The position numbers and the translations under genes were made by a program. Shown piece by piece: positions 1 to 64,000 of a DNA stretch of 64,000 bases (position 1 is the stretch's first letter; each line of letters opens with the position of its first letter). The stretch spans positions 1,920,001 through 1,984,000 of the forward strand of contig CBDCCK010000002.1 of assembly GCA_965214835.1 (NCBI GenBank). Direction: 5' to 3'. Source of the DNA: Nitrosopumilaceae archaeon (GTDB lineage Archaea > Thermoproteota > Nitrososphaeria > Nitrososphaerales > Nitrosopumilaceae). The notes beneath the pieces are model-generated. The model was not told where the DNA came from, made no database searches, and saw only the letters and a program-made list of their open reading frames with translations.

Positions 1-1769
1 GTCCACCCGGGCGGGTTCCACACCGTCACCTCCATACTGCTACTGAAATGTCGGTGGAACTTGGATGGTATCGGCGTGTCTGGTTTTGAGGGACCCTGAA
101 ACTCGATTACCCTATCACTGCCATCGTATATGTCAACATACCGCTGTGACCAGTCCGTTTCCGGAGACGCCGTCGCATTGCCCCCATCACCACCGCCGGT
201 CTCCAGCACGTTCCTATGAAACTTGACCCTGTCGACAGAGTCGATCATTACGATCTTGTTGGTTTTGTGCGGACGCGTGTCGTACAGGTCATATCTGTCC
301 AAGCTTGAATGGGTAATATTGTAGCCGTGCAGCCGCCATGATTCGTTAATCAGCCACATGATTATTTCCGCGTCGGAGCCGGCATAGTTTTGCAGCGCAA
401 AGAACAGTGCGCTAGGATAGGCAGACATCGTGTCCCAATGCACAAACACTCCCGACGTGGACAGGCCGAGCGCCGCGACGGCAAGCAAGGCAGCCAGCAA
501 CAGCGTGCGCTGCCTCCCCGGATCCTGTATTCTGGCTGATGCCCTTTCAATCCCTGCGCCGATCAGTGCGGCGGCGGCAATGCACATCACAGTCCACAAC
601 ATCCCCAGATGGTAGAGGTACGTCACGAACCCGATTGATCCAAAGAACAGCAGGACGGGTGCGGCCCACAGCAGCAGAAACCTGTTGCGTGAGGCCACCG
701 CAAAGGCCAGTCCTGCTGTGCCCAGCGATACCATGACCGGATCCATCTCGAACAGCAGTATCGTGGCCACCAGCATGATCGCAGGACGGGTCAGTATGTC
801 AGGATCCTGGTCATATACGAGGGCGATCGACGTGTATTGCTGCAGCAGATCCAGCTTGGACTGACTGCCCCTGTCTGTGTGCCACAGGACGCCGTCCACC
901 CACCCGTCAAAATCACCTGCCAGTGCCGCAGAGGCGGGCCAGGCTGCCGCAATCAGGATTGCGGGCACAAGCCACAGCAGTACGCGCCCCGGCCTCCTGC
1001 CGGCCGACCAGACCAGAGCGAGGACAAGCGGGATCATGACAAGCGAGGGAACCTTGACAAGCATGGCGCATCCCATGCAGACACCAGACAGGATAATCAG
1101 CAGGCGGATCCTGTCCGGGCCAGGTTGCAGCGACGCACCCCTCTGAGACGGGCCGTCCTTCGGGTTAGGACCGCGCGCGTGCATGGCAAGCAGAACGGAA
1201 GAGAGGACAAATGGGAGGAGGATCGAGTCCAGCAGAACCAGTCTGAGCGTCATCGATACGGGCATCGCCGCGAACAGGATCGCCGCAATTGGTGCGATCC
1301 TGCGCCCAAAGCCCCTCTCGACTATCTTGTATATCAGAAAGGTGTCTAGGACGGCAAGCAGGCCCATGAGGATGCGTGGTGCCCCGTAAAGCATCCCAAG
1401 CGAGGACGCCTCCTCCGGTGTCACAAGGAAGTCAGGGTATCCCGTGGCATGCAGGAATCCGGCCAGCATCGTGATAGAAGAGATGTCATGATACTCATGT
1501 GGATAGGCCGATCCCGTGGCATGCAGGAATCCGGCCAGCATCGTCCAGCCAAGGAACGGATGGTCGTGATTGTAGGGCAGTATCCTGTGATCCAGTACGT
1601 CCAGGGCCCGTCCTATGTAGGTTGACTCGTCTGGGTGCCACGACGGAAACCCTGCCGTGTTCCACATGTGCGTGTATGCAGAAAGCGCCAGTATTGCTAC
1701 AAGCAGGAGGAGTGGCCCGTGCCCCGACAGGCGCCCCGTGCGAATGGTGGTACGTCCGAGGCCAAGCAT
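1..1769 (-). CDS. GT39/ArnT-like membrane glycosyltransferase, 3' part outside window (copy of 44813-47320)
   Basis: Sequence matches 45552-47320 at offset 45551; N-terminal AYTHMWNTAGFPSWHPDESTY motif and many TM helices. Confidence 0.85.
   Translation of the reverse strand, partial: MLGLGRTTIRTGRLSGHGPLLLLVAILALSAYTHMWNTAGFPSWHPDESTYIGRALDVLDHRILPYNHDHPFLGWTMLAGFLHATGSAYPHEYHDISSITMLAGFLHATGYPDFLVTPEEASSLGMLYGAPRILMGLLAVLDTFLIYKIVERGFGRRIAPIAAILFAAMPVSMTLRLVLLDSILLPFVLSSVLLAMHARGPNPKDGPSQRGASLQPGPDRIRLLIILSGVCMGCAMLVKVPSLVMIPLVLALVWSAGRRPGRVLLWLVPAILIAAAWPASAALAGDFDGWVDGVLWHTDRGSQSKLDLLQQYTSIALVYDQDPDILTRPAIMLVATILLFEMDPVMVSLGTAGLAFAVASRNRFLLLWAAPVLLFFGSIGFVTYLYHLGMLWTVMCIAAAALIGAGIERASARIQDPGRQRTLLLAALLAVAALGLSTSGVFVHWDTMSAYPSALFFALQNYAGSDAEIIMWLINESWRLHGYNITHSSLDRYDLYDTRPHKTNKIVMIDSVDRVKFHRNVLETGGGDGGNATASPETDWSQRYVDIYDGSDRVIEFQGPSKPDTPIPSKFHRHFSSSMEVTVWNPPGW
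1439..1544. repeat. In-frame 34-bp direct repeat with 72-bp period inside the GT39 gene
   Basis: atcccgtggcatgcaggaatccggccagcatcgt at 1439 and 1511; protein shows TMLAGFLHATG twice; absent from paralog at 56128. Confidence 0.9.
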
Positions 1770-1854
1770 GGGCTATCCTCACCCGTCATCCAAATAACTG
1801 TTCGGAGGGAATTATTTTGTTGCATAACCCTGCCTGAAATTTGGAATTTGGTCG

Positions 1855-1957
1855 AAAATCGTACAACATCAGGTTCTACGTAAAATCAGGCGTGAACAGG
1901 AAATTTGGATGAATACTTTACGTCTAGAAAGTTGAGGATCTGATGTTGTACGATTTT
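1855..1957. repeat. 18-bp perfect inverted repeat between IS-end remnants (also at 47406-47508)
   Basis: aaaatcgtacaacatcag (1855-1872) / ctgatgttgtacgatttt (1940-1957); flanked by tttgttgcataac (1816) and gattacgcaaagtcta (1971), both IS-end-like motifs seen elsewhere in the window. Confidence 0.75.
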
Positions 1958-2022
1958 TTTGATCTGTACTGATTACGCAAAGTCTATTGAAAATTACATG
2001 ATGGTTTGAAGCAAGGAGGTGA

Positions 2023-2940
2023 TCATAGCGTCAAGTTTCGGAGTTGCTGGATCCATTTGCGCTGTATCTTTTTGTAGGTCGGGCCGGCAATTGAGAAGAT
2101 TATCTTCTGCTCCTTTAGTGGCATCTTCCCATCGTAGAGTCTGATGGCGTCCGGATCTATTGAGCGATACGGATCTGTGTCTCCTATGGCGTACCCGTTC
2201 TCGTCAACGTATTTGTGCTCCATCAGGTGATGGTTCAGCATCTTGGTGTCAAACGGGATTTTCAGGAACCTGCATATGTGTCTGATGTTTCTTTCCGGCG
2301 AGGTACACAGATCTTCGTACAGGATCAGACGGAGTTTGTAGCCCATCTCGTCATACCGGAAGAAGGATTCGGTCTTTATCTTCCAGTACAACGCCACCTT
2401 TGCTGCAAACGAGAACTCGCCGGCATTTTTTATTATGGACAGGTCTCCAGCGTACTTTTCATTGAAGCCAGGAATTGTCTCGGGGTAGAGGGAATCCACA
2501 TATCCTTCCCATGAGTTGGCCCAAGATGAGTATCGTGGGTTTGTCTTTAGCCTCTTCAGGGAAAGGCACACGTCCCTGGGATCCCTGACTAGGAACAAGA
2601 CAAGATGGTTGTTGTACCTGAACGGAAATGGAAACTTGTGGTAGCTTATGTCCCTTGCCACCCCGTCTGTATTGTCAAACTGCTCTGTCAGACAGGGGCA
2701 CTTGAAGGCCAGAACTCTTTTTCCCAGACTTTTCTGCTCGCGAAGCTCCCCTTCGAGCACCGTCTCATCTGCAAAGTAATCATAGGAGGTCGGCTCGTCA
2801 TGGCAGCTGATCCCGCTGTGGCACTCGAGAATAAGATGCATCAGCGTTGTTCCAGAGCGCTGGCATCCCACAATGAGGCAGATGTCAGAGTGCTCGTCGA
2901 CCAGCCGGTCAAACAAACGCGATCTGTTGACATCGGCCAC
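2023..2940 (-). CDS. PAPS-dependent sulfotransferase
   Basis: 5'-PSB loop GCQRSGTT, 3'-PB motif RDPRDVCLS, YEDL motif; paralog of the middle domain of 5044-7824. Confidence 0.85.
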   Translation of the reverse strand: MADVNRSRLFDRLVDEHSDICLIVGCQRSGTTLMHLILECHSGISCHDEPTSYDYFADETVLEGELREQKSLGKRVLAFKCPCLTEQFDNTDGVARDISYHKFPFPFRYNNHLVLFLVRDPRDVCLSLKRLKTNPRYSSWANSWEGYVDSLYPETIPGFNEKYAGDLSIIKNAGEFSFAAKVALYWKIKTESFFRYDEMGYKLRLILYEDLCTSPERNIRHICRFLKIPFDTKMLNHHLMEHKYVDENGYAIGDTDPYRSIDPDAIRLYDGKMPLKEQKIIFSIAGPTYKKIQRKWIQQLRNLTL

Positions 2941-3099
2941 CTCGCTGGGCAGGGGGAACTGATCCCAGTTGACGGATGCGTTTATCCGGTCCCCCTCCCA
3001 AGCTTGAAGACAGCATCTCCCCTAGCACAATCAAGAGGATGCGGGTCTCCCCGGCACTCTCCCTCGTCCTGTAAACTTTCAATTGTATTGACGGTTTTA

Positions 3100-3536
3100 C
3101 CCGTTGCCCCGCTGTACTGCAATGCCATGTGCGTGCTCCAGCCCTTGTTCTTTAACTCCGTTACTACAGCCACCTTTTGCCTGCCTGCCTCCAAGGTTTT
3201 TTTCAATACCGCGTTGGCCACGGCGTATTCCCCGACTATCTTCTTGAGCGACTCGATCTCTTTTTGCTGCCGCTCCTCTGTTGACTTGTGGCCCCTGCCT
3301 GATAGTGACGCGCGTCCGGCCTGCAAAAAGCGCTCCCTCCACTGATAAAACGTCCTGGGGGAGAGGTTGTGGCGGTGGCACAGCTCTGCCGTCTCGATGC
3401 TGGTGTTGATGTGCTCCATGACTATCCCTATCTTGTCCTGCGTATTCCATATTTTCTTTGTCATATTTGTAATTCGACCTCCTGATTCAAAAAGTGTGCG
3501 AAAAAAAGTGTTCCTATTCTAGCGGGGTCCTCACCA
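3100..3536 (-). mobile_element. IS3-family 5' remnant (IRL, orfA, start of orfB)
   Basis: End ggggtcctcacca at 3536; HTH orfA MTKKIWNTQDKIGIV closely similar to orfA at 18389-18679; orfB breaks off after LQYSGA. Confidence 0.85.
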
Positions 3537-3713
3537 CTTTCTATGTATCGGAGTGACTTTTCCTCCGGTCTTTTACTCATGTTTTTTGATCGGTACAGTC
3601 TAAAATAATCCTTCAAAGTACGCCTGATCTTAGTCGGAATTAATTTTTGTACGACACAAACAGACTGTTACAAAGACATGTTTTATAAAATGTGAGGAGA
3701 ACACCAGCGTACC

Positions 3714-4580
3714 TTGGTTGCTCTGAAAAACATTCTCCCTGCACTGCGCATAAGGAAGGACACCTGCCTGAGTCTGCTGACCGTGTGCATAAAGACGTTC
3801 TGTCGGCCCAGCACGCTTTATGCCACTCTTGACAACATCATTGTCAAGAGCAGGTATCATGATCTGAGCATCCTAGTAGCTGATGACAGCGATGACGATT
3901 ACAAGAAAAAAAACGGGGAGATTGTGCGGCATTTTAGAGGAATAAACAAAAACCTGAGGTTGCTGGAGATGCCGTTTGACGTAGGCCTCTCCAGGGGCAG
4001 AAACCTGCTTGTCGAAAACTGCAAGACAAAGTATGCGCTTATGCTAGACGATTCCAGACACTTCACTAGGGACACCAAGATTGAGAAAATGGTAGATTTT
4101 CTAAGGGAGACGGACTATCATTTGGTGGGCGGGGTCATTCCCGGCAGAGGCAGAATCGACTCTCATTATACCGGCATGTTTGAAAAAATACGCCATGACA
4201 GCAAAAGCAACACGGTCAATATTTGGGTAGATACCATCCTAGAGAGAATCGATTATGACAAGATTCCGGTATTCAAGACGAATGTTACGCTGAATTGCTT
4301 TATTGCAAAAACCGAACTCCTGAGAAGGTGTAGATGGCGCGACGAGCTGAAAACCATGGAGCATGAAAACTTTTTTTTGGACTGGTACAACATGGGCTAC
4401 AGATGCGCAGTCTCATTCCTGTGTCCTTTTGTAGAAAACTCTGCTGAAAGCAGGCAGTATCCGGCAAAATACCGCCACCTCAGATACGACCCTGCAAGAA
4501 ACAACAAGACAGATCTAGGCTCCAGAGGAACCATACCGCTGGTAAACATCAACTATAACAGAGACGCGCTGCACTGCTGA
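3714..4580 (+). CDS. GT-A fold glycosyltransferase, GT2/GT12 (B4GALNT-like)
   Basis: TVCIKTFCRP, ILVADDS, MPFDVGLSRGRN, TKYALMLDD, EHENFF motifs; start uncertain. Confidence 0.8.
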   Translation: MVALKNILPALRIRKDTCLSLLTVCIKTFCRPSTLYATLDNIIVKSRYHDLSILVADDSDDDYKKKNGEIVRHFRGINKNLRLLEMPFDVGLSRGRNLLVENCKTKYALMLDDSRHFTRDTKIEKMVDFLRETDYHLVGGVIPGRGRIDSHYTGMFEKIRHDSKSNTVNIWVDTILERIDYDKIPVFKTNVTLNCFIAKTELLRRCRWRDELKTMEHENFFLDWYNMGYRCAVSFLCPFVENSAESRQYPAKYRHLRYDPARNNKTDLGSRGTIPLVNINYNRDALHC

Positions 4581-4636
4581 GTGTCAGCTGCATGCTGCAT
4601 ACGCATTGTATGCTGCATCTGCACGCCGTGGCGGAG

Positions 4637-4779
4637 CAGGGAGTTGATTCGAAATTAGCAGATTCTGATTATTTGTAAACGGATTTGCACAAAGCAGCTC
4701 AAAACACCAACAAAACACAAATTATTTGTGAAATTACTTGAAAGATTCGTACGGTTTCTAATTTTGGATCACCTCTCTG
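4637..4779 (+). repeat. Repeat family A (143-bp MITE-like element, imperfect 22-bp TIRs), empty allele
   Basis: cagggagttgattcgaaattag ... ctaattttggatcacctctctg; homologs at 20424, 44485, 50188, 55997 (partial), 58516 (partial); no TSD visible. Confidence 0.8.
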
Positions 4780-4838
4780 ATGACATGCCTTAGTACACAC
4801 ATCAAAAATTGGAACATAATTTTGGCATATTGTGCCTA

Positions 4839-4991
4839 TTTTGGCACAAAAATGTTTGATTTTCAACTGTGCGTACTAGTGATCTTCTTGTCCGACATCT
4901 TTCTTGTCATGTCTCTGCCTGATCGGTACAGTCTGAAATGCTCGGCGACCGTACGCCTTATCTTTAGGCGGATCTAATTTTTGTACAAAAC
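4839..4991. repeat. Putative MITE-like repeat upstream of GT genes
   Basis: tgatcggtacagtct...gtacgcct...atttttgtac block shared with 3588-3655; weak terminal IR ttttggcacaaaaat / atttttgtacaaaa. Confidence 0.5.
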
Positions 4992-5043
4992 ACGGCCCCG
5001 GTTTGCGTTATATGTTTATAGAGAACTGCGCATACGGCAAATA

Positions 5044-7824
5044 TTGAAGATTATAGCATACCTGTGCGTGTACAACGAGGAGGACATACTGGAGGAGAAC
5101 GTTCTTTACCACACCGCGCAGCAGGGGGTGGACATAGTCGTAATAGACAACGGATCAACTGACGCAACTGCCGATATAATCAAAAGGCTGGCAGGAGAGA
5201 ACAGGATCCTAGATCATGTCAGGTACACAACAGAAAGATTTTCACTACAGCAGCTGACTAGGGCCGGGTTTGAGCTGGCCAGAAAGCACAATCCGGACTG
5301 GATAATACACCTGGATGCCAGCACGTTTCTTGAGAGCGGTTCCGGATCGGATGTGCCGCTAAGCGAGCAGATACGGAAGGCCGACGAGGCAGGATACAAC
5401 GTCATCAGCCTGGCATCATACGACTTTTACCCGACTGAGAGGGACGATCCGGACGAGTCCAGCGTATTCAAGCGGATGAAGTTCTATGCCAACACAATAT
5501 ACACAAACAGACTACAGGAGAAGATATTCAAGAACCTTGACGGACTGCTGACCCACAATGGACACAAGATCATATTTCCCAAATCCGCCGAAAAGAAGAT
5601 ATCTGACAAAAAGGCAGTCATGCGGCATTACATATTCCGGTCTGCGCCCCACGGCGTAAGAAAGATCCTTGAGAGAAAGAACCGGTGGGATGCCGCCGAG
5701 CGTGCAGACAACCACCACACCCACTATGACGGCTTTCTTGGATTTGAGGAGGAAATCCCGGTTCCATCTAGGCTCCTTGCGTTCAAAGACGAAGAGGGCG
5801 GATGGGACAGCTCGATAACATACAAAGAACCGCCCCCCCTTCCAACCGAAAAGTATGATATCAACAGGTCACATAGGTTTGACAGACTGCCATTCCGACA
5901 TTCTGACTGCTGTTTCATTGTGGGATGTCCGGGTTCGGGAACCTCACTGCTAGGACATATTCTTGAGGGTAATGGCAGTGTCATCTGCTACGGCGAGCCG
6001 GCATGCTACGACTATCTGTCAGATGCGGCCCTGCCTGAGGAGGCCAACAAACAAAAGACTGAAAATGGCGTCCTGGCCTTCGAGTCTGCCGGTATTACAG
6101 AATACCTTGACAGTCCAGACCGGGCTACAGAATATTCCAGAGGCCGCAGGTTTCCTCCCGCGTTTACATATGACGGCCAGCCGGTTTTATTCCTGGTCAG
6201 GGATCCAAGGGACGTATATCTGTACTTGACGGGGCTCAAATCGGATCCCTTACAGCGTGACGCGGCAGAAGCATGGGAGAAATACATAGATGACCTGGCA
6301 GCCGAGGCGAAGGCAAGGGGCGCCGATCCCGGAGGCGGACATCTCGGAAACCTATCTGCATTGAAAAACGCCGGCAAGCTCTCGCTTGCCGCAAAGGCCG
6401 CACTGTATTGGAAGATAAAGACAGAGTCATTCTTCAGATATGACGAGCTGGGCTACAACCTGCATCTTGTCCTGTACGAGGATCTGTGCGTGTCGCCCGA
6501 GAAAAACCTCGAGGATATTTGCAACTTTCTAAAAATCCCGTTTGATTCGCAGATGCTAGAACATGACTCCATCAAGCGTGATGTTGGCAAGGGCGGGGTT
6601 GCAGATGACGCCCATGTGCGGCTCATAATGGATCCGGGAGACGCCATAAAATACAGGGGAAATGTTCCCATAGAGGAACAAAGGACAATCCTCTCGATTG
6701 CCGGCCCGACATACAAGAAGATACAGCACAAATGGATCCAGCAGCTTGGAAAGCCGGACAAGCAGGCCGATGCGTTGGAGGCAGCCAAGTCCTATCTTGC
6801 TGCCAGAGACGAGAGAATACAGGAACTGCAGGAGGATCTTGACGAGAAGAACGTCTGGGCGCTGCGCCTTGACGAGGAGGCGGAGATCAAAGATAAGAAG
6901 ATACGGGAACTTCAAAAGGAGTTGGACGAGAAGAGCGTCTGGGCGCTGCGCCTTGACGAGGAGGCGGAGATCAAAGATAAGAAGATACGGGAACTTCAAA
7001 AGGAGTTGGACGAGAAGAGCGTCTGGGCGCTGCGCCTTGACGAGGAGGCGGAGATCAAAGATAAGAAGATACGGGAACTTCAAAAGGAGTTGGACGAGAA
7101 GAGCGTCTGGGCGCTGCGCCTTGACGAGGAGGCGGAGATCAAAGATAAGAAGATACGGGAACTTCAAAAGGAGTTGGACGAGAAGAGCGTCTGGGCGCTG
7201 CGCCTTGACGAGGAGGCGGAGATCAAAGATAAGAAGATACGGGAACTTCAAAAGGAGTTGGACGAGAAGAGCGTCTGGGCGCTGCGCCTTGACGAGGAGG
7301 CGGAGATCAAAGATAAGAAGATACGGGAACTTCAAAAGGAGTTGGACGAGAAGAGCGTCTGGGCGCTGCGCCTTGACGAGGAGGCGGAGATCAGGGACAG
7401 GGAGGCGGAGATCAAAGATAAGAAGCTGGGTGACCTTCAGAGGGAGTTAGACTCTACCAAAAAGACCATAGAGAACAAAGAGTCAGAGATGGCAGATCTG
7501 CTACAGAAGATGCATGTGCAGAACGACGAATTTGAGGAGATCAGGCAGTCAGTCCTGTTCAAAACTGCATCAGGTCTTGCCAGAAAACTGGACAAGTTGT
7601 TCCCGCAGAATAGCAAAAGGGGCGAGATGTTCAGATTGTCCAAGGCATTGTTTGACATAGTCCAAAACGACGGATATGGGGCCCTTCTGAGAGCCTTTAG
7701 GGAGAAATGGCGCAGCAGATCCGAATCCCCTCCCCCCGAAGACACCAGCATCAGTTATGAAAAGACCAGGCAGCATCCTGATGACGCGTCTGCTGCCGAC
7801 TCTGCAGAGCAGGCAGAGCAGTAG
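5044..7824 (+). CDS. GT2 + sulfotransferase-like + coiled-coil + amphipathic-helix fusion
   Basis: YNEEDIL, VIDNGSTD, DWIIHLDA GT2 motifs; GCPGSGTS and RDPRD; 7 x 28-aa repeats; ORF open from 4981, TTG 5044 is the likelier start. Confidence 0.85.
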   Translation: MKIIAYLCVYNEEDILEENVLYHTAQQGVDIVVIDNGSTDATADIIKRLAGENRILDHVRYTTERFSLQQLTRAGFELARKHNPDWIIHLDASTFLESGSGSDVPLSEQIRKADEAGYNVISLASYDFYPTERDDPDESSVFKRMKFYANTIYTNRLQEKIFKNLDGLLTHNGHKIIFPKSAEKKISDKKAVMRHYIFRSAPHGVRKILERKNRWDAAERADNHHTHYDGFLGFEEEIPVPSRLLAFKDEEGGWDSSITYKEPPPLPTEKYDINRSHRFDRLPFRHSDCCFIVGCPGSGTSLLGHILEGNGSVICYGEPACYDYLSDAALPEEANKQKTENGVLAFESAGITEYLDSPDRATEYSRGRRFPPAFTYDGQPVLFLVRDPRDVYLYLTGLKSDPLQRDAAEAWEKYIDDLAAEAKARGADPGGGHLGNLSALKNAGKLSLAAKAALYWKIKTESFFRYDELGYNLHLVLYEDLCVSPEKNLEDICNFLKIPFDSQMLEHDSIKRDVGKGGVADDAHVRLIMDPGDAIKYRGNVPIEEQRTILSIAGPTYKKIQHKWIQQLGKPDKQADALEAAKSYLAARDERIQELQEDLDEKNVWALRLDEEAEIKDKKIRELQKELDEKSVWALRLDEEAEIKDKKIRELQKELDEKSVWALRLDEEAEIKDKKIRELQKELDEKSVWALRLDEEAEIKDKKIRELQKELDEKSVWALRLDEEAEIKDKKIRELQKELDEKSVWALRLDEEAEIKDKKIRELQKELDEKSVWALRLDEEAEIRDREAEIKDKKLGDLQRELDSTKKTIENKESEMADLLQKMHVQNDEFEEIRQSVLFKTASGLARKLDKLFPQNSKRGEMFRLSKALFDIVQNDGYGALLRAFREKWRSRSESPPPEDTSISYEKTRQHPDDASAADSAEQAEQ
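6841..7425 (+). repeat. 7 x 84-bp tandem repeat (28 aa = 4 heptads) plus a 21-bp extra heptad
   Basis: Units start at 6841, 6925, 7009, 7093, 7177, 7261, 7345; DEKSVWALRLDEEAEIKDKKIRELQKEL. Confidence 0.95.
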
Positions 7825-7956
7825 CAGGCGTCGATCAGGGGGCAGCATCCTGATGACGCGTCTGCTGCCGACTCTGCAGAGCAGGCAGAGCAGTAGCAGG
7901 CGTCGATCAGGGGGCAGCATCCTGATGACGCGTCTGCTGCCGACTCTGCAGAGCAG
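7769..7956 (+). repeat. 72-bp tandem repeat (2.6 units) with an in-frame TAG in each full unit
   Basis: QHPDDASAADSAEQAEQ*QASIRG at 7771, 7843 and partial at 7915; one unit fewer at 53495. Confidence 0.95.
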
Positions 7957-8253
7957 CAACAGCGCACCGCCGCCCTGGCCGAAAAAGTCAGGCGGTATTC
8001 GGAGACTGCCAGACTTGACGACCCCGGGCTGAGCTCAAGAATAATCTGCAACGAGCGCCTCGTCGAGCCTGATGAAGATCTTAGAAAACACATGCAGATC
8101 GGATCGGCGGAAATCCTCACACTTCCAAGAAATCCGAAGGTCAGCATAATCATTCTTACCCTCAACCAAACCGATTATCTCAGAAAGAACCTAGAGTCAA
8201 TAGAGTCAAAGACGACATACAAAAACTATGAGATCATTATTGTCACAAACAAC
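7825..8253 (+). pseudogene. In-frame remnant of a downstream GT2 domain
   Basis: Closely similar to 29275-29553 (LAEKVRRYSET...PKVSII...YEIIIVTNN), then homology stops abruptly. Confidence 0.85.
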
Positions 8254-8254
8254 A

Positions 8255-8603
8255 GAGGTACCAGCTCGGGCTCTGGAAGTTCAGGCATGAGTTTTGCTAC
8301 CTCGGAGAGGCCTCCCGTAGATTCGTACCTGAAATCAGGAGCAGCTTCCAGAGCCCGACCTGTTACGAATATTGTGAGAAAAGGATTCATGACAGAATAG
8401 GGCAAAAAAATTGGAAGATGGGTTTTACTGCAAATATTTGTCACGAGGATCCAAGAGACGTTCCCATGCTTCAGGTTGCGGATTACATAGCAAGTGCAAC
8501 CCAGGGATTCATTGTTCACGGCGATGCGACGTTTTACAACGCGTACAGTAACAAATTGAGCTATCGTGAAAAATTGGACAGCAACGATAAGATAAGATGG
8601 TGA
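8255..8603 (+). pseudogene. 5'-truncated DUF3800-like gene
   Basis: Open frame ending HEDPRDVPMLQVADYIASA, the QxAD motif typical of DUF3800 C-termini. Confidence 0.55.
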
Positions 8604-9412
8604 CTCTCGACCTACTTCTTCCAGCCTGTCCGAACAGACGTCATCGTTTCGGTCAAGATCCTATTGATTGTTCAATAGACTTTACCCACCTGTTTGATAT
8701 TCTCATGTCTGATATTAAAAGTATAAGCATGAGCAGTCTTGCACAGCCCTGATTTCAGGCTGTAGTATACGAAAAGTCGGTCCGCTAGTCATCTGCGTCC
8801 CTCTCCATCCATTTTGGATCCTTCCTCCTGATCGCATCGGTGGCCTCCTTGCTCCCAAACGCCTGAAGCGACGTCTCACAGCTGGTAATGTCAAGCGAAA
8901 AGTGGGGACCTTCTCTCGTTGTATAGCAACGGTCACAAGTAATTGAGGGTCTTGAGCGGCGATCTGTAAATGTACTTGTACATGCAAAGGTGGGCAAACG
9001 ACACCGTCCTGTAATATTCGGATATGGCATGCCGCAGCTCGCTGATTCTTCTGTACACTATCCCCCTGAAAACGACATGCTTGCCCAGGTTCCAGCATTC
9101 TTCCACGACATTGAGGTACGGCGATCCCTTTGGGAGCATTATCAGCCTGACGTCGGGATGGCCCGCCAGATATTCTGCGACGGCAGCAGATCTGTGCACG
9201 CTCCACCTGTCGCAAAAGACTGCAACCTTGCCAAACTTGGCGCGCAGCGCCTCTAGACATTGTATGAACTGCACCGACGTAAAGGATCCCGTAAACGTCT
9301 TGAACAGCTTCCTGCCGTCTTCTGCGATGCTTCCAAACACTGGTGAGGACCCCATAAAATTCGAACCACCCAAATGCGTAGAATTTGTATGTGACAGGAG
9401 GGCATACGGGGC

Positions 9413-9700
9413 ATGAAAAAACAAAAGTTCACATTGGCCGAAAAAACAGACATAGTGATGGAGTCCATCAAGACCAGCATCAGCACTGCCGAGCTGTGCC
9501 GCAAGCACAACATCGCGCCCACCACGTTTGGCAGGTGGATGGACAGGTTCGTCGAGGGCGGCAAGGCATCCATCCTGGGCCGGAATGACAAGGCAGCGGC
9601 TGCCCTGCAAAAGGAGAACCAGAATCTCAAACGCATCATAGGCGAGTATGCAGTGGCCTGTGACGCTTTAAAAAAAACAATGGAGCTGAGCAAAGGATGA
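9413..9700 (+). CDS. IS3 orfA (HTH)
   Basis: HTH AELCRKHNI; A-run near 9670 and ATGA overlap with orfB. Confidence 0.9.
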   Translation: MKKQKFTLAEKTDIVMESIKTSISTAELCRKHNIAPTTFGRWMDRFVEGGKASILGRNDKAAAALQKENQNLKRIIGEYAVACDALKKTMELSKG

Positions 9701-10533
9701 ATGCCGTACAGATCTGCCACCAGAAGATGAGCCTCAATACAGCCCTGGAATACTGCGGCGTCTCAAAGGGCACCTGGTATTACGCCAGGAAGGACGCCGA
9801 CAGACGAGCCAGAAAAGCCGACCCCGGGACGGTCTCAATCATACGTACCATAGGCAAGAAAAGGCCGACGTACGGAACCCGGAGGATGGCAAACCAGATA
9901 TTGCGCGAGACTGGCGTGCGCGTAAACCGCAAAAAGATACAGCGAATCTACCGCCAGATAGGCTGGATCGAGCCCAAAAAGACCAAAAACGACATAATAC
10001 GGGCCTCGCGCAAGCTTACAAGGCCAGATGCCCCCAACCGGCTGTGGCAGGCAGACATCACATACGTGGACTGCGGCGGGGACGGCTGGTGCTACTGTTT
10101 CAACGTACTTGATGCCTTTTCGCGCAGGTGGCTTGCATACTCCTTTGATACCACGGCGCAAAAGGAGAATGCGGTTCAGGCCGTACTCGATGCGGTATCG
10201 GCAGCAGATCCGGACTGCAGCATGCTGACCCTGCGGACAGACAACGGTTCTCAGTATACGTCGCGCATGTTCAGGGAGTCCCTGAAACAGCTGGGAATAA
10301 GACACGAGCTCATAGCATACAGGACGCCAGAACAAAACGGCCACATAGAGTCGTTTCACGGAAGCATCAAGAGGGAATACCTGTGGCCCCATGAATTTGA
10401 CTCCTTCCAGGACGCCTCAGACGTCATAAGGGAGGCATTTAGGGACTATAACCATGACAGAATACACTCCTCACTTGGATATCTCACTCCGATGGAGTTC
10501 GTCGTACGGCACCAAAGGGAGGCAGGCAAATGA
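9697..10533 (+). CDS. IS3 orfB (DDE integrase core)
   Basis: WQADITY, TDNGSQY, PEQNGHIESFH, YNHDRIHSSLGYLTP. Confidence 0.95.
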   Translation: MNAVQICHQKMSLNTALEYCGVSKGTWYYARKDADRRARKADPGTVSIIRTIGKKRPTYGTRRMANQILRETGVRVNRKKIQRIYRQIGWIEPKKTKNDIIRASRKLTRPDAPNRLWQADITYVDCGGDGWCYCFNVLDAFSRRWLAYSFDTTAQKENAVQAVLDAVSAADPDCSMLTLRTDNGSQYTSRMFRESLKQLGIRHELIAYRTPEQNGHIESFHGSIKREYLWPHEFDSFQDASDVIREAFRDYNHDRIHSSLGYLTPMEFVVRHQREAGK

Positions 10534-10971
10534 TGATGCCAGAGCTACGCAAAAACGCCCAAAAAGTGGTTCGAAAATACGGGGTCCAGATCAACACGGC
10601 CACCCTTGTGTTATCCCCCGAGTACGAGGCCACGCTTCTGGTGCCGACCGGACCCCACACGTATCTGTCGTATGCGCCCTGCACGAAGAACGCCTCATCA
10701 GATGACACCAGCGTAAAACCGTCGTTTTTCAGGCACGGAATACGCACGTTTTCAAGGTATCGCTGCCACGAGTATACCGAGCTTGGGGTGGCATGGTTGA
10801 CATGTATGTTTTGCACCTTGCGGCGCGACAGGCCGTGCTGGCGCATCATTCTCCGGACATGCTCTATGCTGTATTGTATCCCGGTGGCATTCCTTATGTC
10901 ATCGCGCCCCGTCATGACGTCGGTACTGTTGTATTCAACGGACAGATCCATTATGGCGGCAATCTTTTTTC

Positions 10972-11064
10972 GTATGTGGTCACCTATCCCCACCAATCAG
11001 GCACGAATTAGTATACACAATTATGATTTCCACGCCTAGCCAGTAAGGGGACGTGACCTCATAC
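10972..11064. mobile_element. 93-bp IS66-derived MITE
   Basis: gtatgtggtcac...gtgacctcatac, 8-bp TSD cttttttc; absent in the IS630 homolog at 55343; ends match IS66 at 58922/60732. Confidence 0.95.
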
Positions 11065-11653
11065 CTTTTTTCTGTCCACCCTTGGCCTGCATCCGGAACG
11101 GGGAAGATCCCGGAGGCAGTCCATGCCGTCCTCCGAAAACCTCGCCAGCCAGTTGCGCACGGAATTCTCACTGCACCGGATCTTTCTTGCAGTCTCGGGT
11201 ACGCCCATGTCGTCTTCTAGCACAAACATCAGCGCCATGATCTTCTTGTAGACTTTGGCATCCTTTTCTTTGCGCATGGCCTCTGACAGGATGTCTGTTT
11301 CTTTTGCCATACATACTGCGCCAGTTACGTGATCATTATACTTTTCGAATGACCTTGTTTTGGCTCAAAGACTTATGCTCGTTGCTATAGTTTGACCTAC
11401 TTTGACTCAAAGACTTCTGCCCGTTGCTATAATAGACCAAGAGCCTGATGGTCGCCTTGCCGTTCTTCTCGGACTTGTGCATCCTAAAAAGCCTGTCCTT
11501 GCTTGCTATCCCGTACAGGAACTGCGTTCCCGCCGGTAATTCCTTCTTTCCTTTCATGTGTATATATGGGACTGGCAGATCTTAGATCCTTTGATTGAAA
11601 AATTGTTCTTTTTGTAATCAATTAGTAGTCGTGAATACTACGCAACAACAAAA

Positions 11654-12403
11654 TTACGATTTTGCATCAATTAGTTTTGCATATTCCTGAGCAACAACAC
11701 TAGGAACATCATCAGAAATAACTTTTCCGTTGAAAAGTAGTATTGCTCGGTCACACAGATCTTGAATTTGGGTTACTGAATGAGAGACAATAATTATTGT
11801 TTTGTTTTTCTGTTTAAAGTCTAAAAATGCTTTATAGCTTTTTTGACGAAATAGTGCATCACCGACTGCTAAAACCTCGTCAACCAGCAGGACATCAGGA
11901 TCAACGGTGATAGCTGTCGAAAATGCTAATCTTGCCACCATGCCGGAAGAAAAATTCTTCAATTTTGTATTTTTGAATTTTTCAAGCTCTGCATATTCAA
12001 AAATATCATCTATTTTATCGGTAATTTGTTTCTTTGACAATCCTAACAATATACCATAAACATAAACATTTTCTTGTGCAGAAAGCTCTCCATTAAATCC
12101 AGTGCCTAGATCCAAGAAAGGAATTAATTTTCCATTAACGTGTAATGTTCCGGAATCAGGAACATAGATTTGTGCTAAAATTTTTAATAGTGTGCTTTTT
12201 CCAGCTCCGTTAAGACCCAATATTCCTAATGTCTCACCTTTGTGAATAGTCAAGTTGATATTTTGCAAAACTTTCAATTCTTCATCAACATTATTTTTCC
12301 AAAAAGAAGTTAGAAATTCAAACAGTGTGCTGTCTTTATTTGATCGAATACGAAATGTTTTTGAAATATTTTCTAATCTCAAAGCAATGTTTTCAGACAT
12401 CAT
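11654..12403 (-). CDS. wzt: Polysaccharide ABC exporter ATPase (Wzt/TagH-like), AT-rich
   Basis: Walker A GLNGAGKST, signature FSSGM, LLVDEVLAVGD; no C-terminal carbohydrate-binding domain. Confidence 0.9.
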   Translation of the reverse strand: MMSENIALRLENISKTFRIRSNKDSTLFEFLTSFWKNNVDEELKVLQNINLTIHKGETLGILGLNGAGKSTLLKILAQIYVPDSGTLHVNGKLIPFLDLGTGFNGELSAQENVYVYGILLGLSKKQITDKIDDIFEYAELEKFKNTKLKNFSSGMVARLAFSTAITVDPDVLLVDEVLAVGDALFRQKSYKAFLDFKQKNKTIIIVSHSVTQIQDLCDRAILLFNGKVISDDVPSVVAQEYAKLIDAKS

Positions 12404-13176
12404 ATTTTCTCTGCAATTTTCTTCTCTTTGAGTTTAAATAAATAGTATCCAAATATTAGCAAAGCTCCGGTGGTTGATATCAGATAAAATAATGAGTTTA
12501 ATTCAGGCATTGTTCCGTACAGTACTAAACTATGAGTTATATTTAGCATGTGAACGAAAGGGTTAATTTCTAATATCCCACGAATGGTTTCAGGAAACAT
12601 TTCAAGAGTGTAAATTATAGGAGAAAGAAAGAAAGATGCTTGAAGAGTTACTTGCCAAATAAATCGAATATCTCTAAAATAAACATTAAGAATGGAGAGA
12701 ACGAACGCTATCCCTAAAGATAAAATGAATATCTCTAGCAGTAAAATAGGCAAAAAAGATATTGTTAGTGGTGGGATAAATTGAAAAATTATTACAAATA
12801 CGCCAAACGCCAATAGTTCAAACATCATCATTATGAAAGCGGTAAGTGTAGAACTAATAACAATAATTTCACGACGCAAAGGTGTTTTTTGGATTATAAA
12901 CGATTTATCTTGCAAGCTTGTCATTCCGGCAGTTGTAGCTCTTGAAAACATATACCAAAATACCAGTCCGATCAATAAATACATCGGGTAGTGTTCAATT
13001 TCACTTCGCAGAATATTACTAAATACAACATAAAGTATTCCTAACATCAATACAGGTTCTAGAAATGTCCAGAAAAACCCCAAAGCAGAATTTTTATATC
13101 TTAATTTTACATCGGTAATAGCCAACGAAAATACGATTGTTCGTTGACGAATTAGATCTGAAAATAGATTGGGCAT
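12400..13176 (-). CDS. wzm: Polysaccharide ABC exporter permease (Wzm/TagG-like), AT-rich
   Basis: KLRYKNSALGFFWTFLEP, FFLSPIIY, INP motifs; about 6 TM helices. Confidence 0.9.
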   Translation of the reverse strand: MPNLFSDLIRQRTIVFSLAITDVKLRYKNSALGFFWTFLEPVLMLGILYVVFSNILRSEIEHYPMYLLIGLVFWYMFSRATTAGMTSLQDKSFIIQKTPLRREIIVISSTLTAFIMMMFELLAFGVFVIIFQFIPPLTISFLPILLLEIFILSLGIAFVLSILNVYFRDIRFIWQVTLQASFFLSPIIYTLEMFPETIRGILEINPFVHMLNITHSLVLYGTMPELNSLFYLISTTGALLIFGYYLFKLKEKKIAEKI

Positions 13177-13274
13177 ACTAATAGAATTTCCAAAAATATC
13201 AACATATATTAGACTTTATACGTACACAGTCTTCCCAGAAGTACGCGATTCATGATTGTCCAGATGGTGACAAG

Positions 13275-14412
13275 GGGGTTGTTTCCTAATTCACTCATGC
13301 TGCCTCCACCGGTATCCCGAGCTTTGCGGCGCACTTGAGTCTGTTTAGCACCTCAAGGTTCCATCCTATGGCCTTGCACAGGCCAAACCTTCTGCGGGTG
13401 GATGCCTTTCTGAACCTGCACATCAGCCTGTGGTTCTCTGCCTCCTCTGCGCCAAAGATTCCCTCTATCGTCGCGCGCATCGTGTAGGATTCTGGATCAA
13501 ACGCCTCGGAGGCTTCCTTCCTGTGTTTCATTTTGGTACGGACTGCATTATCTCTCAGCTTGATGTTCGGTTTCATTCCGGATTCCTTGAGGATCCTTAT
13601 GTTCTCATCCGAGTCGTATCCCATGTCGGCGTTGAAGATGCCAGAGAATCCGAGTCCGATCTTTCCAATTCTCTGCAAGAGTGATCTTAGGATGGTAGTG
13701 TCTGCCATTCTGTCTGAGGTAATCCGGCATGCTAGGATTACCTGCAGGCCCAGCACGGATGCCACGTGCCACTTTAGATATTGTTTGTAGGGCTTGGCCT
13801 TTCTCTTTCTTTCGGCCTTTTTTGCGCCAGATTCGTGCCTAGAATCGGCCTTTTTGCCCGTCACCTTCTTTGGCTTGAGATCCTTTCTCTTCTTCTTCTT
13901 GTCGTATCTGTCAGTAACGACGCCGGTGCTGTCGGCCGCAAGCTTGAGTGCAGACAGGTCAAACCCTGCAAGGCATCTGCGTGCAGTTTCTGATATCATC
14001 TCCTCAAGCCACTTGTTTGGAATCTTTGGCATGAATTTGCACAGGGTGACGTGGTCTGGCACCGGCTCGTCGTTCCAGCGAGGCAGCCTTAGAAAGTGCG
14101 CAATGCACCGCGTGTCACGGTATGTCATATCCAGACACACCATCAATATGCACAGGCATGCCAGCTTGTCACGGCTGTGGACTATTGGCCGACCCGGTCC
14201 GGAACCAACCTTCACGGGACACGGGTTCTCCACGATCAAGGAAACTATATTGGATAGGAGAAACACCATTTCTTGGGTGTGGGCAGCATGGTAATACTTC
14301 CAGTACCCATTGCGTCTCTTATGTTCCGTCATTAGAGAACCACGCCCGTTCTGATCAATATAGTGTAGAATCTAAAAAATTAGACTAGATTGCCGAATTA
14401 GGAAACAACCCC
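13275..14412 (-). mobile_element. IS5/IS4-like DDE element (transposase 13295-14332)
   Basis: Perfect 18-bp TIR ggggttgtttcctaattc; ADSTG, ADMGYDS, YTMRATIEGIF motifs; no exact TSD. Confidence 0.9.
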
Positions 14413-14585
14413 GGTACAATCATGACAGGCCCCACAGGTCGCTGGACTGGGACAATCAGGAGACGCCCGCGCAGACATTTCTCAGAAAGATGCCCAAGGA
14501 GGGGGAAACCGTTATTGACGGGCAGACAGGAGAGGAGTATGATGTCAAATAAGGGGGGGGGGCGAACTACTTTCTGGATCCCACA
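14413..14585 (+). mobile_element. IS481-family 3' remnant
   Basis: Frame YNHDRPHRSLDWDNQETPA...*; end gggcgaactactttctggatcccaca complements the end at 34785. Confidence 0.7.
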
Positions 14586-14638
14586 TGAATACTGGTTGTA
14601 CAAAAAACTTTTTAGTCATCTGCCGTGCTGTAAGACAA

Positions 14639-15259
14639 ATGGCAAAAATGCTGCCTGCCTACGTGATTGCGTCTGCCGTACTGATGTTTTTGGCACCGGC
14701 CTTTGTACATGCGCAGGATGTCCCGCCGGAGGCCAGGGGGCCCGGAGACGATGCCAGAACCATCAACCTCTGCTCCTCAGAGTCCGAATGCGTGCTGATT
14801 TCAAAGAACCATACGGGCAAGGGCGCCAAGATATCCCAGTCGCTACAGCACGTCATCTCCCGGCCGGATATGTGGGGAGGCGACCTTTCCAGATCAACGA
14901 TGGATGCGGGGGCGATGGAAGGCGAAAAGATACCGGTAATCATCCGCATAAAGTCCGGCTCAGAAGGGTTTGTCCTTCCCGATAACCTCGGAGTAGACGT
15001 GGTCGGAGCCTCCAGCCTTGGCATACATGCAGATGTTCCGGCCTTGAGCATACTGCGGCTGGCAGAGTATGACGAGATAGACCAGATAAGGATGGCACCT
15101 GCAATGATTGAGGGGCAGGCAGTCAATCCGGTGGCACCAGGCAACGGGCTACAGTTGTCGTGGGATCCGTCATACCTTCTGGTACTGCTGATCCCCGCCG
15201 CCGTCGCCCTTGCAGTATGGCAGGCCAGAAGGGGAAAAAAGAGGATTGCCACGGCATAG
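14639..15259 (+). CDS. Secreted, C-terminally membrane-anchored protein resembling a subtilase pro-domain
   Basis: Signal peptide (VHA-Q), IHADVPALSILRLAEYDEIDQIR segment, TM helix followed by RRGKKR. Confidence 0.65.
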   Translation: MAKMLPAYVIASAVLMFLAPAFVHAQDVPPEARGPGDDARTINLCSSESECVLISKNHTGKGAKISQSLQHVISRPDMWGGDLSRSTMDAGAMEGEKIPVIIRIKSGSEGFVLPDNLGVDVVGASSLGIHADVPALSILRLAEYDEIDQIRMAPAMIEGQAVNPVAPGNGLQLSWDPSYLLVLLIPAAVALAVWQARRGKKRIATA

Positions 15260-18200
15260 GCGCGCGGCACTGGCAACCCAGCTTGCGGCGGCACCGTTAC
15301 TTGTACTTGTACTGGCGCTGTCACTGGGCCAGATGCATGCAGCAGTATACGGCCAGTCCGTGACAAGCCAGGGCGCGTACACCGTAGAGTCACATGTTGT
15401 AAACAGCCTGGGAAACAACGGCAGCGGGATCAAGGTGGCGATCATAGACGCCGGGTTTGACGTGACAGATGAGGAGATATCATCCAACATAGCAGAGGCC
15501 AGATCGTTTCGCTCAAACGGCGACATTACGGCGGGAGGACGCACCGCCCACGGGACTGCAACTGCGCAGATAGTGGTAGATGTCGCACCCGACGTCGAGC
15601 TGTATCTTTACAACATCGAATCCGTGCCAAACATGATAAGACTGATCGATTACATAATAGGGAGGGGGGACATTGACATAGTCAGCCTGTCCGTAGCATG
15701 GTGGGGCGTGGGGCCGTATGACGGGACCAGCGGGCTCTCACAGAAGGTCAGCGAGGCGCAAGACAGCGGGATACTGTGGATATCGGCGGCCGGAAACTAT
15801 GCGGACAGCCACTGGGAAGGGATGTTTGCAGACGCAGACGCAGACGGGTTTCACAACTTTGGATCTGTAGACGAGACAATATCGTTTTTTGCCGCAGCCG
15901 GCTCCGTGGTGGAGCTGGAGCTCACATGGGACGATGCGTGGGGCCGGTCCTCCAACGACTATGAGCTGCGCCTGTTCGATGCGAACCTGAACCTGCTGAT
16001 CTCCTCCATTGAGACACAGGACGGCGATGACGACCCGCTGGAGACGATACAGTACCTTGTCGTCTCCGACGGTATCTATAACATAGTGATAGAGCGATAT
16101 TCAGGCGAGGCAAGGAACCTGGAGCTGTTCAGCTTTGAGCACTCCCTTACGGAACACAACGTACCCGGGGGCAGCGTGATAATCCCGGCCGATGCGGTAG
16201 GCACAGTCGCCGTGGCAGCCGTCGGGCACGACACGGAATCGTTAAAGCTATACAGCTCGCGCGGGCCCACAAACGACGGCAGGACAAAGCCGGACGTTGC
16301 GGGGCCGACGGACGTGATCACGAGCACGTACGACCCCTTTGGAGGCACGTCGGCTGCAGCCCCGCACGTGGCGGGAGTGGCCGCCCTGATAAAGTCTGCC
16401 AACCCGACGTATACGCCTGCCCAGATCCAGTCCGTTCTGGAGGACACCACGAGGAACCACCACGCAAAGGGCAACGAGGACGGAACCGGGCTGGCAAACG
16501 CGCTAAACGCGATGGGGCTGCCGCTTGCAGAGACATTTGAGACGGATCTGTCTGCGTGGACCGAGGAGGGCGGGGCCGGCGGCTGGAGCGTGGGGCCGCC
16601 CGGGGACGGCGGCCACCCGCCGGGCCACCATGACGCAACGAACACGGTTGCAAGGGCAGGCGACGGCTGCGCCTCCGAGTGCAGGCTGGTCCTGTCAGAC
16701 GGGCTGGACCTGACCGGGTACGACTCGGCCGCCATGACGCTTTACAGGTACGTCGATGACGGCCTTGACGACGGCGAGTACCTCAGGGTGGACGTCTCAG
16801 AGAACGGCGGGACAAGCTGGACTGGCGCGTACGACTGGCAGGGGGACCAAGACGGCGATGACACGTGGACCATGCACACGCTGGACCTGGCAGACCACCT
16901 GGACTCGGACAGCTTCAAGGTGAGGCTGTCGGCAAGGGCCTCCCAGCCGTCGGGGGAGGGCGTGATGGTCGATACCCTGATCATCGACGGCGTGGCCTCC
17001 AGGCAGGTGCCTGTACAGGACACCGCGCCGCCCTCCCTTGTCTCGGTAACCCTCAACGAGGCCACCTGGGCCATGACCATAACCTTCAGCGAGACCGTGG
17101 ATGTCTCGAAGACCGACATCTCCAGACTGTACGTCAGCGATGAGAACCAGGAAGACGCCGTCTCGCTGGACGGTGCCGGCTTTGACGGCGCGGAGGCCGA
17201 CTCTGCAACCATATCGCTTACGCTAACCCCAGCCCAGTTTGTCCAGATCATCGCTATGGCCGCGCCGCAGCTTGACATCGGCGCGGGCGCCGTGTCGGAC
17301 GTCTTGCAAAACCCGATAGGCGACTCGCCGGATCACCCGATCACAGTCACGGGCGTGATGCCAAACGCCCCGCCGGTGGCGCCTGCCGCGACGGCGACCA
17401 CCGCCGAGGACACGCCCGTCACCATAACTCCCCCGATATCGGATCCCGACGCGGCCGACACCCCGGTGATATCGGCAGTATGGAGTGGACCCCTATGAGT
17501 AGGAGCGATTTTGGCGACATTTTATGCACACTCTGATCGCTCATTTTTGAGGCACCTCCTCCTGTCTTTTCTGGGTTTTTCGGACAAACTCGTCTGGTGT
17601 CAGGTATCCCAGCGCCGAATGGATCCTGTCCTGGTTGTAGTCCGCAAACGCCTCTGCCAGGACGACCTCGGCATCCTGGAACCTGGCAAAGTCATGCGGC
17701 CAGACGTACTCCTTTTTGAGGGTCTTATGGAAGGACTCGACATGTCCGTTCTGCTCGGGCGTGTTGTGCCAGATGTATTCGCACCTTACCCCAAGCGCCT
17801 TCATGCTTTCCTTGAATTCGCGGCTCGTATACCGGACGCCGTTGTCACTTCTGACCAGCAGGCCGCGCGCTTCGTCTGCCGAAATCGTGGAGACTGCCTT
17901 TGTCAGCGATTCGACTGCGACCTGTGCGGTGGCCTGCGTGTCAAAGACGTATGTTATCCACTTCCTGGTGAACGTATCAATTACGTTAAAGCAGTAGCAC
18001 CACCCGTCAACGCCGCACCAGACGTACGTGATGTCAGTCTCCCACAGCTGGTTTGGCCCTGTGGGCTTGAACCTGTCCCTTCTTCCGGCTCTTATTATGT
18101 CGTTTTTGGTCTTTTTAGGCGTGATCCAGCCTATCTTGCGGTATATCTGCTGTATCTTTTTGCGGTTTGTCGGCACGCCGGTCTCGCGTCTTATCTGGGC

Positions 18201-20405
18201 TGCCATGCGGCGCGTGCCGTATGTGGGCCTCTTGTTGCCAATCTCCCTGACAAGCAAGACCGTCTGCGGATCCGGTTCTGTCGGCTTTTGCGGCTTTTTT
18301 ACGTGGTACCACGCAGTTCTGGAGGCGCCGCTGTACTGCAGTGTCTTGTCCATGCTCCAGCCCCTCTCCCTTAGCAGTATTGCAATGTTCACCTTTTGCC
18401 TGCCTCCAAGGTTTTTTTTAAAAGCGCATTGGCCACGGCATACTCGCCGATGATGTTTTTGAGCGACTCGTTCTCCTTTTGGAGCCTGCCTTCGGCCGTT
18501 GCAGGGCCGCTGCCTGACAGCGATGCGCGTCCGCCCTGCAAAAAGCGTTTCCTCCACTGGTAAAACGTCCTGGGGGAGAGGTTGTGGCGACGGCACAGCT
18601 CTGCCGTCTCGATGTTGGTATTGAGATGCTCCATGACTATCCCTATCTTGTCCTGCGTACTCCATATTTTCTTTGTCATATTTGTAATTCGACCTCCTTA
18701 TTCAAAAAGTGTGCATTGCAGATCGTTCCTTCTTTTTTGGGATCCGCACCAAGTATCCGACCCGCCCAACGGGACTGCCACACATGACGATGATACGATA
18801 ACCTACACGCCTGATGCAGACTATGCGGGAACCGACACGTTCGGATACACGGTATCTGACGGCACCAACACGGCGCAGGGCACCGTAACCGTTACAGTCA
18901 CGCGCGACAACAACGCCCCCGTCCTCGGCACGATAGGCGACCGGGCCGCGAAGGTGGGATTCCAGCTGAGCATAGCGCCCACCGTGACTGATGCCGATCC
19001 TACAGACACGCACATGTACTCCATAACGCGCGGCACGCTGCCGGAAGCCGCCGCGTTTTCCACGTCTGACGGCAGCATCACCTGGACGCCAGTACAGGCC
19101 GACGCAGGACAGACCCATACGGTCACCATAACCGTAGATGACGGCCGGGACGGCACCGATTCTGAGACCTTTGACATATCCGTGATGGATATTCCAAACG
19201 CCCCGCCGGTGGCGCCCTCAGAGACGGCGACCACCGCCGAGGACACGCCCGTCACCATAACTCCCACGATATCGGATCCCGACATGTCGGACACCCCGGT
19301 GATATCCGCGGTAGCCGACCCGCCCAACGGGACTGCCACACATGGCGACGATACGATAACCTACACGCCCGATGCAGACTATGAGGGAACCGACTCCTTC
19401 GGATACATGGTATCTGACGGAACGGACACGACAGATGGCACGATAACCGTTACAGTTACGCGCGCCAACAACGCCCCCGTCCTCGGTACCATAGGCGACC
19501 GGGACGCGACGGTGGGCGCACAGCTGACCATAACGCCTTCTGTGACTGATGCCGATACTACGGACGCGCACACGTTTACGATATCGCGCGGCACTCTGCC
19601 GGCAGCTGCTGCATTCTCCACGTCTGCCGGCAGCATCACCTGGACGCCCGTACAGGCCGATGCAGGACAGACCCATACTGTCACCATAACCGTAAATGAC
19701 GGACGCGGAGGCACCGATTCTGAGACCTTTGACATAGTAGTAACCGAACTGCTCGAGGCGGCCGGCGCCCACCTGGAATTTGAGAACGACCTGACCGACT
19801 CTTCTGGCGCCCACGGAGGCACCATACAGTCCGGCTCCGTATCATATGCGGCAGGCCCCGTCGGGCGGGCAGTCATGCTGGATAATACACACGTCACGCT
19901 TGCAGGGGAGCCGGACCTTGACTTTGACACCGACGAGGCCTTCAGCATAGCATTCTGGATAAACAAGGATCACGAGCCCTCCTCCACCGTCTCGCTGGTG
20001 TCAAAGTCCGAGCGCTTTTGGAGGCAGGGAACCGATATATGGTTCAACCCGAATGCCGGCGGCAAGGCATCCCTCAGACTGTCTGACGGCTCTGCATACA
20101 TGGAGATACGCACGCCTGGAGCGGTGGCAGACGGCACGTGGCACCACGTGGCATTCACGTATGACGGCAGCGGCACCCGTGCGGGCATGTCCGTATATGT
20201 GGACGGGCAACCCGTCACCGAGATCACCGCAGGCGCCACATCGTTGTCCGGCTCCATACTCAACGACCATCCGGTCGGTATCGGTGCCAGCAGCACCGGA
20301 CTGGATCCGGCAGGAAACACCGCCCTTGACGAGCTGCACATCAGGCCCGGCCAGATGAGCGCGTCCGAGGTATCCGCACTGCATGCTGCCGGATCATTGC
20401 CATAA
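15246..20405 (+). pseudogene. Large surface S8 subtilase with cadherin/Ig-like repeats and C-terminal LamG, split by IS3
   Basis: Triad VAIIDAG / HGTATA / GTSAAAPHVAG; removing 17481-18755 restores ISAV-SDPPNG as in the second repeat (ISAVADPPNG); start uncertain. Confidence 0.9.
17481..18751 (-). mobile_element. Complete IS3-family element (orfA 18389-18679, orfB ending 17541)
   Basis: TG...CA ends, 4-bp TSD agta, WETDITY / SDNGVRY / QNGHVESFH motifs. Confidence 0.95.
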
Positions 20406-20423
20406 TCACCAAGATTGGATGAT

Positions 20424-20563
20424 CCGAGAGATGATTCGAAACTAGAAACCGTACGAATTTTTCAAGTAATTTCACAGATAACTTGTATTTTGTTGGTGTT
20501 TTGGGCTGTCATGCAAATTCGTTCACACATAATCAGAATCTGCTAATTTGAGCCAACTCTCAG
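20424..20563 (-). repeat. Repeat family A copy
   Basis: Reverse-complement homolog of 4637-4779, 19 bp after the protease stop. Confidence 0.85.
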
Positions 20564-20639
20564 GCGCGGCGTAAGGCCCCTCATACGGCTCCTGACAAGC
20601 TGCACCACTGCAAGGGGCAAGGGCGCCGGCGGCAAGTGG

Positions 20640-20965
20640 GGCCGGCTGGTGCGATGGCAGCTCGGGGGCGGCCCCGGGGTGCCGGTTGGGGGATCTGTCA
20701 AAGGAGGAGAGGCAGGAGAACCTGCGGTACTGGAAGAGCACGGTCGGCTTCGGCAGCAGGTGGATCGTCGAGATCGTGATATCGGCCATAAAGCGCATGT
20801 TCGGCGAGGGTGTAATGGCCCTCAAGTGGTCCAATGTGGTGCAGGAGGTAAGGCTGAGGATATGGCCGTACAGCAGGTGGATCGCAGAGGCGGTGGCTGC
20901 CGTGTAGGAACCTGGCGCCGGCAGCGATCCGGAAGGATTGGCCGGGCCCTAGTCGGAGTTATGCA
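20640..20965 (+). mobile_element. IS5-family 3' remnant; right TIR split by IS110 (remainder 22413-22418)
   Basis: WKSTVGFGSRWIVEIVISAIKRMFGE; rejoined end ggagttatgCAacagac-tag resembles the end tagtttgttgcataac at 25812. Left limit approximate. Confidence 0.75.
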
Positions 20966-21145
20966 TCCATGGTAAAACGCCCGCCAGTAACATGGCGACG
21001 TTCCTTTCGTCTTCTGATCCGTGCCTAGTCGGCCGGGCCGTGCTTTATAGCTAACGCTAGCAATACGCACGAGCCAGTCCTGTCGCACCTGCCAGGGTGC
21101 GGGCGGATCATTGGGTGGGTGGGTGGGGGATGGAAGGTGGTAATC

Positions 21146-22223
21146 CTATGCCGTTCCCGCCAGTTCTGTCACCCTCTTGATCTTCTTGTCGTACAGGACA
21201 GCATTGCGCGATGAATACACAGTCTTTGTCGTCAGCATGTGCCAGATTATCCTGAGCATCTTGTTTGCAACATGCGTTATCGCTATGACGTGGTTGTTGC
21301 CGTTCCTTTTGCGGACCCTCTCGTAGAACTCCCTCATCCTGTCGTCGTGCTGTACGGCGACGTTGGCTATCTGGATCATCAGCCAGTTGATCCTGCGGTT
21401 TGCATCCTTTTTCATGTGGCCGTGGTACTCGCGTTCCCCCGACTGGTACACCCGGGGACACATGCCGGCCCAGGACACAAGCTGGTTCGGCGATGGAAAC
21501 CTGGCTATGTCACCGATCTCTGCTATCAGCAGCATTGCTGCAAAGGTGTCTATTCCCGTCATGCTCAACAGCAGCTTGGCATCCTCGTTCGATCCTGCCT
21601 GTCTTCCTATGTCCTCCCCTGCCTGGCCTATCTCCTCTGTGACGTGTACAATCCTCCTAGTGCAGCTTGCCAGTATCCTGTCATCGTTTGGCATGTTCAG
21701 CCTGGTATCGGAGATCTTCCGTATGGCCTTCTTGGAGTACATCGTGGATGCATCTATGGCTATATCGTACTTGTCAAGCCAAGCTGTGCAGCCCGTTTAT
21801 GACTGCGGTCCTCTCCTGCACCATCCGTATCCTGTACCTCATCAGCTCCCTGACATCCCTCAGCTCTGCTGATGCCACGTAGCATCGTGGTATCATTCCG
21901 GCCCTGAGCGTTTCGGCTATCTTCCTTGCATCTATCGGGTCAGTCTTTACGCTGGTCTCTGATACTATCTTCATCTTGAGGGTGTTTGCAAGCAGTATGG
22001 GGATATGCTGATCCTCAAACGCCCTGAACGTCTTTAGCCACATGTTGCCCGTTGACTCGCACGCGGCCTGGCACTTTTTGTACTCTTTTTTCAGTCGTGC
22101 AGCAAGCTTTGATGCCTCCTTGTACGTGTTGTTATACGAGCCCTCCTCTAGCACGTGTCCCTTGGCGTCGATGACGCACACTGCGCATTTTCTCTTTCCA
22201 ATGTCTATTCCTATGCTTCTCAA
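21146..22223 (-). pseudogene. IS110 DEDD recombinase, one frameshift near 21780
   Basis: GIDIGK, ACESTG, KTDPIDA in one frame; SWAGMCPRVYQSGE in the other; SD aaggaggtga. Confidence 0.9.
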
Positions 22224-22261
22224 TCCTTTTCTTTCACCTCCTTTCGGATATGGTTTGACAG

Positions 22262-22395
22262 ATCAGAAGCTGCATTCATCCATCAGTGCGCGTAGCACAG
22301 GAACACAGCAGCTCGGATATCCCCATTCAACAGGTAGTGCGCGAAGCACATGCATAACGAGGGGTTGATCCATCACCCTGGCTACGGCGGGGGCG
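22262..22395 (-). ncRNA. Predicted IS110 bridge RNA (target-binding and donor-binding loops)
   Basis: Two stems, each closing an internal loop around a GTGC-N5-GCAC hairpin; loop segments match the element junctions 8/8, 6/8, 7/8, 7/8. RNA ends approximate. Confidence 0.8.
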
Positions 22396-22522
22396 TTTTT
22401 ATCATGTGTTCAACAGACTAGACAGGAACACCATTTTTTATAGATCGATTGGCGAAAAAATCATGCCAATTTGTTCAAAACATTCAGACACTTAAAAGGG
22501 AGATACATTTTCAACTACTGTA

Positions 22523-23248
22523 GTGGAAGAAATAAGCACAAAAATTTCGGAGAGGGACGAAATGTTCAAGACTACTGCCTCCCACAACCATCCGGATCCC
22601 AAACTCGCATACCTGAACGGAGGAAAGATGATAATTGAGACCGTAACTGATATTTTGAAAAAATGGGGGCCGGAGTTGCTGAACGGCAAAAACATCCTAG
22701 ATTATGGGTGCGGCCATGGAAGGGTGGCCAGGCACATCAAGCGCCTAAACCCGGCAAAATTGGTATGCGCCGACGTTTGGGACGATGCAGTGGGCTTTTG
22801 CGCCAGAGAGTTCTCGGCAGATCCATTTGTTATCTCAGATGACAGCCCGATTTCTAGCAGGTGGCAGTCATTTTTTGACGTGGTCATCAGCATTTCAGTT
22901 TTTAGCCACCTTCCGCCCGCAAGGTTTGAGAGGAATTTGACGGCCCTGCAAAAGGCAATGAGGGGGGGGGGAATCCTGCTGTATACAACCCACGGGAATT
23001 TTTCAGCGAAAAAAAGGAGTCTGACCATCCCGGATTCAAATTTCAGATATGGGCCGGTTGGCGCAAAGCCCAACCATACTGATGGAAGGCTACCGGTGGA
23101 GGAATACAGCTTCATGTGCACCAACCCGGAGTACAACAAGAGCATGGTTTCCAAGGCAGGCTTGAGCCTGTTGGAATTCAGGGAGCAGGGAATAAATGAA
23201 CAGGATTTGTATGTTGTTAAGAAACCGCAGGGTACTGGATCATTCTAA
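22523..23248 (+). CDS. Class I SAM-dependent methyltransferase
   Basis: ILDYGCGHGR, FDVVISISVFSHL, MRGGGIL (G10 tract, in frame). Confidence 0.9.
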   Translation: MEEISTKISERDEMFKTTASHNHPDPKLAYLNGGKMIIETVTDILKKWGPELLNGKNILDYGCGHGRVARHIKRLNPAKLVCADVWDDAVGFCAREFSADPFVISDDSPISSRWQSFFDVVISISVFSHLPPARFERNLTALQKAMRGGGILLYTTHGNFSAKKRSLTIPDSNFRYGPVGAKPNHTDGRLPVEEYSFMCTNPEYNKSMVSKAGLSLLEFREQGINEQDLYVVKKPQGTGSF

Positions 23249-23428
23249 ACGACCTGTCTTTGAGGGCAGGGCATGACTCGGACTGCCGGTGTCCACATCA
23301 AAAAACGGAATCATGGTTTTGACATGTCGTGCCTGTTTTACACCTCGGCCCCCGTGCCCGGCCCTAACCGATTACAGAACCCAGGCATGAAATATACAAA
23401 TAATTAACTGTAATCCGACAAATCCTCC

Positions 23429-24205
23429 ATGGTGGCTCTGCCGTTTGCGGATTTGTGGCAAAATAAGGCACTGGTTGTGAGCTTTTCCTGGTATTTGATC
23501 AAGATACGCTACAAGGCAAACCACCTTGGTCTGATCTGGGCCGGACTGGAACCGATGCTGTTCTTTGTTTTCCTGCACCTAGTGTTTACAAGCATCAAAT
23601 TCGGGTCTGGGGACGACTTTTCAATATACCTGCTGACGGGAATCGTCCTCTATCATGCATTTGCAAAGGGTACTAACGCGGGACTCTCCAGCCTGAGGGA
23701 TAACGCGAACCTGGTCACATCGCTCAACATAAGAAGGGAGTTCTTTCCCGTCTCCTCCACCTCGGCCTCTGCCATCTTGCTGATGGTGGAAGTCGCGGTG
23801 TTTTTCATGATAATGCCGTTTATCGGGTTTACGCCGACGGCCGACATGATATTCTTGCCGCTGATATTGGGCCTGCTTCTCGTCCTGATCTTGGGGATGT
23901 CGTACATTCTGTCAATAGTCTATACGTATGTTACAGACATCAGGCCCCTGTGGGGGGTCATCGTGCAGGCGCTGTTTTTCATCACCCCTGTCTTTTGGCG
24001 TCTGGAGGATGCGCACGAGATCGCAGGAAGCATACAGATGGTGAATCCGATCGGACAACTGGTGGAGCTGGCGCACGGGGTGGTCATATATGACGTCCCG
24101 CCCGTAAGCGAGTGGGCCTATACCACTGCCATGATTTTCGGGATATTTGCATTCGGATACGTGCTGTTTCACAGGCTTGAGAAAAACATTGCGGAGAGAA
24201 TCTAG
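23429..24205 (+). CDS. wzm: Polysaccharide ABC exporter permease
   Basis: KIRYKANHLGLIWAGLEP, FFITPVFW, VNP motifs. Confidence 0.9.
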   Translation: MVALPFADLWQNKALVVSFSWYLIKIRYKANHLGLIWAGLEPMLFFVFLHLVFTSIKFGSGDDFSIYLLTGIVLYHAFAKGTNAGLSSLRDNANLVTSLNIRREFFPVSSTSASAILLMVEVAVFFMIMPFIGFTPTADMIFLPLILGLLLVLILGMSYILSIVYTYVTDIRPLWGVIVQALFFITPVFWRLEDAHEIAGSIQMVNPIGQLVELAHGVVIYDVPPVSEWAYTTAMIFGIFAFGYVLFHRLEKNIAERI

Positions 24206-24934
24206 ATGGAAAAGCCGTTCATTTCAATCCGCAACGTGACAAAAACATTTAACGTCTCGCAAAGCAGTGAAAAAAGATCCCTTTTCTCCATGCTGAAAGA
24301 ACGAAAAAAGATGGTCGCGCTAAAAAACCTGTCCCTCGACATAGAAGGGGGGAGCGTTGTCGGAATAATAGGCTCCAACGGAAGCGGCAAGACCACCCTT
24401 CTGAGGATAATCGCTGGAATTCTCGAGCCCGATTCGGGAACGGTGAGTATAGGCGGAAATATCGCGCCGTTGTTTCAGATCGGAGCCGGGTTTCACAGGG
24501 ATCTAAACGCCCGGGAGAACATAATGATCTCGGCGATGCTGTCCGGGCTGCCAAGGCACGCCATCAAAAAGAAAATCCCCGAGATTTTAAAATTTGCAGA
24601 ACTTGAGGAGTTCAGGGAGATGAAGATAAAGCACTATTCGGCAGGAATGAAGGCCAGACTGGCGTTTTCGACTGCAATACTAGTCGATCCTGACATACTT
24701 TTGGTCGATGAGATCCTCTCCGTCGGCGACATTTCGTTCAGGAAAAAAAGCCTTGCCGAATTTTTAAAGCTAAGGAACGAAAGAAAGGTAATACTTCTGA
24801 CCACGCATAACATGAGTGCTGTAAGAGACATCTGCGACTGTGTGATAGTCATGGACGGGGGAAGAATGATATTCCAGGGAGACACGTCTGAGGGAATTGA
24901 AAAGTTTGTGGAGATCTCAAGATCGCAAAAATAG
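24206..24934 (+). CDS. wzt: Polysaccharide ABC exporter ATPase
   Basis: GSNGSGKTT, YSAGM, LLVDEILSVGD; 242 aa, no C-terminal binding domain. Confidence 0.9.
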   Translation: MEKPFISIRNVTKTFNVSQSSEKRSLFSMLKERKKMVALKNLSLDIEGGSVVGIIGSNGSGKTTLLRIIAGILEPDSGTVSIGGNIAPLFQIGAGFHRDLNARENIMISAMLSGLPRHAIKKKIPEILKFAELEEFREMKIKHYSAGMKARLAFSTAILVDPDILLVDEILSVGDISFRKKSLAEFLKLRNERKVILLTTHNMSAVRDICDCVIVMDGGRMIFQGDTSEGIEKFVEISRSQK

Positions 24935-24935
24935 C

Positions 24936-25766
24936 TTAGACGTAGCCAAATTTTCGAAGGATCGGCTCCGATATCCCCATTATGGTGTCATGCTCCTCGC
25001 CTGAAAAGGCCTCCTTCCACCCGCCCACCTTTGCGCTCCTGTAAAACTTGCCGTCTCCCCTTAGATCTTCATCAATATTCTCAAAGGCGTACTTGTCTAC
25101 CTTTGAGGCCAGATCCTCGTCTGTGATCGAGACGTCAAGGAAGCTGTAAACTCGCTTTGTTTGTGCAAGCGTGTCTGTGCGCAGATCCTCGTACTTTACC
25201 AGCAGCCTGTTTTCGGGCGAATGGTTCTCAAAGGCAAAGGAGACATGTTTTAGCGAGTTTGCCCAATTTTTTGCAAATTTCTTAATGCGCTCATTTCTGC
25301 CCTTGTCTGTTGCCCAGATGACGCCGTTTTCATTCCAAGAGCCCTTGTTTGTAGCGTTGATCTGCGAATCTACCACGTCCCTTCCATCCCTAATCAAAAA
25401 TATCATCTTCGAATCCGGCAAGGCGCCCACCACTGCAGGTGCCCCAAAACCGGCATTGGGATCCTTGATTATGATGTTTTTCGCAGTTGTGCTGAATTGG
25501 GCATGGGCCCTGTTGAGAATTAACTTTCTTAGATGGTATTTCCACACGTCCTGGTATTTTTTTGAAAGAAAATACGGATCTCCTCTATTCGTTTGCCAGT
25601 CTGAAACACTCGCAAAGTGATTGCCGATGTACGGTTCGTCCCAAATGAGATTTTCCGGATGGTTCAACAACTGGGTGCCCAGCCACGTGGATCCGCTTCT
25701 TCCAGATCCCGTGAGCCAGACCATTTTTTTTTCAAGATCACGCTCTTCGATTGATGTCAGCTCCAT
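24936..25766 (-). CDS. Sulfotransferase
   Basis: GSGRSGSTWL, IRDGRDVVDS, KYEDL, FYRSAKVGGWK motifs. Confidence 0.9.
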   Translation of the reverse strand: MELTSIEERDLEKKMVWLTGSGRSGSTWLGTQLLNHPENLIWDEPYIGNHFASVSDWQTNRGDPYFLSKKYQDVWKYHLRKLILNRAHAQFSTTAKNIIIKDPNAGFGAPAVVGALPDSKMIFLIRDGRDVVDSQINATNKGSWNENGVIWATDKGRNERIKKFAKNWANSLKHVSFAFENHSPENRLLVKYEDLRTDTLAQTKRVYSFLDVSITDEDLASKVDKYAFENIDEDLRGDGKFYRSAKVGGWKEAFSGEEHDTIMGISEPILRKFGYV

Positions 25767-25811
25767 TTGGTTTACTAGGCATGCTCCCGGTTATTACACT
25801 TTGCGTGTTTG

Positions 25812-25860
25812 TAGTTTGTTGCATAACCCTGCCTAAAATTTGAAACCTGGCCGAAAATCA
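25812..25860. mobile_element. Isolated IS5-type end (related ends at 1816 and 47367)
   Basis: tttgttgcataaccctgcctaaaattt shared with 1816-1860. Confidence 0.6.
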
Positions 25861-26217
25861 CCGGAATGATCAACTGATTCTGGCCGAAAAAGTAATGGAT
25901 CATGAGGCTGCCTCGTATGACATACATTGACACGCACGGACAGTGCAAAGTACGCAGGGAGGGGGGGGGGGACAGGCCTGGTCGTCAGGTACGACCCGAA
26001 ATTAGATACCGGGTAAATGCCAGGATTTTTCCGTACGTCTGCCAGGTAGTTTTACAGACAGACAGTCTGCCATTTGCAGGCATTATCTTGATCGATCTGA
26101 TGCAAGTTCGCTTACACATGATCAGAGTCCGCCGACTTCTAGCCGGCCCTCTGGGAAGCAAACTATTGCCATCGCACATGCAGTATGTTATTAATACGTG
26201 AGTCTTTTTTCATTGGT

Positions 26218-29200
26218 ATGAGCACACCGCCTGCGTGCGACATCATCATCATCGTGACCCGTAACGATCTGGATGGCACAAAAAGGTGTCTTGAGAGCAT
26301 AGAAAAGAACAGGGGCGCCATATCCTACAGGTACATATTCGTGGACAACGGCTCGACGGACGGAACCATTCAGTACCTGAAGCGGTTTGACGGCTCGGCG
26401 CTGATCAGAAACAAAAGGGACGCCGGTTTCGTAAGGGCCATGAACCAGGGACTGGAAAGGGTCCGCGCAGAGTATGCCGTCTGGCTGGACAGCGGCGTCA
26501 TCGTGACCCCTGGCTGGCTGGACACGCTCGTGGGGCACCTTGAGAGGAACCCGGATGCCGGGGCCGTCGGGCCCATGAGCAACACGGCAGGTGTCATGCA
26601 GCGCGACTATTCGTGCGGCGTGGGGGCCGAACCGGCGGAGATAGCCGAGTACGGCAGGGACTTTCACGCCAGACATGAGGGCCTGACGGCCGAATACCAC
26701 AGGATCGGGGGCTTTTGCATGGTGGTCAGATCGGAGCTTGCGGCCGGCATAGGGCCACTGGACGAGGGGTTCAACTTCGGGCCGCTGTACGACGACGACT
26801 ATTGCAGGAGAGTGCGGGAGGCCGGCGGCGCGGTCTTGGTTGCCAGGGACGTGTTTGTCTACCGCACGGACGGCGAGGCACCCCCGAGCGCCGGGGATCC
26901 GGACTCGAGCCCGCCGTTTGTGGATCAGAAGAACAGGGACTATTTCCTGCGCAAGTGGGTGCCACAAGGCGGGGGCAGAACCGCCAATCAGCCATCCGGA
27001 ACCCCGCTCGTTTCCGTAATAATGGCCACACAAGACAGGGAATCCACAATCCCCCTTGCGATCAAATCGGTATTGTCACAAACGTACGAGAATTTCGAGC
27101 TGATCATAGTCAACGACGGGGGAAGGGACATCAAGGGCATAATCGACGGGTTTGGGGATCCCAGGATCAAGTACATCAGGCTAGAGGAGCACAGGGGCAA
27201 GTCCTATGCCAACAACTATGCAATAGACAGGGCAGGCGGCGAGCTCATCGCGTACCTGGATGACGATGACAGGCTGTATCCGGATCACCTAGAGGTCACC
27301 GTGGGCGAGCTTGTCAGGTTCGAGTCCAGGATGCTCGTATATGCGGACTATGTCAAGACCTACTGTAAAACAGATCAAAACGGGGTACAGGTGCCGATCA
27401 GAAAGGAGCTAGAGATCCTGGAGAACGCAGCGTACGATCCGCTGGATCAGTCCAACTTCATACCCAACTTTGCTGTGGTACACAAAAGGGAGCTGTTTGA
27501 CGCAGAGAGATACGACGAGGAGCTGGAGGTTTTCGAGGACTGGGACATTCTGAGGAGGTTTTCCAAGCACGCCTACTTTGTGCACATTCCAAAGGCGACC
27601 GGGGAGTACTGGATCAACACACAGGACTCGACGCGTAACTTTAGCAGGTTCATGGATAAAAACAGGGATGTCGTCGCCAGTTACATAAGAACAAAGTACA
27701 CCACTACAAAAAGCCGCACGCTGCTGGATCTCTTCAGTGCAGACCGGCTGGCAAAATCCTCAGAGTGGTCCGACGCACTGGTAGCATACAGGAGCATACT
27801 CCAGACGGATCCAGAATACATTCCCGCCTTGGAGGGGTGTGCAAGATGCCTGTACAACCTGCGACGATACAGTGACTGCTCCAAAGTTTTGGATCGGGTG
27901 CTCGGACACGACAGGTACAACTATGAAATGTACATGCTACAGGGCAACGCACTGGCCAACACCGGCGACTATGGCGGGGCCCGAACATGGATGGAGCTTG
28001 CACTGGTAGTCGGTCACGACGCTGGCGCCCTGCGCATGCTACAGGACTGCTATGAAAACCTGCAAGGACAGGATTCCGGCGAGTTCATCGGTCTGCAGGC
28101 GCGGGAAATGCTGGACGTGGAAGCAACCGCGGTCGATCAGCAGACACCAGAGTCAGAGCTTGCCGACAGATACGAGAAGCTGCAGGCCGAGGTTGACGAG
28201 AAAAACGCCCGTGCGCTGCACCTTGACGAGGAGATAGGCACCAAGGGAGAGAGGCTGCAGGAGCTGCAGGCCGAGGTTGACGAGAAAAACGCCCGTGCGC
28301 TGCACCTTGACGAGGAGATAGGCACCAAGGGAGAGAGGCTGCAGGAGCTGCAGGCCGAGGTTGACGAGAAAAACGCCCGTGCGCTGCACCTTGACGAGGA
28401 GATAGGCACCAAGGGAGAGAGGCTGCAGGAGCTGCAGGCCGAGGTTGACGAGAAAAACGCCCGTGCGCTGCACCTTGACGAGGAGATAGGCACCAAGGGA
28501 GAGAGGCTGCAGGAGCTGCAGGCCGAGGTTGACGAGAAAAACGCCCGTGCGCTGCACCTTGACGAGGAGATAGGCACCAAGGGCAAGAGTAAGAGCAATC
28601 TTCAGATGAGACTAGATTCGGCCAGAAAAACTTTGGAGCGTAAAGAGTCACAAATAGCGGATCTGCGACGGCAGCTGCATGCACAGCACAACGAATCTGA
28701 GGAGATCAGGCAGTCCATCTTGTTTAAAACGGCGACCAGCCTTGCCAAAAAACTAGACAGGTCGTTCCCACAGAATACCCGAAGGGGCGAGATACTCAGG
28801 CTGTCCAAGGCATCACTCGACATAATCCAAAATGATGGATATGTGGCTCTTCTAAGAGCCATCAGGGAGAAACGGCGTGGCAGAGCTGGATCCGACGCCA
28901 AGGACACCGTCATCGTATCTGAAAAAACCAAGCAGCACCTTGACGAGGCATCTGCGGCCGACTCTGCAGGCACCCAGATAGATGAGCTGGAGAGAGACAA
29001 GGCAGAGCTGGGCACCCAGGTAGATGAGCTGGAGAGAGACAAGGCAGAGCTGGGCACCCAGGTAGATGAGCTGGAGAGAGACAAGGCAGAGCTGGGCACC
29101 CAGGTAGATGAGCTGGAGAGAGACAAGGCAGAGCTGGGCACCCAGGTAGATGAGCTGGAGAGAGACAAGGCAGAGCTGGGCACCCAGGTAGATGAGCTGG

Positions 29201-32200
29201 AGAGAGACAAGGCAGAGCTGGGCACCCAGGTAGATGAGCTGGAGAGAGACAAGGCAGAGCTGGGCAGGCACATCCTGGCCGAAAAAGTCAGGCGATATTC
29301 GGAGACGGTCAAACTCGACGATCCCAAGCTGAGCTCAAGGATAATCTGTAACGAGTACCCCGTCGAGCCTGATGAAGATCTGAGAGATCACATGCAGATC
29401 GGATCGGCGAAAATCCTCACACTTCCAAGAAATCCGAAGGTCAGCATCATCATTCCCACCCTCAACCAAACCGACTATCTCAGAAAAAACCTGAAATCCA
29501 TAGAGTCAAAGACGACATACAAAAACTATGAGATCATTATTGTCACAAACAACAAAGATGAAGATTCGGAGATGCGGCGATATCTTGACGGGGTCAGGTA
29601 CAAGGTTCTGATTTATGACGACAAGTACTCGTTTGCAAAAATCAACAACTATGCATCCAAGAGCGCCCGGGGCGAATACCTGCTTTTTCTAAACGACGAC
29701 ATGGAGGTGGCCTCACCGAACTGGCTGGAGGCGATGCTGAAGCTGGCCCTGGATAAGAAGACGGGCGCCGTAGGGGGCAAGCTGCTGTCTACCGACGGAA
29801 CCCTGCAGGAGGCAGGATGCATCGTCTGGGGGAACGGAAGCGTATGGAACTACGGGAGAGGCGACGACCCGGACAAGGCCGAGTATAACTTTGTCAGGGA
29901 GGTCGACTATTGCTCAGGAGCCTGCCTGATGATCCGGCGGGAGATCTTCGAGGAGAGTGGGGGGTTTGATGCCGGATACGAGATTGCCTACTGGGAGGAC
30001 AGTGACCTTTGCCAGGCCATCAGGCAAAGAGGATACAGTATCCTGTACCAGCCCATGGCCTGCCTCGTCCACCACGAAGGCAGAACCCAGGGCACCGACA
30101 CCTCGACTGGAATAAAATCATTCCAGGTCACAAACAAAGAAAGATACATGAAAAAATGGGGCGGGGTCATACAAGGCAGGCATCCGGACTCGCCAAAGAA
30201 CGTATTCTTTGAAAGAAACCGCAAGGCAGGCCTCAACATACTCTACATAGACCAGTACGTCCCAGAATACGACCGCGACGCGGGCTCGCTGACTGCGTAC
30301 TATGTGGTCTCAATTCTGGCATCCATGAACCACAACGTCACATTCTGGCCGGACAACCTGGTCAGGACAGAGCCGCATACTACGGAGCTGCAGCAGAAGG
30401 GAATCGAGGCAGTCTACGGAAACCGCGACTTTGAGGAGTTCTTGAAGGGACGCCGGGAGACCTTTCACGTCTGCTTTACCTCAAGGCCTCACATCACCGC
30501 AAGATATTTTGACCATCTCAAAAGATACGCGCCAGGATGCAAGATAATCTACGACACCACGGATCTTCACTTTGTCCGCGAGTACAGGATGGCCGTACTG
30601 TCCAAAGACCAGTCCAAGATAGCTGCGGCAAGCAGGAACAGCGAAGGCGAGCTGTCTCTTATCGGCATGTCAGACGTGGTCATTGTCAAGAGCCTCAAGG
30701 AGGCAAGATTCCTGCTAAACGAGGATCCCGACCTGTCAGTCGCCGTAATTCCGCCGATGCAGATTCCACTAGAGAACCCCGTACCGTTTGAAAAACGAAG
30801 GGATTTCCTGTTTTTGGGTGGATTTGCGCACCTGCCAAATGTAGATGCTCTTGAATTCCTGATAAACCGCATATTCCCGAAGATCAGAGAGCGCCTGCCC
30901 GATGCCAGACTGTACGTGACAGGAAGTAATGCGTCCAAAAAGGTCAGGGATCTGTGCACCGGTGCCGAGAGCGTTGCCTTTCTCGGATACATACAGGACA
31001 TAGAGGGATACCTTGACCGCTGCAGGATCATGCTGGCGCCTCTGACGTATGGGGCAGGGGTGAAGGGAAAGATCACCGATAGCTTTGCGCGTGGGCTGCC
31101 CGTCGTTACGACGTCGGTGGGGGCAGAGGGGATCTCACCGGACGACGGCAAGATCCTGTTGATCGAGGACGACCCTGCCGGATTTGCAGACAGGGCAATC
31201 TCCGCATACACGAACGAATCCTTGTGGAATACACTCTCGAAAAACTCCCTTGCCTTTGCCAACACCCATTATTCACCGGAACTTGGTCGCGATACCCTGA
31301 CGCAGATACTGGCAAAAGAAGCCAACGGCGCTCTCCCCCCCCCCTCCACCTTTACCAAAAAAGACATCATATGCTTTCCGATAATAGACTGGGGATTCAG
31401 ATACCAGCGCTCACAGCACATTATGAGTAAGTTTGCCGAGGCAGGACACCGGGTCTTCTACCTCACAGTAGATCTGGAATGCCTCAAGACCCCGTACGAG
31501 ATAACAGAGATCAAGAAGGATGTCTACGAGTTAAAGCTGCGTTCGCCGACCCCGTTCAACATATACAGGGAAGAGTTCAATGCGGAGCTGGTCGACGGGG
31601 TAATGGAGTCATTCCTCCATGCAAAGGATGTCCTGAACATAGACGGCATAGCGTTTGTCCAGTACCCCACATGGTTTATGTTGGTACGACAGCTGCAGAA
31701 AAAGCACGGCATGGGGGTCGTCTTTGACATACTTGACGAATTCATGGGGTTTGACAACGTCCCAAAGGCACGGATCAGAGAGGAAAAAGACCTGATCGAG
31801 TGCAGTGACATGGTCACCGCCTCATCATCATACCTGATGAAAAAGACCAAGAGATCCAGCACGGTCATCGTGCCCAACGCCTGCGAATACGAGCATTTCG
31901 CACAAAGCGACACACATTTGCTGTCAGATCACACAAAGCCCATAATAGGGTATTTCGGCGCCATTGCGAGCTGGCTTGACGTGTCGCTGATAGAATATGC
32001 CGCCACAAGGAGGCCGAATTGGACCTTTGTCTTGATCGGATACACGGTAGCCGATGTAACGAGGCTGCAAAAGCTGCACAACGTAAGTTTTCTTGGCGAG
32101 CGCCCGTACTCTGACCTTCCCAGCTACTTGGCGGATTTTGATGTGTGCCTCATACCCTTTGTAGATTCTGATTTCATCGAGGCTGTCAACCCCGTAAAGA

Positions 32201-32460
32201 TTTACGAGTATTTTGCAGCCGGCAAGCCCGTGGTGTCGACTTATCTTCCGGAGCTAGCTCCGGTATCTGACCTGTGCTACCTGTCAAGGAACCCAAAAGA
32301 GTTCCTTGCTAACATAGAGAGGGCACTGGCAGAGGGCGATGACGAGCTGGCAGAGCGCAGGAAGAGATTCGCCAGAGAGAACACATGGGATGATAGGTTT
32401 CAAAAACTGTACGGCGAGATGGCCAAAATCGACGCACTTGATCTCCATTCTCACACATGA
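26218..32460 (+). CDS. About 2080-aa multidomain glycosyltransferase: GT2-GT2-TPR-coiled coil-anchor-coiled coil-GT2-GT4-GT4-like
   Basis: VDNGSTD, YLDDDD, FLNDDM, GAGVKGKI, NPVKIYEYFAAGKPVVS motifs; ORF open from 26185. Confidence 0.9.
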   Translation: MSTPPACDIIIIVTRNDLDGTKRCLESIEKNRGAISYRYIFVDNGSTDGTIQYLKRFDGSALIRNKRDAGFVRAMNQGLERVRAEYAVWLDSGVIVTPGWLDTLVGHLERNPDAGAVGPMSNTAGVMQRDYSCGVGAEPAEIAEYGRDFHARHEGLTAEYHRIGGFCMVVRSELAAGIGPLDEGFNFGPLYDDDYCRRVREAGGAVLVARDVFVYRTDGEAPPSAGDPDSSPPFVDQKNRDYFLRKWVPQGGGRTANQPSGTPLVSVIMATQDRESTIPLAIKSVLSQTYENFELIIVNDGGRDIKGIIDGFGDPRIKYIRLEEHRGKSYANNYAIDRAGGELIAYLDDDDRLYPDHLEVTVGELVRFESRMLVYADYVKTYCKTDQNGVQVPIRKELEILENAAYDPLDQSNFIPNFAVVHKRELFDAERYDEELEVFEDWDILRRFSKHAYFVHIPKATGEYWINTQDSTRNFSRFMDKNRDVVASYIRTKYTTTKSRTLLDLFSADRLAKSSEWSDALVAYRSILQTDPEYIPALEGCARCLYNLRRYSDCSKVLDRVLGHDRYNYEMYMLQGNALANTGDYGGARTWMELALVVGHDAGALRMLQDCYENLQGQDSGEFIGLQAREMLDVEATAVDQQTPESELADRYEKLQAEVDEKNARALHLDEEIGTKGERLQELQAEVDEKNARALHLDEEIGTKGERLQELQAEVDEKNARALHLDEEIGTKGERLQELQAEVDEKNARALHLDEEIGTKGERLQELQAEVDEKNARALHLDEEIGTKGKSKSNLQMRLDSARKTLERKESQIADLRRQLHAQHNESEEIRQSILFKTATSLAKKLDRSFPQNTRRGEILRLSKASLDIIQNDGYVALLRAIREKRRGRAGSDAKDTVIVSEKTKQHLDEASAADSAGTQIDELERDKAELGTQVDELERDKAELGTQVDELERDKAELGTQVDELERDKAELGTQVDELERDKAELGTQVDELERDKAELGTQVDELERDKAELGRHILAEKVRRYSETVKLDDPKLSSRIICNEYPVEPDEDLRDHMQIGSAKILTLPRNPKVSIIIPTLNQTDYLRKNLKSIESKTTYKNYEIIIVTNNKDEDSEMRRYLDGVRYKVLIYDDKYSFAKINNYASKSARGEYLLFLNDDMEVASPNWLEAMLKLALDKKTGAVGGKLLSTDGTLQEAGCIVWGNGSVWNYGRGDDPDKAEYNFVREVDYCSGACLMIRREIFEESGGFDAGYEIAYWEDSDLCQAIRQRGYSILYQPMACLVHHEGRTQGTDTSTGIKSFQVTNKERYMKKWGGVIQGRHPDSPKNVFFERNRKAGLNILYIDQYVPEYDRDAGSLTAYYVVSILASMNHNVTFWPDNLVRTEPHTTELQQKGIEAVYGNRDFEEFLKGRRETFHVCFTSRPHITARYFDHLKRYAPGCKIIYDTTDLHFVREYRMAVLSKDQSKIAAASRNSEGELSLIGMSDVVIVKSLKEARFLLNEDPDLSVAVIPPMQIPLENPVPFEKRRDFLFLGGFAHLPNVDALEFLINRIFPKIRERLPDARLYVTGSNASKKVRDLCTGAESVAFLGYIQDIEGYLDRCRIMLAPLTYGAGVKGKITDSFARGLPVVTTSVGAEGISPDDGKILLIEDDPAGFADRAISAYTNESLWNTLSKNSLAFANTHYSPELGRDTLTQILAKEANGALPPPSTFTKKDIICFPIIDWGFRYQRSQHIMSKFAEAGHRVFYLTVDLECLKTPYEITEIKKDVYELKLRSPTPFNIYREEFNAELVDGVMESFLHAKDVLNIDGIAFVQYPTWFMLVRQLQKKHGMGVVFDILDEFMGFDNVPKARIREEKDLIECSDMVTASSSYLMKKTKRSSTVIVPNACEYEHFAQSDTHLLSDHTKPIIGYFGAIASWLDVSLIEYAATRRPNWTFVLIGYTVADVTRLQKLHNVSFLGERPYSDLPSYLADFDVCLIPFVDSDFIEAVNPVKIYEYFAAGKPVVSTYLPELAPVSDLCYLSRNPKEFLANIERALAEGDDELAERRKRFARENTWDDRFQKLYGEMAKIDALDLHSHT
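28180..28583 (+). repeat. 5 x 84-bp tandem repeat (28 aa)
   Basis: LQAEVDEKNARALHLDEEIGTKGERLQE at 28180, 28264, 28348, 28432, 28516 (last one partial). Confidence 0.95.
28969..29262 (+). repeat. 7 x 42-bp tandem repeat (14 aa = 2 heptads)
   Basis: GTQVDELERDKAEL x7 (first unit has I for V). Confidence 0.95.
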
Positions 32461-33449
32461 CTGACAAAAACGGAAGGCAGGCCACGGTCTCCATAATCGT
32501 AGTCAACTGGAACGGGAAAAAATTCATCAGATCATGCCTGGAGTCACTGCTCAGCCAATCGTACCGCGACTTTGAAGTGACGGTGGTCGACAACAACTCG
32601 TCAGACGGCTCCGCCGAGATAGTCAAAAGCGAGTTTCCGCAGGTGAGGCTGATCAGAAACGACGAAAATGTCGGATATGCGGAGGGAAACAACATAGGGA
32701 TAAGAGAGTCTGTGGGGGACATAATCTGCTTCTTCAATCCAGATGCCGTGGCTGAAAAAAACTGGCTGTCTGTCATGGTAAGCTCGCTCCAAAGCTCCGA
32801 GACCATTGGCGCGTGTACGGGAAAGATGTACTATTTGGGAAACGAGTTCGGGAAGAATGCCGTGTTCTGCACGTGGTCCAAGGTTGATCCGCGTTCTGCA
32901 AGGCCGTACAACTTTCACGACGACGAGCCCGTCTCCAAGGTGGACTATCTGACGGGGGCTGCCATGGCGGTGAAGCGGAGCGTCATGGACAGAATCGGGC
33001 CGATGGATCCGGGATATTTCCTGTATTTTGACGAGACGGATCTGTGCGCACGGATAATCCGTGCCGGGTATGATCTGCTGTACGTTCCGACTGCCGTAGT
33101 ATGGCATGCGGTGTCCGGACTCGTCTCCGACCATGACAAAAAGTCATACTTCATGGAGAGGAGCAGGATAAGGTTTGCTGTGAAAAACTTCGATGCCAGA
33201 TACCTCCCGCGATTTTGCGCCATTGTTCTTGCCGAGACGATCGGGATCCTTTACAATGACGTGGCGCGCATGGACTTTGCGCGCAGCAGGATCCGCTGCA
33301 GGGCGGTTTTTTGGAACATGGCAAACCTAGTGCGCACCATACGCAGAAGAAGGCAGGACTTTGGCCAGATAAAGAAGTCAGACGTGTTCAGATCCTACAA
33401 TGACTCCCTCCCATTGGGCAAAATCCGTACCAGGGCCGATGATCTGTGA
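32457..33449 (+). CDS. GT2 glycosyltransferase (WbbL-like)
   Basis: IVVNWNG, VDNNSSD, FFNPDA, YFDETDLC; ATGA overlap with the upstream gene. Confidence 0.9.
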   Translation: MTDKNGRQATVSIIVVNWNGKKFIRSCLESLLSQSYRDFEVTVVDNNSSDGSAEIVKSEFPQVRLIRNDENVGYAEGNNIGIRESVGDIICFFNPDAVAEKNWLSVMVSSLQSSETIGACTGKMYYLGNEFGKNAVFCTWSKVDPRSARPYNFHDDEPVSKVDYLTGAAMAVKRSVMDRIGPMDPGYFLYFDETDLCARIIRAGYDLLYVPTAVVWHAVSGLVSDHDKKSYFMERSRIRFAVKNFDARYLPRFCAIVLAETIGILYNDVARMDFARSRIRCRAVFWNMANLVRTIRRRRQDFGQIKKSDVFRSYNDSLPLGKIRTRADDL

Positions 33450-33673
33450 CTGGATCAAAAATGAGCAAAGTGGAATAGGCCAAGACTGCAGACAGATCAT
33501 TGAAGATCTGGCTTTGTCCATCACTGGATCCAAATCCGCCTAGCACTGGGTTGTTGCGCATTTCACTTAGCCACTGAAAAGAAATGGGATGCATGGGAAC
33601 AGCCCTCCATCTTTTGGACAAGGCGCCCATTCTCTCAATTGCTTGGATGGCAGGCCCGCCTTGATGATCCGAC

Positions 33674-34750
33674 TTAGAAGCATCTTTTCAGGATCTGGAT
33701 GATTTTTTCGGATGCGCCGCCGCGCCCGTATGGGGAGGATCTCCGTGTCCCGAGAGACGGCATATTCGTGATGCTCTCTATGGATTTCTGTATTTGTGGA
33801 GGCGATGTTCCCGCCATCAACGCATGACCGGATGTGATCGACTCCGGACGATCGGTGGTTTTTCGGATCACGACTGCCCTTTTTCTGATCGACGGCGCGG
33901 TTACCTCCTCCTGAATCCCGCCCGAGTCGGTAACAACGAACGAGGATCTCTTCATAAGTTCAAGCATGTCAAAGTATCCGGCAGAATCCAGCAAGGTGAA
34001 GTTTTCTGATCTCTCCAGCTTTTCCAGGAGGCCGAGCTGAACCAACCGCTTTTTTGTTCTAGGGTGAACGGGAAAGACAAAGCGCTGTTGTTTGCAACCA
34101 AGCAGTGCGCCGATTATCGAGGACAGGGAGGAGTCGTCATCCACGTTTTCTGATCGGTGCAGAGTCAGCAAGGCATAGTCGTCGATGCCAATGTCAAGGG
34201 TGGACTTTGCCCGGGAGATCTTTGCATACTTTTCAATAGAGTCAATCACCGTATTTCCCGTCACGTAGATCTTTCCGTGGACGCATTCAGCAAGCAGGTT
34301 TGCCCTAGAGGTTTTTGTCGGTGCAAATAAAAGCTCCGAGACGTGATCGACGCAGATCCTGTTGTGCTCTTCTGGCATTCTCCAATCGAAGCTCCTCAGC
34401 CCGGATTCGACATGGCTGACCGGAACCTTGGATTTTAGCGATGTGACGGCGGAGGCCAGAACCGTGTTTGTATCCCCCTGCACTATAACGGTGTCAGGCT
34501 TTGCCTCGTCAAGTATTTTAGAAAGCCGGATCATGATCTCGCCCATCTGAACAGTCGGGACGGACTTTGAAATCCGCAATGAATAGTCGGGTCTGCGCAG
34601 TCCGAGCTGCTCGATGAAATCCATGCCCATCAAGTGATCATAGTGCTGTCCGGAGAATATCAACGTGGAGTCTTTTCTGCGCAGCTGGCTTATGACCGGA
34701 GCGAGTTTGATTATCTCCGGCCTGGTTCCTATTACAACGGCAGTCTTCAT
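33674..34750 (-). CDS. wecB: UDP-N-acetylglucosamine 2-epimerase (non-hydrolysing)
   Basis: GTRPEIIKLAP, QGDTNT, HVESGLRS, PEEHNR, TDSGGIQEE. Confidence 0.95.
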   Translation of the reverse strand: MKTAVVIGTRPEIIKLAPVISQLRRKDSTLIFSGQHYDHLMGMDFIEQLGLRRPDYSLRISKSVPTVQMGEIMIRLSKILDEAKPDTVIVQGDTNTVLASAVTSLKSKVPVSHVESGLRSFDWRMPEEHNRICVDHVSELLFAPTKTSRANLLAECVHGKIYVTGNTVIDSIEKYAKISRAKSTLDIGIDDYALLTLHRSENVDDDSSLSSIIGALLGCKQQRFVFPVHPRTKKRLVQLGLLEKLERSENFTLLDSAGYFDMLELMKRSSFVVTDSGGIQEEVTAPSIRKRAVVIRKTTDRPESITSGHALMAGTSPPQIQKSIESITNMPSLGTRRSSPYGRGGASEKIIQILKRCF

Positions 34751-34784
34751 GGAATTCAAGTACACAAACCCGGAACTCGTTATA

Positions 34785-36249
34785 TGTTGTACGAAAAGTA
34801 GTTCGCCCCTTGTCCGAGTATGCAAGGCCGGCCGGAATCAGGAGCTGCATCAGCGTTACAGTAAGCAGTGGAAACAGGGGTGCGTGGACCTATACTGATG
34901 ACCATTGAAAATTTCGCCTGATCACACATCTTGTAAAGGTTTATAGCTCCCCACCATGTCACTCCCGGCATGAACAAGACGAAAATCCTCACGGATGCCA
35001 TGCATGTCGAAAAGGATCTCAAGACTCACACCAGAATCATGGCGGTGCGCTCCGTACTGCTTGGCAACACCACCGCACATACTGCGGAGATTGCCGACGT
35101 GACACAGCGCACCGTACAGATGTGGGTTGAAAGGTTCGAGCTTGACGGCATCGAGGGCCTCCGTGACTCCCCCAACAGGGGCAAAAAACCAAAGGTTCCG
35201 GTCGGCAGGATAAAAAAGATCGCCACGAGGCTGCGCAGGATGGAAAAGCTCACCCCGAAGAAGCTGTGCAACTGGGTACGCCACAGGCTGCATGTCACAT
35301 ACAGCGTGGGAAGCATCAGGAGGATCCTGCGCGCGATGGGGTTTTCGCTAAAGACATCAACTACCAAGCTGGCAGATGCTGCCGACGCAAAAGCTGTAAG
35401 ACGGTGGCAAAGAGAGGCAAAAACTGCGATAAAGCTTGCAAAAAGGCGCGGATTTAGGATAACCGTACAGGACGAATCGATATTCGTCAGTACGGGAAGG
35501 GACGGCAAAAAGTTCTGGTCGCCCGTGGGGGACAGGATCGAGGTGGAACGATCCGGCAGAAGGGAGCGCGTCGTGGTATACGGGACGATTGCAGACGACG
35601 GAACCAGGCTGATGCGCACGTACGACAGGTTCAACAGCGCAAACTTTGTGCATTATCTTAAACAGGCGCACAAAAAGTGGGGAAAGGTCCTGATGGTGAT
35701 GGACAACGCAGCACAGCACAAGACCAAAAAGGTCCGCAGATACCTAAAGAAAAATCCCGACGTTGTCTTGCTGTACCTGCCGGTAGCTAGGCCGGAGCTG
35801 AGCGCCATAGAGGCAGTCTGGAAGGATGCCAAGTACAGGCTGGTCACGTCTGCCTTTTACGACACGGTGGATCACCTCAAAAAGGCCGTCTCGGAATACT
35901 TTAGGACGTGTTCCATCAGGGTTGACATCTACAAGTATCTTGAGCGCAGCTTGTAAGGGAGGCGAAATTTTCAATGACCATCAGTATAGCGCCAAGGGTT
36001 GCGCAAATACGTGTGCGAACAATCCCGACAACGTGAAACTCGCAGACAGGCAAGTATGACGGATCGTGCGAGAAAAGAGAAAGGACGGTTCTGCCAATGC
36101 CCCGATAGCCGAATCCATGGGCATACAGTGCGGTGGATTCAGAAGCTGTGGGCCAGGCAGAGACTGTCCACTGATTGGCGACATAACGCATCCTGCGCCC
36201 ATGGAAAGGCCGGAAAAAGGCCTGTCCGGACGCATGGGGCACTTCTCTT
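34785..36249 (+). mobile_element. Degenerate IS481-family 5' remnant, interrupted by IS630
   Basis: TGT-starting end tgttgtacgaaaagtagttcgcccc; decayed HTH KLADRQV*RIVREKRK...IAESMG...VRWIQKLWAR. Confidence 0.6.
34895..35984 (+). mobile_element. Intact IS630-family element (transposase 34970-35956)
   Basis: TIR ctgatgaccattgaaaatttcgcct with TA duplication; QDES, MDNAAQH, PELSAIEAVW motifs. Confidence 0.95.
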
Positions 36250-36350
36250 GTATGAAGTCACGTCCCTAAACCAGCCTCATGACCTCTTCTGCTACGGATC
36301 TGACCGGGAGGCCCTAAACACTTACATGTTGACAGAGTAGGGATGGGGTA

Positions 36351-37147
36351 TTGGATCTCGTTTACCGTAGTTGTCCCTGTTGTGGGGGGGGGGTTACGAA
36401 AAACAACTTGGTCAGTTGGAAGGTAATGCTTTCAACGTACGAGAGAAATACAATCTGTCATATTGCAATGGCTGCGATGTTGTTTACATGTCCACAACAC
36501 CCACTGATCGTTTTATACACGAGTCGTACGCTACCAATTTGGTTTATGATGGTCACGTATACAGAGAAAATGTGGACATGATAAAAAAAACATATGACAA
36601 TTTTCTCGACGAACTTGATCAACGCTGCTCTTTTCCACCAAACCTATCGGTGTTGGAAATTGGCAGCGGTTTGAGTTGGGTATGCGGTGCGGCCAAAAGA
36701 AGGTTTCCATCGTGTTTTACCGTTGCTCAGGATCTCACCGATGAGGTCATGAAGGAATGTAATCAGGCTGACAAGTATTATGTCGGTAAATTAGAAAACC
36801 TTCTACCACAGATATCAAAACATAAGCCGTTTAGTCTGATCTCAATGACACATGTGTTTGAACACGTCATCTATCCAAAAGCTGTTTTAGCCACATGTGC
36901 AGATCTGTTGTCGAAGAAAGGAATGATTTTCATAACGGCTCCTTACAGGCCACCAAGATGGACGAACGATTCGCCAATATCTGACTGAGCAAAATGGGAT
37001 CTGAATCATGTTCCGGCGCATCTGAGCTATTTCAGTGAGAAAAGCCTCAAAATCATGGCCAAAACGGCAGGATTGCAATTGACCTTTTACCGACTCGAAA
37101 ATGATGACACTGTTTTCACGGCCGGCCTGAGTCACAACCCAAAGTAA
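36351..37147 (+). pseudogene. Zn-ribbon class I methyltransferase, frameshift at G10 and TGA at 36986
   Basis: CPCC...CNGC split across frames at 36384-36393; VLEIGSG, THVFEHV; frame resumes after the stop with AKWDLNHVPAHLSYFS. Confidence 0.85.
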
Positions 37148-37571
37148 GAGCCGGCTTGGATAAAAAACAGGGCCCTTTTCAATTAAAAAAATCTAGGAGA
37201 CTAGGTCGCACAAAAGGTTTGGTTCTTTCTGCCTTTGTTCCGGCCATGCAAAGCTGTAATTTGGCTTTCTGTTGTCGGCAGTAGTGGAGTCCACCTTCTT
37301 TTTTGTGTCTTCTTCTCCCATTGATTCGGCCTTTGGTTCTTCTTTTTTGCGTTCGGCGGTCATTGACTTTAACCAGTAGACGGAAATGTACCCCCTTTAA
37401 ATACGCCTGGCAGACGGCAGCATAAAAAAATCCGCCAAAAATGCAAGCAAATCCGGATCACGCAGATCAACTGCAAGGCGCTCCTACCCGCCCATAGTGC
37501 TTGAACAAAACAACGGGCAAAAGCACCGCATCGACATGGGAAACAGGGTGCTTGTAGACTTTGCGTAATCC

Positions 37572-38868
37572 CAGCTAAGTGAAAAGTACCCCAGATCTGG
37601 CGTCATGGAGGGGGGCTTGGGCTACCTGAGACACGCCGTCATGCACTCCTTGAACACCAGCATTGTCATGACGTTTTGCACCCCGGATCCCTCGCTGAGC
37701 AGCGCCTTGGCAATTATCCACTTGTTGAAGATCACCATCGAGTAGTAAAAGCATAGCATCCTGGCGGCCAGGTCGACGATCCGGGTCTTGGCTCTGCACT
37801 CCTCTAGCTTGGCGTATCCTGTCTCGATTCCCCACCTTGACGAGTACAACTCGATCCTGATCTTGGGACAGTTCGTTGCAAACCCGATGAACTTTTTCTC
37901 CGGCCTGTCCTCTGCTGCATCCACCGGCTTGTTGTCGTCCCCGGACTTTTTCCTGTCCGTTATTACAATCGAATACGTGGCAGAAGCCGTGTTGTTCTCG
38001 ATTATATTTTCGGATACCCTGGACCTCTTATCGTCATCGAACTCGCTGAGTGCTGCGACCACGTTGCCCGTGTTCCTGCACGGCATCAGGAACTTTACTC
38101 CCCTCTCCTGCAGCATGGCAATCACCTCTACTGAGAAGAACTCGCGGTCAAGGAGGAGGAGGCGCACCTTGATTCCTGCCCTTTCAAGCTGGTCTAGGAT
38201 CAAACCGGCCGATTCAGGCACGGAATCAAGCCTTTTTACGTGCAGCACGCCTAGTGTCAGGCTCAGCCCGTCGTCGATGCACTCGGCAGTGACGTATCTC
38301 TCGGCGTATGTGGTCCCATCCTTTTTCTTCTGGCGCGACAGGTTCTCATCTGGCCTTCTGTCATAGCGGGAGATCTTGTGCAGGTCTATTGCTATTGTCA
38401 GCCCTCTCTTGGGAATCCTTTTGGCCCTGCTTAATCTTTCACACTGCCGTTTTATCTGCGCCTCAAAGGCCTCCTGCGCGGCCTCCGGAGTGGTCGCCTT
38501 GATCCTGTAGGCGTGCCATCTGGCAGAGGGCCCGGCGCCGCTTGTACACCCCGTGGCGTTGACGCATCCGCCCACCGATGCGTCACCGAGTGCGCCGCGC
38601 ATCATGCCGCGGTTCAGGTCGTCGATCCCGTATATGGCGTTGTGTTTCCCGGACATTCTGACGCACGAGAGCATGTTCCTTCCGCCATCTGCAACATGTT
38701 CATATATGCGCGGGTTGTTCTCAAGATCGCGGCACTGCCTGGATTTTTGTTTTGACAACGAAAACCACGGGGCCGTACCGTAATTGATCCGTTTGCATCT
38801 GTCAGTGTTGTCAAGACGGTCTAAATTTCTTGGTTTTCTGCCTGACTGGGGTACTTTTCACTTAGCTG
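37572..38868 (-). mobile_element. ISH3-family element (transposase 37622-38758)
   Basis: TIR cagctaagtgaaaagtacccca; AIDLH, LLDREFFS, YSSRWGIETGY. Confidence 0.9.
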
Positions 38869-38910
38869 CTGACCACAGCACAAATATATTTATCAGATTT
38901 GATACCGTAT

Positions 38911-39942
38911 GTGGAAATAATCCGAAGCCGTGCCCCGCTGCGCATCAGCTTTGCAGGAGGCGGGACAGACGTGTCCCCATACCCTGAACTAAGGGGGGGC
39001 GCAGTAATCAGCACCACCATAGACAGGTATGCCTACGTATCATTGCAGGCAAATCAAGAAAACCGGGTGCAAATCAAATCTCACGACTATAATCTTTTGG
39101 AAATATTTGACAACATCTCTGATATGACATATGACGGAAAACTGGATCTGGCCAAAGCTGCAATAAACATATTGAATTTGGAAAAGACCTATTTTGACGC
39201 GCTAATACACGTCGATTCCCCGCCAGGATCCGGCCTGGGATCATCCTCTGCTGTAGCCGTAAGCCTGATCGGCTCACTGTCCCATCTCTCAAGGAAAAAC
39301 CTCTCCACTTACGAGATAGCAGAAAAGGCCTACGATGTAGAAAGATCCGAACTGGGAATCAAGGGCGGCAAGCAGGATCAATATGCGTCGTCTTTTGGCG
39401 GGTTCAACCTTTTGGAGTTCAAGAGATCATCCGTTGACGTCACCCCGCTTCGAATAAGGCGTGAAGTCCTAAACGAGCTGCTGGCCTCCATCGTGGTCTG
39501 CGACACGCAGGTTACCCGGCTGTCTGCCAATATCCTTGAAAGGCAGTCAGAGAGCTACTCAAGGGGAAGCAACGCCGTTGATTCTAATCTGGATTTCATA
39601 AAAAAATCCACCTATGACATGAAGGCCTATCTAATCAAAGGCGACATGAAAAGCATGGGCGAGTTGCTGCATGAGGGCTGGACGTACAAAAAGAAACTTG
39701 ACAGCGAGATCAGCAATCCGTCAATCGATAGGATCTATGACGCTGCCTTGGAAAATGGCGCATCCGGGGGAAAACTGTTGGGGGCCGGCGGAGGCGGACA
39801 TTTTTTGCTTATTTGTGATCCAGACAAGCGCGAAGAAGTTTCGCATGCCGTAGAAAAAATGGGCTGCAAGCAAATCAAAATAAACTTTGACACTGAGGGA
39901 TTGCAGGTGTGGAAAAAAGACAATGATCGCATCATGTATTGA
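38911..39942 (+). CDS. hddA: GHMP kinase, heptose-7-phosphate kinase-like
   Basis: APLRISFAGGGTD, PPGSGLGSSS, GKQDQY, GKLLGAGGGG; adjacent to gmhA. Confidence 0.85.
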   Translation: MEIIRSRAPLRISFAGGGTDVSPYPELRGGAVISTTIDRYAYVSLQANQENRVQIKSHDYNLLEIFDNISDMTYDGKLDLAKAAINILNLEKTYFDALIHVDSPPGSGLGSSSAVAVSLIGSLSHLSRKNLSTYEIAEKAYDVERSELGIKGGKQDQYASSFGGFNLLEFKRSSVDVTPLRIRREVLNELLASIVVCDTQVTRLSANILERQSESYSRGSNAVDSNLDFIKKSTYDMKAYLIKGDMKSMGELLHEGWTYKKKLDSEISNPSIDRIYDAALENGASGGKLLGAGGGGHFLLICDPDKREEVSHAVEKMGCKQIKINFDTEGLQVWKKDNDRIMY

Positions 39943-39989
39943 GTGCAACATCAAACAGTTTAATACCGTATGCCGATGGTGTCTAAGAC

Positions 39990-40595
39990 ATGAAATACGC
40001 CCGTTTTATAGAACACGAATTACAAGACAGTATAGACGTAAAAAAATCACTCCTACAGGATGTCCAAACGATTCAAAGAATAGGAAAATCCATGATCAAA
40101 TCCGTCAACTCAAACCATGGCATATTTTTTCTTGGAAATGGCGGCAGTGCTGCTGATGCGCAGCACATGGCAGCCGAATTGGTGGGGCTGTTTGGCCACG
40201 ACATAAAGCGGGCTGCGCTTCCTGCAACTGCCCTGACCACCAACTCGTCCATCCTTACTGCAGTATCTAACGACATCTCTTTTGACAAGGTATTCTCAAG
40301 GCAAGTTGAAGCTTTTGTTAAAAAGGGCGACGTAGTGGTGGGGATAAGCACCTCTGGACGCTCAAAAAATATCATCGAGTCGATAAAGCTTGCCAAGAAA
40401 AAGGGCGCCATCACAGTTGCCCTTACCGGAAAAAACAAGAATCCCCTGTCAAAAATTGCCGATGTCTCTATGCATGCCCCCTCAAACAACACCCAGAGAG
40501 TCCAGGAATGCCACATTACGCTGGGCCATATCTTCTGTGGGATGATTGAAAATTCCCTCAAATCCGACTTTATCTTGACTGGAAGAAAGGCTTAA
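39990..40595 (+). CDS. gmhA: Sedoheptulose-7-phosphate isomerase
   Basis: GNGGSAADAQH, SND, ISTSGRS, RVQECH. Confidence 0.95.
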   Translation: MKYARFIEHELQDSIDVKKSLLQDVQTIQRIGKSMIKSVNSNHGIFFLGNGGSAADAQHMAAELVGLFGHDIKRAALPATALTTNSSILTAVSNDISFDKVFSRQVEAFVKKGDVVVGISTSGRSKNIIESIKLAKKKGAITVALTGKNKNPLSKIADVSMHAPSNNTQRVQECHITLGHIFCGMIENSLKSDFILTGRKA

Positions 40596-40622
40596 TATCA
40601 CATCGTACTTTGCCCAATAACG

Positions 40623-41582
40623 TTGAGGGTGTTTGTCACCGGGATTGCCGGTTTCGTAGGAAGCCACATGGCAGAATACATCTTGGAAAAACACCCCGAA
40701 TACGAGGTTCATGGCGGTTCCAGATGGAGAAGCGACCTGCAAAACGTCAAGCATCTGGATGGAAAGGTCTCCCTGCATGATTTTGAGCTGCGCGACGAAA
40801 AATCCGTAGCGAACGTAATCAAAGACGTTCGGCCAGAGAAAATATTCCACCTTGCGGCCCAGTCTTACGTGATGTCAAGCTACGAGTCTCCACGTGATAC
40901 CATTGAAACAAACGTCATTGGGACGCTGAACCTTTTTGAGGCCATTAGAAAATCAGACATCGATCCGGTCGTACATGTCTGCAGCTCTTCGGAGGTGTAC
41001 GGCCAAGTCAGTCCCGACGAAGTACCCATCAAGGAAACCAACGAACTAAGGCCTGCCAGTCCGTATGCCCTAAGCAAAGTGGGCGAGGATCGACTTGGAT
41101 ATCAGTACTTTGATTCCTACGGGATCAAAAACATCATGTCCAGGGCATTCACTCACACCGGCCCGCGCAGAGGCGACGTATTTGCCGAATCCAGTTTTGC
41201 CAAACAAATAGCAGAAGCTGAGAACGGAAAACGCGAGCCCGTTGTCAGTGTGGGCAACCTGGACTCTGTCCGGACCTTTCTTGATGTGAGGGATATTGTT
41301 CACGCATATTGGCTGCTGACTGAAAAATGTGTTCCCGGTGAGGCCTATAATATTGGCGGAAAAACCACAATGAAGGTAGGAGAGATGCTTGACATGATGA
41401 TCGAGATGAGCAGCAAAAAGATCGCAATAAGACAGGATCCAAGACGTATGCGGCCTTCAGATGTCACGTTGCAAATTCCCGACGTTTCCAAGTTTGTAGA
41501 CAAAACTAATTGGGAACCCACAATTCCGGTTGAAAAAACGTTCAGGGATCTTTTGGATTACTGGCGTGATATAACGAAGTAA
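40623..41582 (+). CDS. GDP-sugar 4,6-dehydratase (Gmd/DmhA-like SDR)
   Basis: TGIAGFVGSH, HLAAQSYV, SSSEVYG, SPYALSK, GNLDSVRTFLDVRD. Confidence 0.85.
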   Translation: MRVFVTGIAGFVGSHMAEYILEKHPEYEVHGGSRWRSDLQNVKHLDGKVSLHDFELRDEKSVANVIKDVRPEKIFHLAAQSYVMSSYESPRDTIETNVIGTLNLFEAIRKSDIDPVVHVCSSSEVYGQVSPDEVPIKETNELRPASPYALSKVGEDRLGYQYFDSYGIKNIMSRAFTHTGPRRGDVFAESSFAKQIAEAENGKREPVVSVGNLDSVRTFLDVRDIVHAYWLLTEKCVPGEAYNIGGKTTMKVGEMLDMMIEMSSKKIAIRQDPRRMRPSDVTLQIPDVSKFVDKTNWEPTIPVEKTFRDLLDYWRDITK

Positions 41583-41967
41583 AAGGCCTTGGAATTTCAT
41601 GGGGCATGACGGCCTCCTAATGACGGCAGTGAGTCGGTTCGGGCTTTGCAGACCCTGATCATGCATGAACGAATCTGCATCAGATGGATGTCATGTGAAA
41701 TCCCATTGGCATCCCGGGAGTTGATCCGGAATTAAAAGCCGTGCAAATCATTTCCCGGATTTTTCTGCTGTGTATCTGCCAGGTAACTCATAGGCAGTTT
41801 ATCATCTGCAGGCATCCTAATCGATTTGATGCAGGCAGGCTTGTTCATGCGTCACGATCCGAGTCTGCTGGTTTCGAATCAACTCTCCGGCAAACGTGGT
41901 TTTCATATGACACGGTAATGATTGGCCGTAATGGCAAATTTTTATTGAGTGCAAGCTACAAGACTGT

Positions 41968-42453
41968 ATGGGGCGCGGACTATTCCTGGATCGTGACGGC
42001 GTATTGAATTTTAAATCTGAATCCTACGTGACAGGAGTAGATGAGCTGGTATTGCTTCCGGATGTGGGAAAGCACTTGAGAAAATTTCAGGAATGCGGCT
42101 TTCAGCTGTTTGTGATTACCAACCAGTCTGCAATAAATCGCGGACTGCTAAGTCATGAAACCCTGAATAAAATCCACCAGAAGCTGTTACATCAATTATC
42201 CGCAGATGGCGTTACCGTAAAAAAAATCTATTACTGCCCGCACAAACCAGAAGAGAGGTGTGCATGCCGCAAACCAAAAAACGCATTGTTTGAAAAAGCC
42301 CTAAGGGACAACCGTCTTGATCCCTCACAATCCTGGATGATAGGAGATTCAAACTCCGATGTTGAGGCTGCAATCGCTTCCGGCATAAACCCATTTAAAA
42401 TAAGAACCAATTCCTCCTTGCTGGCCTGCATTGAGAAGATCTTAGACGGCTGA
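41968..42453 (+). CDS. gmhB: Heptose-1,7-bisphosphate phosphatase (HAD)
   Basis: FLDRDGVLN, ITNQS, YCPH...CACRKP, MIGD. Confidence 0.95.
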   Translation: MGRGLFLDRDGVLNFKSESYVTGVDELVLLPDVGKHLRKFQECGFQLFVITNQSAINRGLLSHETLNKIHQKLLHQLSADGVTVKKIYYCPHKPEERCACRKPKNALFEKALRDNRLDPSQSWMIGDSNSDVEAAIASGINPFKIRTNSSLLACIEKILDG

Positions 42454-42528
42454 AACCCATCTGTTTTTTAGAACTTTACGAAATAGATGCCTGTTATTTT
42501 TTCCTTGATCAAAGAATCGGGAGACTGC

Positions 42529-43130
42529 AGATGCGTCTGTGATCGTATGAGTTTACCCCGTCTCGAGGAATACGGCGCGGTAGGCACGATCATAAAGATC
42601 CCGGCCAGTCCTGTCGCCTGAGGGGTAAACTCGTACAGACGTATCTACTAGACATTCCATCATTTTATACTTTCTTTGCATGAGTTCATTGTTCTGCGTG
42701 TGGTATTCTGTTTCATAGGTCAACATGTGCCAGATCACCTTTGCAGGCGTTCTGGCCACGACTACCTTGGTCTTGACATGATGCGCCAGATGCACGTCTA
42801 TTTGCACATCCTTAAGCATGTCATGCAGCAGAATCCAGTTCCCCGTAGCCTCGCAGACTGCACAAATCTTGCGTTCTGCATATCCCTAGCTGATCTGTCC
42901 TGCAAATTTTTTATCCCGTAGGTTGTGTTGGAAAACTCCGCCTGGTCCAGAATCCCTGCAGTCTGGTCCTTGATGACTGCTACGTACGTCCTTTTATGGG
43001 CGTCTATTCCTACGTTGATCATGTTATCACCTCCTTTCTGATCAAAATGCCTGATCCGGGCGGAATCTCCCATTCACCGTCTTCTGCGCGGTACATTGCT
43101 TTCCGCCTGCTGTTACGAGTCAGTCTATAA
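42529..43130 (-). mobile_element. Internally deleted IS110 remnant with structured 3' region
   Basis: MINVGIDAHK N-terminus and AKVIWHML C-terminus only about 370 bp apart; SD aaggaggtga. Limits approximate. Confidence 0.75.
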
Positions 43131-43282
43131 AACACCCTTGTACATGGTAAGTTCCGATCGACTCTCAGGCCCAACAGTAATGGCATATCACAGGATACAG
43201 ATAAGATTTCATATAGCGTCTACTGAGAATAGGAACACTTTTTTTTCGCACACTTTTTGAGTCAGGAGGCCGAGTCACAAAT

Positions 43283-44458
43283 ATGACCAAGAAAGCATGG
43301 AGTACGCAGGACAAGATAGAGATAGTCATGGAGCACATCAACACCAATAAGGACGCGCACACGAGTCACCTCATGGATCCCGGCGGGGCAGACGGGCAGC
43401 AAAAGGCAAGGCCGGCAAGGCGCCTGTCTGGATTCGGGGCAGCTGCCAGGTACTGCGGCTCTAAGATGTCCAAGTTCGGTGGGGCCCTATACGCATCTTG
43501 CACGGCAAAGGACAGGATCAGGGTCGCCTTTATCTACAAGCCGTCTTGGAGATACTATGACCGAAACAACTCCATCAACAACAGGTACTATTTCTTTTTT
43601 CAGGCGCTACGGAGAAACAGGAACCTCCAGATGGGCTATTTTCCCGCAGAGCATACGTTTGATACGGCAAAGCTCAGGGGAAAGTACGATGTCATACTGT
43701 GTACGAACAGCGAGATCAGCACGCCGCAGCTAAACGGCGCCCGGGATCTGGGCATCCCGGTGATTGCCCACACGCACGACCCACACCACATCAAAACGTT
43801 TGATCTAGTCGGCTTTCATGAAAAGTACGGGGTGGACTATTACTTTAACTTCATACCTGCCAGTTATTTTTACAAGTACCTTCCAAGGGACTTTGGGTAC
43901 AGGATGATAACTTATGGTGTCGAGCCAGATCTGCCACATCTGCCCGCATTCGCAGACCGGATAAGGGATCGCATTCTGCTTACGGGGACGCTCTGGAAGG
44001 GGAACGCAAACGACCCTGTCCAAAACCCCTATACGCTGAGGAGGACGTGCAGGGATCTGCCGTACGTCGACTATGCCGGGGTCGTGCCAGGCACCATCCA
44101 GTACGTGCACGCAGGACATCCGGACTTTATAACACACCTGTCACGGTACAGGGCAACCATAACCGCAACGAGGTACTTTCCTACCATCAAGTACTACGAG
44201 TCCACGGCTGCCGGATGCCTGACGTTCATGGAGTTCTCAGAGGAAAGCCACGGCGGGTACCTAGGATTCCGGGACGGGGAGAGCGCAGTGTTTATCGACT
44301 CTAAAAACTACAAAAAAAGGTTCGAGGAATACTTGGCCTCTCCAGATGATCCAAAGTGGGCGCAAATAGCGGCGCGCGGAAAAAGACACACCATGGAGAA
44401 CCTCACAAACGACAAGGCGGCCGAGTCCCTTGTGGACCTGATGCGGGAGCTGATCTGA
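43283..44458 (+). CDS. GT-B/CgeB-like glycosyltransferase with IS3 orfA-derived N-terminus
   Basis: IKYYESTAAGCLTF, GFRDGESAVFID, IAARGKRH; first 22 aa match IS3 orfA; native start may be ATG 43466. Confidence 0.75.
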   Translation: MTKKAWSTQDKIEIVMEHINTNKDAHTSHLMDPGGADGQQKARPARRLSGFGAAARYCGSKMSKFGGALYASCTAKDRIRVAFIYKPSWRYYDRNNSINNRYYFFFQALRRNRNLQMGYFPAEHTFDTAKLRGKYDVILCTNSEISTPQLNGARDLGIPVIAHTHDPHHIKTFDLVGFHEKYGVDYYFNFIPASYFYKYLPRDFGYRMITYGVEPDLPHLPAFADRIRDRILLTGTLWKGNANDPVQNPYTLRRTCRDLPYVDYAGVVPGTIQYVHAGHPDFITHLSRYRATITATRYFPTIKYYESTAAGCLTFMEFSEESHGGYLGFRDGESAVFIDSKNYKKRFEEYLASPDDPKWAQIAARGKRHTMENLTNDKAAESLVDLMRELI

Positions 44459-44484
44459 GTCTTTGCATGTTTTTTGCCTCTTCC

Positions 44485-44766
44485 CAGAGAAGCGATTCGA
44501 AATTAGAGACCGTACGAATTTTTCAAATAATTTCACAGATAATCTGTATTTTGTTGATGTTTTGGGGGTTGTCGCCTAATTCCACTTGTTTGACTCAATC
44601 TGCACGTTTTTCTGAATTTCTGCCCCTTTGCATGCCTGATCCATGTGGCATCTCAGCGGTTCTCAGGAATTCTGGCGAATTAGGCGACAACCCCGATGTT
44701 TTGAGCTGATTTACGCAAATTCGTCCACAAATAATCAGAATCTGCCAATTTCGAACCAACTCTCAG
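44485..44766 (-). repeat. Repeat family A copy carrying one MITE-B
   Basis: 282 bp = 143 + 139. Confidence 0.9.
44565..44694. mobile_element. MITE-B, 130 bp
   Basis: TIR ggggttgtcgcctaattc, 9-bp TSD gatgttttg; identical to 50250-50379. Confidence 0.95.
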
Positions 44767-44812
44767 GGGCGAGATAAGGATGGCAGAAATGAGCGGCTGG
44801 TTGATGTAGATG

Positions 44813-47320
44813 TTACGTATACTTGACGTCCCCGTGTGCCGTACCACCGTTTCCTCCGCCCGAAGAGTCCGACAGATCGCCCTCGAACTCAAGGTGCATC
44901 AGGAGCGCACCATCATAGTCTCCCATACACGCATGATCACCGGTAAGCGCGTCGACGGTGCCGGTGCCTTTGGTGTCTGACACGGTAGCCATCTCCACAT
45001 GGCATTTGTGTACGTCCGATATGTAGTCGGCAGGCAACCGTGCCGAGTATATCATGATATCATCCAGCACGGTATCCTGTGCAGGATTTCTGCCGATGCT
45101 ACTAGCACCTATCGCAAGCCGGTGATCATTTGCAACGGATCCTGCCAGCGACGTGTTGTACCAGCGCAGATTGTCGATCTGTCCGTCCACGTACACGTCG
45201 AGTCCGCCCCTGTCTCCTGAGCCATCATAGGTAAACACGATGTGGTGCCAGCGGCCGTCGGTCATGCCGGAGAACGTGCCGACGGTGATCTGGCTTTGCG
45301 CATCGTCTGCCATCCGGAATGAAATCCCGCCATATGGGTTGCCCCATACGGTGATGCCCTGCTGCCTGGCCGCGTCAGCCTTTGAGATGATCAACGAGTC
45401 AGGGTTGCCGGGTTCGAGCATCTTGATCCAGAAGGCTATGCTGAACGGATCGGCCCCACCGAGATCGAGTCCGGGTGCGGCGGCAAGCGTGACGTATGCA
45501 GTGCCGTCAAGGTGGAGGGCCCGGCCGGCGGGGCCGTATGCAGGCAGGGACGTCCACCCGGGCGGGTTCCACACCGTCACCTCCATACTGCTACTGAAAT
45601 GTCGGTGGAACTTGGATGGTATCGGCGTGTCTGGTTTTGAGGGACCCTGAAACTCGATTACCCTATCACTGCCATCGTATATGTCAACATACCGCTGTGA
45701 CCAGTCCGTTTCCGGAGACGCCGTCGCATTGCCCCCATCACCACCGCCGGTCTCCAGCACGTTCCTATGAAACTTGACCCTGTCGACAGAGTCGATCATT
45801 ACGATCTTGTTGGTTTTGTGCGGACGCGTGTCGTACAGGTCATATCTGTCCAAGCTTGAATGGGTAATATTGTAGCCGTGCAGCCGCCATGATTCGTTAA
45901 TCAGCCACATGATTATTTCCGCGTCGGAGCCGGCATAGTTTTGCAGCGCAAAGAACAGTGCGCTAGGATAGGCAGACATCGTGTCCCAATGCACAAACAC
46001 TCCCGACGTGGACAGGCCGAGCGCCGCGACGGCAAGCAAGGCAGCCAGCAACAGCGTGCGCTGCCTCCCCGGATCCTGTATTCTGGCTGATGCCCTTTCA
46101 ATCCCTGCGCCGATCAGTGCGGCGGCGGCAATGCACATCACAGTCCACAACATCCCCAGATGGTAGAGGTACGTCACGAACCCGATTGATCCAAAGAACA
46201 GCAGGACGGGTGCGGCCCACAGCAGCAGAAACCTGTTGCGTGAGGCCACCGCAAAGGCCAGTCCTGCTGTGCCCAGCGATACCATGACCGGATCCATCTC
46301 GAACAGCAGTATCGTGGCCACCAGCATGATCGCAGGACGGGTCAGTATGTCAGGATCCTGGTCATATACGAGGGCGATCGACGTGTATTGCTGCAGCAGA
46401 TCCAGCTTGGACTGACTGCCCCTGTCTGTGTGCCACAGGACGCCGTCCACCCACCCGTCAAAATCACCTGCCAGTGCCGCAGAGGCGGGCCAGGCTGCCG
46501 CAATCAGGATTGCGGGCACAAGCCACAGCAGTACGCGCCCCGGCCTCCTGCCGGCCGACCAGACCAGAGCGAGGACAAGCGGGATCATGACAAGCGAGGG
46601 AACCTTGACAAGCATGGCGCATCCCATGCAGACACCAGACAGGATAATCAGCAGGCGGATCCTGTCCGGGCCAGGTTGCAGCGACGCACCCCTCTGAGAC
46701 GGGCCGTCCTTCGGGTTAGGACCGCGCGCGTGCATGGCAAGCAGAACGGAAGAGAGGACAAATGGGAGGAGGATCGAGTCCAGCAGAACCAGTCTGAGCG
46801 TCATCGATACGGGCATCGCCGCGAACAGGATCGCCGCAATTGGTGCGATCCTGCGCCCAAAGCCCCTCTCGACTATCTTGTATATCAGAAAGGTGTCTAG
46901 GACGGCAAGCAGGCCCATGAGGATGCGTGGTGCCCCGTAAAGCATCCCAAGCGAGGACGCCTCCTCCGGTGTCACAAGGAAGTCAGGGTATCCCGTGGCA
47001 TGCAGGAATCCGGCCAGCATCGTGATAGAAGAGATGTCATGATACTCATGTGGATAGGCCGATCCCGTGGCATGCAGGAATCCGGCCAGCATCGTCCAGC
47101 CAAGGAACGGATGGTCGTGATTGTAGGGCAGTATCCTGTGATCCAGTACGTCCAGGGCCCGTCCTATGTAGGTTGACTCGTCTGGGTGCCACGACGGAAA
47201 CCCTGCCGTGTTCCACATGTGCGTGTATGCAGAAAGCGCCAGTATTGCTACAAGCAGGAGGAGTGGCCCGTGCCCCGACAGGCGCCCCGTGCGAATGGTG
47301 GTACGTCCGAGGCCAAGCAT
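44813..47320 (-). CDS. GT39/ArnT-like membrane glycosyltransferase with C-terminal LamG domain
   Basis: PDESTY acidic loop, LRLVLLDS, many TM helices; FSIAFWI...DGRWHHIVFTYDG...VYVDG...LDDIMIY. Confidence 0.85.
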   Translation of the reverse strand: MLGLGRTTIRTGRLSGHGPLLLLVAILALSAYTHMWNTAGFPSWHPDESTYIGRALDVLDHRILPYNHDHPFLGWTMLAGFLHATGSAYPHEYHDISSITMLAGFLHATGYPDFLVTPEEASSLGMLYGAPRILMGLLAVLDTFLIYKIVERGFGRRIAPIAAILFAAMPVSMTLRLVLLDSILLPFVLSSVLLAMHARGPNPKDGPSQRGASLQPGPDRIRLLIILSGVCMGCAMLVKVPSLVMIPLVLALVWSAGRRPGRVLLWLVPAILIAAAWPASAALAGDFDGWVDGVLWHTDRGSQSKLDLLQQYTSIALVYDQDPDILTRPAIMLVATILLFEMDPVMVSLGTAGLAFAVASRNRFLLLWAAPVLLFFGSIGFVTYLYHLGMLWTVMCIAAAALIGAGIERASARIQDPGRQRTLLLAALLAVAALGLSTSGVFVHWDTMSAYPSALFFALQNYAGSDAEIIMWLINESWRLHGYNITHSSLDRYDLYDTRPHKTNKIVMIDSVDRVKFHRNVLETGGGDGGNATASPETDWSQRYVDIYDGSDRVIEFQGPSKPDTPIPSKFHRHFSSSMEVTVWNPPGWTSLPAYGPAGRALHLDGTAYVTLAAAPGLDLGGADPFSIAFWIKMLEPGNPDSLIISKADAARQQGITVWGNPYGGISFRMADDAQSQITVGTFSGMTDGRWHHIVFTYDGSGDRGGLDVYVDGQIDNLRWYNTSLAGSVANDHRLAIGASSIGRNPAQDTVLDDIMIYSARLPADYISDVHKCHVEMATVSDTKGTGTVDALTGDHACMGDYDGALLMHLEFEGDLSDSSGGGNGGTAHGDVKYT

Positions 47321-47573
47321 GGGCTATCCTCACCCGTCATCCAAATAACTGTTCGGAGGGAATTATTTTGTTGCATAACCCTGCCTGAAATTTGGAATTT
47401 GGTCGAAAATCGTACAACATCAGGTTCTACGTAAAATCAGGCGTGAACAGGAAATTTGGATGAATACTTTACGTCTAGAAAGTTGAGGATCTGATGTTGT
47501 ACGATTTTTTTGATCTGTACTGATTACGCAAAGTCTATTGAAAATTACATGATGGTTTGAAGCAAGGAGGTGA

Positions 47574-48491
47574 TCATAGCGTCAAGTTTCGGAGTTGCTG
47601 GATCCATTTGCGCTGTATCTTTTTGTAGGTCGGGCCGGCAATTGAGAAGATTATCTTCTGCTCCTTTAGTGGCATCTTCCCATCGTAGAGTCTGATGGCG
47701 TCCGGATCTATTGAGCGATACGGATCTGTGTCTCCTATGGCGTACCCGTTCTCGTCAACGTATTTGTGCTCCATCAGGTGATGGTTCAGCATCTTGGTGT
47801 CAAACGGGATTTTCAGGAACCTGCATATGTGTCTGATGTTTCTTTCCGGCGAGGTACACAGATCTTCGTACAGGATCAGACGGAGTTTGTAGCCCATCTC
47901 GTCATACCGGAAGAAGGATTCGGTCTTTATCTTCCAGTACAACGCCACCTTTGCTGCAAACGAGAACTCGCCGGCATTTTTTATTATGGACAGGTCTCCA
48001 GCGTACTTTTCATTGAAGCCAGGAATTGTCTCGGGGTAGAGGGAATCCACATATCCTTCCCATGAGTTGGCCCAAGATGAGTATCGTGGGTTTGTCTTTA
48101 GCCTCTTCAGGGAAAGGCACACGTCCCTGGGATCCCTGACTAGGAACAAGACAAGATGGTTGTTGTACCTGAACGGAAATGGAAACTTGTGGTAGCTTAT
48201 GTCCCTTGCCACCCCGTCTGTATTGTCAAACTGCTCTGTCAGACAGGGGCACTTGAAGGCCAGAACTCTTTTTCCCAGACTTTTCTGCTCGCGAAGCTCC
48301 CCTTCGAGCACCGTCTCATCTGCAAAGTAATCATAGGAGGTCGGCTCGTCATGGCAGCTGATCCCGCTGTGGCACTCGAGAATAAGATGCATCAGCGTTG
48401 TTCCAGAGCGCTGGCATCCCACAATGAGGCAGATGTCAGAGTGCTCGTCGACCAGCCGGTCAAACAAACGCGATCTGTTGACATCGGCCAC
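47574..48491 (-). CDS. Sulfotransferase (copy of 2023-2940)
   Basis: Identical translation. Confidence 0.85.
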   Translation of the reverse strand: MADVNRSRLFDRLVDEHSDICLIVGCQRSGTTLMHLILECHSGISCHDEPTSYDYFADETVLEGELREQKSLGKRVLAFKCPCLTEQFDNTDGVARDISYHKFPFPFRYNNHLVLFLVRDPRDVCLSLKRLKTNPRYSSWANSWEGYVDSLYPETIPGFNEKYAGDLSIIKNAGEFSFAAKVALYWKIKTESFFRYDEMGYKLRLILYEDLCTSPERNIRHICRFLKIPFDTKMLNHHLMEHKYVDENGYAIGDTDPYRSIDPDAIRLYDGKMPLKEQKIIFSIAGPTYKKIQRKWIQQLRNLTL

Positions 48492-48650
48492 CTCGCTGGG
48501 CAGGGGGAACTGATCCCAGTTGACGGATGCGTTTATCCGGTCCCCCTCCCAAGCTTGAAGACAGCATCTCCCCTAGCACAATCAAGAGGATGCGGGTCTC
48601 CCCGGCACTCTCCCTCGTCCTGTAAACTTTCAATTGTATTGACGGTTTTA

Positions 48651-49087
48651 CCCGTTGCCCCGCTGTACTGCAATGCCATGTGCGTGCTCCAGCCCTTGTT
48701 CTTTAACTCCGTTACTACAGCCACCTTTTGCCTGCCTGCCTCCAAGGTTTTTTTCAATACCGCGTTGGCCACGGCGTATTCCCCGACTATCTTCTTGAGC
48801 GACTCGATCTCTTTTTGCTGCCGCTCCTCTGTTGACTTGTGGCCCCTGCCTGATAGTGACGCGCGTCCGGCCTGCAAAAAGCGCTCCCTCCACTGATAAA
48901 ACGTCCTGGGGGAGAGGTTGTGGCGGTGGCACAGCTCTGCCGTCTCGATGCTGGTGTTGATGTGCTCCATGACTATCCCTATCTTGTCCTGCGTATTCCA
49001 TATTTTCTTTGTCATATTTGTAATTCGACCTCCTGATTCAAAAAGTGTGCGAAAAAAAGTGTTCCTATTCTAGCGGGGTCCTCACCA
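48651..49087 (-). mobile_element. IS3 5' remnant (copy of 3100-3536)
   Basis: Same sequence at offset 45551. Confidence 0.85.
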
Positions 49088-49264
49088 CTTTCTATGTATC
49101 GGAGTGACTTTTCCTCCGGTCTTTTACTCATGTTTTTTGATCGGTACAGTCTAAAATAATCCTTCAAAGTACGCCTGATCTTAGTCGGAATTAATTTTTG
49201 TACGACACAAACAGACTGTTACAAAGACATGTTTTATAAAATGTGAGGAGAACACCAGCGTACC

Positions 49265-50131
49265 TTGGTTGCTCTGAAAAACATTCTCCCTGCACTGCGC
49301 ATAAGGAAGGACACCTGCCTGAGTCTGCTGACCGTGTGCATAAAGACGTTCTGTCGGCCCAGCACGCTTTATGCCACTCTTGACAACATCATTGTCAAGA
49401 GCAGGTATCATGATCTGAGCATCCTAGTAGCTGATGACAGCGATGACGATTACAAGAAAAAAAACGGGGAGATTGTGCGGCATTTTAGAGGAATAAACAA
49501 AAACCTGAGGTTGCTGGAGATGCCGTTTGACGTAGGCCTCTCCAGGGGCAGAAACCTGCTTGTCGAAAACTGCAAGACAAAGTATGCGCTTATGCTAGAC
49601 GATTCCAGACACTTCACTAGGGACACCAAGATTGAGAAAATGGTAGATTTTCTAAGGGAGACGGACTATCATTTGGTGGGCGGGGTCATTCCCGGCAGAG
49701 GCAGAATCGACTCTCATTATACCGGCATGTTTGAAAAAATACGCCATGACAGCAAAAGCAACACGGTCAATATTTGGGTAGATACCATCCTAGAGAGAAT
49801 CGATTATGACAAGATTCCGGTATTCAAGACGAATGTTACGCTGAATTGCTTTATTGCAAAAACCGAACTCCTGAGAAGGTGTAGATGGCGCGACGAGCTG
49901 AAAACCATGGAGCATGAAAACTTTTTTTTGGACTGGTACAACATGGGCTACAGATGCGCAGTCTCATTCCTGTGTCCTTTTGTAGAAAACTCTGCTGAAA
50001 GCAGGCAGTATCCGGCAAAATACCGCCACCTCAGATACGACCCTGCAAGAAACAACAAGACAGATCTAGGCTCCAGAGGAACCATACCGCTGGTAAACAT
50101 CAACTATAACAGAGACGCGCTGCACTGCTGA
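49265..50131 (+). CDS. GT2/GT12-like glycosyltransferase (copy of 3714-4580)
   Basis: Identical translation. Confidence 0.8.
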   Translation: MVALKNILPALRIRKDTCLSLLTVCIKTFCRPSTLYATLDNIIVKSRYHDLSILVADDSDDDYKKKNGEIVRHFRGINKNLRLLEMPFDVGLSRGRNLLVENCKTKYALMLDDSRHFTRDTKIEKMVDFLRETDYHLVGGVIPGRGRIDSHYTGMFEKIRHDSKSNTVNIWVDTILERIDYDKIPVFKTNVTLNCFIAKTELLRRCRWRDELKTMEHENFFLDWYNMGYRCAVSFLCPFVENSAESRQYPAKYRHLRYDPARNNKTDLGSRGTIPLVNINYNRDALHC

Positions 50132-50249
50132 GTGTCAGCTGCATGCTGCATACGCATTGTATGCTGCATCTGCACGCCGTGGCGGAGCAGGGAGTTGATT
50201 CGAAATTAGCAGATTCTGATTATTTGTAAACGGATTTGCACAAAGCAGC

Positions 50250-50379
50250 GGGGTTGTCGCCTAATTCCACTTGTTTGACTCAATCTGCACGTTTTTCTGA
50301 ATTTCTGCCCCTTTGCATGCCTGATCCATGTGGCATCTCAGCGGTTCTCAGGAATTCTGGCGAATTAGGCGACAACCCC
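50250..50379. mobile_element. MITE-B inside repeat A (50188-50608)
   Basis: TSD caaagcagc; empty site near 4690. Confidence 0.95.
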
Positions 50380-50428
50380 CAAAGCAGCTCAAAACACCAA
50401 CAAAATACAAATTATTTGTGAAATTACT

Positions 50429-50558
50429 GGGGTTGTCGCCTAATTCCATTTATCTAGCCCTACCCGCACATTTTTCTGAATTTCCGCCCTTTTGCACGCC
50501 TGATCCATATGGCATCTCAACGGTTTTCAGGAATTCTGATGAATTAGGCGACAACCCC
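50429..50558. mobile_element. MITE-B, diverged subfamily, in the same repeat A
   Basis: Same TIR, TSD gaaattact; empty site near 4730. Confidence 0.95.
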
Positions 50559-50872
50559 GAAATTACTTGAAAGATTCGTACGGTTTCTAATTTTGGATCA
50601 CCTCTCTGATGACATGCCTTAGTACACACATCAAAAATTGGAACATAATTTTGGCATATTGTGCCTATTTTGGCACAAAAATGTTTGATTTTCAACTGTG
50701 CGTACTAGTGATCTTCTTGTCCGACATCTTTCTTGTCATGTCTCTGCCTGATCGGTACAGTCTGAAATGCTCGGCGACCGTACGCCTTATCTTTAGGCGG
50801 ATCTAATTTTTGTACAAAACACGGCCCCGGTTTGCGTTATATGTTTATAGAGAACTGCGCATACGGCAAATA

Positions 50873-53548
50873 TTGAAGATTATAGCATACCTGTGCGTGT
50901 ACAACGAGGAGGACATACTGGAGGAGAACGTTCTTTACCACACCGCGCAGCAGGGGGTGGACATAGTCGTAATAGACAACGGATCAACTGACGCAACTGC
51001 CGATATAATCAAAAGGCTGGCAGGAGAGAACAGGATCCTAGATCATGTCAGGTACACAACAGAAAGATTTTCACTACAGCAGCTGACTAGGGCCGGGTTT
51101 GAGCTGGCCAGAAAGCACAATCCGGACTGGATAATACACCTGGATGCCAGCACGTTTCTTGAGAGCGGTTCCGGATCGGATGTGCCGCTAAGCGAGCAGA
51201 TACGGAAGGCCGACGAGGCAGGATACAACGTCATCAGCCTGGCATCATACGACTTTTACCCGACTGAGAGGGACGATCCGGACGAGTCCAGCGTATTCAA
51301 GCGGATGAAGTTCTATGCCAACACAATATACACAAACAGACTACAGGAGAAGATATTCAAGAACCTTGACGGACTGCTGACCCACAATGGACACAAGATC
51401 ATATTTCCCAAATCCGCCGAAAAGAAGATATCTGACAAAAAGGCAGTCATGCGGCATTACATATTCCGGTCTGCGCCCCACGGCGTAAGAAAGATCCTTG
51501 AGAGAAAGAACCGGTGGGATGCCGCCGAGCGTGCAGACAACCACCACACCCACTATGACGGCTTTCTTGGATTTGAGGAGGAAATCCCGGTTCCATCTAG
51601 GCTCCTTGCGTTCAAAGACGAAGAGGGCGGATGGGACAACTCGATAACATACAAAGAACCGCCCCCCCTTCCAACCGAAAAGTATGATATCAACAGGTCA
51701 CATAGGTTTGACAGACTGCCATTCCGACATTCTGACTGCTGTTTCATTGTGGGATGTCCGGGTTCGGGAACCTCACTGCTAGGACATATTCTTGAGGGCA
51801 ATGGCAGTGTCATCTGCTACGGCGAGCCGGCATGCTACGACTATCTGTCAGATGCGGCCCTGCCTGAGGAGGCCAACAAACAAAAGACTGAAAATGGCGT
51901 CCTGGCCTTCGAGTCTGCCGGTATTACAGAATACCTTGACAGTCCAGACCGGGCTACAGAATATTCCAGAGGCCGCAGGTTTCCTCCCGCGTTTACATAT
52001 GACGGCCAGCCGGTTTTATTCCTGGTCAGGGATCCAAGGGACGTATATCTGTACTTGACGGGGCTCAAATCGGATCCCTTACAGCGTGACGCGGCAGAAG
52101 CATGGGAGAAATACATAGATGACCTGGCAGCCGAGGCGAAGGCAAGGGGCGCCGATCCCGGAGGCGGACATCTCGGAAACCTATCTGCATTGAAAAACGC
52201 CGGCAAGCTCTCGCTTGCCGCAAAGGCCGCACTGTATTGGAAGATAAAGACAGAGTCATTCTTCAGATATGACGAGCTGGGCTACAACCTGCATCTTGTC
52301 CTGTACGAGGATCTGTGCGTGTCGCCCGAGAAAAACCTCGAGGATATTTGCAACTTTCTAAAAATCCCGTTTGATTCGCAGATGCTAGAACATGACTCCA
52401 TCAAGCGTGATGTTGGCAAGGGCGGGGTTGCAGATGACGCCCATGTGCGGCTCATAATGGATCCGGGAGACGCCATAAAATACAGGGGAAATGTTCCCAT
52501 AGAGGAACAAAGGACAATCCTCTCGATTGCCGGCCCGACATACAAGAAGATACAGCACAAATGGATCCAGCAGCTTGGAAAGCCGGACAAGCAGGCCGAT
52601 GCGTTGGAGGCAGCCAAGTCCTATCTTGCTGCCAGAGACGAGAGAATACAGGAACTGCAGGAGGATCTTGACGAGAAGAGCGTCTGGGCGCTGCGCCTTG
52701 ACGAGGAGGCGGAGATCAAAGATAAGAAGATACGGGAACTTCAAAAGGAGTTGGACGAGAAGAGCGTCTGGGCGCTGCGCCTTGACGAGGAGGCGGAGAT
52801 CAAAGATAAGAAGATACGGGAACTTCAAAAGGAGTTGGACGAGAAGAACGTCTGGGCGCTGCGCCTTGACGAGGAGGCGGAGATCAAAGATAAGAAGATA
52901 CGGGAACTTCAAAAGGAGTTGGACGAGAAGAGCGTCTGGGCGCTGCGCCTTGACGAGGAGGCGGAGATCAAAGATAAGAAGATACGGGAACTTCAAAAGG
53001 AGTTGGACGAGAAGAGCGTCTGGGCGCTGCGCCTTGACGAGGAGGCGGAGATCAAAGATAAGAAGATACGGGAACTTCAAAAGGAGTTGGACGAGAAGAG
53101 CGTCTGGGCGCTGCGCCTTGACGAGGAGGCGGAGATCAAAGATAAGAAGCTGGGTGACCTTCAGAGGGAGTTAGACTCTACCAAAAAGACCATAGAGAAC
53201 AAAGAGTCAGAGATGGCAGATCTGCTACAGAAGATGCATGTGCAGAACGACGAATTTGAGGAGATCAGGCAGTCAGTCCTGTTCAAAACTGCATCAGGTC
53301 TTGCCAGAAAACTGGACAAGTTGTTCCCGCAGAATAGCAAAAGGGGCGAGATGTTCAGATTGTCCAAGGCATTGTTTGACATAGTCCAAAACGACGGATA
53401 TGGGGCCCTTCTGAGAGCCTTTAGGGAGAAATGGCGCAGCAGATCCGAATCCCCTCCCCCCGAAGACACCAGCATCAGTTATGAAAAGACCAGGCAGCAT
53501 CCTGATGACGCGTCTGCTGCCGACTCTGCAGAGCAGGCAGAGCAGTAG
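50873..53548 (+). CDS. GT2-sulfotransferase-coiled-coil fusion, 35 aa shorter than copy 1
   Basis: 6 x 84-bp units (first at 52670) and no extra heptad; ORF open from 50810. Confidence 0.85.
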   Translation: MKIIAYLCVYNEEDILEENVLYHTAQQGVDIVVIDNGSTDATADIIKRLAGENRILDHVRYTTERFSLQQLTRAGFELARKHNPDWIIHLDASTFLESGSGSDVPLSEQIRKADEAGYNVISLASYDFYPTERDDPDESSVFKRMKFYANTIYTNRLQEKIFKNLDGLLTHNGHKIIFPKSAEKKISDKKAVMRHYIFRSAPHGVRKILERKNRWDAAERADNHHTHYDGFLGFEEEIPVPSRLLAFKDEEGGWDNSITYKEPPPLPTEKYDINRSHRFDRLPFRHSDCCFIVGCPGSGTSLLGHILEGNGSVICYGEPACYDYLSDAALPEEANKQKTENGVLAFESAGITEYLDSPDRATEYSRGRRFPPAFTYDGQPVLFLVRDPRDVYLYLTGLKSDPLQRDAAEAWEKYIDDLAAEAKARGADPGGGHLGNLSALKNAGKLSLAAKAALYWKIKTESFFRYDELGYNLHLVLYEDLCVSPEKNLEDICNFLKIPFDSQMLEHDSIKRDVGKGGVADDAHVRLIMDPGDAIKYRGNVPIEEQRTILSIAGPTYKKIQHKWIQQLGKPDKQADALEAAKSYLAARDERIQELQEDLDEKSVWALRLDEEAEIKDKKIRELQKELDEKSVWALRLDEEAEIKDKKIRELQKELDEKNVWALRLDEEAEIKDKKIRELQKELDEKSVWALRLDEEAEIKDKKIRELQKELDEKSVWALRLDEEAEIKDKKIRELQKELDEKSVWALRLDEEAEIKDKKLGDLQRELDSTKKTIENKESEMADLLQKMHVQNDEFEEIRQSVLFKTASGLARKLDKLFPQNSKRGEMFRLSKALFDIVQNDGYGALLRAFREKWRSRSESPPPEDTSISYEKTRQHPDDASAADSAEQAEQ

Positions 53549-54575
53549 CAGGCGTCGATCAGGGGGCAGCATCCTGATGACGCGTCTGCTGCCGACTCTG
53601 CAGAGCAGCAACAGCGCACCGCCGCCCTGGCCGAAAAAGTCAGGCGGTATTCGGAGACTGCCAGACTTGACGACCCCGGGCTGAGCTCAAGAATAATCTG
53701 CAACGAGCGCCTCGTCGAGCCTGATGAAGATCTTAGAAAACACATGCAGATCGGATCGGCGGAAATCCTCACACTTCCAAGAAATCCGAAGGTCAGCATA
53801 ATCATTCTTACCCTCAACCAAACCGATTATCTCAGAAAGAACCTAGAGTCAATAGAGTCAAAGACGACATACAAAAACTATGAGATCATTATTGTCACAA
53901 ACAACAGAGGTACCAGCTCGGGCTCTGGAAGTTCAGGCATGAGTTTTGCTACCTCGGAGAGGCCTCCCGTAGATTCGTACCTGAAATCAGGAGCAGCTTC
54001 CAGAGCCCGACCTGTTACGAATATTGTGAGAAAAGGATTCATGACAGAATAGGGCAAAAAAATTGGAAGATGGGTTTTACTGCAAATATTTGTCACGAGG
54101 ATCCAAGAGACGTTCCCATGCTTCAGGTTGCGGATTACATAGCAAGTGCAACCCAGGGATTCATTGTTCACGGCGATGCGACGTTTTACAACGCGTACAG
54201 TAACAAATTGAGCTATCGTGAAAAATTGGACAGCAACGATAAGATAAGATGGTGACTCTCGACCTACTTCTTCCAGCCTGTCCGAACAGACGTCATCGTT
54301 TCGGTCAAGATCCTATTGATTGTTCAATAGACTTTACCCACCTGTTTGATATTCTCATGTCTGATATTAAAAGTATAAGCATGAGCAGTCTTGCACAGCC
54401 CTGATTTCAGGCTGTAGTATACGAAAAGTCGGTCCGCTAGTCATCTGCGTCCCTCTCCATCCATTTTGGATCCTTCCTCCTGATCGCATCCGTGGCCTCC
54501 TTGCTCCCAAACGCCTGAAGCGACGTCTCACAGCTGGTAATGTCAAGCGAAAAGTGGGGACCTTCTCTCGTTGTA

Positions 54576-55668
54576 TAGCAACGGTCACAAGTAATTGAGG
54601 GTCTTGAGCGGCGATCTGTAAATGTACTTGTACATGCAAAGGTGGGCAAACGACACCGTCCTGTACTCAGATATGGCGTGCCGCAGCTTGCCGACCTTTC
54701 TGTACACTATCCCCCTGAAAACGACAGGCTTGCCCAGGTTCCAGCATTCTTCCACGACATTGAGGTGTGGCGATCCCCCCGGGGATCATCATCAGCATGA
54801 TGGCCCGCCGGTATTCTGCGACGGCAGCAGATCTGTGCACGTTCCACCTGTCGCAAAAGACGGCAACCCTGCCAGACTTCGCGCAGCGCCTCCAGACATT
54901 GTATGAACTGCACCGACGTAAACGATCCCGCAAGCGTCCTGAACAGCTTCCTGCCGTCTTCTGCGATGCTTCTAAACACGGCCACCCCTGTGCGGTTCCC
55001 CGAATACGATGCCACGCCTCTGGTGCCGACCGGACCCAATACGTATCTGTCGTATGCGCCCTGCACGAACACCTCATCAGATGAAACCAACGCAAGACCT
55101 CCGTTTTTCAGGCACGGAATACGCACGTTTTCAAGATGCCACTGCCATGCGTATACCGAGCTTGGGGCGGCATGGTTGACATGTACGTTTTGCACCTTGC
55201 GGCGCGACAGGCCGTACTGGCGCATCAGTCTTCGGACATGTCCTGTGTCGTATTCTGTCCCGGTGGCATCCCTTATGTCATCACGCACCGTCATGACGTC
55301 GGTACTGTTGTATTCAATGGACAAGTCCATTATGGCGGCAATCTTTTTTCTGTCCACCCTTGGCCTGCATCCGGAACGGGGAAGATCCCGGAGGCCGTCT
55401 ATGCCTTCCTCCGAGAACTTCGCCTGCCGGTTGCGCACGGAGTTCTCACTGCACCGGATCCCCTTCTTGCAGCCTCGGGCACGCCCATATCGTCCTCTGG
55501 CACAAACATCAACGCCATGATCCTTTTGTAGACTTTGGCATCCTTTTCTTTGCGCATGGCCTCTGACAGGCCGTCCGTTTCTTTTGCCATGCCCACTATG
55601 CCGGTTACGCGATCATCATACCTTTCGAATGAACCCTGTTTTGGCTCAAAGACTTCTGCTCATTGCTA
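54576..55668 (-). mobile_element. Degenerate IS630-family copy
   Basis: Same TIR family as 8924-11387; several frameshifts; lacks the nested IS3 and MITE. Confidence 0.9.
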
Positions 55669-55718
55669 TACTTATTCGGGTGGTCGTAGGCGGTGCTACG
55701 GATCGGGTGATGGCGTGA

Positions 55719-55990
55719 TTTAGAAGCCATCTTCATCAGGCCCTCGATCCTGTTGATGCCCGGCTCTATCCTTATGCCCGCCTGCTCGGCCGGGGTTCTC
55801 TTAAGGGACGAGTGCTCCCTTACAAAGTTATAGTGAATCCTCATGGCATCTATGATCTTCTGCGATGACTCCCTGGTATTCATCCCGCGCATAACCTTCT
55901 CCCTGTCCCTCATGGTTCCATTGAGGCGCTCCACGCGGGAATTCAATCCCTCTGCCTTACGGAAACACTTCGAATGTTTTTTACGTAACA
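55719..55990 (-). mobile_element. IS6-like DDE transposase C-terminal remnant
   Basis: NSRVERLNGTMRDREKVMRG...HYNFVREHSSLKRTPAEQAG. Confidence 0.7.
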
Positions 55991-55996
55991 GCTCGC

Positions 55997-56076
55997 ATTT
56001 TGTTGATGTTTTGAGCTGCTTTATACAAACTCGTCCACAAATAATCATAGCTTGCTAATTTCGAATCAACTCTCAG
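55997..56076 (-). repeat. Repeat family A, partial (another partial at 58516-58543)
   Basis: Matches the right half of 44485-44766. Confidence 0.8.
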
Positions 56077-56092
56077 GGCGCCCTGTTCCTTC

Positions 56093-56127
56093 CAAACCGT
56101 TATTTGGATGACGGGCAAGGATAGTCC
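56093..56127 (+). promoter_or_regulatory. Putative archaeal TATA box, leaderless transcript
   Basis: gttatttggatgacggg conserved about 28 bp upstream of the ATG in both GT39 paralogs. Confidence 0.5.
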
Positions 56128-58462
56128 ATGCCTGGCCTCGGACGTGTCACACTTCATACGGGGCGCCTGTCTGGACACGGTCCACTCCTCCTGCTTGTGG
56201 CAATACTGGCGCTTTCTGCATATACGCACCTGTGGAACCCGGCAGGATTTCCGCCGTGGCACCACGATGAGGCAATCTACATAGACCAGGCCTTGGACGC
56301 CTTGGATCACAAGATACTGTCCGACAGGCACGACCACCCGTTTCTCGGATGGACAATCCTTGCGGGATTCATGTATGTCACGGGGTACCCTGACTCCTTT
56401 GTCACATCGGAGGAGGCGTCCTCGCTTGATATGCTTTACGGGGCCCCGCGCATCCTCATGGGCCTGCTTGCCGTCCTGGACACCTTTTTGGTATACAAGA
56501 TAGCCGAGAGGGGATTCGGGCGCAGGGCCGCACCGATTGCAGCTGTCATGTTTGCGGTAATGCCCGTATCGCTGACGCTCAGAATGGTCCTGCTGGACTC
56601 GATCCTCCTTCCGTTCGTTTTGTCCTCGATCCTGCTTGCCATGTATGCACGCGACCTGAACCCAAAGGGCGGCCTGTCCAAGGGGGGGGGTGGAGCCGCT
56701 GTCGCCGACTCTGGGCAGGACCCGTCTGCTGGTTGTCCTGTCGGGCATCTGCATGGGATGCGCCATACTGACCAAAATCCCCTCGCTTGTGATGATCCCG
56801 TTGGTTCTTGTTTTGGTCTGGTCGGCCGGCAGGAGGCCGGGGCATGTGCTGCTGTGGCTTGTCCTCGTAATCCTGACTGTAGCAGTATGGCCTGCGTCTG
56901 CGGCGCTGGAGGGCGAGTTCGATCAGTGGATGAGCGGCGTCTTGTGGCAGGCAGACAGAATCAATCAGGTTAGGCTGAACGCGTTGCAACATTACACACA
57001 GGTAGCCCTGGTGCAGGACCAGGATCCTGACATACTGACCCGCCCTGCTAGCCTGTTGGTGACTGTCATAGAGGTGTTCATGATGGATCCGATCCTGATG
57101 TCGCTGGGCACGGTGGGACTCGCCTTTGCTGCCGCTGTACGCAGTAGATTTGTGCTTCTGTGGGTCGTACCCGTCCTGCTGTTCTTCGGATCAGTCGGGT
57201 GGGTGAACTGGTTCCACCTGGGCATGCTGTGGACTGCGATGTGCATTGCCGCCGCCGCACTGATCGGCGGCGGAATCAAAAGGGCGTACGCGGGAGGGTG
57301 GGGCCCGAGGGGGCAGTACACGCTGCTGCTGGCGGCCGTACTTGTGGCCGCGGCACTCGGCCTGTCCACGTCGGCCGTGCTTGTGCACTGGGACGCGACG
57401 TCTGCGTATTCTGAAGCGGTGGCCTTTACAATGCAAAACCATGCAAATTCTGACGCGCAAATAATGATGCAGCTGGTCGACAAATCGTGGTTGTCAGGTA
57501 TCTACAATCTTACCGATTCTGGAGCGGTAGATGATAATTCCTTTTACAACAAACACCCGGAAAAAACCAGGAAGATCATAATGGTGGAATTTGCCAGCGA
57601 AATCAAAACGGCTCAGAGTCGGCATGGTGATATATATGGCCGTGGCAGCATGGTGGCCGAGTTTCAGAACCCGCCCAAACCGGACACGCCGATACCAGCA
57701 GTGGTTCGTGGATCTCACAGCATAGTAGGTGTGATGGAGTGGGATCCGCCCGGATGGACCTCCCTGTCCGCGTATGGCCCAGCTGGCCGGGCCCTCCACC
57801 TTGATGGGACCGCGTACGTCACGCTTGCCGATACGCCCGGCCTCGATCTTGGCGGGACCGATCCGTTCAGCCTAGCCTTTTGGATCAAGATGCCCGCCCC
57901 CGGAGAATCTGACTTGCCGATCGTCTCAAAGGCCGAAGATATTCGGCAGCAGGGCATCACCGTGTGGGGCAACTCCGGCGGCGGGATCTCGCTCCGGATG
58001 ACAGACGATGTGCAAGGTCAGATTACAGTCAATACGTTCTCCAGCATGGCAGACGGCAGCTGGCACCATGTCGTGTTTACCTATGACGGCTCCAGACGCA
58101 GTGATGGGCTTGACGTGTACGTGGACGGACAGATCGACAACCTGCGCCGGGCCGTTACGTCGCTGGCCGGATCCGTCGCAAACGATCACCTGCTTGCGAT
58201 AGGTGCCGGCAGCACCGGCAAGGAGCCTGCGCAGGATACTGCACTGGATGATATCATGATATACTCGGCACGGCTGCCTGCAGACTACATATCAGACGTG
58301 CACGAGTGCCATGTGGCAGCGGCTACCGTGCTGACCACCAGCGTTCATGCGTGTATGGGAGACTATGACGGGGCGCTCCTGGCGCACCTGGAGTTTGAGG
58401 GCGACCTGACGGACTCCTCGGGCGGCGGCGGCACGGCGCACGGAGACGTCAAGTATACATAG
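56128..58462 (+). pseudogene. GT39-LamG paralog frameshifted at G9 (56682-56690)
   Basis: Two ORFs each align to 44813-47320; G8 would restore a 777-aa frame. Confidence 0.85.
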
Positions 58463-58921
58463 CCAGACAACAACTCGGGCCCGAAGCTGCTCCTGATTTT
58501 AGGCACAAGCCTGCCCAGAGAGGTGATCCGAAATTAGAAACCGAGCGCCCCGCCCGTGGCCGTCCTGTTGTCGGCCCTCAGGCCGCAGCAGCGGCGATTC
58601 TGGCCAGCGCCCTCTCGTTGACCAGGCCGCACACGATGTGGTGGGGATCCCGCTAGAATAGGAACGCTTGGATCAAAGTTCTGTTACGCATTCGGCTGAT
58701 TCCGCAGGGCGTTACAGATCGGCTGATTTCGGGGCGGATATTGAAAATCTGTAAGATGTGATATTTTGAAGAAATCGGGCTGTTTTTTGAAATTTTTTGT
58801 TGTATGGCAAGCGGTGGTCGTACGCACAATATGACTACACGCTTTCAAAGACCGCCTTTTGGGACTTTGCTCGCTTGTGGAGTAATTTCGGGTTCCAGAC
58901 ACGACCTGCATCAAAAACATC

Positions 58922-60732
58922 GTATGAGGTCACCTACCCCTCACAATAGGGTAAACATTACTGACTGTGCCTGATCCTTATACTATGATCGCGTAGGTAT
59001 GAGGTCACCTACCCCTCACAATAGGGTAAACATTACTGACTGTGCCTGATCCTTATACTATGATCGCGTAGACTAGGCATTATGAAAGGTCAACTCCTCA
59101 CATGCTGCAAGATCGAGGCATCTACAACATCGCCCACGGAGACGCTAAGGAATCTAAAAAAGGACCTCAAGGAGCGTGACAATATCATTGAGGAGCAGGG
59201 CAGAACCATCAAGGAGCAGGGCAGAACCATTGAAAAGCTAAACAAGACCATCAAGGAGCAGGGCAACAGGCTCCGATACTACGAGAACGAGAACTCGCCC
59301 CCGTCGGCGGACTCGCTGGCGTGCAAGGAGCAAAAGGCGCAGAGGAGAAAGGAGAGGGCCAGGTCCGATGCTGCAGCCGGGGAGGACGGCGCCAAGGACA
59401 GGAAAAAGCCCGGTGGCCAGAAGGGCCACAAGGGCGTATCACACATCCACCGGCCCACCAGGGTGCAAAGGCACGACTTTCCGGGTGGACGGGCGCCGGA
59501 GTGCAAGTGCGGCACCACCACGGAGATCGCAAAAAGACCGCAGGTGCGCGACATGATAGGATTCAAGATAAAGACGACTGAGACGCGCCACGAGATACAG
59601 AGGGCAGTATGCCCGAAATGCGGCACGTACCATACTGCCCCCAACGACCTGCCCAGATGCGGCAACTACGACACGAGTATAGTCACAGCCGCCACCAAGC
59701 TGCGCAGCGAGGGCCATCCCATACAACAGGATCCCGGGTATAATGTCAGATATCCTGGGCGTGCACATGTCAAAATCAACTGGTATGTGGTCACGTCCCC
59801 TTGCTAGCTAGGCACGAGGATCACAATCATTCATGCTAATTCATGCCTAACTGATGATAGTAGGTGACCTCATACATCAACTGTAATCAACAGCATAGGA
59901 CGCGTCTGCGACGCCGCAAAGGCGCCTGCCGAGGCCATCGCAGAGGAGGTAAAAAGCTCAAAGACCGTCTGTATAGACGAGACGGGGATCAACCTGGCAG
60001 GCAGGCTGGGATGGGTGTGGACCATACTGTCGGCAGCGGGCATATTCATGATATACAGCAATACAAGGGCGGCCTGGGTTCTGGACCAGTACATGAGCGG
60101 GTACGAGGGCGTCGTCACATCCGACGGATATCCTGCATACAAGAGGTTCGATCCGGGTGGAAGGCACCAGAGGTGCTGGGCGCACGAGCTGCGAGCCCTC
60201 CTGTATGGCTGGCAGAAAAAGGGTGCCCTGCTGTTTGCAGGAGTCCTGTACCGGCAGATGCAGCAGCTGTTCAAGGATGCCAAGGAGTGTCTTGAGGGCT
60301 GGGACAAGCTGTCAAAAGAGGATCTCCGGCAGCTTGAGGAGAGGACGGGGATAAGAGCGGCCGACGGGCTGATGGGCAGGCACTCGCCGGAGCTGCGCCG
60401 GCGGTTTGAGACCATGATGCGCAACATCCTGTTCGGATACAGGGATACGCAGGACGAATCGCTGAAATCCCTTGTCAAGAGGATGTACAATGCCCTGCCG
60501 GGCCTGTTTACGTTCCTAGAGTACGAGGGCGTAGAGCCCACCAACAATAACGCAGAGCGGGCGCTGCGCCCCGTCGTACTGCAGGACAAGATAAGCGGTC
60601 AGATCAAGGGCGACCTGGTCTGGATGAACAGATACGGATGGTTCAACACATGCACGTCGACGTGGAAGCTGCAGGGCAAGTCCATTGTGGCTGAGGTAGC
60701 CAAAATAATCTAGGGGGTAGGTGACCTCATAC
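58922..60732 (+). mobile_element. IS66-family element, transposase (59082-60713) frameshifted and MITE-interrupted
   Basis: TIR gtatgaggtcacctacccc; NSPPSAD, KPGGQKGHKG, IDET, SDGYPAY, QRCWAH, TNNNAERALR; left 75 bp tandemly duplicated. Confidence 0.9.
59783..59875. mobile_element. 93-bp IS66-derived MITE
   Basis: 8-bp TSD atcaactg; same length and end motifs as 10972-11064. Confidence 0.95.
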
Positions 60733-60838
60733 AAGTGAAAAGTACCATGAAATCGAGCAAAAACAGAAACTGGGCAGGAGGCACGGCGCCTCAATAGCAA
60801 GGCAAAACAACAAATCCCGTTTACATTTCACTTAGCTG
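60733..60838. mobile_element. ISH3-derived MITE remnant
   Basis: aagtgaaaagtacc...tttcacttagctg matches the ISH3 TIR at 37572; left tip missing where IS66 abuts. Confidence 0.65.
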
Positions 60839-60882
60839 TGTATTGCGGATCATTTTTAACCATACAACCCAACAGTACGTTG

Positions 60883-62232
60883 ATGAATTTGTATGGACTG
60901 AACAAAGTACCCCAACGGCACCAGGACGATAAAATCATCCAAATAATGGACTCGGTTCACAACTTTATAGACATAGCCGAATATCCGGTAACACAGCAGC
61001 TAATTGACACTCCGTACTTTCAGAGACTGAGGCGGTTGCATCAGCTTGGCCTTGCATCAACCGTTTATCCAAACGCAACGCATTCCAGATTTGCGCACAG
61101 CATAGGCGTAATGCATGTTTTTCTTGTACTGTTTGATTCAATTGCCAAAAGATCATCCATGAGCAAGAACCGAATCGAAAGGCTCAGGCCAGTTGGTGCA
61201 GTTGCTGCCCTACTTCATGATATCGGACACGGTCCCTTCTCACACGCATCAGAAAAGTTCCTCAACAGTGGAAAATTCAACCACGAAGACATGACGCAGA
61301 GAATCATTCGCAAAACAGAGGTTGGGGACATACTGAATGAAAACAAGATCTCGCCACAGCTCATCTGCGATATCCTAAGGCATGCAGTCTCCGGAGATCT
61401 GCTGTTTGTATCGCAGCTGATAAGCAGCCAGCTAGATGCTGACCGGCTTGACTATCTCATGAGAGACGCCCTGTTCACAGGAGTTCCATATGGAAAAATC
61501 GACATACATAGAATTGCAAACACGCTGTCAATATGGAACAAGAAAACACCCAAAGAATCACTGAAAGGCACGGTAGTCGTTTCTCACAAAGGAATAGGGG
61601 CAGTAGAGGATTACCTTCTGGGAAGATATCACATGTACAGGGAAGTGTACTATCACAAAACCATCCGCTGCATGGAAAACATTCTAGCCAACATATTCAG
61701 GCGGGCATCAGAGCTGCCCAAAAAATACAGCAAAACAGTCGACATTACAAAAAATGTCACTCCGGACATGATGCTTCGTCTAGACGATTACACGTGCTAT
61801 TCTGCGATTCATGAATGGTCCGTGTCCCCAGATAAAATCCTAAAAGACATGTCTGCACGCCTGATTAACAGATGGCTGCTAAAGGTACGCCAGATCAGTC
61901 AGAATGACATGATCCGAGTTGGATTAAACCCCATGAGCGACATCAAAAAGGAGTTCGAGAGGAAAAAACTCGATTTTGGTTATTATTTTATTCAAGATGC
62001 AGAAAAGATGTCCGGGTATGAACCGTACACGGCCACAGAACAAGACGATGGACAGACTGCGATTAACCACATCATGGTAGTCACCGAGCATGGGAATCTC
62101 AAGGAAATATCCCGGATTTCTCCGATAGTCGAGGCCATCAGCAAATATGACAGAAATCCGATCAGGATTTTTTATCCAAGGCAGATTTCACCCAAGGTCA
62201 GCAAGATGCTTGACCAACTAATTAAATACTAA
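60883..62232 (+). CDS. HD-domain phosphohydrolase (dNTPase, YwfO/SAMHD1-like)
   Basis: FQRLRRLHQLG, HSRFAHSIG, LHDIGHGPFSH, LDADRLDYLMRD, YREVYYHK. Confidence 0.9.
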   Translation: MNLYGLNKVPQRHQDDKIIQIMDSVHNFIDIAEYPVTQQLIDTPYFQRLRRLHQLGLASTVYPNATHSRFAHSIGVMHVFLVLFDSIAKRSSMSKNRIERLRPVGAVAALLHDIGHGPFSHASEKFLNSGKFNHEDMTQRIIRKTEVGDILNENKISPQLICDILRHAVSGDLLFVSQLISSQLDADRLDYLMRDALFTGVPYGKIDIHRIANTLSIWNKKTPKESLKGTVVVSHKGIGAVEDYLLGRYHMYREVYYHKTIRCMENILANIFRRASELPKKYSKTVDITKNVTPDMMLRLDDYTCYSAIHEWSVSPDKILKDMSARLINRWLLKVRQISQNDMIRVGLNPMSDIKKEFERKKLDFGYYFIQDAEKMSGYEPYTATEQDDGQTAINHIMVVTEHGNLKEISRISPIVEAISKYDRNPIRIFYPRQISPKVSKMLDQLIKY

Positions 62233-62258
62233 TAATGGGGCATGTTTGTGGGTATGAC

Positions 62259-62789
62259 ATGGCAATAACTGACGATGTTGGACTGCTTTGTTTGATTATA
62301 CACGGCGGCAGGGATCATCAGATTGCTGGAAGAACCAAACTGCAAAAGATAGCGTATTTTTGCCAGTACTTGGACTGGGATATCGGCGACTACCGACTCC
62401 ATTACTACGGACCCTTCTCCTTTGCACTTACAGACACCGCAAAGACGGCAGAATCTGCCGGACTGGTCGAGCAAAGCAGCAACACTCCGCATACTTTTAG
62501 CCTCACTAAAGAGGGGATCAAGTTTTTGGAAAAATTTGAAAAAGACGTATGTGATCATGCCAAGGTCAAAAGCACGCAAAACCTCGTGATGAGTCTGGCT
62601 GATTGGAGCAAGGAAGATCTTGAGCTTGCAGCGACCATTGACTTTGTAGAGAGAAACAGTCCGGACATTGAAAAAAATGACTTGTTGGACAAGGTGCACA
62701 AAATAAAGGGAAACTTTTCCACCGACAGTATCAAAAATGCGCACAGAAATTGGACAAGACTGAAAAGATCACTGCCAAAACCCGCATGA
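62259..62789 (+). CDS. YwgA-like winged-helix protein
   Basis: GRTKLQKIAYF...YRLHYYGPFS...LELAATI; ORF open from 62235. Confidence 0.7.
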   Translation: MAITDDVGLLCLIIHGGRDHQIAGRTKLQKIAYFCQYLDWDIGDYRLHYYGPFSFALTDTAKTAESAGLVEQSSNTPHTFSLTKEGIKFLEKFEKDVCDHAKVKSTQNLVMSLADWSKEDLELAATIDFVERNSPDIEKNDLLDKVHKIKGNFSTDSIKNAHRNWTRLKRSLPKPA

Positions 62790-62849
62790 GGCATCGGGAT
62801 CATATCCTAAATCTCTTTTGCACTTGGTTGCTATATCTATTAGACTTTA

Positions 62850-62967
62850 GTAACAGGTTAGCCCCTGCCTAGAGTTGGAGTTGCGTCCCTTGCCGGTCAG
62901 GCATGAAAATCACAACTGCAGGCAGATTCGCGCCTGATTGCTGCCTAGGCGGGGGCTAACCTGTTAC
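62850..62967. mobile_element. 118-bp MITE (GTAA...TTAC, IS66-type ends)
   Basis: TIR gtaacaggttagcccc, 8-bp TSD agacttta; inserted in a tagactttatgcgtaatc IS end. Confidence 0.9.
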
Positions 62968-63171
62968 AGACTTTATGCGTAATCGACCGTGATTAAAAAT
63001 TCCGTAGGCTTTTCCAAACGCAAATGCGCTGATCGGATCAAATTACCGCATGCATCTCGTGTCATGACGCACGTAAAAGCCAGTTGCGCCAAAAGAACGT
63101 GCGCAACCATACAGCACGGCAATGTGCCCCGCTGACAAGTCAGAAAGAATGGCGGTCCGTACCGCCGTATG

Positions 63172-64000
63172 TCATGTGTCTGGCAGCAGATGCAGCTGCT
63201 GCAGCAGCTGGCCGTAGTGTTTTTTCCTTTTCAACATCGTCTTGAGGTTCTCAAGACCCGTGATTATCTGCATGAAATAATTGAGATCCTTGGCAGTTCC
63301 GCCAAACGGCATGGTAAGAATGCCATATCTTTTGAGCCGCCCTATGTGGTGCTCCACCCTGACGCGAACCCTGCTTATCTGCTTGCGGCGCCTCTTTTGC
63401 GTTGCAGTAAGATCCCCGTCCCTGGGCTTCTTTGGGGGCTGCCTGTGTATGGCGCCCGGAAGCATCTTTTGAATGCCCTCAAATCCCAGGTCGCTGTAAA
63501 TCACAAACGCCTCTTCCGGATCATCTGCGTTTTTTGCATTCCTCATTGATCCGGTGTGCCTTCCAAAGTCCGGGCCGCCCCCTGCGTTCATCACGCCCTT
63601 GTCGTTGACGCTTCCGTCCACAGTCTTGCCGCAGTGCAGTATGAGGCCGTCCAGGTTCGAGGTAATTATCGTGTTGAACATGTGCCGCTTTTTTCTTCCC
63701 GAATATCTGGTCTTTCTTGCGGTCCTGTCCCCGGGCCTGTCTACCGGAGTCAGGGTGCCGTCAATCAGGAGCGTCTTTTTTGGGATCAGCACCTCCTCCA
63801 GCTTGCCTGCCGGGGTCTTGCAGATGATGCTTGCTAGCTTTTCGGAGGCAGGCAGGAGCTGGCGCAGTAACACGGCACCGTACCGGAGGTACCTGGACAT
63901 TGTGGACTGGTCGACGTCAAACGTTGCGGCCAGATGATGCTGCGTTGCCTTGGTTCTTATGCTCATGAGTACTGCAAGCAGCGCGTGCCTGATGTACAGC
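63172..64000 (-). CDS. IS5-family (DDE_Tnp_4 type) transposase, start probably outside window
   Basis: LIDGT, YSGRKKRH, SDLGFEG, RVRVEHHIGRLKRY. Confidence 0.85.
   Translation of the reverse strand, partial: LYIRHALLAVLMSIRTKATQHHLAATFDVDQSTMSRYLRYGAVLLRQLLPASEKLASIICKTPAGKLEEVLIPKKTLLIDGTLTPVDRPGDRTARKTRYSGRKKRHMFNTIITSNLDGLILHCGKTVDGSVNDKGVMNAGGGPDFGRHTGSMRNAKNADDPEEAFVIYSDLGFEGIQKMLPGAIHRQPPKKPRDGDLTATQKRRRKQISRVRVRVEHHIGRLKRYGILTMPFGGTAKDLNYFMQIITGLENLKTMLKRKKHYGQLLQQLHLLPDT

What the first reader, a model, noticed from the sequence alone, without database searches (positions are those of the whole stretch)
20958..22421. IS110 bridge RNA readable by eye and programmed against an IS5 terminal repeat
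Seen: the region upstream of the recombinase (minus strand) forms two loops. Loop 1 is CCCC-tcGTTATGCAt-GTGC(ttcgc)GCAC-tACCTGTTGaat-GGGG. Loop 2 is AGCTGC-TGTGTTCct-GTGC(tacgc)GCAC-tGATGGATGaat-GCAGCT. Loop 1 predicts target GTTATG-CA-ACAGGT and loop 2 predicts donor TGTGTT-CA-TCCATC. The actual junctions are the recombinants GTTATG-CA-TCCATG (20958) and TGTGTT-CA-ACAGAC (22405). Rejoining the flanks gives ggagttatgcaacagac-tag, the end of the adjacent IS5 remnant. Established: IS621-type bridge RNAs use this two-loop guide logic. Inference: a probably archaeal bridge recombinase with a CA core and sub-terminal IRs, whose guides read the strand opposite to the transposase, parasitising another transposon's TIR. 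One frameshift repair would give a testable programmable recombinase.
Basis: partly seen in the sequence, partly recalled or inferred. Interest (0 to 1): 0.88.

Follow-up and report, generated by a model that had tools for sequence, protein, structure and literature searches.

The report
Archaeal bridge-RNA transposon homing on IS5 ends
This is a real RNA-guided (IS110-family) jumping gene in an ammonia-oxidiser-type archaeon whose two-loop guide RNA spells out its landing site, the end of another transposon; it is a clear natural example of a system already known from bacteria, not a new kind.

Summary
Window 20966-22412 (minus strand) is a 1447-bp IS110-family element. It has a 118-nt two-loop RNA upstream of a DEDD/Transposase_20 recombinase gene that is split by one extra base. 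The loop arms match the flanks (8/8 and 6/8) and the element's own ends (7/8 and 7/8). All 8 near-identical genomic copies sit at GTTATG-CA|ACAG, 8-9 bp inside the terminal repeat of an IS5-family element or its MITEs, and 31 empty sites exist. Sister subfamilies in the same genome, and relatives in other thaumarchaeal genomes and a Haloarcula plasmid, carry different arms that match their own flanks. The stems show compensatory changes. The genome is archaeal.

The "opposite strand" guide order is the published IS1111-type order. Targeting of another transposon's terminal repeat is known from IS4321/IS5075. I therefore call this a new member of a known kind, with a hybrid layout: IS1111-like sub-terminal repeats and arm order, but the RNA upstream of the gene.

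Three things are new here. The extra base is shared by 11 of 12 copies, which still show purifying selection. An intact paralogue exists, so no repair is needed for a test. About four ~370-bp miniature derivatives keep only the ends and the guide RNA.

The parts
20567..20965 (+). Remnant of an IS5-family element: the 3' part of its transposase gene plus the inner part of its terminal inverted repeat. It ends in GTTATG-CA.
   Evidence: blastn: 91% identity to positions 10-404 of the full copy at C2:189792-191189. That copy's 404-aa ORF hits NF033579 transpos_IS5_2 at 166.7 bits (cut-off 140) and PF01609.
20958..20965 (+). Left target half GTTATG plus core CA. In recombinase sense this is the right target, TG-CATAAC.
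   Evidence: Identical to the 5' arm of loop 1, GTTATGCA, 8/8. The same flank is found in 8 of 8 near-identical copies.
20966..22412 (-). IS110-family element of 1447 bp, counting one copy of the CA core.
   Evidence: The boundaries are set by 8 copies whose flanks diverge exactly here. Empty sites read GTTATG-CA-ACAG with a single CA.
20968..20985 (.). Sub-terminal inverted repeat, arm at the recombinase-3' end (CATGGTAAAACGCCCGCC).
   Evidence: Pairs with 22386-22406 (GGCGGGGGCGTTTTTATCATG) with small indels. The repeat changes in step at both ends in subfamilies B and C and in the miniature copies; subfamily C has 18 perfect bases.
20966..21145 (-). Roughly 180-nt non-coding region 3' of the recombinase gene, kept in the miniature derivatives. 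It contains GGATCAGAAG, which is complementary to the 3' strand of the guide RNA's closing stem.
   Evidence: inverted repeat I6: 21011-21022 with 22258-22269, 92%.
21146..21742 (-). Recombinase C-terminal part (Transposase_20 domain, with the GMCPRVYQSG serine motif).
   Evidence: PF02371 at 3e-26. The open frame continues upstream to DKYD, directly after the break.
21774..21788 (-). Frame break: CACAGCTTGGCTTGA. One extra G (plus-strand C at 21779/21780) relative to the intact paralogue. ORF1 ends GCT-TGA-C.
   Evidence: Alignment with L010. The same 30-nt string occurs in 11 of 12 copies; only L010 lacks the extra base. Contigs from runs of 3 studies span the site without gaps (table 8).
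21774..22223 (-). Recombinase N-terminal part (DEDD RuvC-like domain). TTG start, preceded by GGAGGTGA.
   Evidence: PF01548 at 1.2e-28. The motifs IGID, CESTG and KTDPIDAR align with the IS621 and ISCro4 chains (shown for the paralogue; the same motifs are in the ORF printed).
22257..22374 (-). Bridge (seek) RNA core: a closing stem (22374-22366 with 22265-22257) that encloses two stem-internal loop-hairpin units.
   Evidence: Covariance model R1 finds it upstream of the recombinase gene in 17 of 28 loci searched.
22321..22364 (-). Target-binding loop. 5' arm GTTATGCA (22358-22351); 3' arm ACCTGTTG (22335-22328).
   Evidence: The arms match the two flanks, and differ in subfamilies B, C and others in step with their flanks.
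22268..22313 (-). Donor-binding loop. 5' arm TGTGTTCC (22307-22300); 3' arm GATGGATG (22284-22277).
   Evidence: The arms match the two element ends 7/8 each. The 3' arm reads GATAGATG where the end reads CATAGATG (3 elements), and GATAGGTG where it reads CATAGGTG in genome G020.
22386..22410 (-). End of the element on the guide-RNA side (AACACATGATAAAAACGCCCCCGCC in RNA sense). It carries the second sub-terminal repeat arm and an A/T-rich box (GATAAAAA) that could be an archaeal TATA element.
   Evidence: Conserved in every subfamily. The promoter role is inference only.
22411..22421 (+). Core CA plus right target half ACAGAC plus TAG. These are the outer 9 bases of the IS5 terminal repeat.
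   Evidence: Rejoining gives GTTATGCAACAGACTAG. Full IS5 copies end GTTATGCAACAGTCTA / CTAGACTGTTGCATAAC.
22506..22520 (+). Unoccupied target of the sister subfamily B (CATTTT-CA-ACTACTG), at the end of another repeat family.
   Evidence: 23 such sites in the genome, one at C2:1942507. It matches the subfamily B arms CATTTTCA / CGTAGTTG.

Best explanation
The element is an active, or very recently active, IS110-family insertion sequence of a thaumarchaeon. It moves by bridge-RNA (seekRNA)-guided recombination.

A structured RNA of about 120 nt is encoded between the element's end and the recombinase gene. It presents two internal loops.
- In the first loop, the 5' arm (GTTATG-CA) pairs with the recombinase-sense strand of the flank at the gene's 3' end. 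The 3' arm (CCTGT-TG) pairs with the opposite strand of the other flank.
- The second loop reads the abutted element ends (TGTGTT-CA-TCCATG) in the same way.

A DEDD/serine recombinase exchanges strands at the shared CA dinucleotide. The empty site GTTATG-CA-ACAGG therefore becomes GTTATG-CA-[element]-CA-ACAGG, with no duplication.

The programmed site lies 8-9 bp inside the terminal inverted repeat of a resident IS5-family element and its ~80-bp MITEs. These supply dozens of harmless landing pads. Sister subfamilies in the same genome carry other arms that point at the ends of other repeat families.

Shown: the anatomy, the guide/flank and guide/end covariation, the stem covariation, the empty sites, the family membership of both transposases, and the archaeal host.

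Inferred: that the RNA is made (probably from an internal TATA-like box, and processed from the recombinase mRNA leader), that it binds the protein, and that a circle is formed.

The recombinase gene in this copy, and in 10 other copies, carries one extra base. I think it slightly more likely (about 50%) that these copies are moved in trans by the single intact paralogue, which has the same donor-loop arms and the same 8-nt termini. The alternative (about 40%) is that they make enzyme themselves.
For: Family:
- PF01548 and PF02371 in the two ORFs.
- The intact paralogue P0001 scores 234 bits on NF033542, 'IS110 family RNA-guided transposase'.
- The catalytic motifs align with the solved IS621 and ISCro4 chains.

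Copies and site:
- 8 copies at 98-100% identity, all flanked GTTATGCA|...|ACAG(G/A/T)C.
- 31 empty sites match GTTATGCAACA[AG]N, all at the outer end of three or four repeat families.
- Occupied sites have G at the 4th base after the core in 8 of 8 cases, against 9 of 31 empty sites (Fisher p=0.0004). That is the base the 3' arm specifies.

Covariation within the genome:
- Subfamily B has arms CATTTTCA/CGTAGTTG, with flanks CATTTTCA (8/8, L010) and AGTAGTTG (7/8).
- Subfamily C has arms TCTTCCCA/GACTTCTG, with flanks TCTTCCCA (8/8) and TACTTCTG (7/8).
- Permutation tests gave p=0.0006 and p=0.011.
- 23 empty sites for subfamily B and 65 for subfamily C lie at the ends of other repeats.

Covariation outside the genome:
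- In G359, two arm variants each match their own flanks on both sides.
- In G068, the 3' arm covaries with the flank.
- In G020, the arms GATAACCA/TTCATTTG compare with the flanks GTTATG (7/8) and TTCATTTG (8/8).
- A Haloarcula plasmid element (34.6% identical protein) shows the same layout by eye.

Structure. Model R1 finds the RNA in 17 of 28 relatives' loci, and not in the IS4321 control on R751.

Literature logic: PMC11208160 (passages) and PMC11187229 (abstract, sections 6 and 13, passages).
Against: - There is no direct evidence of RNA, circle or movement. No RNA run is listed, and contigs from 4 runs showed no joints; neither can show absence.
- The single-sequence fold is not more stable than shuffles (z=-0.93).
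- Rfam has no matching family (0 hits).
- This copy's recombinase frame is broken.
- Several copies match their arms poorly. Examples: L009 and L012 on the recombinase-3' side (4/8); the miniature L023 (3/8 and 3/8); C2:2665851 (2/8 on one side). Either decay, recombination between copies or tolerance of mismatch must be invoked.
- The first base of the loop 1 3' arm mismatches in all four groups with a well-matched 3' arm: A, B, C and the ATTTGTTG variant.
- The last base of the donor loop's 5' arm (C) mismatches the core A in 20 of 24 instances.
- All compensatory stem changes come from one subfamily (2 of the 15 sequences).
Confidence: 0.9

Rival explanations
1. The frameshifted copies are autonomous. 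The extra base is read through by +1 recoding at GCU-UGA-C, which would give ...NGLHSLA-DKYD..., the same length as the intact paralogue's ...NGLHSLL-DKYD. Alternatively the two halves work as a two-piece enzyme. On this view the 'defect' is a regulated feature.
For: - 11 of 12 copies share the identical 30-nt site, including copies 8-11% diverged (L009, L012).
- L001 vs L009, both frameshifted, give dN/dS of 0.34 and 0.32 in the two halves. Synonymous changes are 40 of 89, against 22% expected (p=2e-6; p=0.002 if 30% is assumed).
- Within the 8 young copies, changes are 17 synonymous: 22 non-synonymous: 1 stop (p=0.004, or 0.06 with a 30% neutral fraction).
- 7 of 10 full-length frameshifted copies have no further break.
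- Divergence around the site (5 per 100 nt) is not an outlier against the element mean of about 9, so there is no obvious conversion tract.
- The A-type guide arms arose in the frameshifted lineage.
- +1 shifts at a sense codon followed by a stop or a slow codon are known elsewhere: antizyme, Ty3, prfB. These are recalled, not checked here.
Against: - There is no slippery re-pairing (GCU to CUU), and no stimulator was identified.
- No programmed frameshift is reported for the IS110 family. One full-text search ('IS110 family' + 'programmed ribosomal frameshift') returned 1 irrelevant paper.
- Recombination between co-resident copies does occur: the first ~100 nt of L009 and L010 show no differences (2 in the next overlapping 100-nt window), against about 12% elsewhere. 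The break could therefore have spread by recombination, and the low dN/dS could date from intact ancestors.
- An intact paralogue is available to act in trans.
- With transition bias allowed for, the within-group signal is not significant.
Confidence: 0.4
2. All copies of this subfamily in the genome are dead relics. The identical flanks only reflect duplication of larger IS5-plus-IS110 composite units, not repeated site-specific insertion.
For: - The recombinase frame is broken in 11 of 12 copies.
- Some flanks recur. Three copies share the left flank 'taggcacgaaaaactggct...', and two share 'ccgg.ag.gatccggaag.attgg...'.
- In G020, two copies share both flanks.
Against: - Beyond the 9-bp target half, the sequence on the other side is different in all 8 copies.
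- The recurring left flanks are the ends of the target elements themselves. These also occur empty 31 times.
- The copies are 98-100% identical.
- Occupied sites are the G-variant subset that the arm specifies.
- Subfamilies with other arms sit in other repeats.
Confidence: 0.07
3. The site is chosen by the protein recognising the IS5 terminal repeat. The loop matches are leftovers of earlier nested insertions, not guides.
For: Many transposases and site-specific recombinases read DNA directly. No RNA was observed here.
Against: - The arms change while the scaffold stems, spacing and 'aat' linkers stay fixed, in at least 5 arm classes within this genome and in G020, G068, G359 and Haloarcula.
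- The recombinases of subfamilies A and B are about 80-83% identical over the C-terminal half, yet land in unrelated sequences.
- For this family, RNA guidance has been shown experimentally (PMC11208160 and PMC11187229; abstracts and passages).
Confidence: 0.03

Closest known systems
IS621 / ISEc21-type bridge (seek) RNA elements (IS110 group)
   Same: - DEDD plus Transposase_20 recombinase.
- A guide RNA upstream of the gene with two internal loops. Each loop has a 5' arm and a 3' arm that end at a shared dinucleotide core, one loop for the target and one for the abutted ends.
- No target duplication (PMC11208160 passages).
   Different: [quoted passage not shown] - IS621-type elements have sub-terminal repeats of only 2-3 bp; here they are 9-18 bp.
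- Protein similarity is weak (37.9 bits to 8wt6).
- The core is CA rather than IS621's core (CT, recalled).
- The host is an archaeon.
IS1111-group elements with seekRNA (ISEc11, ISKpn4, ISPa11)
   Same: - Sub-terminal inverted repeats.
- The seekRNA arm complementary to the top strand lies 5' of the bottom-strand match (PMC11187229).
- The GL-P----SG motif: GLCPRVYQSG in the paralogue.
   Different: - Their RNA lies downstream of the recombinase gene; here it lies upstream.
- Identity to the IS4321 recombinase is 22% (59.7 bits, full length). That is no closer than to other IS110-family proteins (ISKpn2-type at 26%, 81 bits), so group membership is unresolved.
IS4321 / IS5075
   Same: IS110-family (IS1111-group) elements with sub-terminal repeats that insert at one position inside the terminal inverted repeat of another transposon (the Tn21 family).
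   Different: - They are bacterial and plasmid-borne, with other targets.
- I know this only from the title of Partridge & Hall 2003 in a reference list and from the R751 annotation; the paper was not read.
- Here several co-resident subfamilies each aim at a different repeat family's end.
ISMtsp17, ISHvo10, ISAcp5 (exceptions listed by Siddiquee et al.)
   Same: IS1111 relatives with the long non-coding region upstream (ISMtsp17) or at both ends (ISHvo10, ISAcp5) (PMC11187229 section 6). The element here has about 190 nt upstream and about 180 nt downstream.
   Different: I had none of their sequences, so neither relatedness nor their arm order was tested.
ISPpu9 / ssr9 modules of Pseudomonas putida
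   Same: Short non-coding modules flanked by IS110-family ends that spread using the element's recombinase (PMC12288879, abstract and passages).
   Different: ssr9 is a passenger sRNA that is not needed for transposition. The ~370-bp miniatures here are internal deletions that keep the guide RNA itself plus both ends.

Membership tests
IS110 family (sensu ISfinder: DEDD recombinase elements, bridge/seek RNA guided) | N-terminal DEDD_Tnp_IS110 domain and C-terminal Transposase_20 domain | tested here: met
   PF01548 at 1.2e-28 and PF02371 at 3e-26 in the two ORFs. The paralogue scores 234 bits on NF033542, cut-off 140.
IS110 family (sensu ISfinder: DEDD recombinase elements, bridge/seek RNA guided) | Catalytic D-E-D-D and the SG serine retained | tested here: met
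   IGID, CESTG, KTDPIDAR and YQSG align with the same motifs of IS621 (8wt6) and ISCro4 (9t56). All are present in the window ORFs. That these are the catalytic residues is recalled knowledge.
IS110 family (sensu ISfinder: DEDD recombinase elements, bridge/seek RNA guided) | Site-specific insertion at a dinucleotide core without target duplication | tested here: met
   CA is present at both junctions in the 8 copies and occurs once in 31 empty sites.
IS110 family (sensu ISfinder: DEDD recombinase elements, bridge/seek RNA guided) | Non-coding RNA with loops whose arms covary with target and donor | tested here: met
   p=0.0006 and 0.011; structure; other genomes.
IS110 family (sensu ISfinder: DEDD recombinase elements, bridge/seek RNA guided) | Circular intermediate with abutted ends; RNA bound to the recombinase | not testable with these tools
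   Only assembled contigs of public runs were available. No joints were seen and no RNA run was listed.
IS110 group proper (IS621/ISEc21 type) | Guide RNA upstream of the recombinase gene | tested here: met
   RNA core at 22374-22257, gene start at 22223, same strand.
IS110 group proper (IS621/ISEc21 type) | [quoted passage not shown] | tested here: not met
   Here the 5' arm GTTATGCA is the complement of TGCATAAC on the top strand at the far end. The 3' arm ACCTGTTG equals the top strand of the RNA-side flank, against the rule stated in PMC11208160.
IS110 group proper (IS621/ISEc21 type) | No sub-terminal inverted repeats, or only 2-3 bp | tested here: not met
   9 perfect bases (about 17 with indels) in this copy; 18 perfect in subfamily C.
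IS1111 group | Sub-terminal inverted repeats of about 7-17 bp | tested here: met
   The arms start 6-8 nt from each terminus and change together in each subfamily.
IS1111 group | The seekRNA arm complementary to the top strand precedes the bottom-strand match | tested here: met
   against PMC11187229.
IS1111 group | Long non-coding region / RNA downstream of the recombinase gene | tested here: not met
   The RNA is upstream. The paper lists rare exceptions.
IS1111 group | Recombinase related over its full length to that of IS1111-type elements | tested here: inconclusive
   BLASTP vs IS4321 Tnp of R751: full length, 22% identity, 59.7 bits. This is not closer than other IS110-family hits. No tree with labelled references was built.
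IS5 family (the target element) | DDE transposase of IS5 type, with terminal inverted repeats | tested here: met
   NF033579 at 166.7 bits (cut-off 140), PF01609 and PF13737. The ends read CTAGACTGTTGCATAAC... and ...GTTATGCAACAGTCTA.

The most novel reading that the evidence does not exclude
The one-base 'frameshift' shared by 11 of 12 copies is not a lesion. It is a recoding site (+1 at GCU-UGA-C) or a natural split of the recombinase that the element needs or tolerates. That would be the first programmed frameshift or two-piece enzyme in the IS110 family, and it would be in a thaumarchaeon. In addition, this archaeal clade is a distinct architectural type: IS1111-like ends and arm order, with an upstream two-loop RNA. 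It spawns miniature elements that carry only their own guide RNA, and it partitions the genome's other transposon ends among reprogrammed subfamilies.
Probability: 0.35. Interest if true: 0.7.

Novelty: new member of a known kind. Interest (0 to 1): 0.5.

Why it matters
Bridge recombinases are being developed as programmable tools for inserting DNA. Almost all the mechanistic work uses bacterial IS621-type enzymes.

This locus offers a compact archaeal system whose guide code can be read directly. One genome supplies at least three natural reprogrammings (A, B, C), each with tens of empty sites. It also supplies an intact enzyme gene, and single-base evidence of guide specificity: 8 of 8 occupied sites have G, against 9 of 31 empty sites. 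That makes a ready-made test set for the rules of arm length, core and mismatch tolerance in a lineage with IS1111-type strand order but an IS621-like two-loop RNA.

Biologically, it shows RNA-guided elements in ammonia-oxidiser-type archaea using the ends of other transposons and MITEs as safe landing pads, disabling those ends in the process. It also raises a testable question: is the conserved frame break regulatory?

None of this changes the known picture of the family.

Tried and rejected
- Rfam (evalue mode, 20000-23500): 0 matches. No curated family covers this RNA.
- Single-sequence folding: the expected shape, but z=-0.93. The energy argument was dropped in favour of covariation.
- The repeat finder did not report the sub-terminal repeats, because the arms differ by small indels. 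They were read from aligned ends instead.
- The search for related loci in genome contigs gave only 1 locus. The genome search over 401 genomes of the phylum gave the relatives that were used.
- Sequencing runs: no RNA holder is listed. Logan contigs of 4 runs (3 studies) laid on 20700-22700 showed no joints, so there is no circle junction and no empty-site contig. Contigs cannot show rare forms, so this says nothing either way. They did span the frame break without gaps.
- Group assignment by similarity: P0001 vs IS4321 Tnp, vs PDB chains and vs plasmid-borne named elements are all at 22-26% identity. This is inconclusive, and no labelled tree was built.
- Model R1 did not find the Haloarcula RNA. 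Its layout was read by eye, so that case is weaker.
- Gene conversion as the reason for the shared frame break: the sliding divergence shows no special tract at the site, but recombination elsewhere between copies means it is not excluded.
- Literature: searches found no paper on bridge RNAs of thaumarchaeal elements, on guide-carrying miniature IS110 derivatives, or on frameshifting in IS110. This covers only the held library. Supplementary tables and figures of PMC11208160 and PMC11187229 were closed, and they may list archaeal elements and exceptions. The Oct 2026 preprint 10.64898/2026.10.21.760802 (passages) mined IS110-adjacent RNAs across GTDB and metagenomes, so this RNA may already sit in its clusters.


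Full report
**What is in the window**

The plus strand reads ...ggaGTTATG-CA-TCCATGgtaaaacgcc... at 20958, and ...atcaTGTGTT-CA-ACAGACtag... at 22405.

Between these points, on the minus strand, lie two ORFs:
- 22223-21774 (149 aa) matches DEDD_Tnp_IS110 (PF01548, 1.2e-28).
- 21742-21146 (198 aa) matches Transposase_20 (PF02371, 3e-26).

I place them at 22364-22321 and 22313-22268. A closing stem (22374-22366 with 22265-22257) encloses both. The minimum-energy and centroid folds show this shape. The energy is not better than that of shuffled sequence (z=-0.93), so the fold alone proves nothing. Rfam has no match.

**Copies and insertion site**

The window's genome is 3.22 Mb in 2 contigs, and the window is C2:1920001-1984000. 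It holds 8 copies at 98-100% identity, one 841-bp fragment, diverged copies at 92%, 89% (in pieces), 85% and about 66%, and many short pieces.

In all 8 near-identical copies the element starts after GTTATGCA and is followed by ACAG(G/A/T)C. Beyond that, the right-hand sequence is different in every copy.

The rejoined site GTTATGCAACA[AG]N occurs 31 times uninterrupted. It is always the outermost part of one of a few repeat families. Two of these families are the two ends of a 1.4-1.5-kb element with terminal repeats CTAGACTGTTGCATAAC. That element's 404-aa ORF passes the NCBIfam IS5 model NF033579 (166.7 bits, cut-off 140) and hits PF01609. The others are the ends of an ~80-bp MITE with the same termini (C2:3110702-3110783).

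In the window, the IS5 copy is a 399-bp remnant at 20567-20965. Its last 9 bases, ACAGACTAG, resume at 22413.

So the element sits 8-9 bp inside the terminal repeat of an IS5-family element, with one CA at each junction and one CA in the empty site. This is conservative exchange at a dinucleotide core.

**Are the loops guides?**

For the window copy:
- The 5' arm of loop 1 equals the left flank plus core, 8/8.
- The reverse complement of the 3' arm equals core plus right flank, 6/8. It is 7/8 in the 6 of 8 copies that have ACAGGC.
- The loop 2 arms equal the two ends plus core, 7/8 each.

The stronger test is variation. I collected 24 instances of the RNA in the genome (nhmmer; alignment) and tabulated arms, flanks and ends.
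- Subfamily B (L010, L009, L012) has arms CATTTTCA / CGTAGTTG. All three have the flank AGTAGTTG (7/8 in L010 and L009; 5/8 in L012, whose arm has a 2-nt deletion). L010 also has the flank CATTTTCA (8/8).
- Subfamily C has arms TCTTCCCA / GACTTCTG and flanks TACTTCTG (7/8), TCTTCCCA (8/8) and TTTTCCCA (7/8).
- A variant 3' arm, ATTTGTTG (C2:639991), sits at GTTTGTTG. That is the CAACAAAC variant of the IS5 end.
- The donor loop's 3' arm is GATGGATG where the end is CATGGATG, and GATAGATG where the end is CATAGATG (3 elements).

Shuffling arms against flanks gives p=0.0006 (16 distinct pairs) and p=0.011 (11 distinct pairs). Decayed copies were included.

Not every copy fits:
- L009 and L012 match only 4/8 on the recombinase-3' side.
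- One subfamily C copy matches 2/8 on one side.
- The miniature L023 matches 3/8 and 3/8.
- The first base of the loop 1 3' arm mismatches in all four groups with a well-matched 3' arm (A, B, C and the ATTTGTTG variant).

Two more lines of evidence:
- Occupied A-type sites have G at the fourth base after the core in 8 of 8 cases, against 9 of 31 empty sites (Fisher p=0.0004). That is the base the arm specifies.
- The B and C arms also point at repeat ends. CATTTT-CA-ACTACTG occurs 23 times and CTTCC-CA-GAAGT 65 times, in each case at the edge of other repeat families. One B-type empty site lies in the window, at 22506-22520.

**Structure**

I aligned 15 distinct RNAs. My five-helix structure has 96.3% of 405 cells paired, against 25-53% when the 3' partners are slid. 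Five of 27 pairs keep pairing through changes on both sides, and 0 of 500 shuffles reach the covariation score. RNAalifold independently returns the same helices. One caveat: all the compensatory changes come from subfamily C (2 sequences).

**Other genomes**

The intact paralogue's protein is P0001 (359 aa). Its best outside relatives are at about 62% identity, unnamed. A Nitrosopumilus MAG protein is at 50%, and a Nitrosopumilaceae MAG locus matches its first 96 residues at 85%.

Among 401 genomes sampled from the phylum, 12 (including this one) have a match at E<=1e-40. Ten of 56 sampled genomes of the same family have one.

A covariance model built from the 15 RNAs finds a full-length match, always just upstream of the recombinase gene, in 17 of 28 loci searched, plus one partial match. 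It finds none in the R751/IS4321 control or in the Haloarcula locus.

- In G359, two arm variants (L040/L056 vs L062) each match their own flanks on both sides.
- In G068, the 3' arm differs between copies in step with the flank.
- In G020, the arms GATAACCA / TTCATTTG meet the flanks GTTATG (7/8) and TTCATTTG (8/8), and the donor 3' arm GATAGGTG meets the end CATAGGTG.
- A Haloarcula plasmid element (34.6% identity) shows by eye the same layout: sub-terminal repeats, the 3' arm GAGATTG equal to its flank, and the 5' arm TATCAACA against the flank TTGGTA.

The genome is archaeal. Archaeal SSU and LSU models win their clans.

**How it compares with what is known**

Siddiquee et al. (PMC11187229; abstract, sections 6 and 13 and passages read) report exactly this difference between families. 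In IS1111-type seekRNAs the top-strand complement comes first; in the IS110 type the order is reversed. They also give three further points:
- IS1111 elements have sub-terminal inverted repeats.
- The GL-P----S(t)G motif is an IS1111 mark.
- A few IS1111 relatives have the long non-coding region upstream (ISMtsp17) or at both ends (ISHvo10, ISAcp5).

The present element has sub-terminal repeats that change together at both ends in every subfamily. It has GLCPRVYQSG/GMCPRVYQSG, the IS1111 arm order, an upstream RNA of IS621-like two-loop form, and about 180 nt of conserved non-coding sequence downstream.

Similarity to the IS4321 recombinase is 22%, 59.7 bits. That is no better than to other family members, so I leave group membership open.

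Insertion into another transposon's terminal repeat is the published behaviour of IS4321/IS5075 (title only). Archaeal IS110 recombinases are known: 662 are counted in 10.1101/2024.06.21.599552 (passages). IS110-adjacent RNAs have been mined at scale (10.64898/2026.10.21.760802, passages). Hence my call: a new member of a known kind.

**The frame break**

Relative to L010, the window copy has one extra G: CACAGCTTGGCTTGAC against CACAGCCTGCTTGAC. The same 30-nt string is in 11 of 12 copies, including L009 (92%) and L012 (89%). Only L010 is intact. Contigs from runs of three studies cover the site without a gap, so it is not an assembly error of this genome.

ORF1 ends GCT-TGA-C. Skipping one base there gives HSLA-DKYD, in register with L010's HSLL-DKYD.

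Evidence on selection:
- L001 and L009 both carry the break, yet give dN/dS of 0.34 and 0.32. Synonymous changes are 40 of 89, against 22% expected (p=2e-6; p=0.002 if 30% is assumed).
- Within the 8 young copies, the changes are 17 synonymous, 22 non-synonymous and 1 stop (p=0.004, or 0.06 with a 30% neutral fraction).
- Divergence near the break is unremarkable.
- The first ~100 nt of L009 and L010 show no differences (2 in the next overlapping 100-nt window), while the rest differs by about 12%. Copies therefore do recombine. This weakens the inference and also shows that guide modules are exchanged between copies.

I weigh trans-mobilisation by the intact paralogue at about 50%. Its donor-loop arms and 8-nt termini are identical. 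I weigh self-expression by recoding or as a split enzyme at about 40%.

**Miniature derivatives**

Four elements of 366-372 bp keep the RNA-side end, the whole guide RNA and the ~190-nt far end, but no recombinase gene. They are at C2:639991, 2139579, 2955986 and 3124520. Each has different loop 1 arms. They are 81-94% similar to the full element in the shared part, so they are not recent. Two full-text searches found no description of such guide-carrying miniatures.

**Verdict**

The mechanism is the known bridge/seek-RNA mechanism. The interest lies in the archaeal host, the hybrid layout, the several natural reprogrammings against other transposons' ends, the conserved frame break and the miniatures. 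Interest 0.5.

Noticed in passing
window 22506-22520 (C2:1942506-1942520): An unoccupied target of sister subfamily B (CATTTT-CA-ACTACTG) lies about 95 bp from the element, at the end of another repeat (...cagacacttaaaagggagatac). There are 23 such sites in the genome, at the ends of two flank families. These are probably the two ends of another IS/MITE family.
   Followed up: partly
C2:189792-191189 and C2:2913907-2915412 (L033): The IS5-family transposase gene carries an in-frame tandem repeat of an 18-residue unit (SIKKEEEQDCPDIVDTIK). The copy number differs between copies (open frames of 411 vs 447 aa).
   Followed up: no
window 21011-21022 with 22258-22269: The non-coding region 3' of the recombinase contains ACGGATCAGAAG, complementary (92%) to the 3' strand of the guide RNA's closing stem. 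The GGATCAGA(A/G)G motif is kept in subfamily C, in the miniatures and in G020. It could be a regulatory pairing or a protein site.
   Followed up: no
C2:639991-640363, 2139579-2139947, 2955616-2955986, 3124154-3124520: Miniature derivatives of about 370 bp that keep both ends and the guide RNA but lack the recombinase gene. Each has different target-loop arms.
   Followed up: partly
C2:640363, 635704, 3124154, 2955616, 1517777 (flanks): Several copies and miniatures abut a further repeat with ends ...TCGCCTAATTC / GGAATTAGGCGAC (a ~130-bp inverted-repeat element). Their arms match it only partly, for example ACGCGACA against the flank ACGCAGCA. This could be a fourth target class, or a product of recombination between copies.
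   Followed up: no
L036 and L053 (genome G020): Two copies lack the first 8 nt of the RNA-side end (AACACATG) that a third copy (L047) has, yet their 3' target arm matches the abutting flank 8/8. Both sit in the same short inverted-repeat element, whose end begins GTTATGCCTGTAGGAC.
   Followed up: partly
L009 vs L010 (C2:1517774-1519223, 513238-514651): The first ~100 nt (end plus target loop) show no differences between these two copies (2 in the next overlapping 100-nt window), while the remainder differs by about 12%. The guide module has been exchanged between subfamilies by recombination.
   Followed up: partly
window 18582-20405: A long ORF (607 aa) with internally repeated, Thr/Asp-rich, Ig-like segments ends just upstream of the IS5 remnant. 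It was not examined.
   Followed up: no
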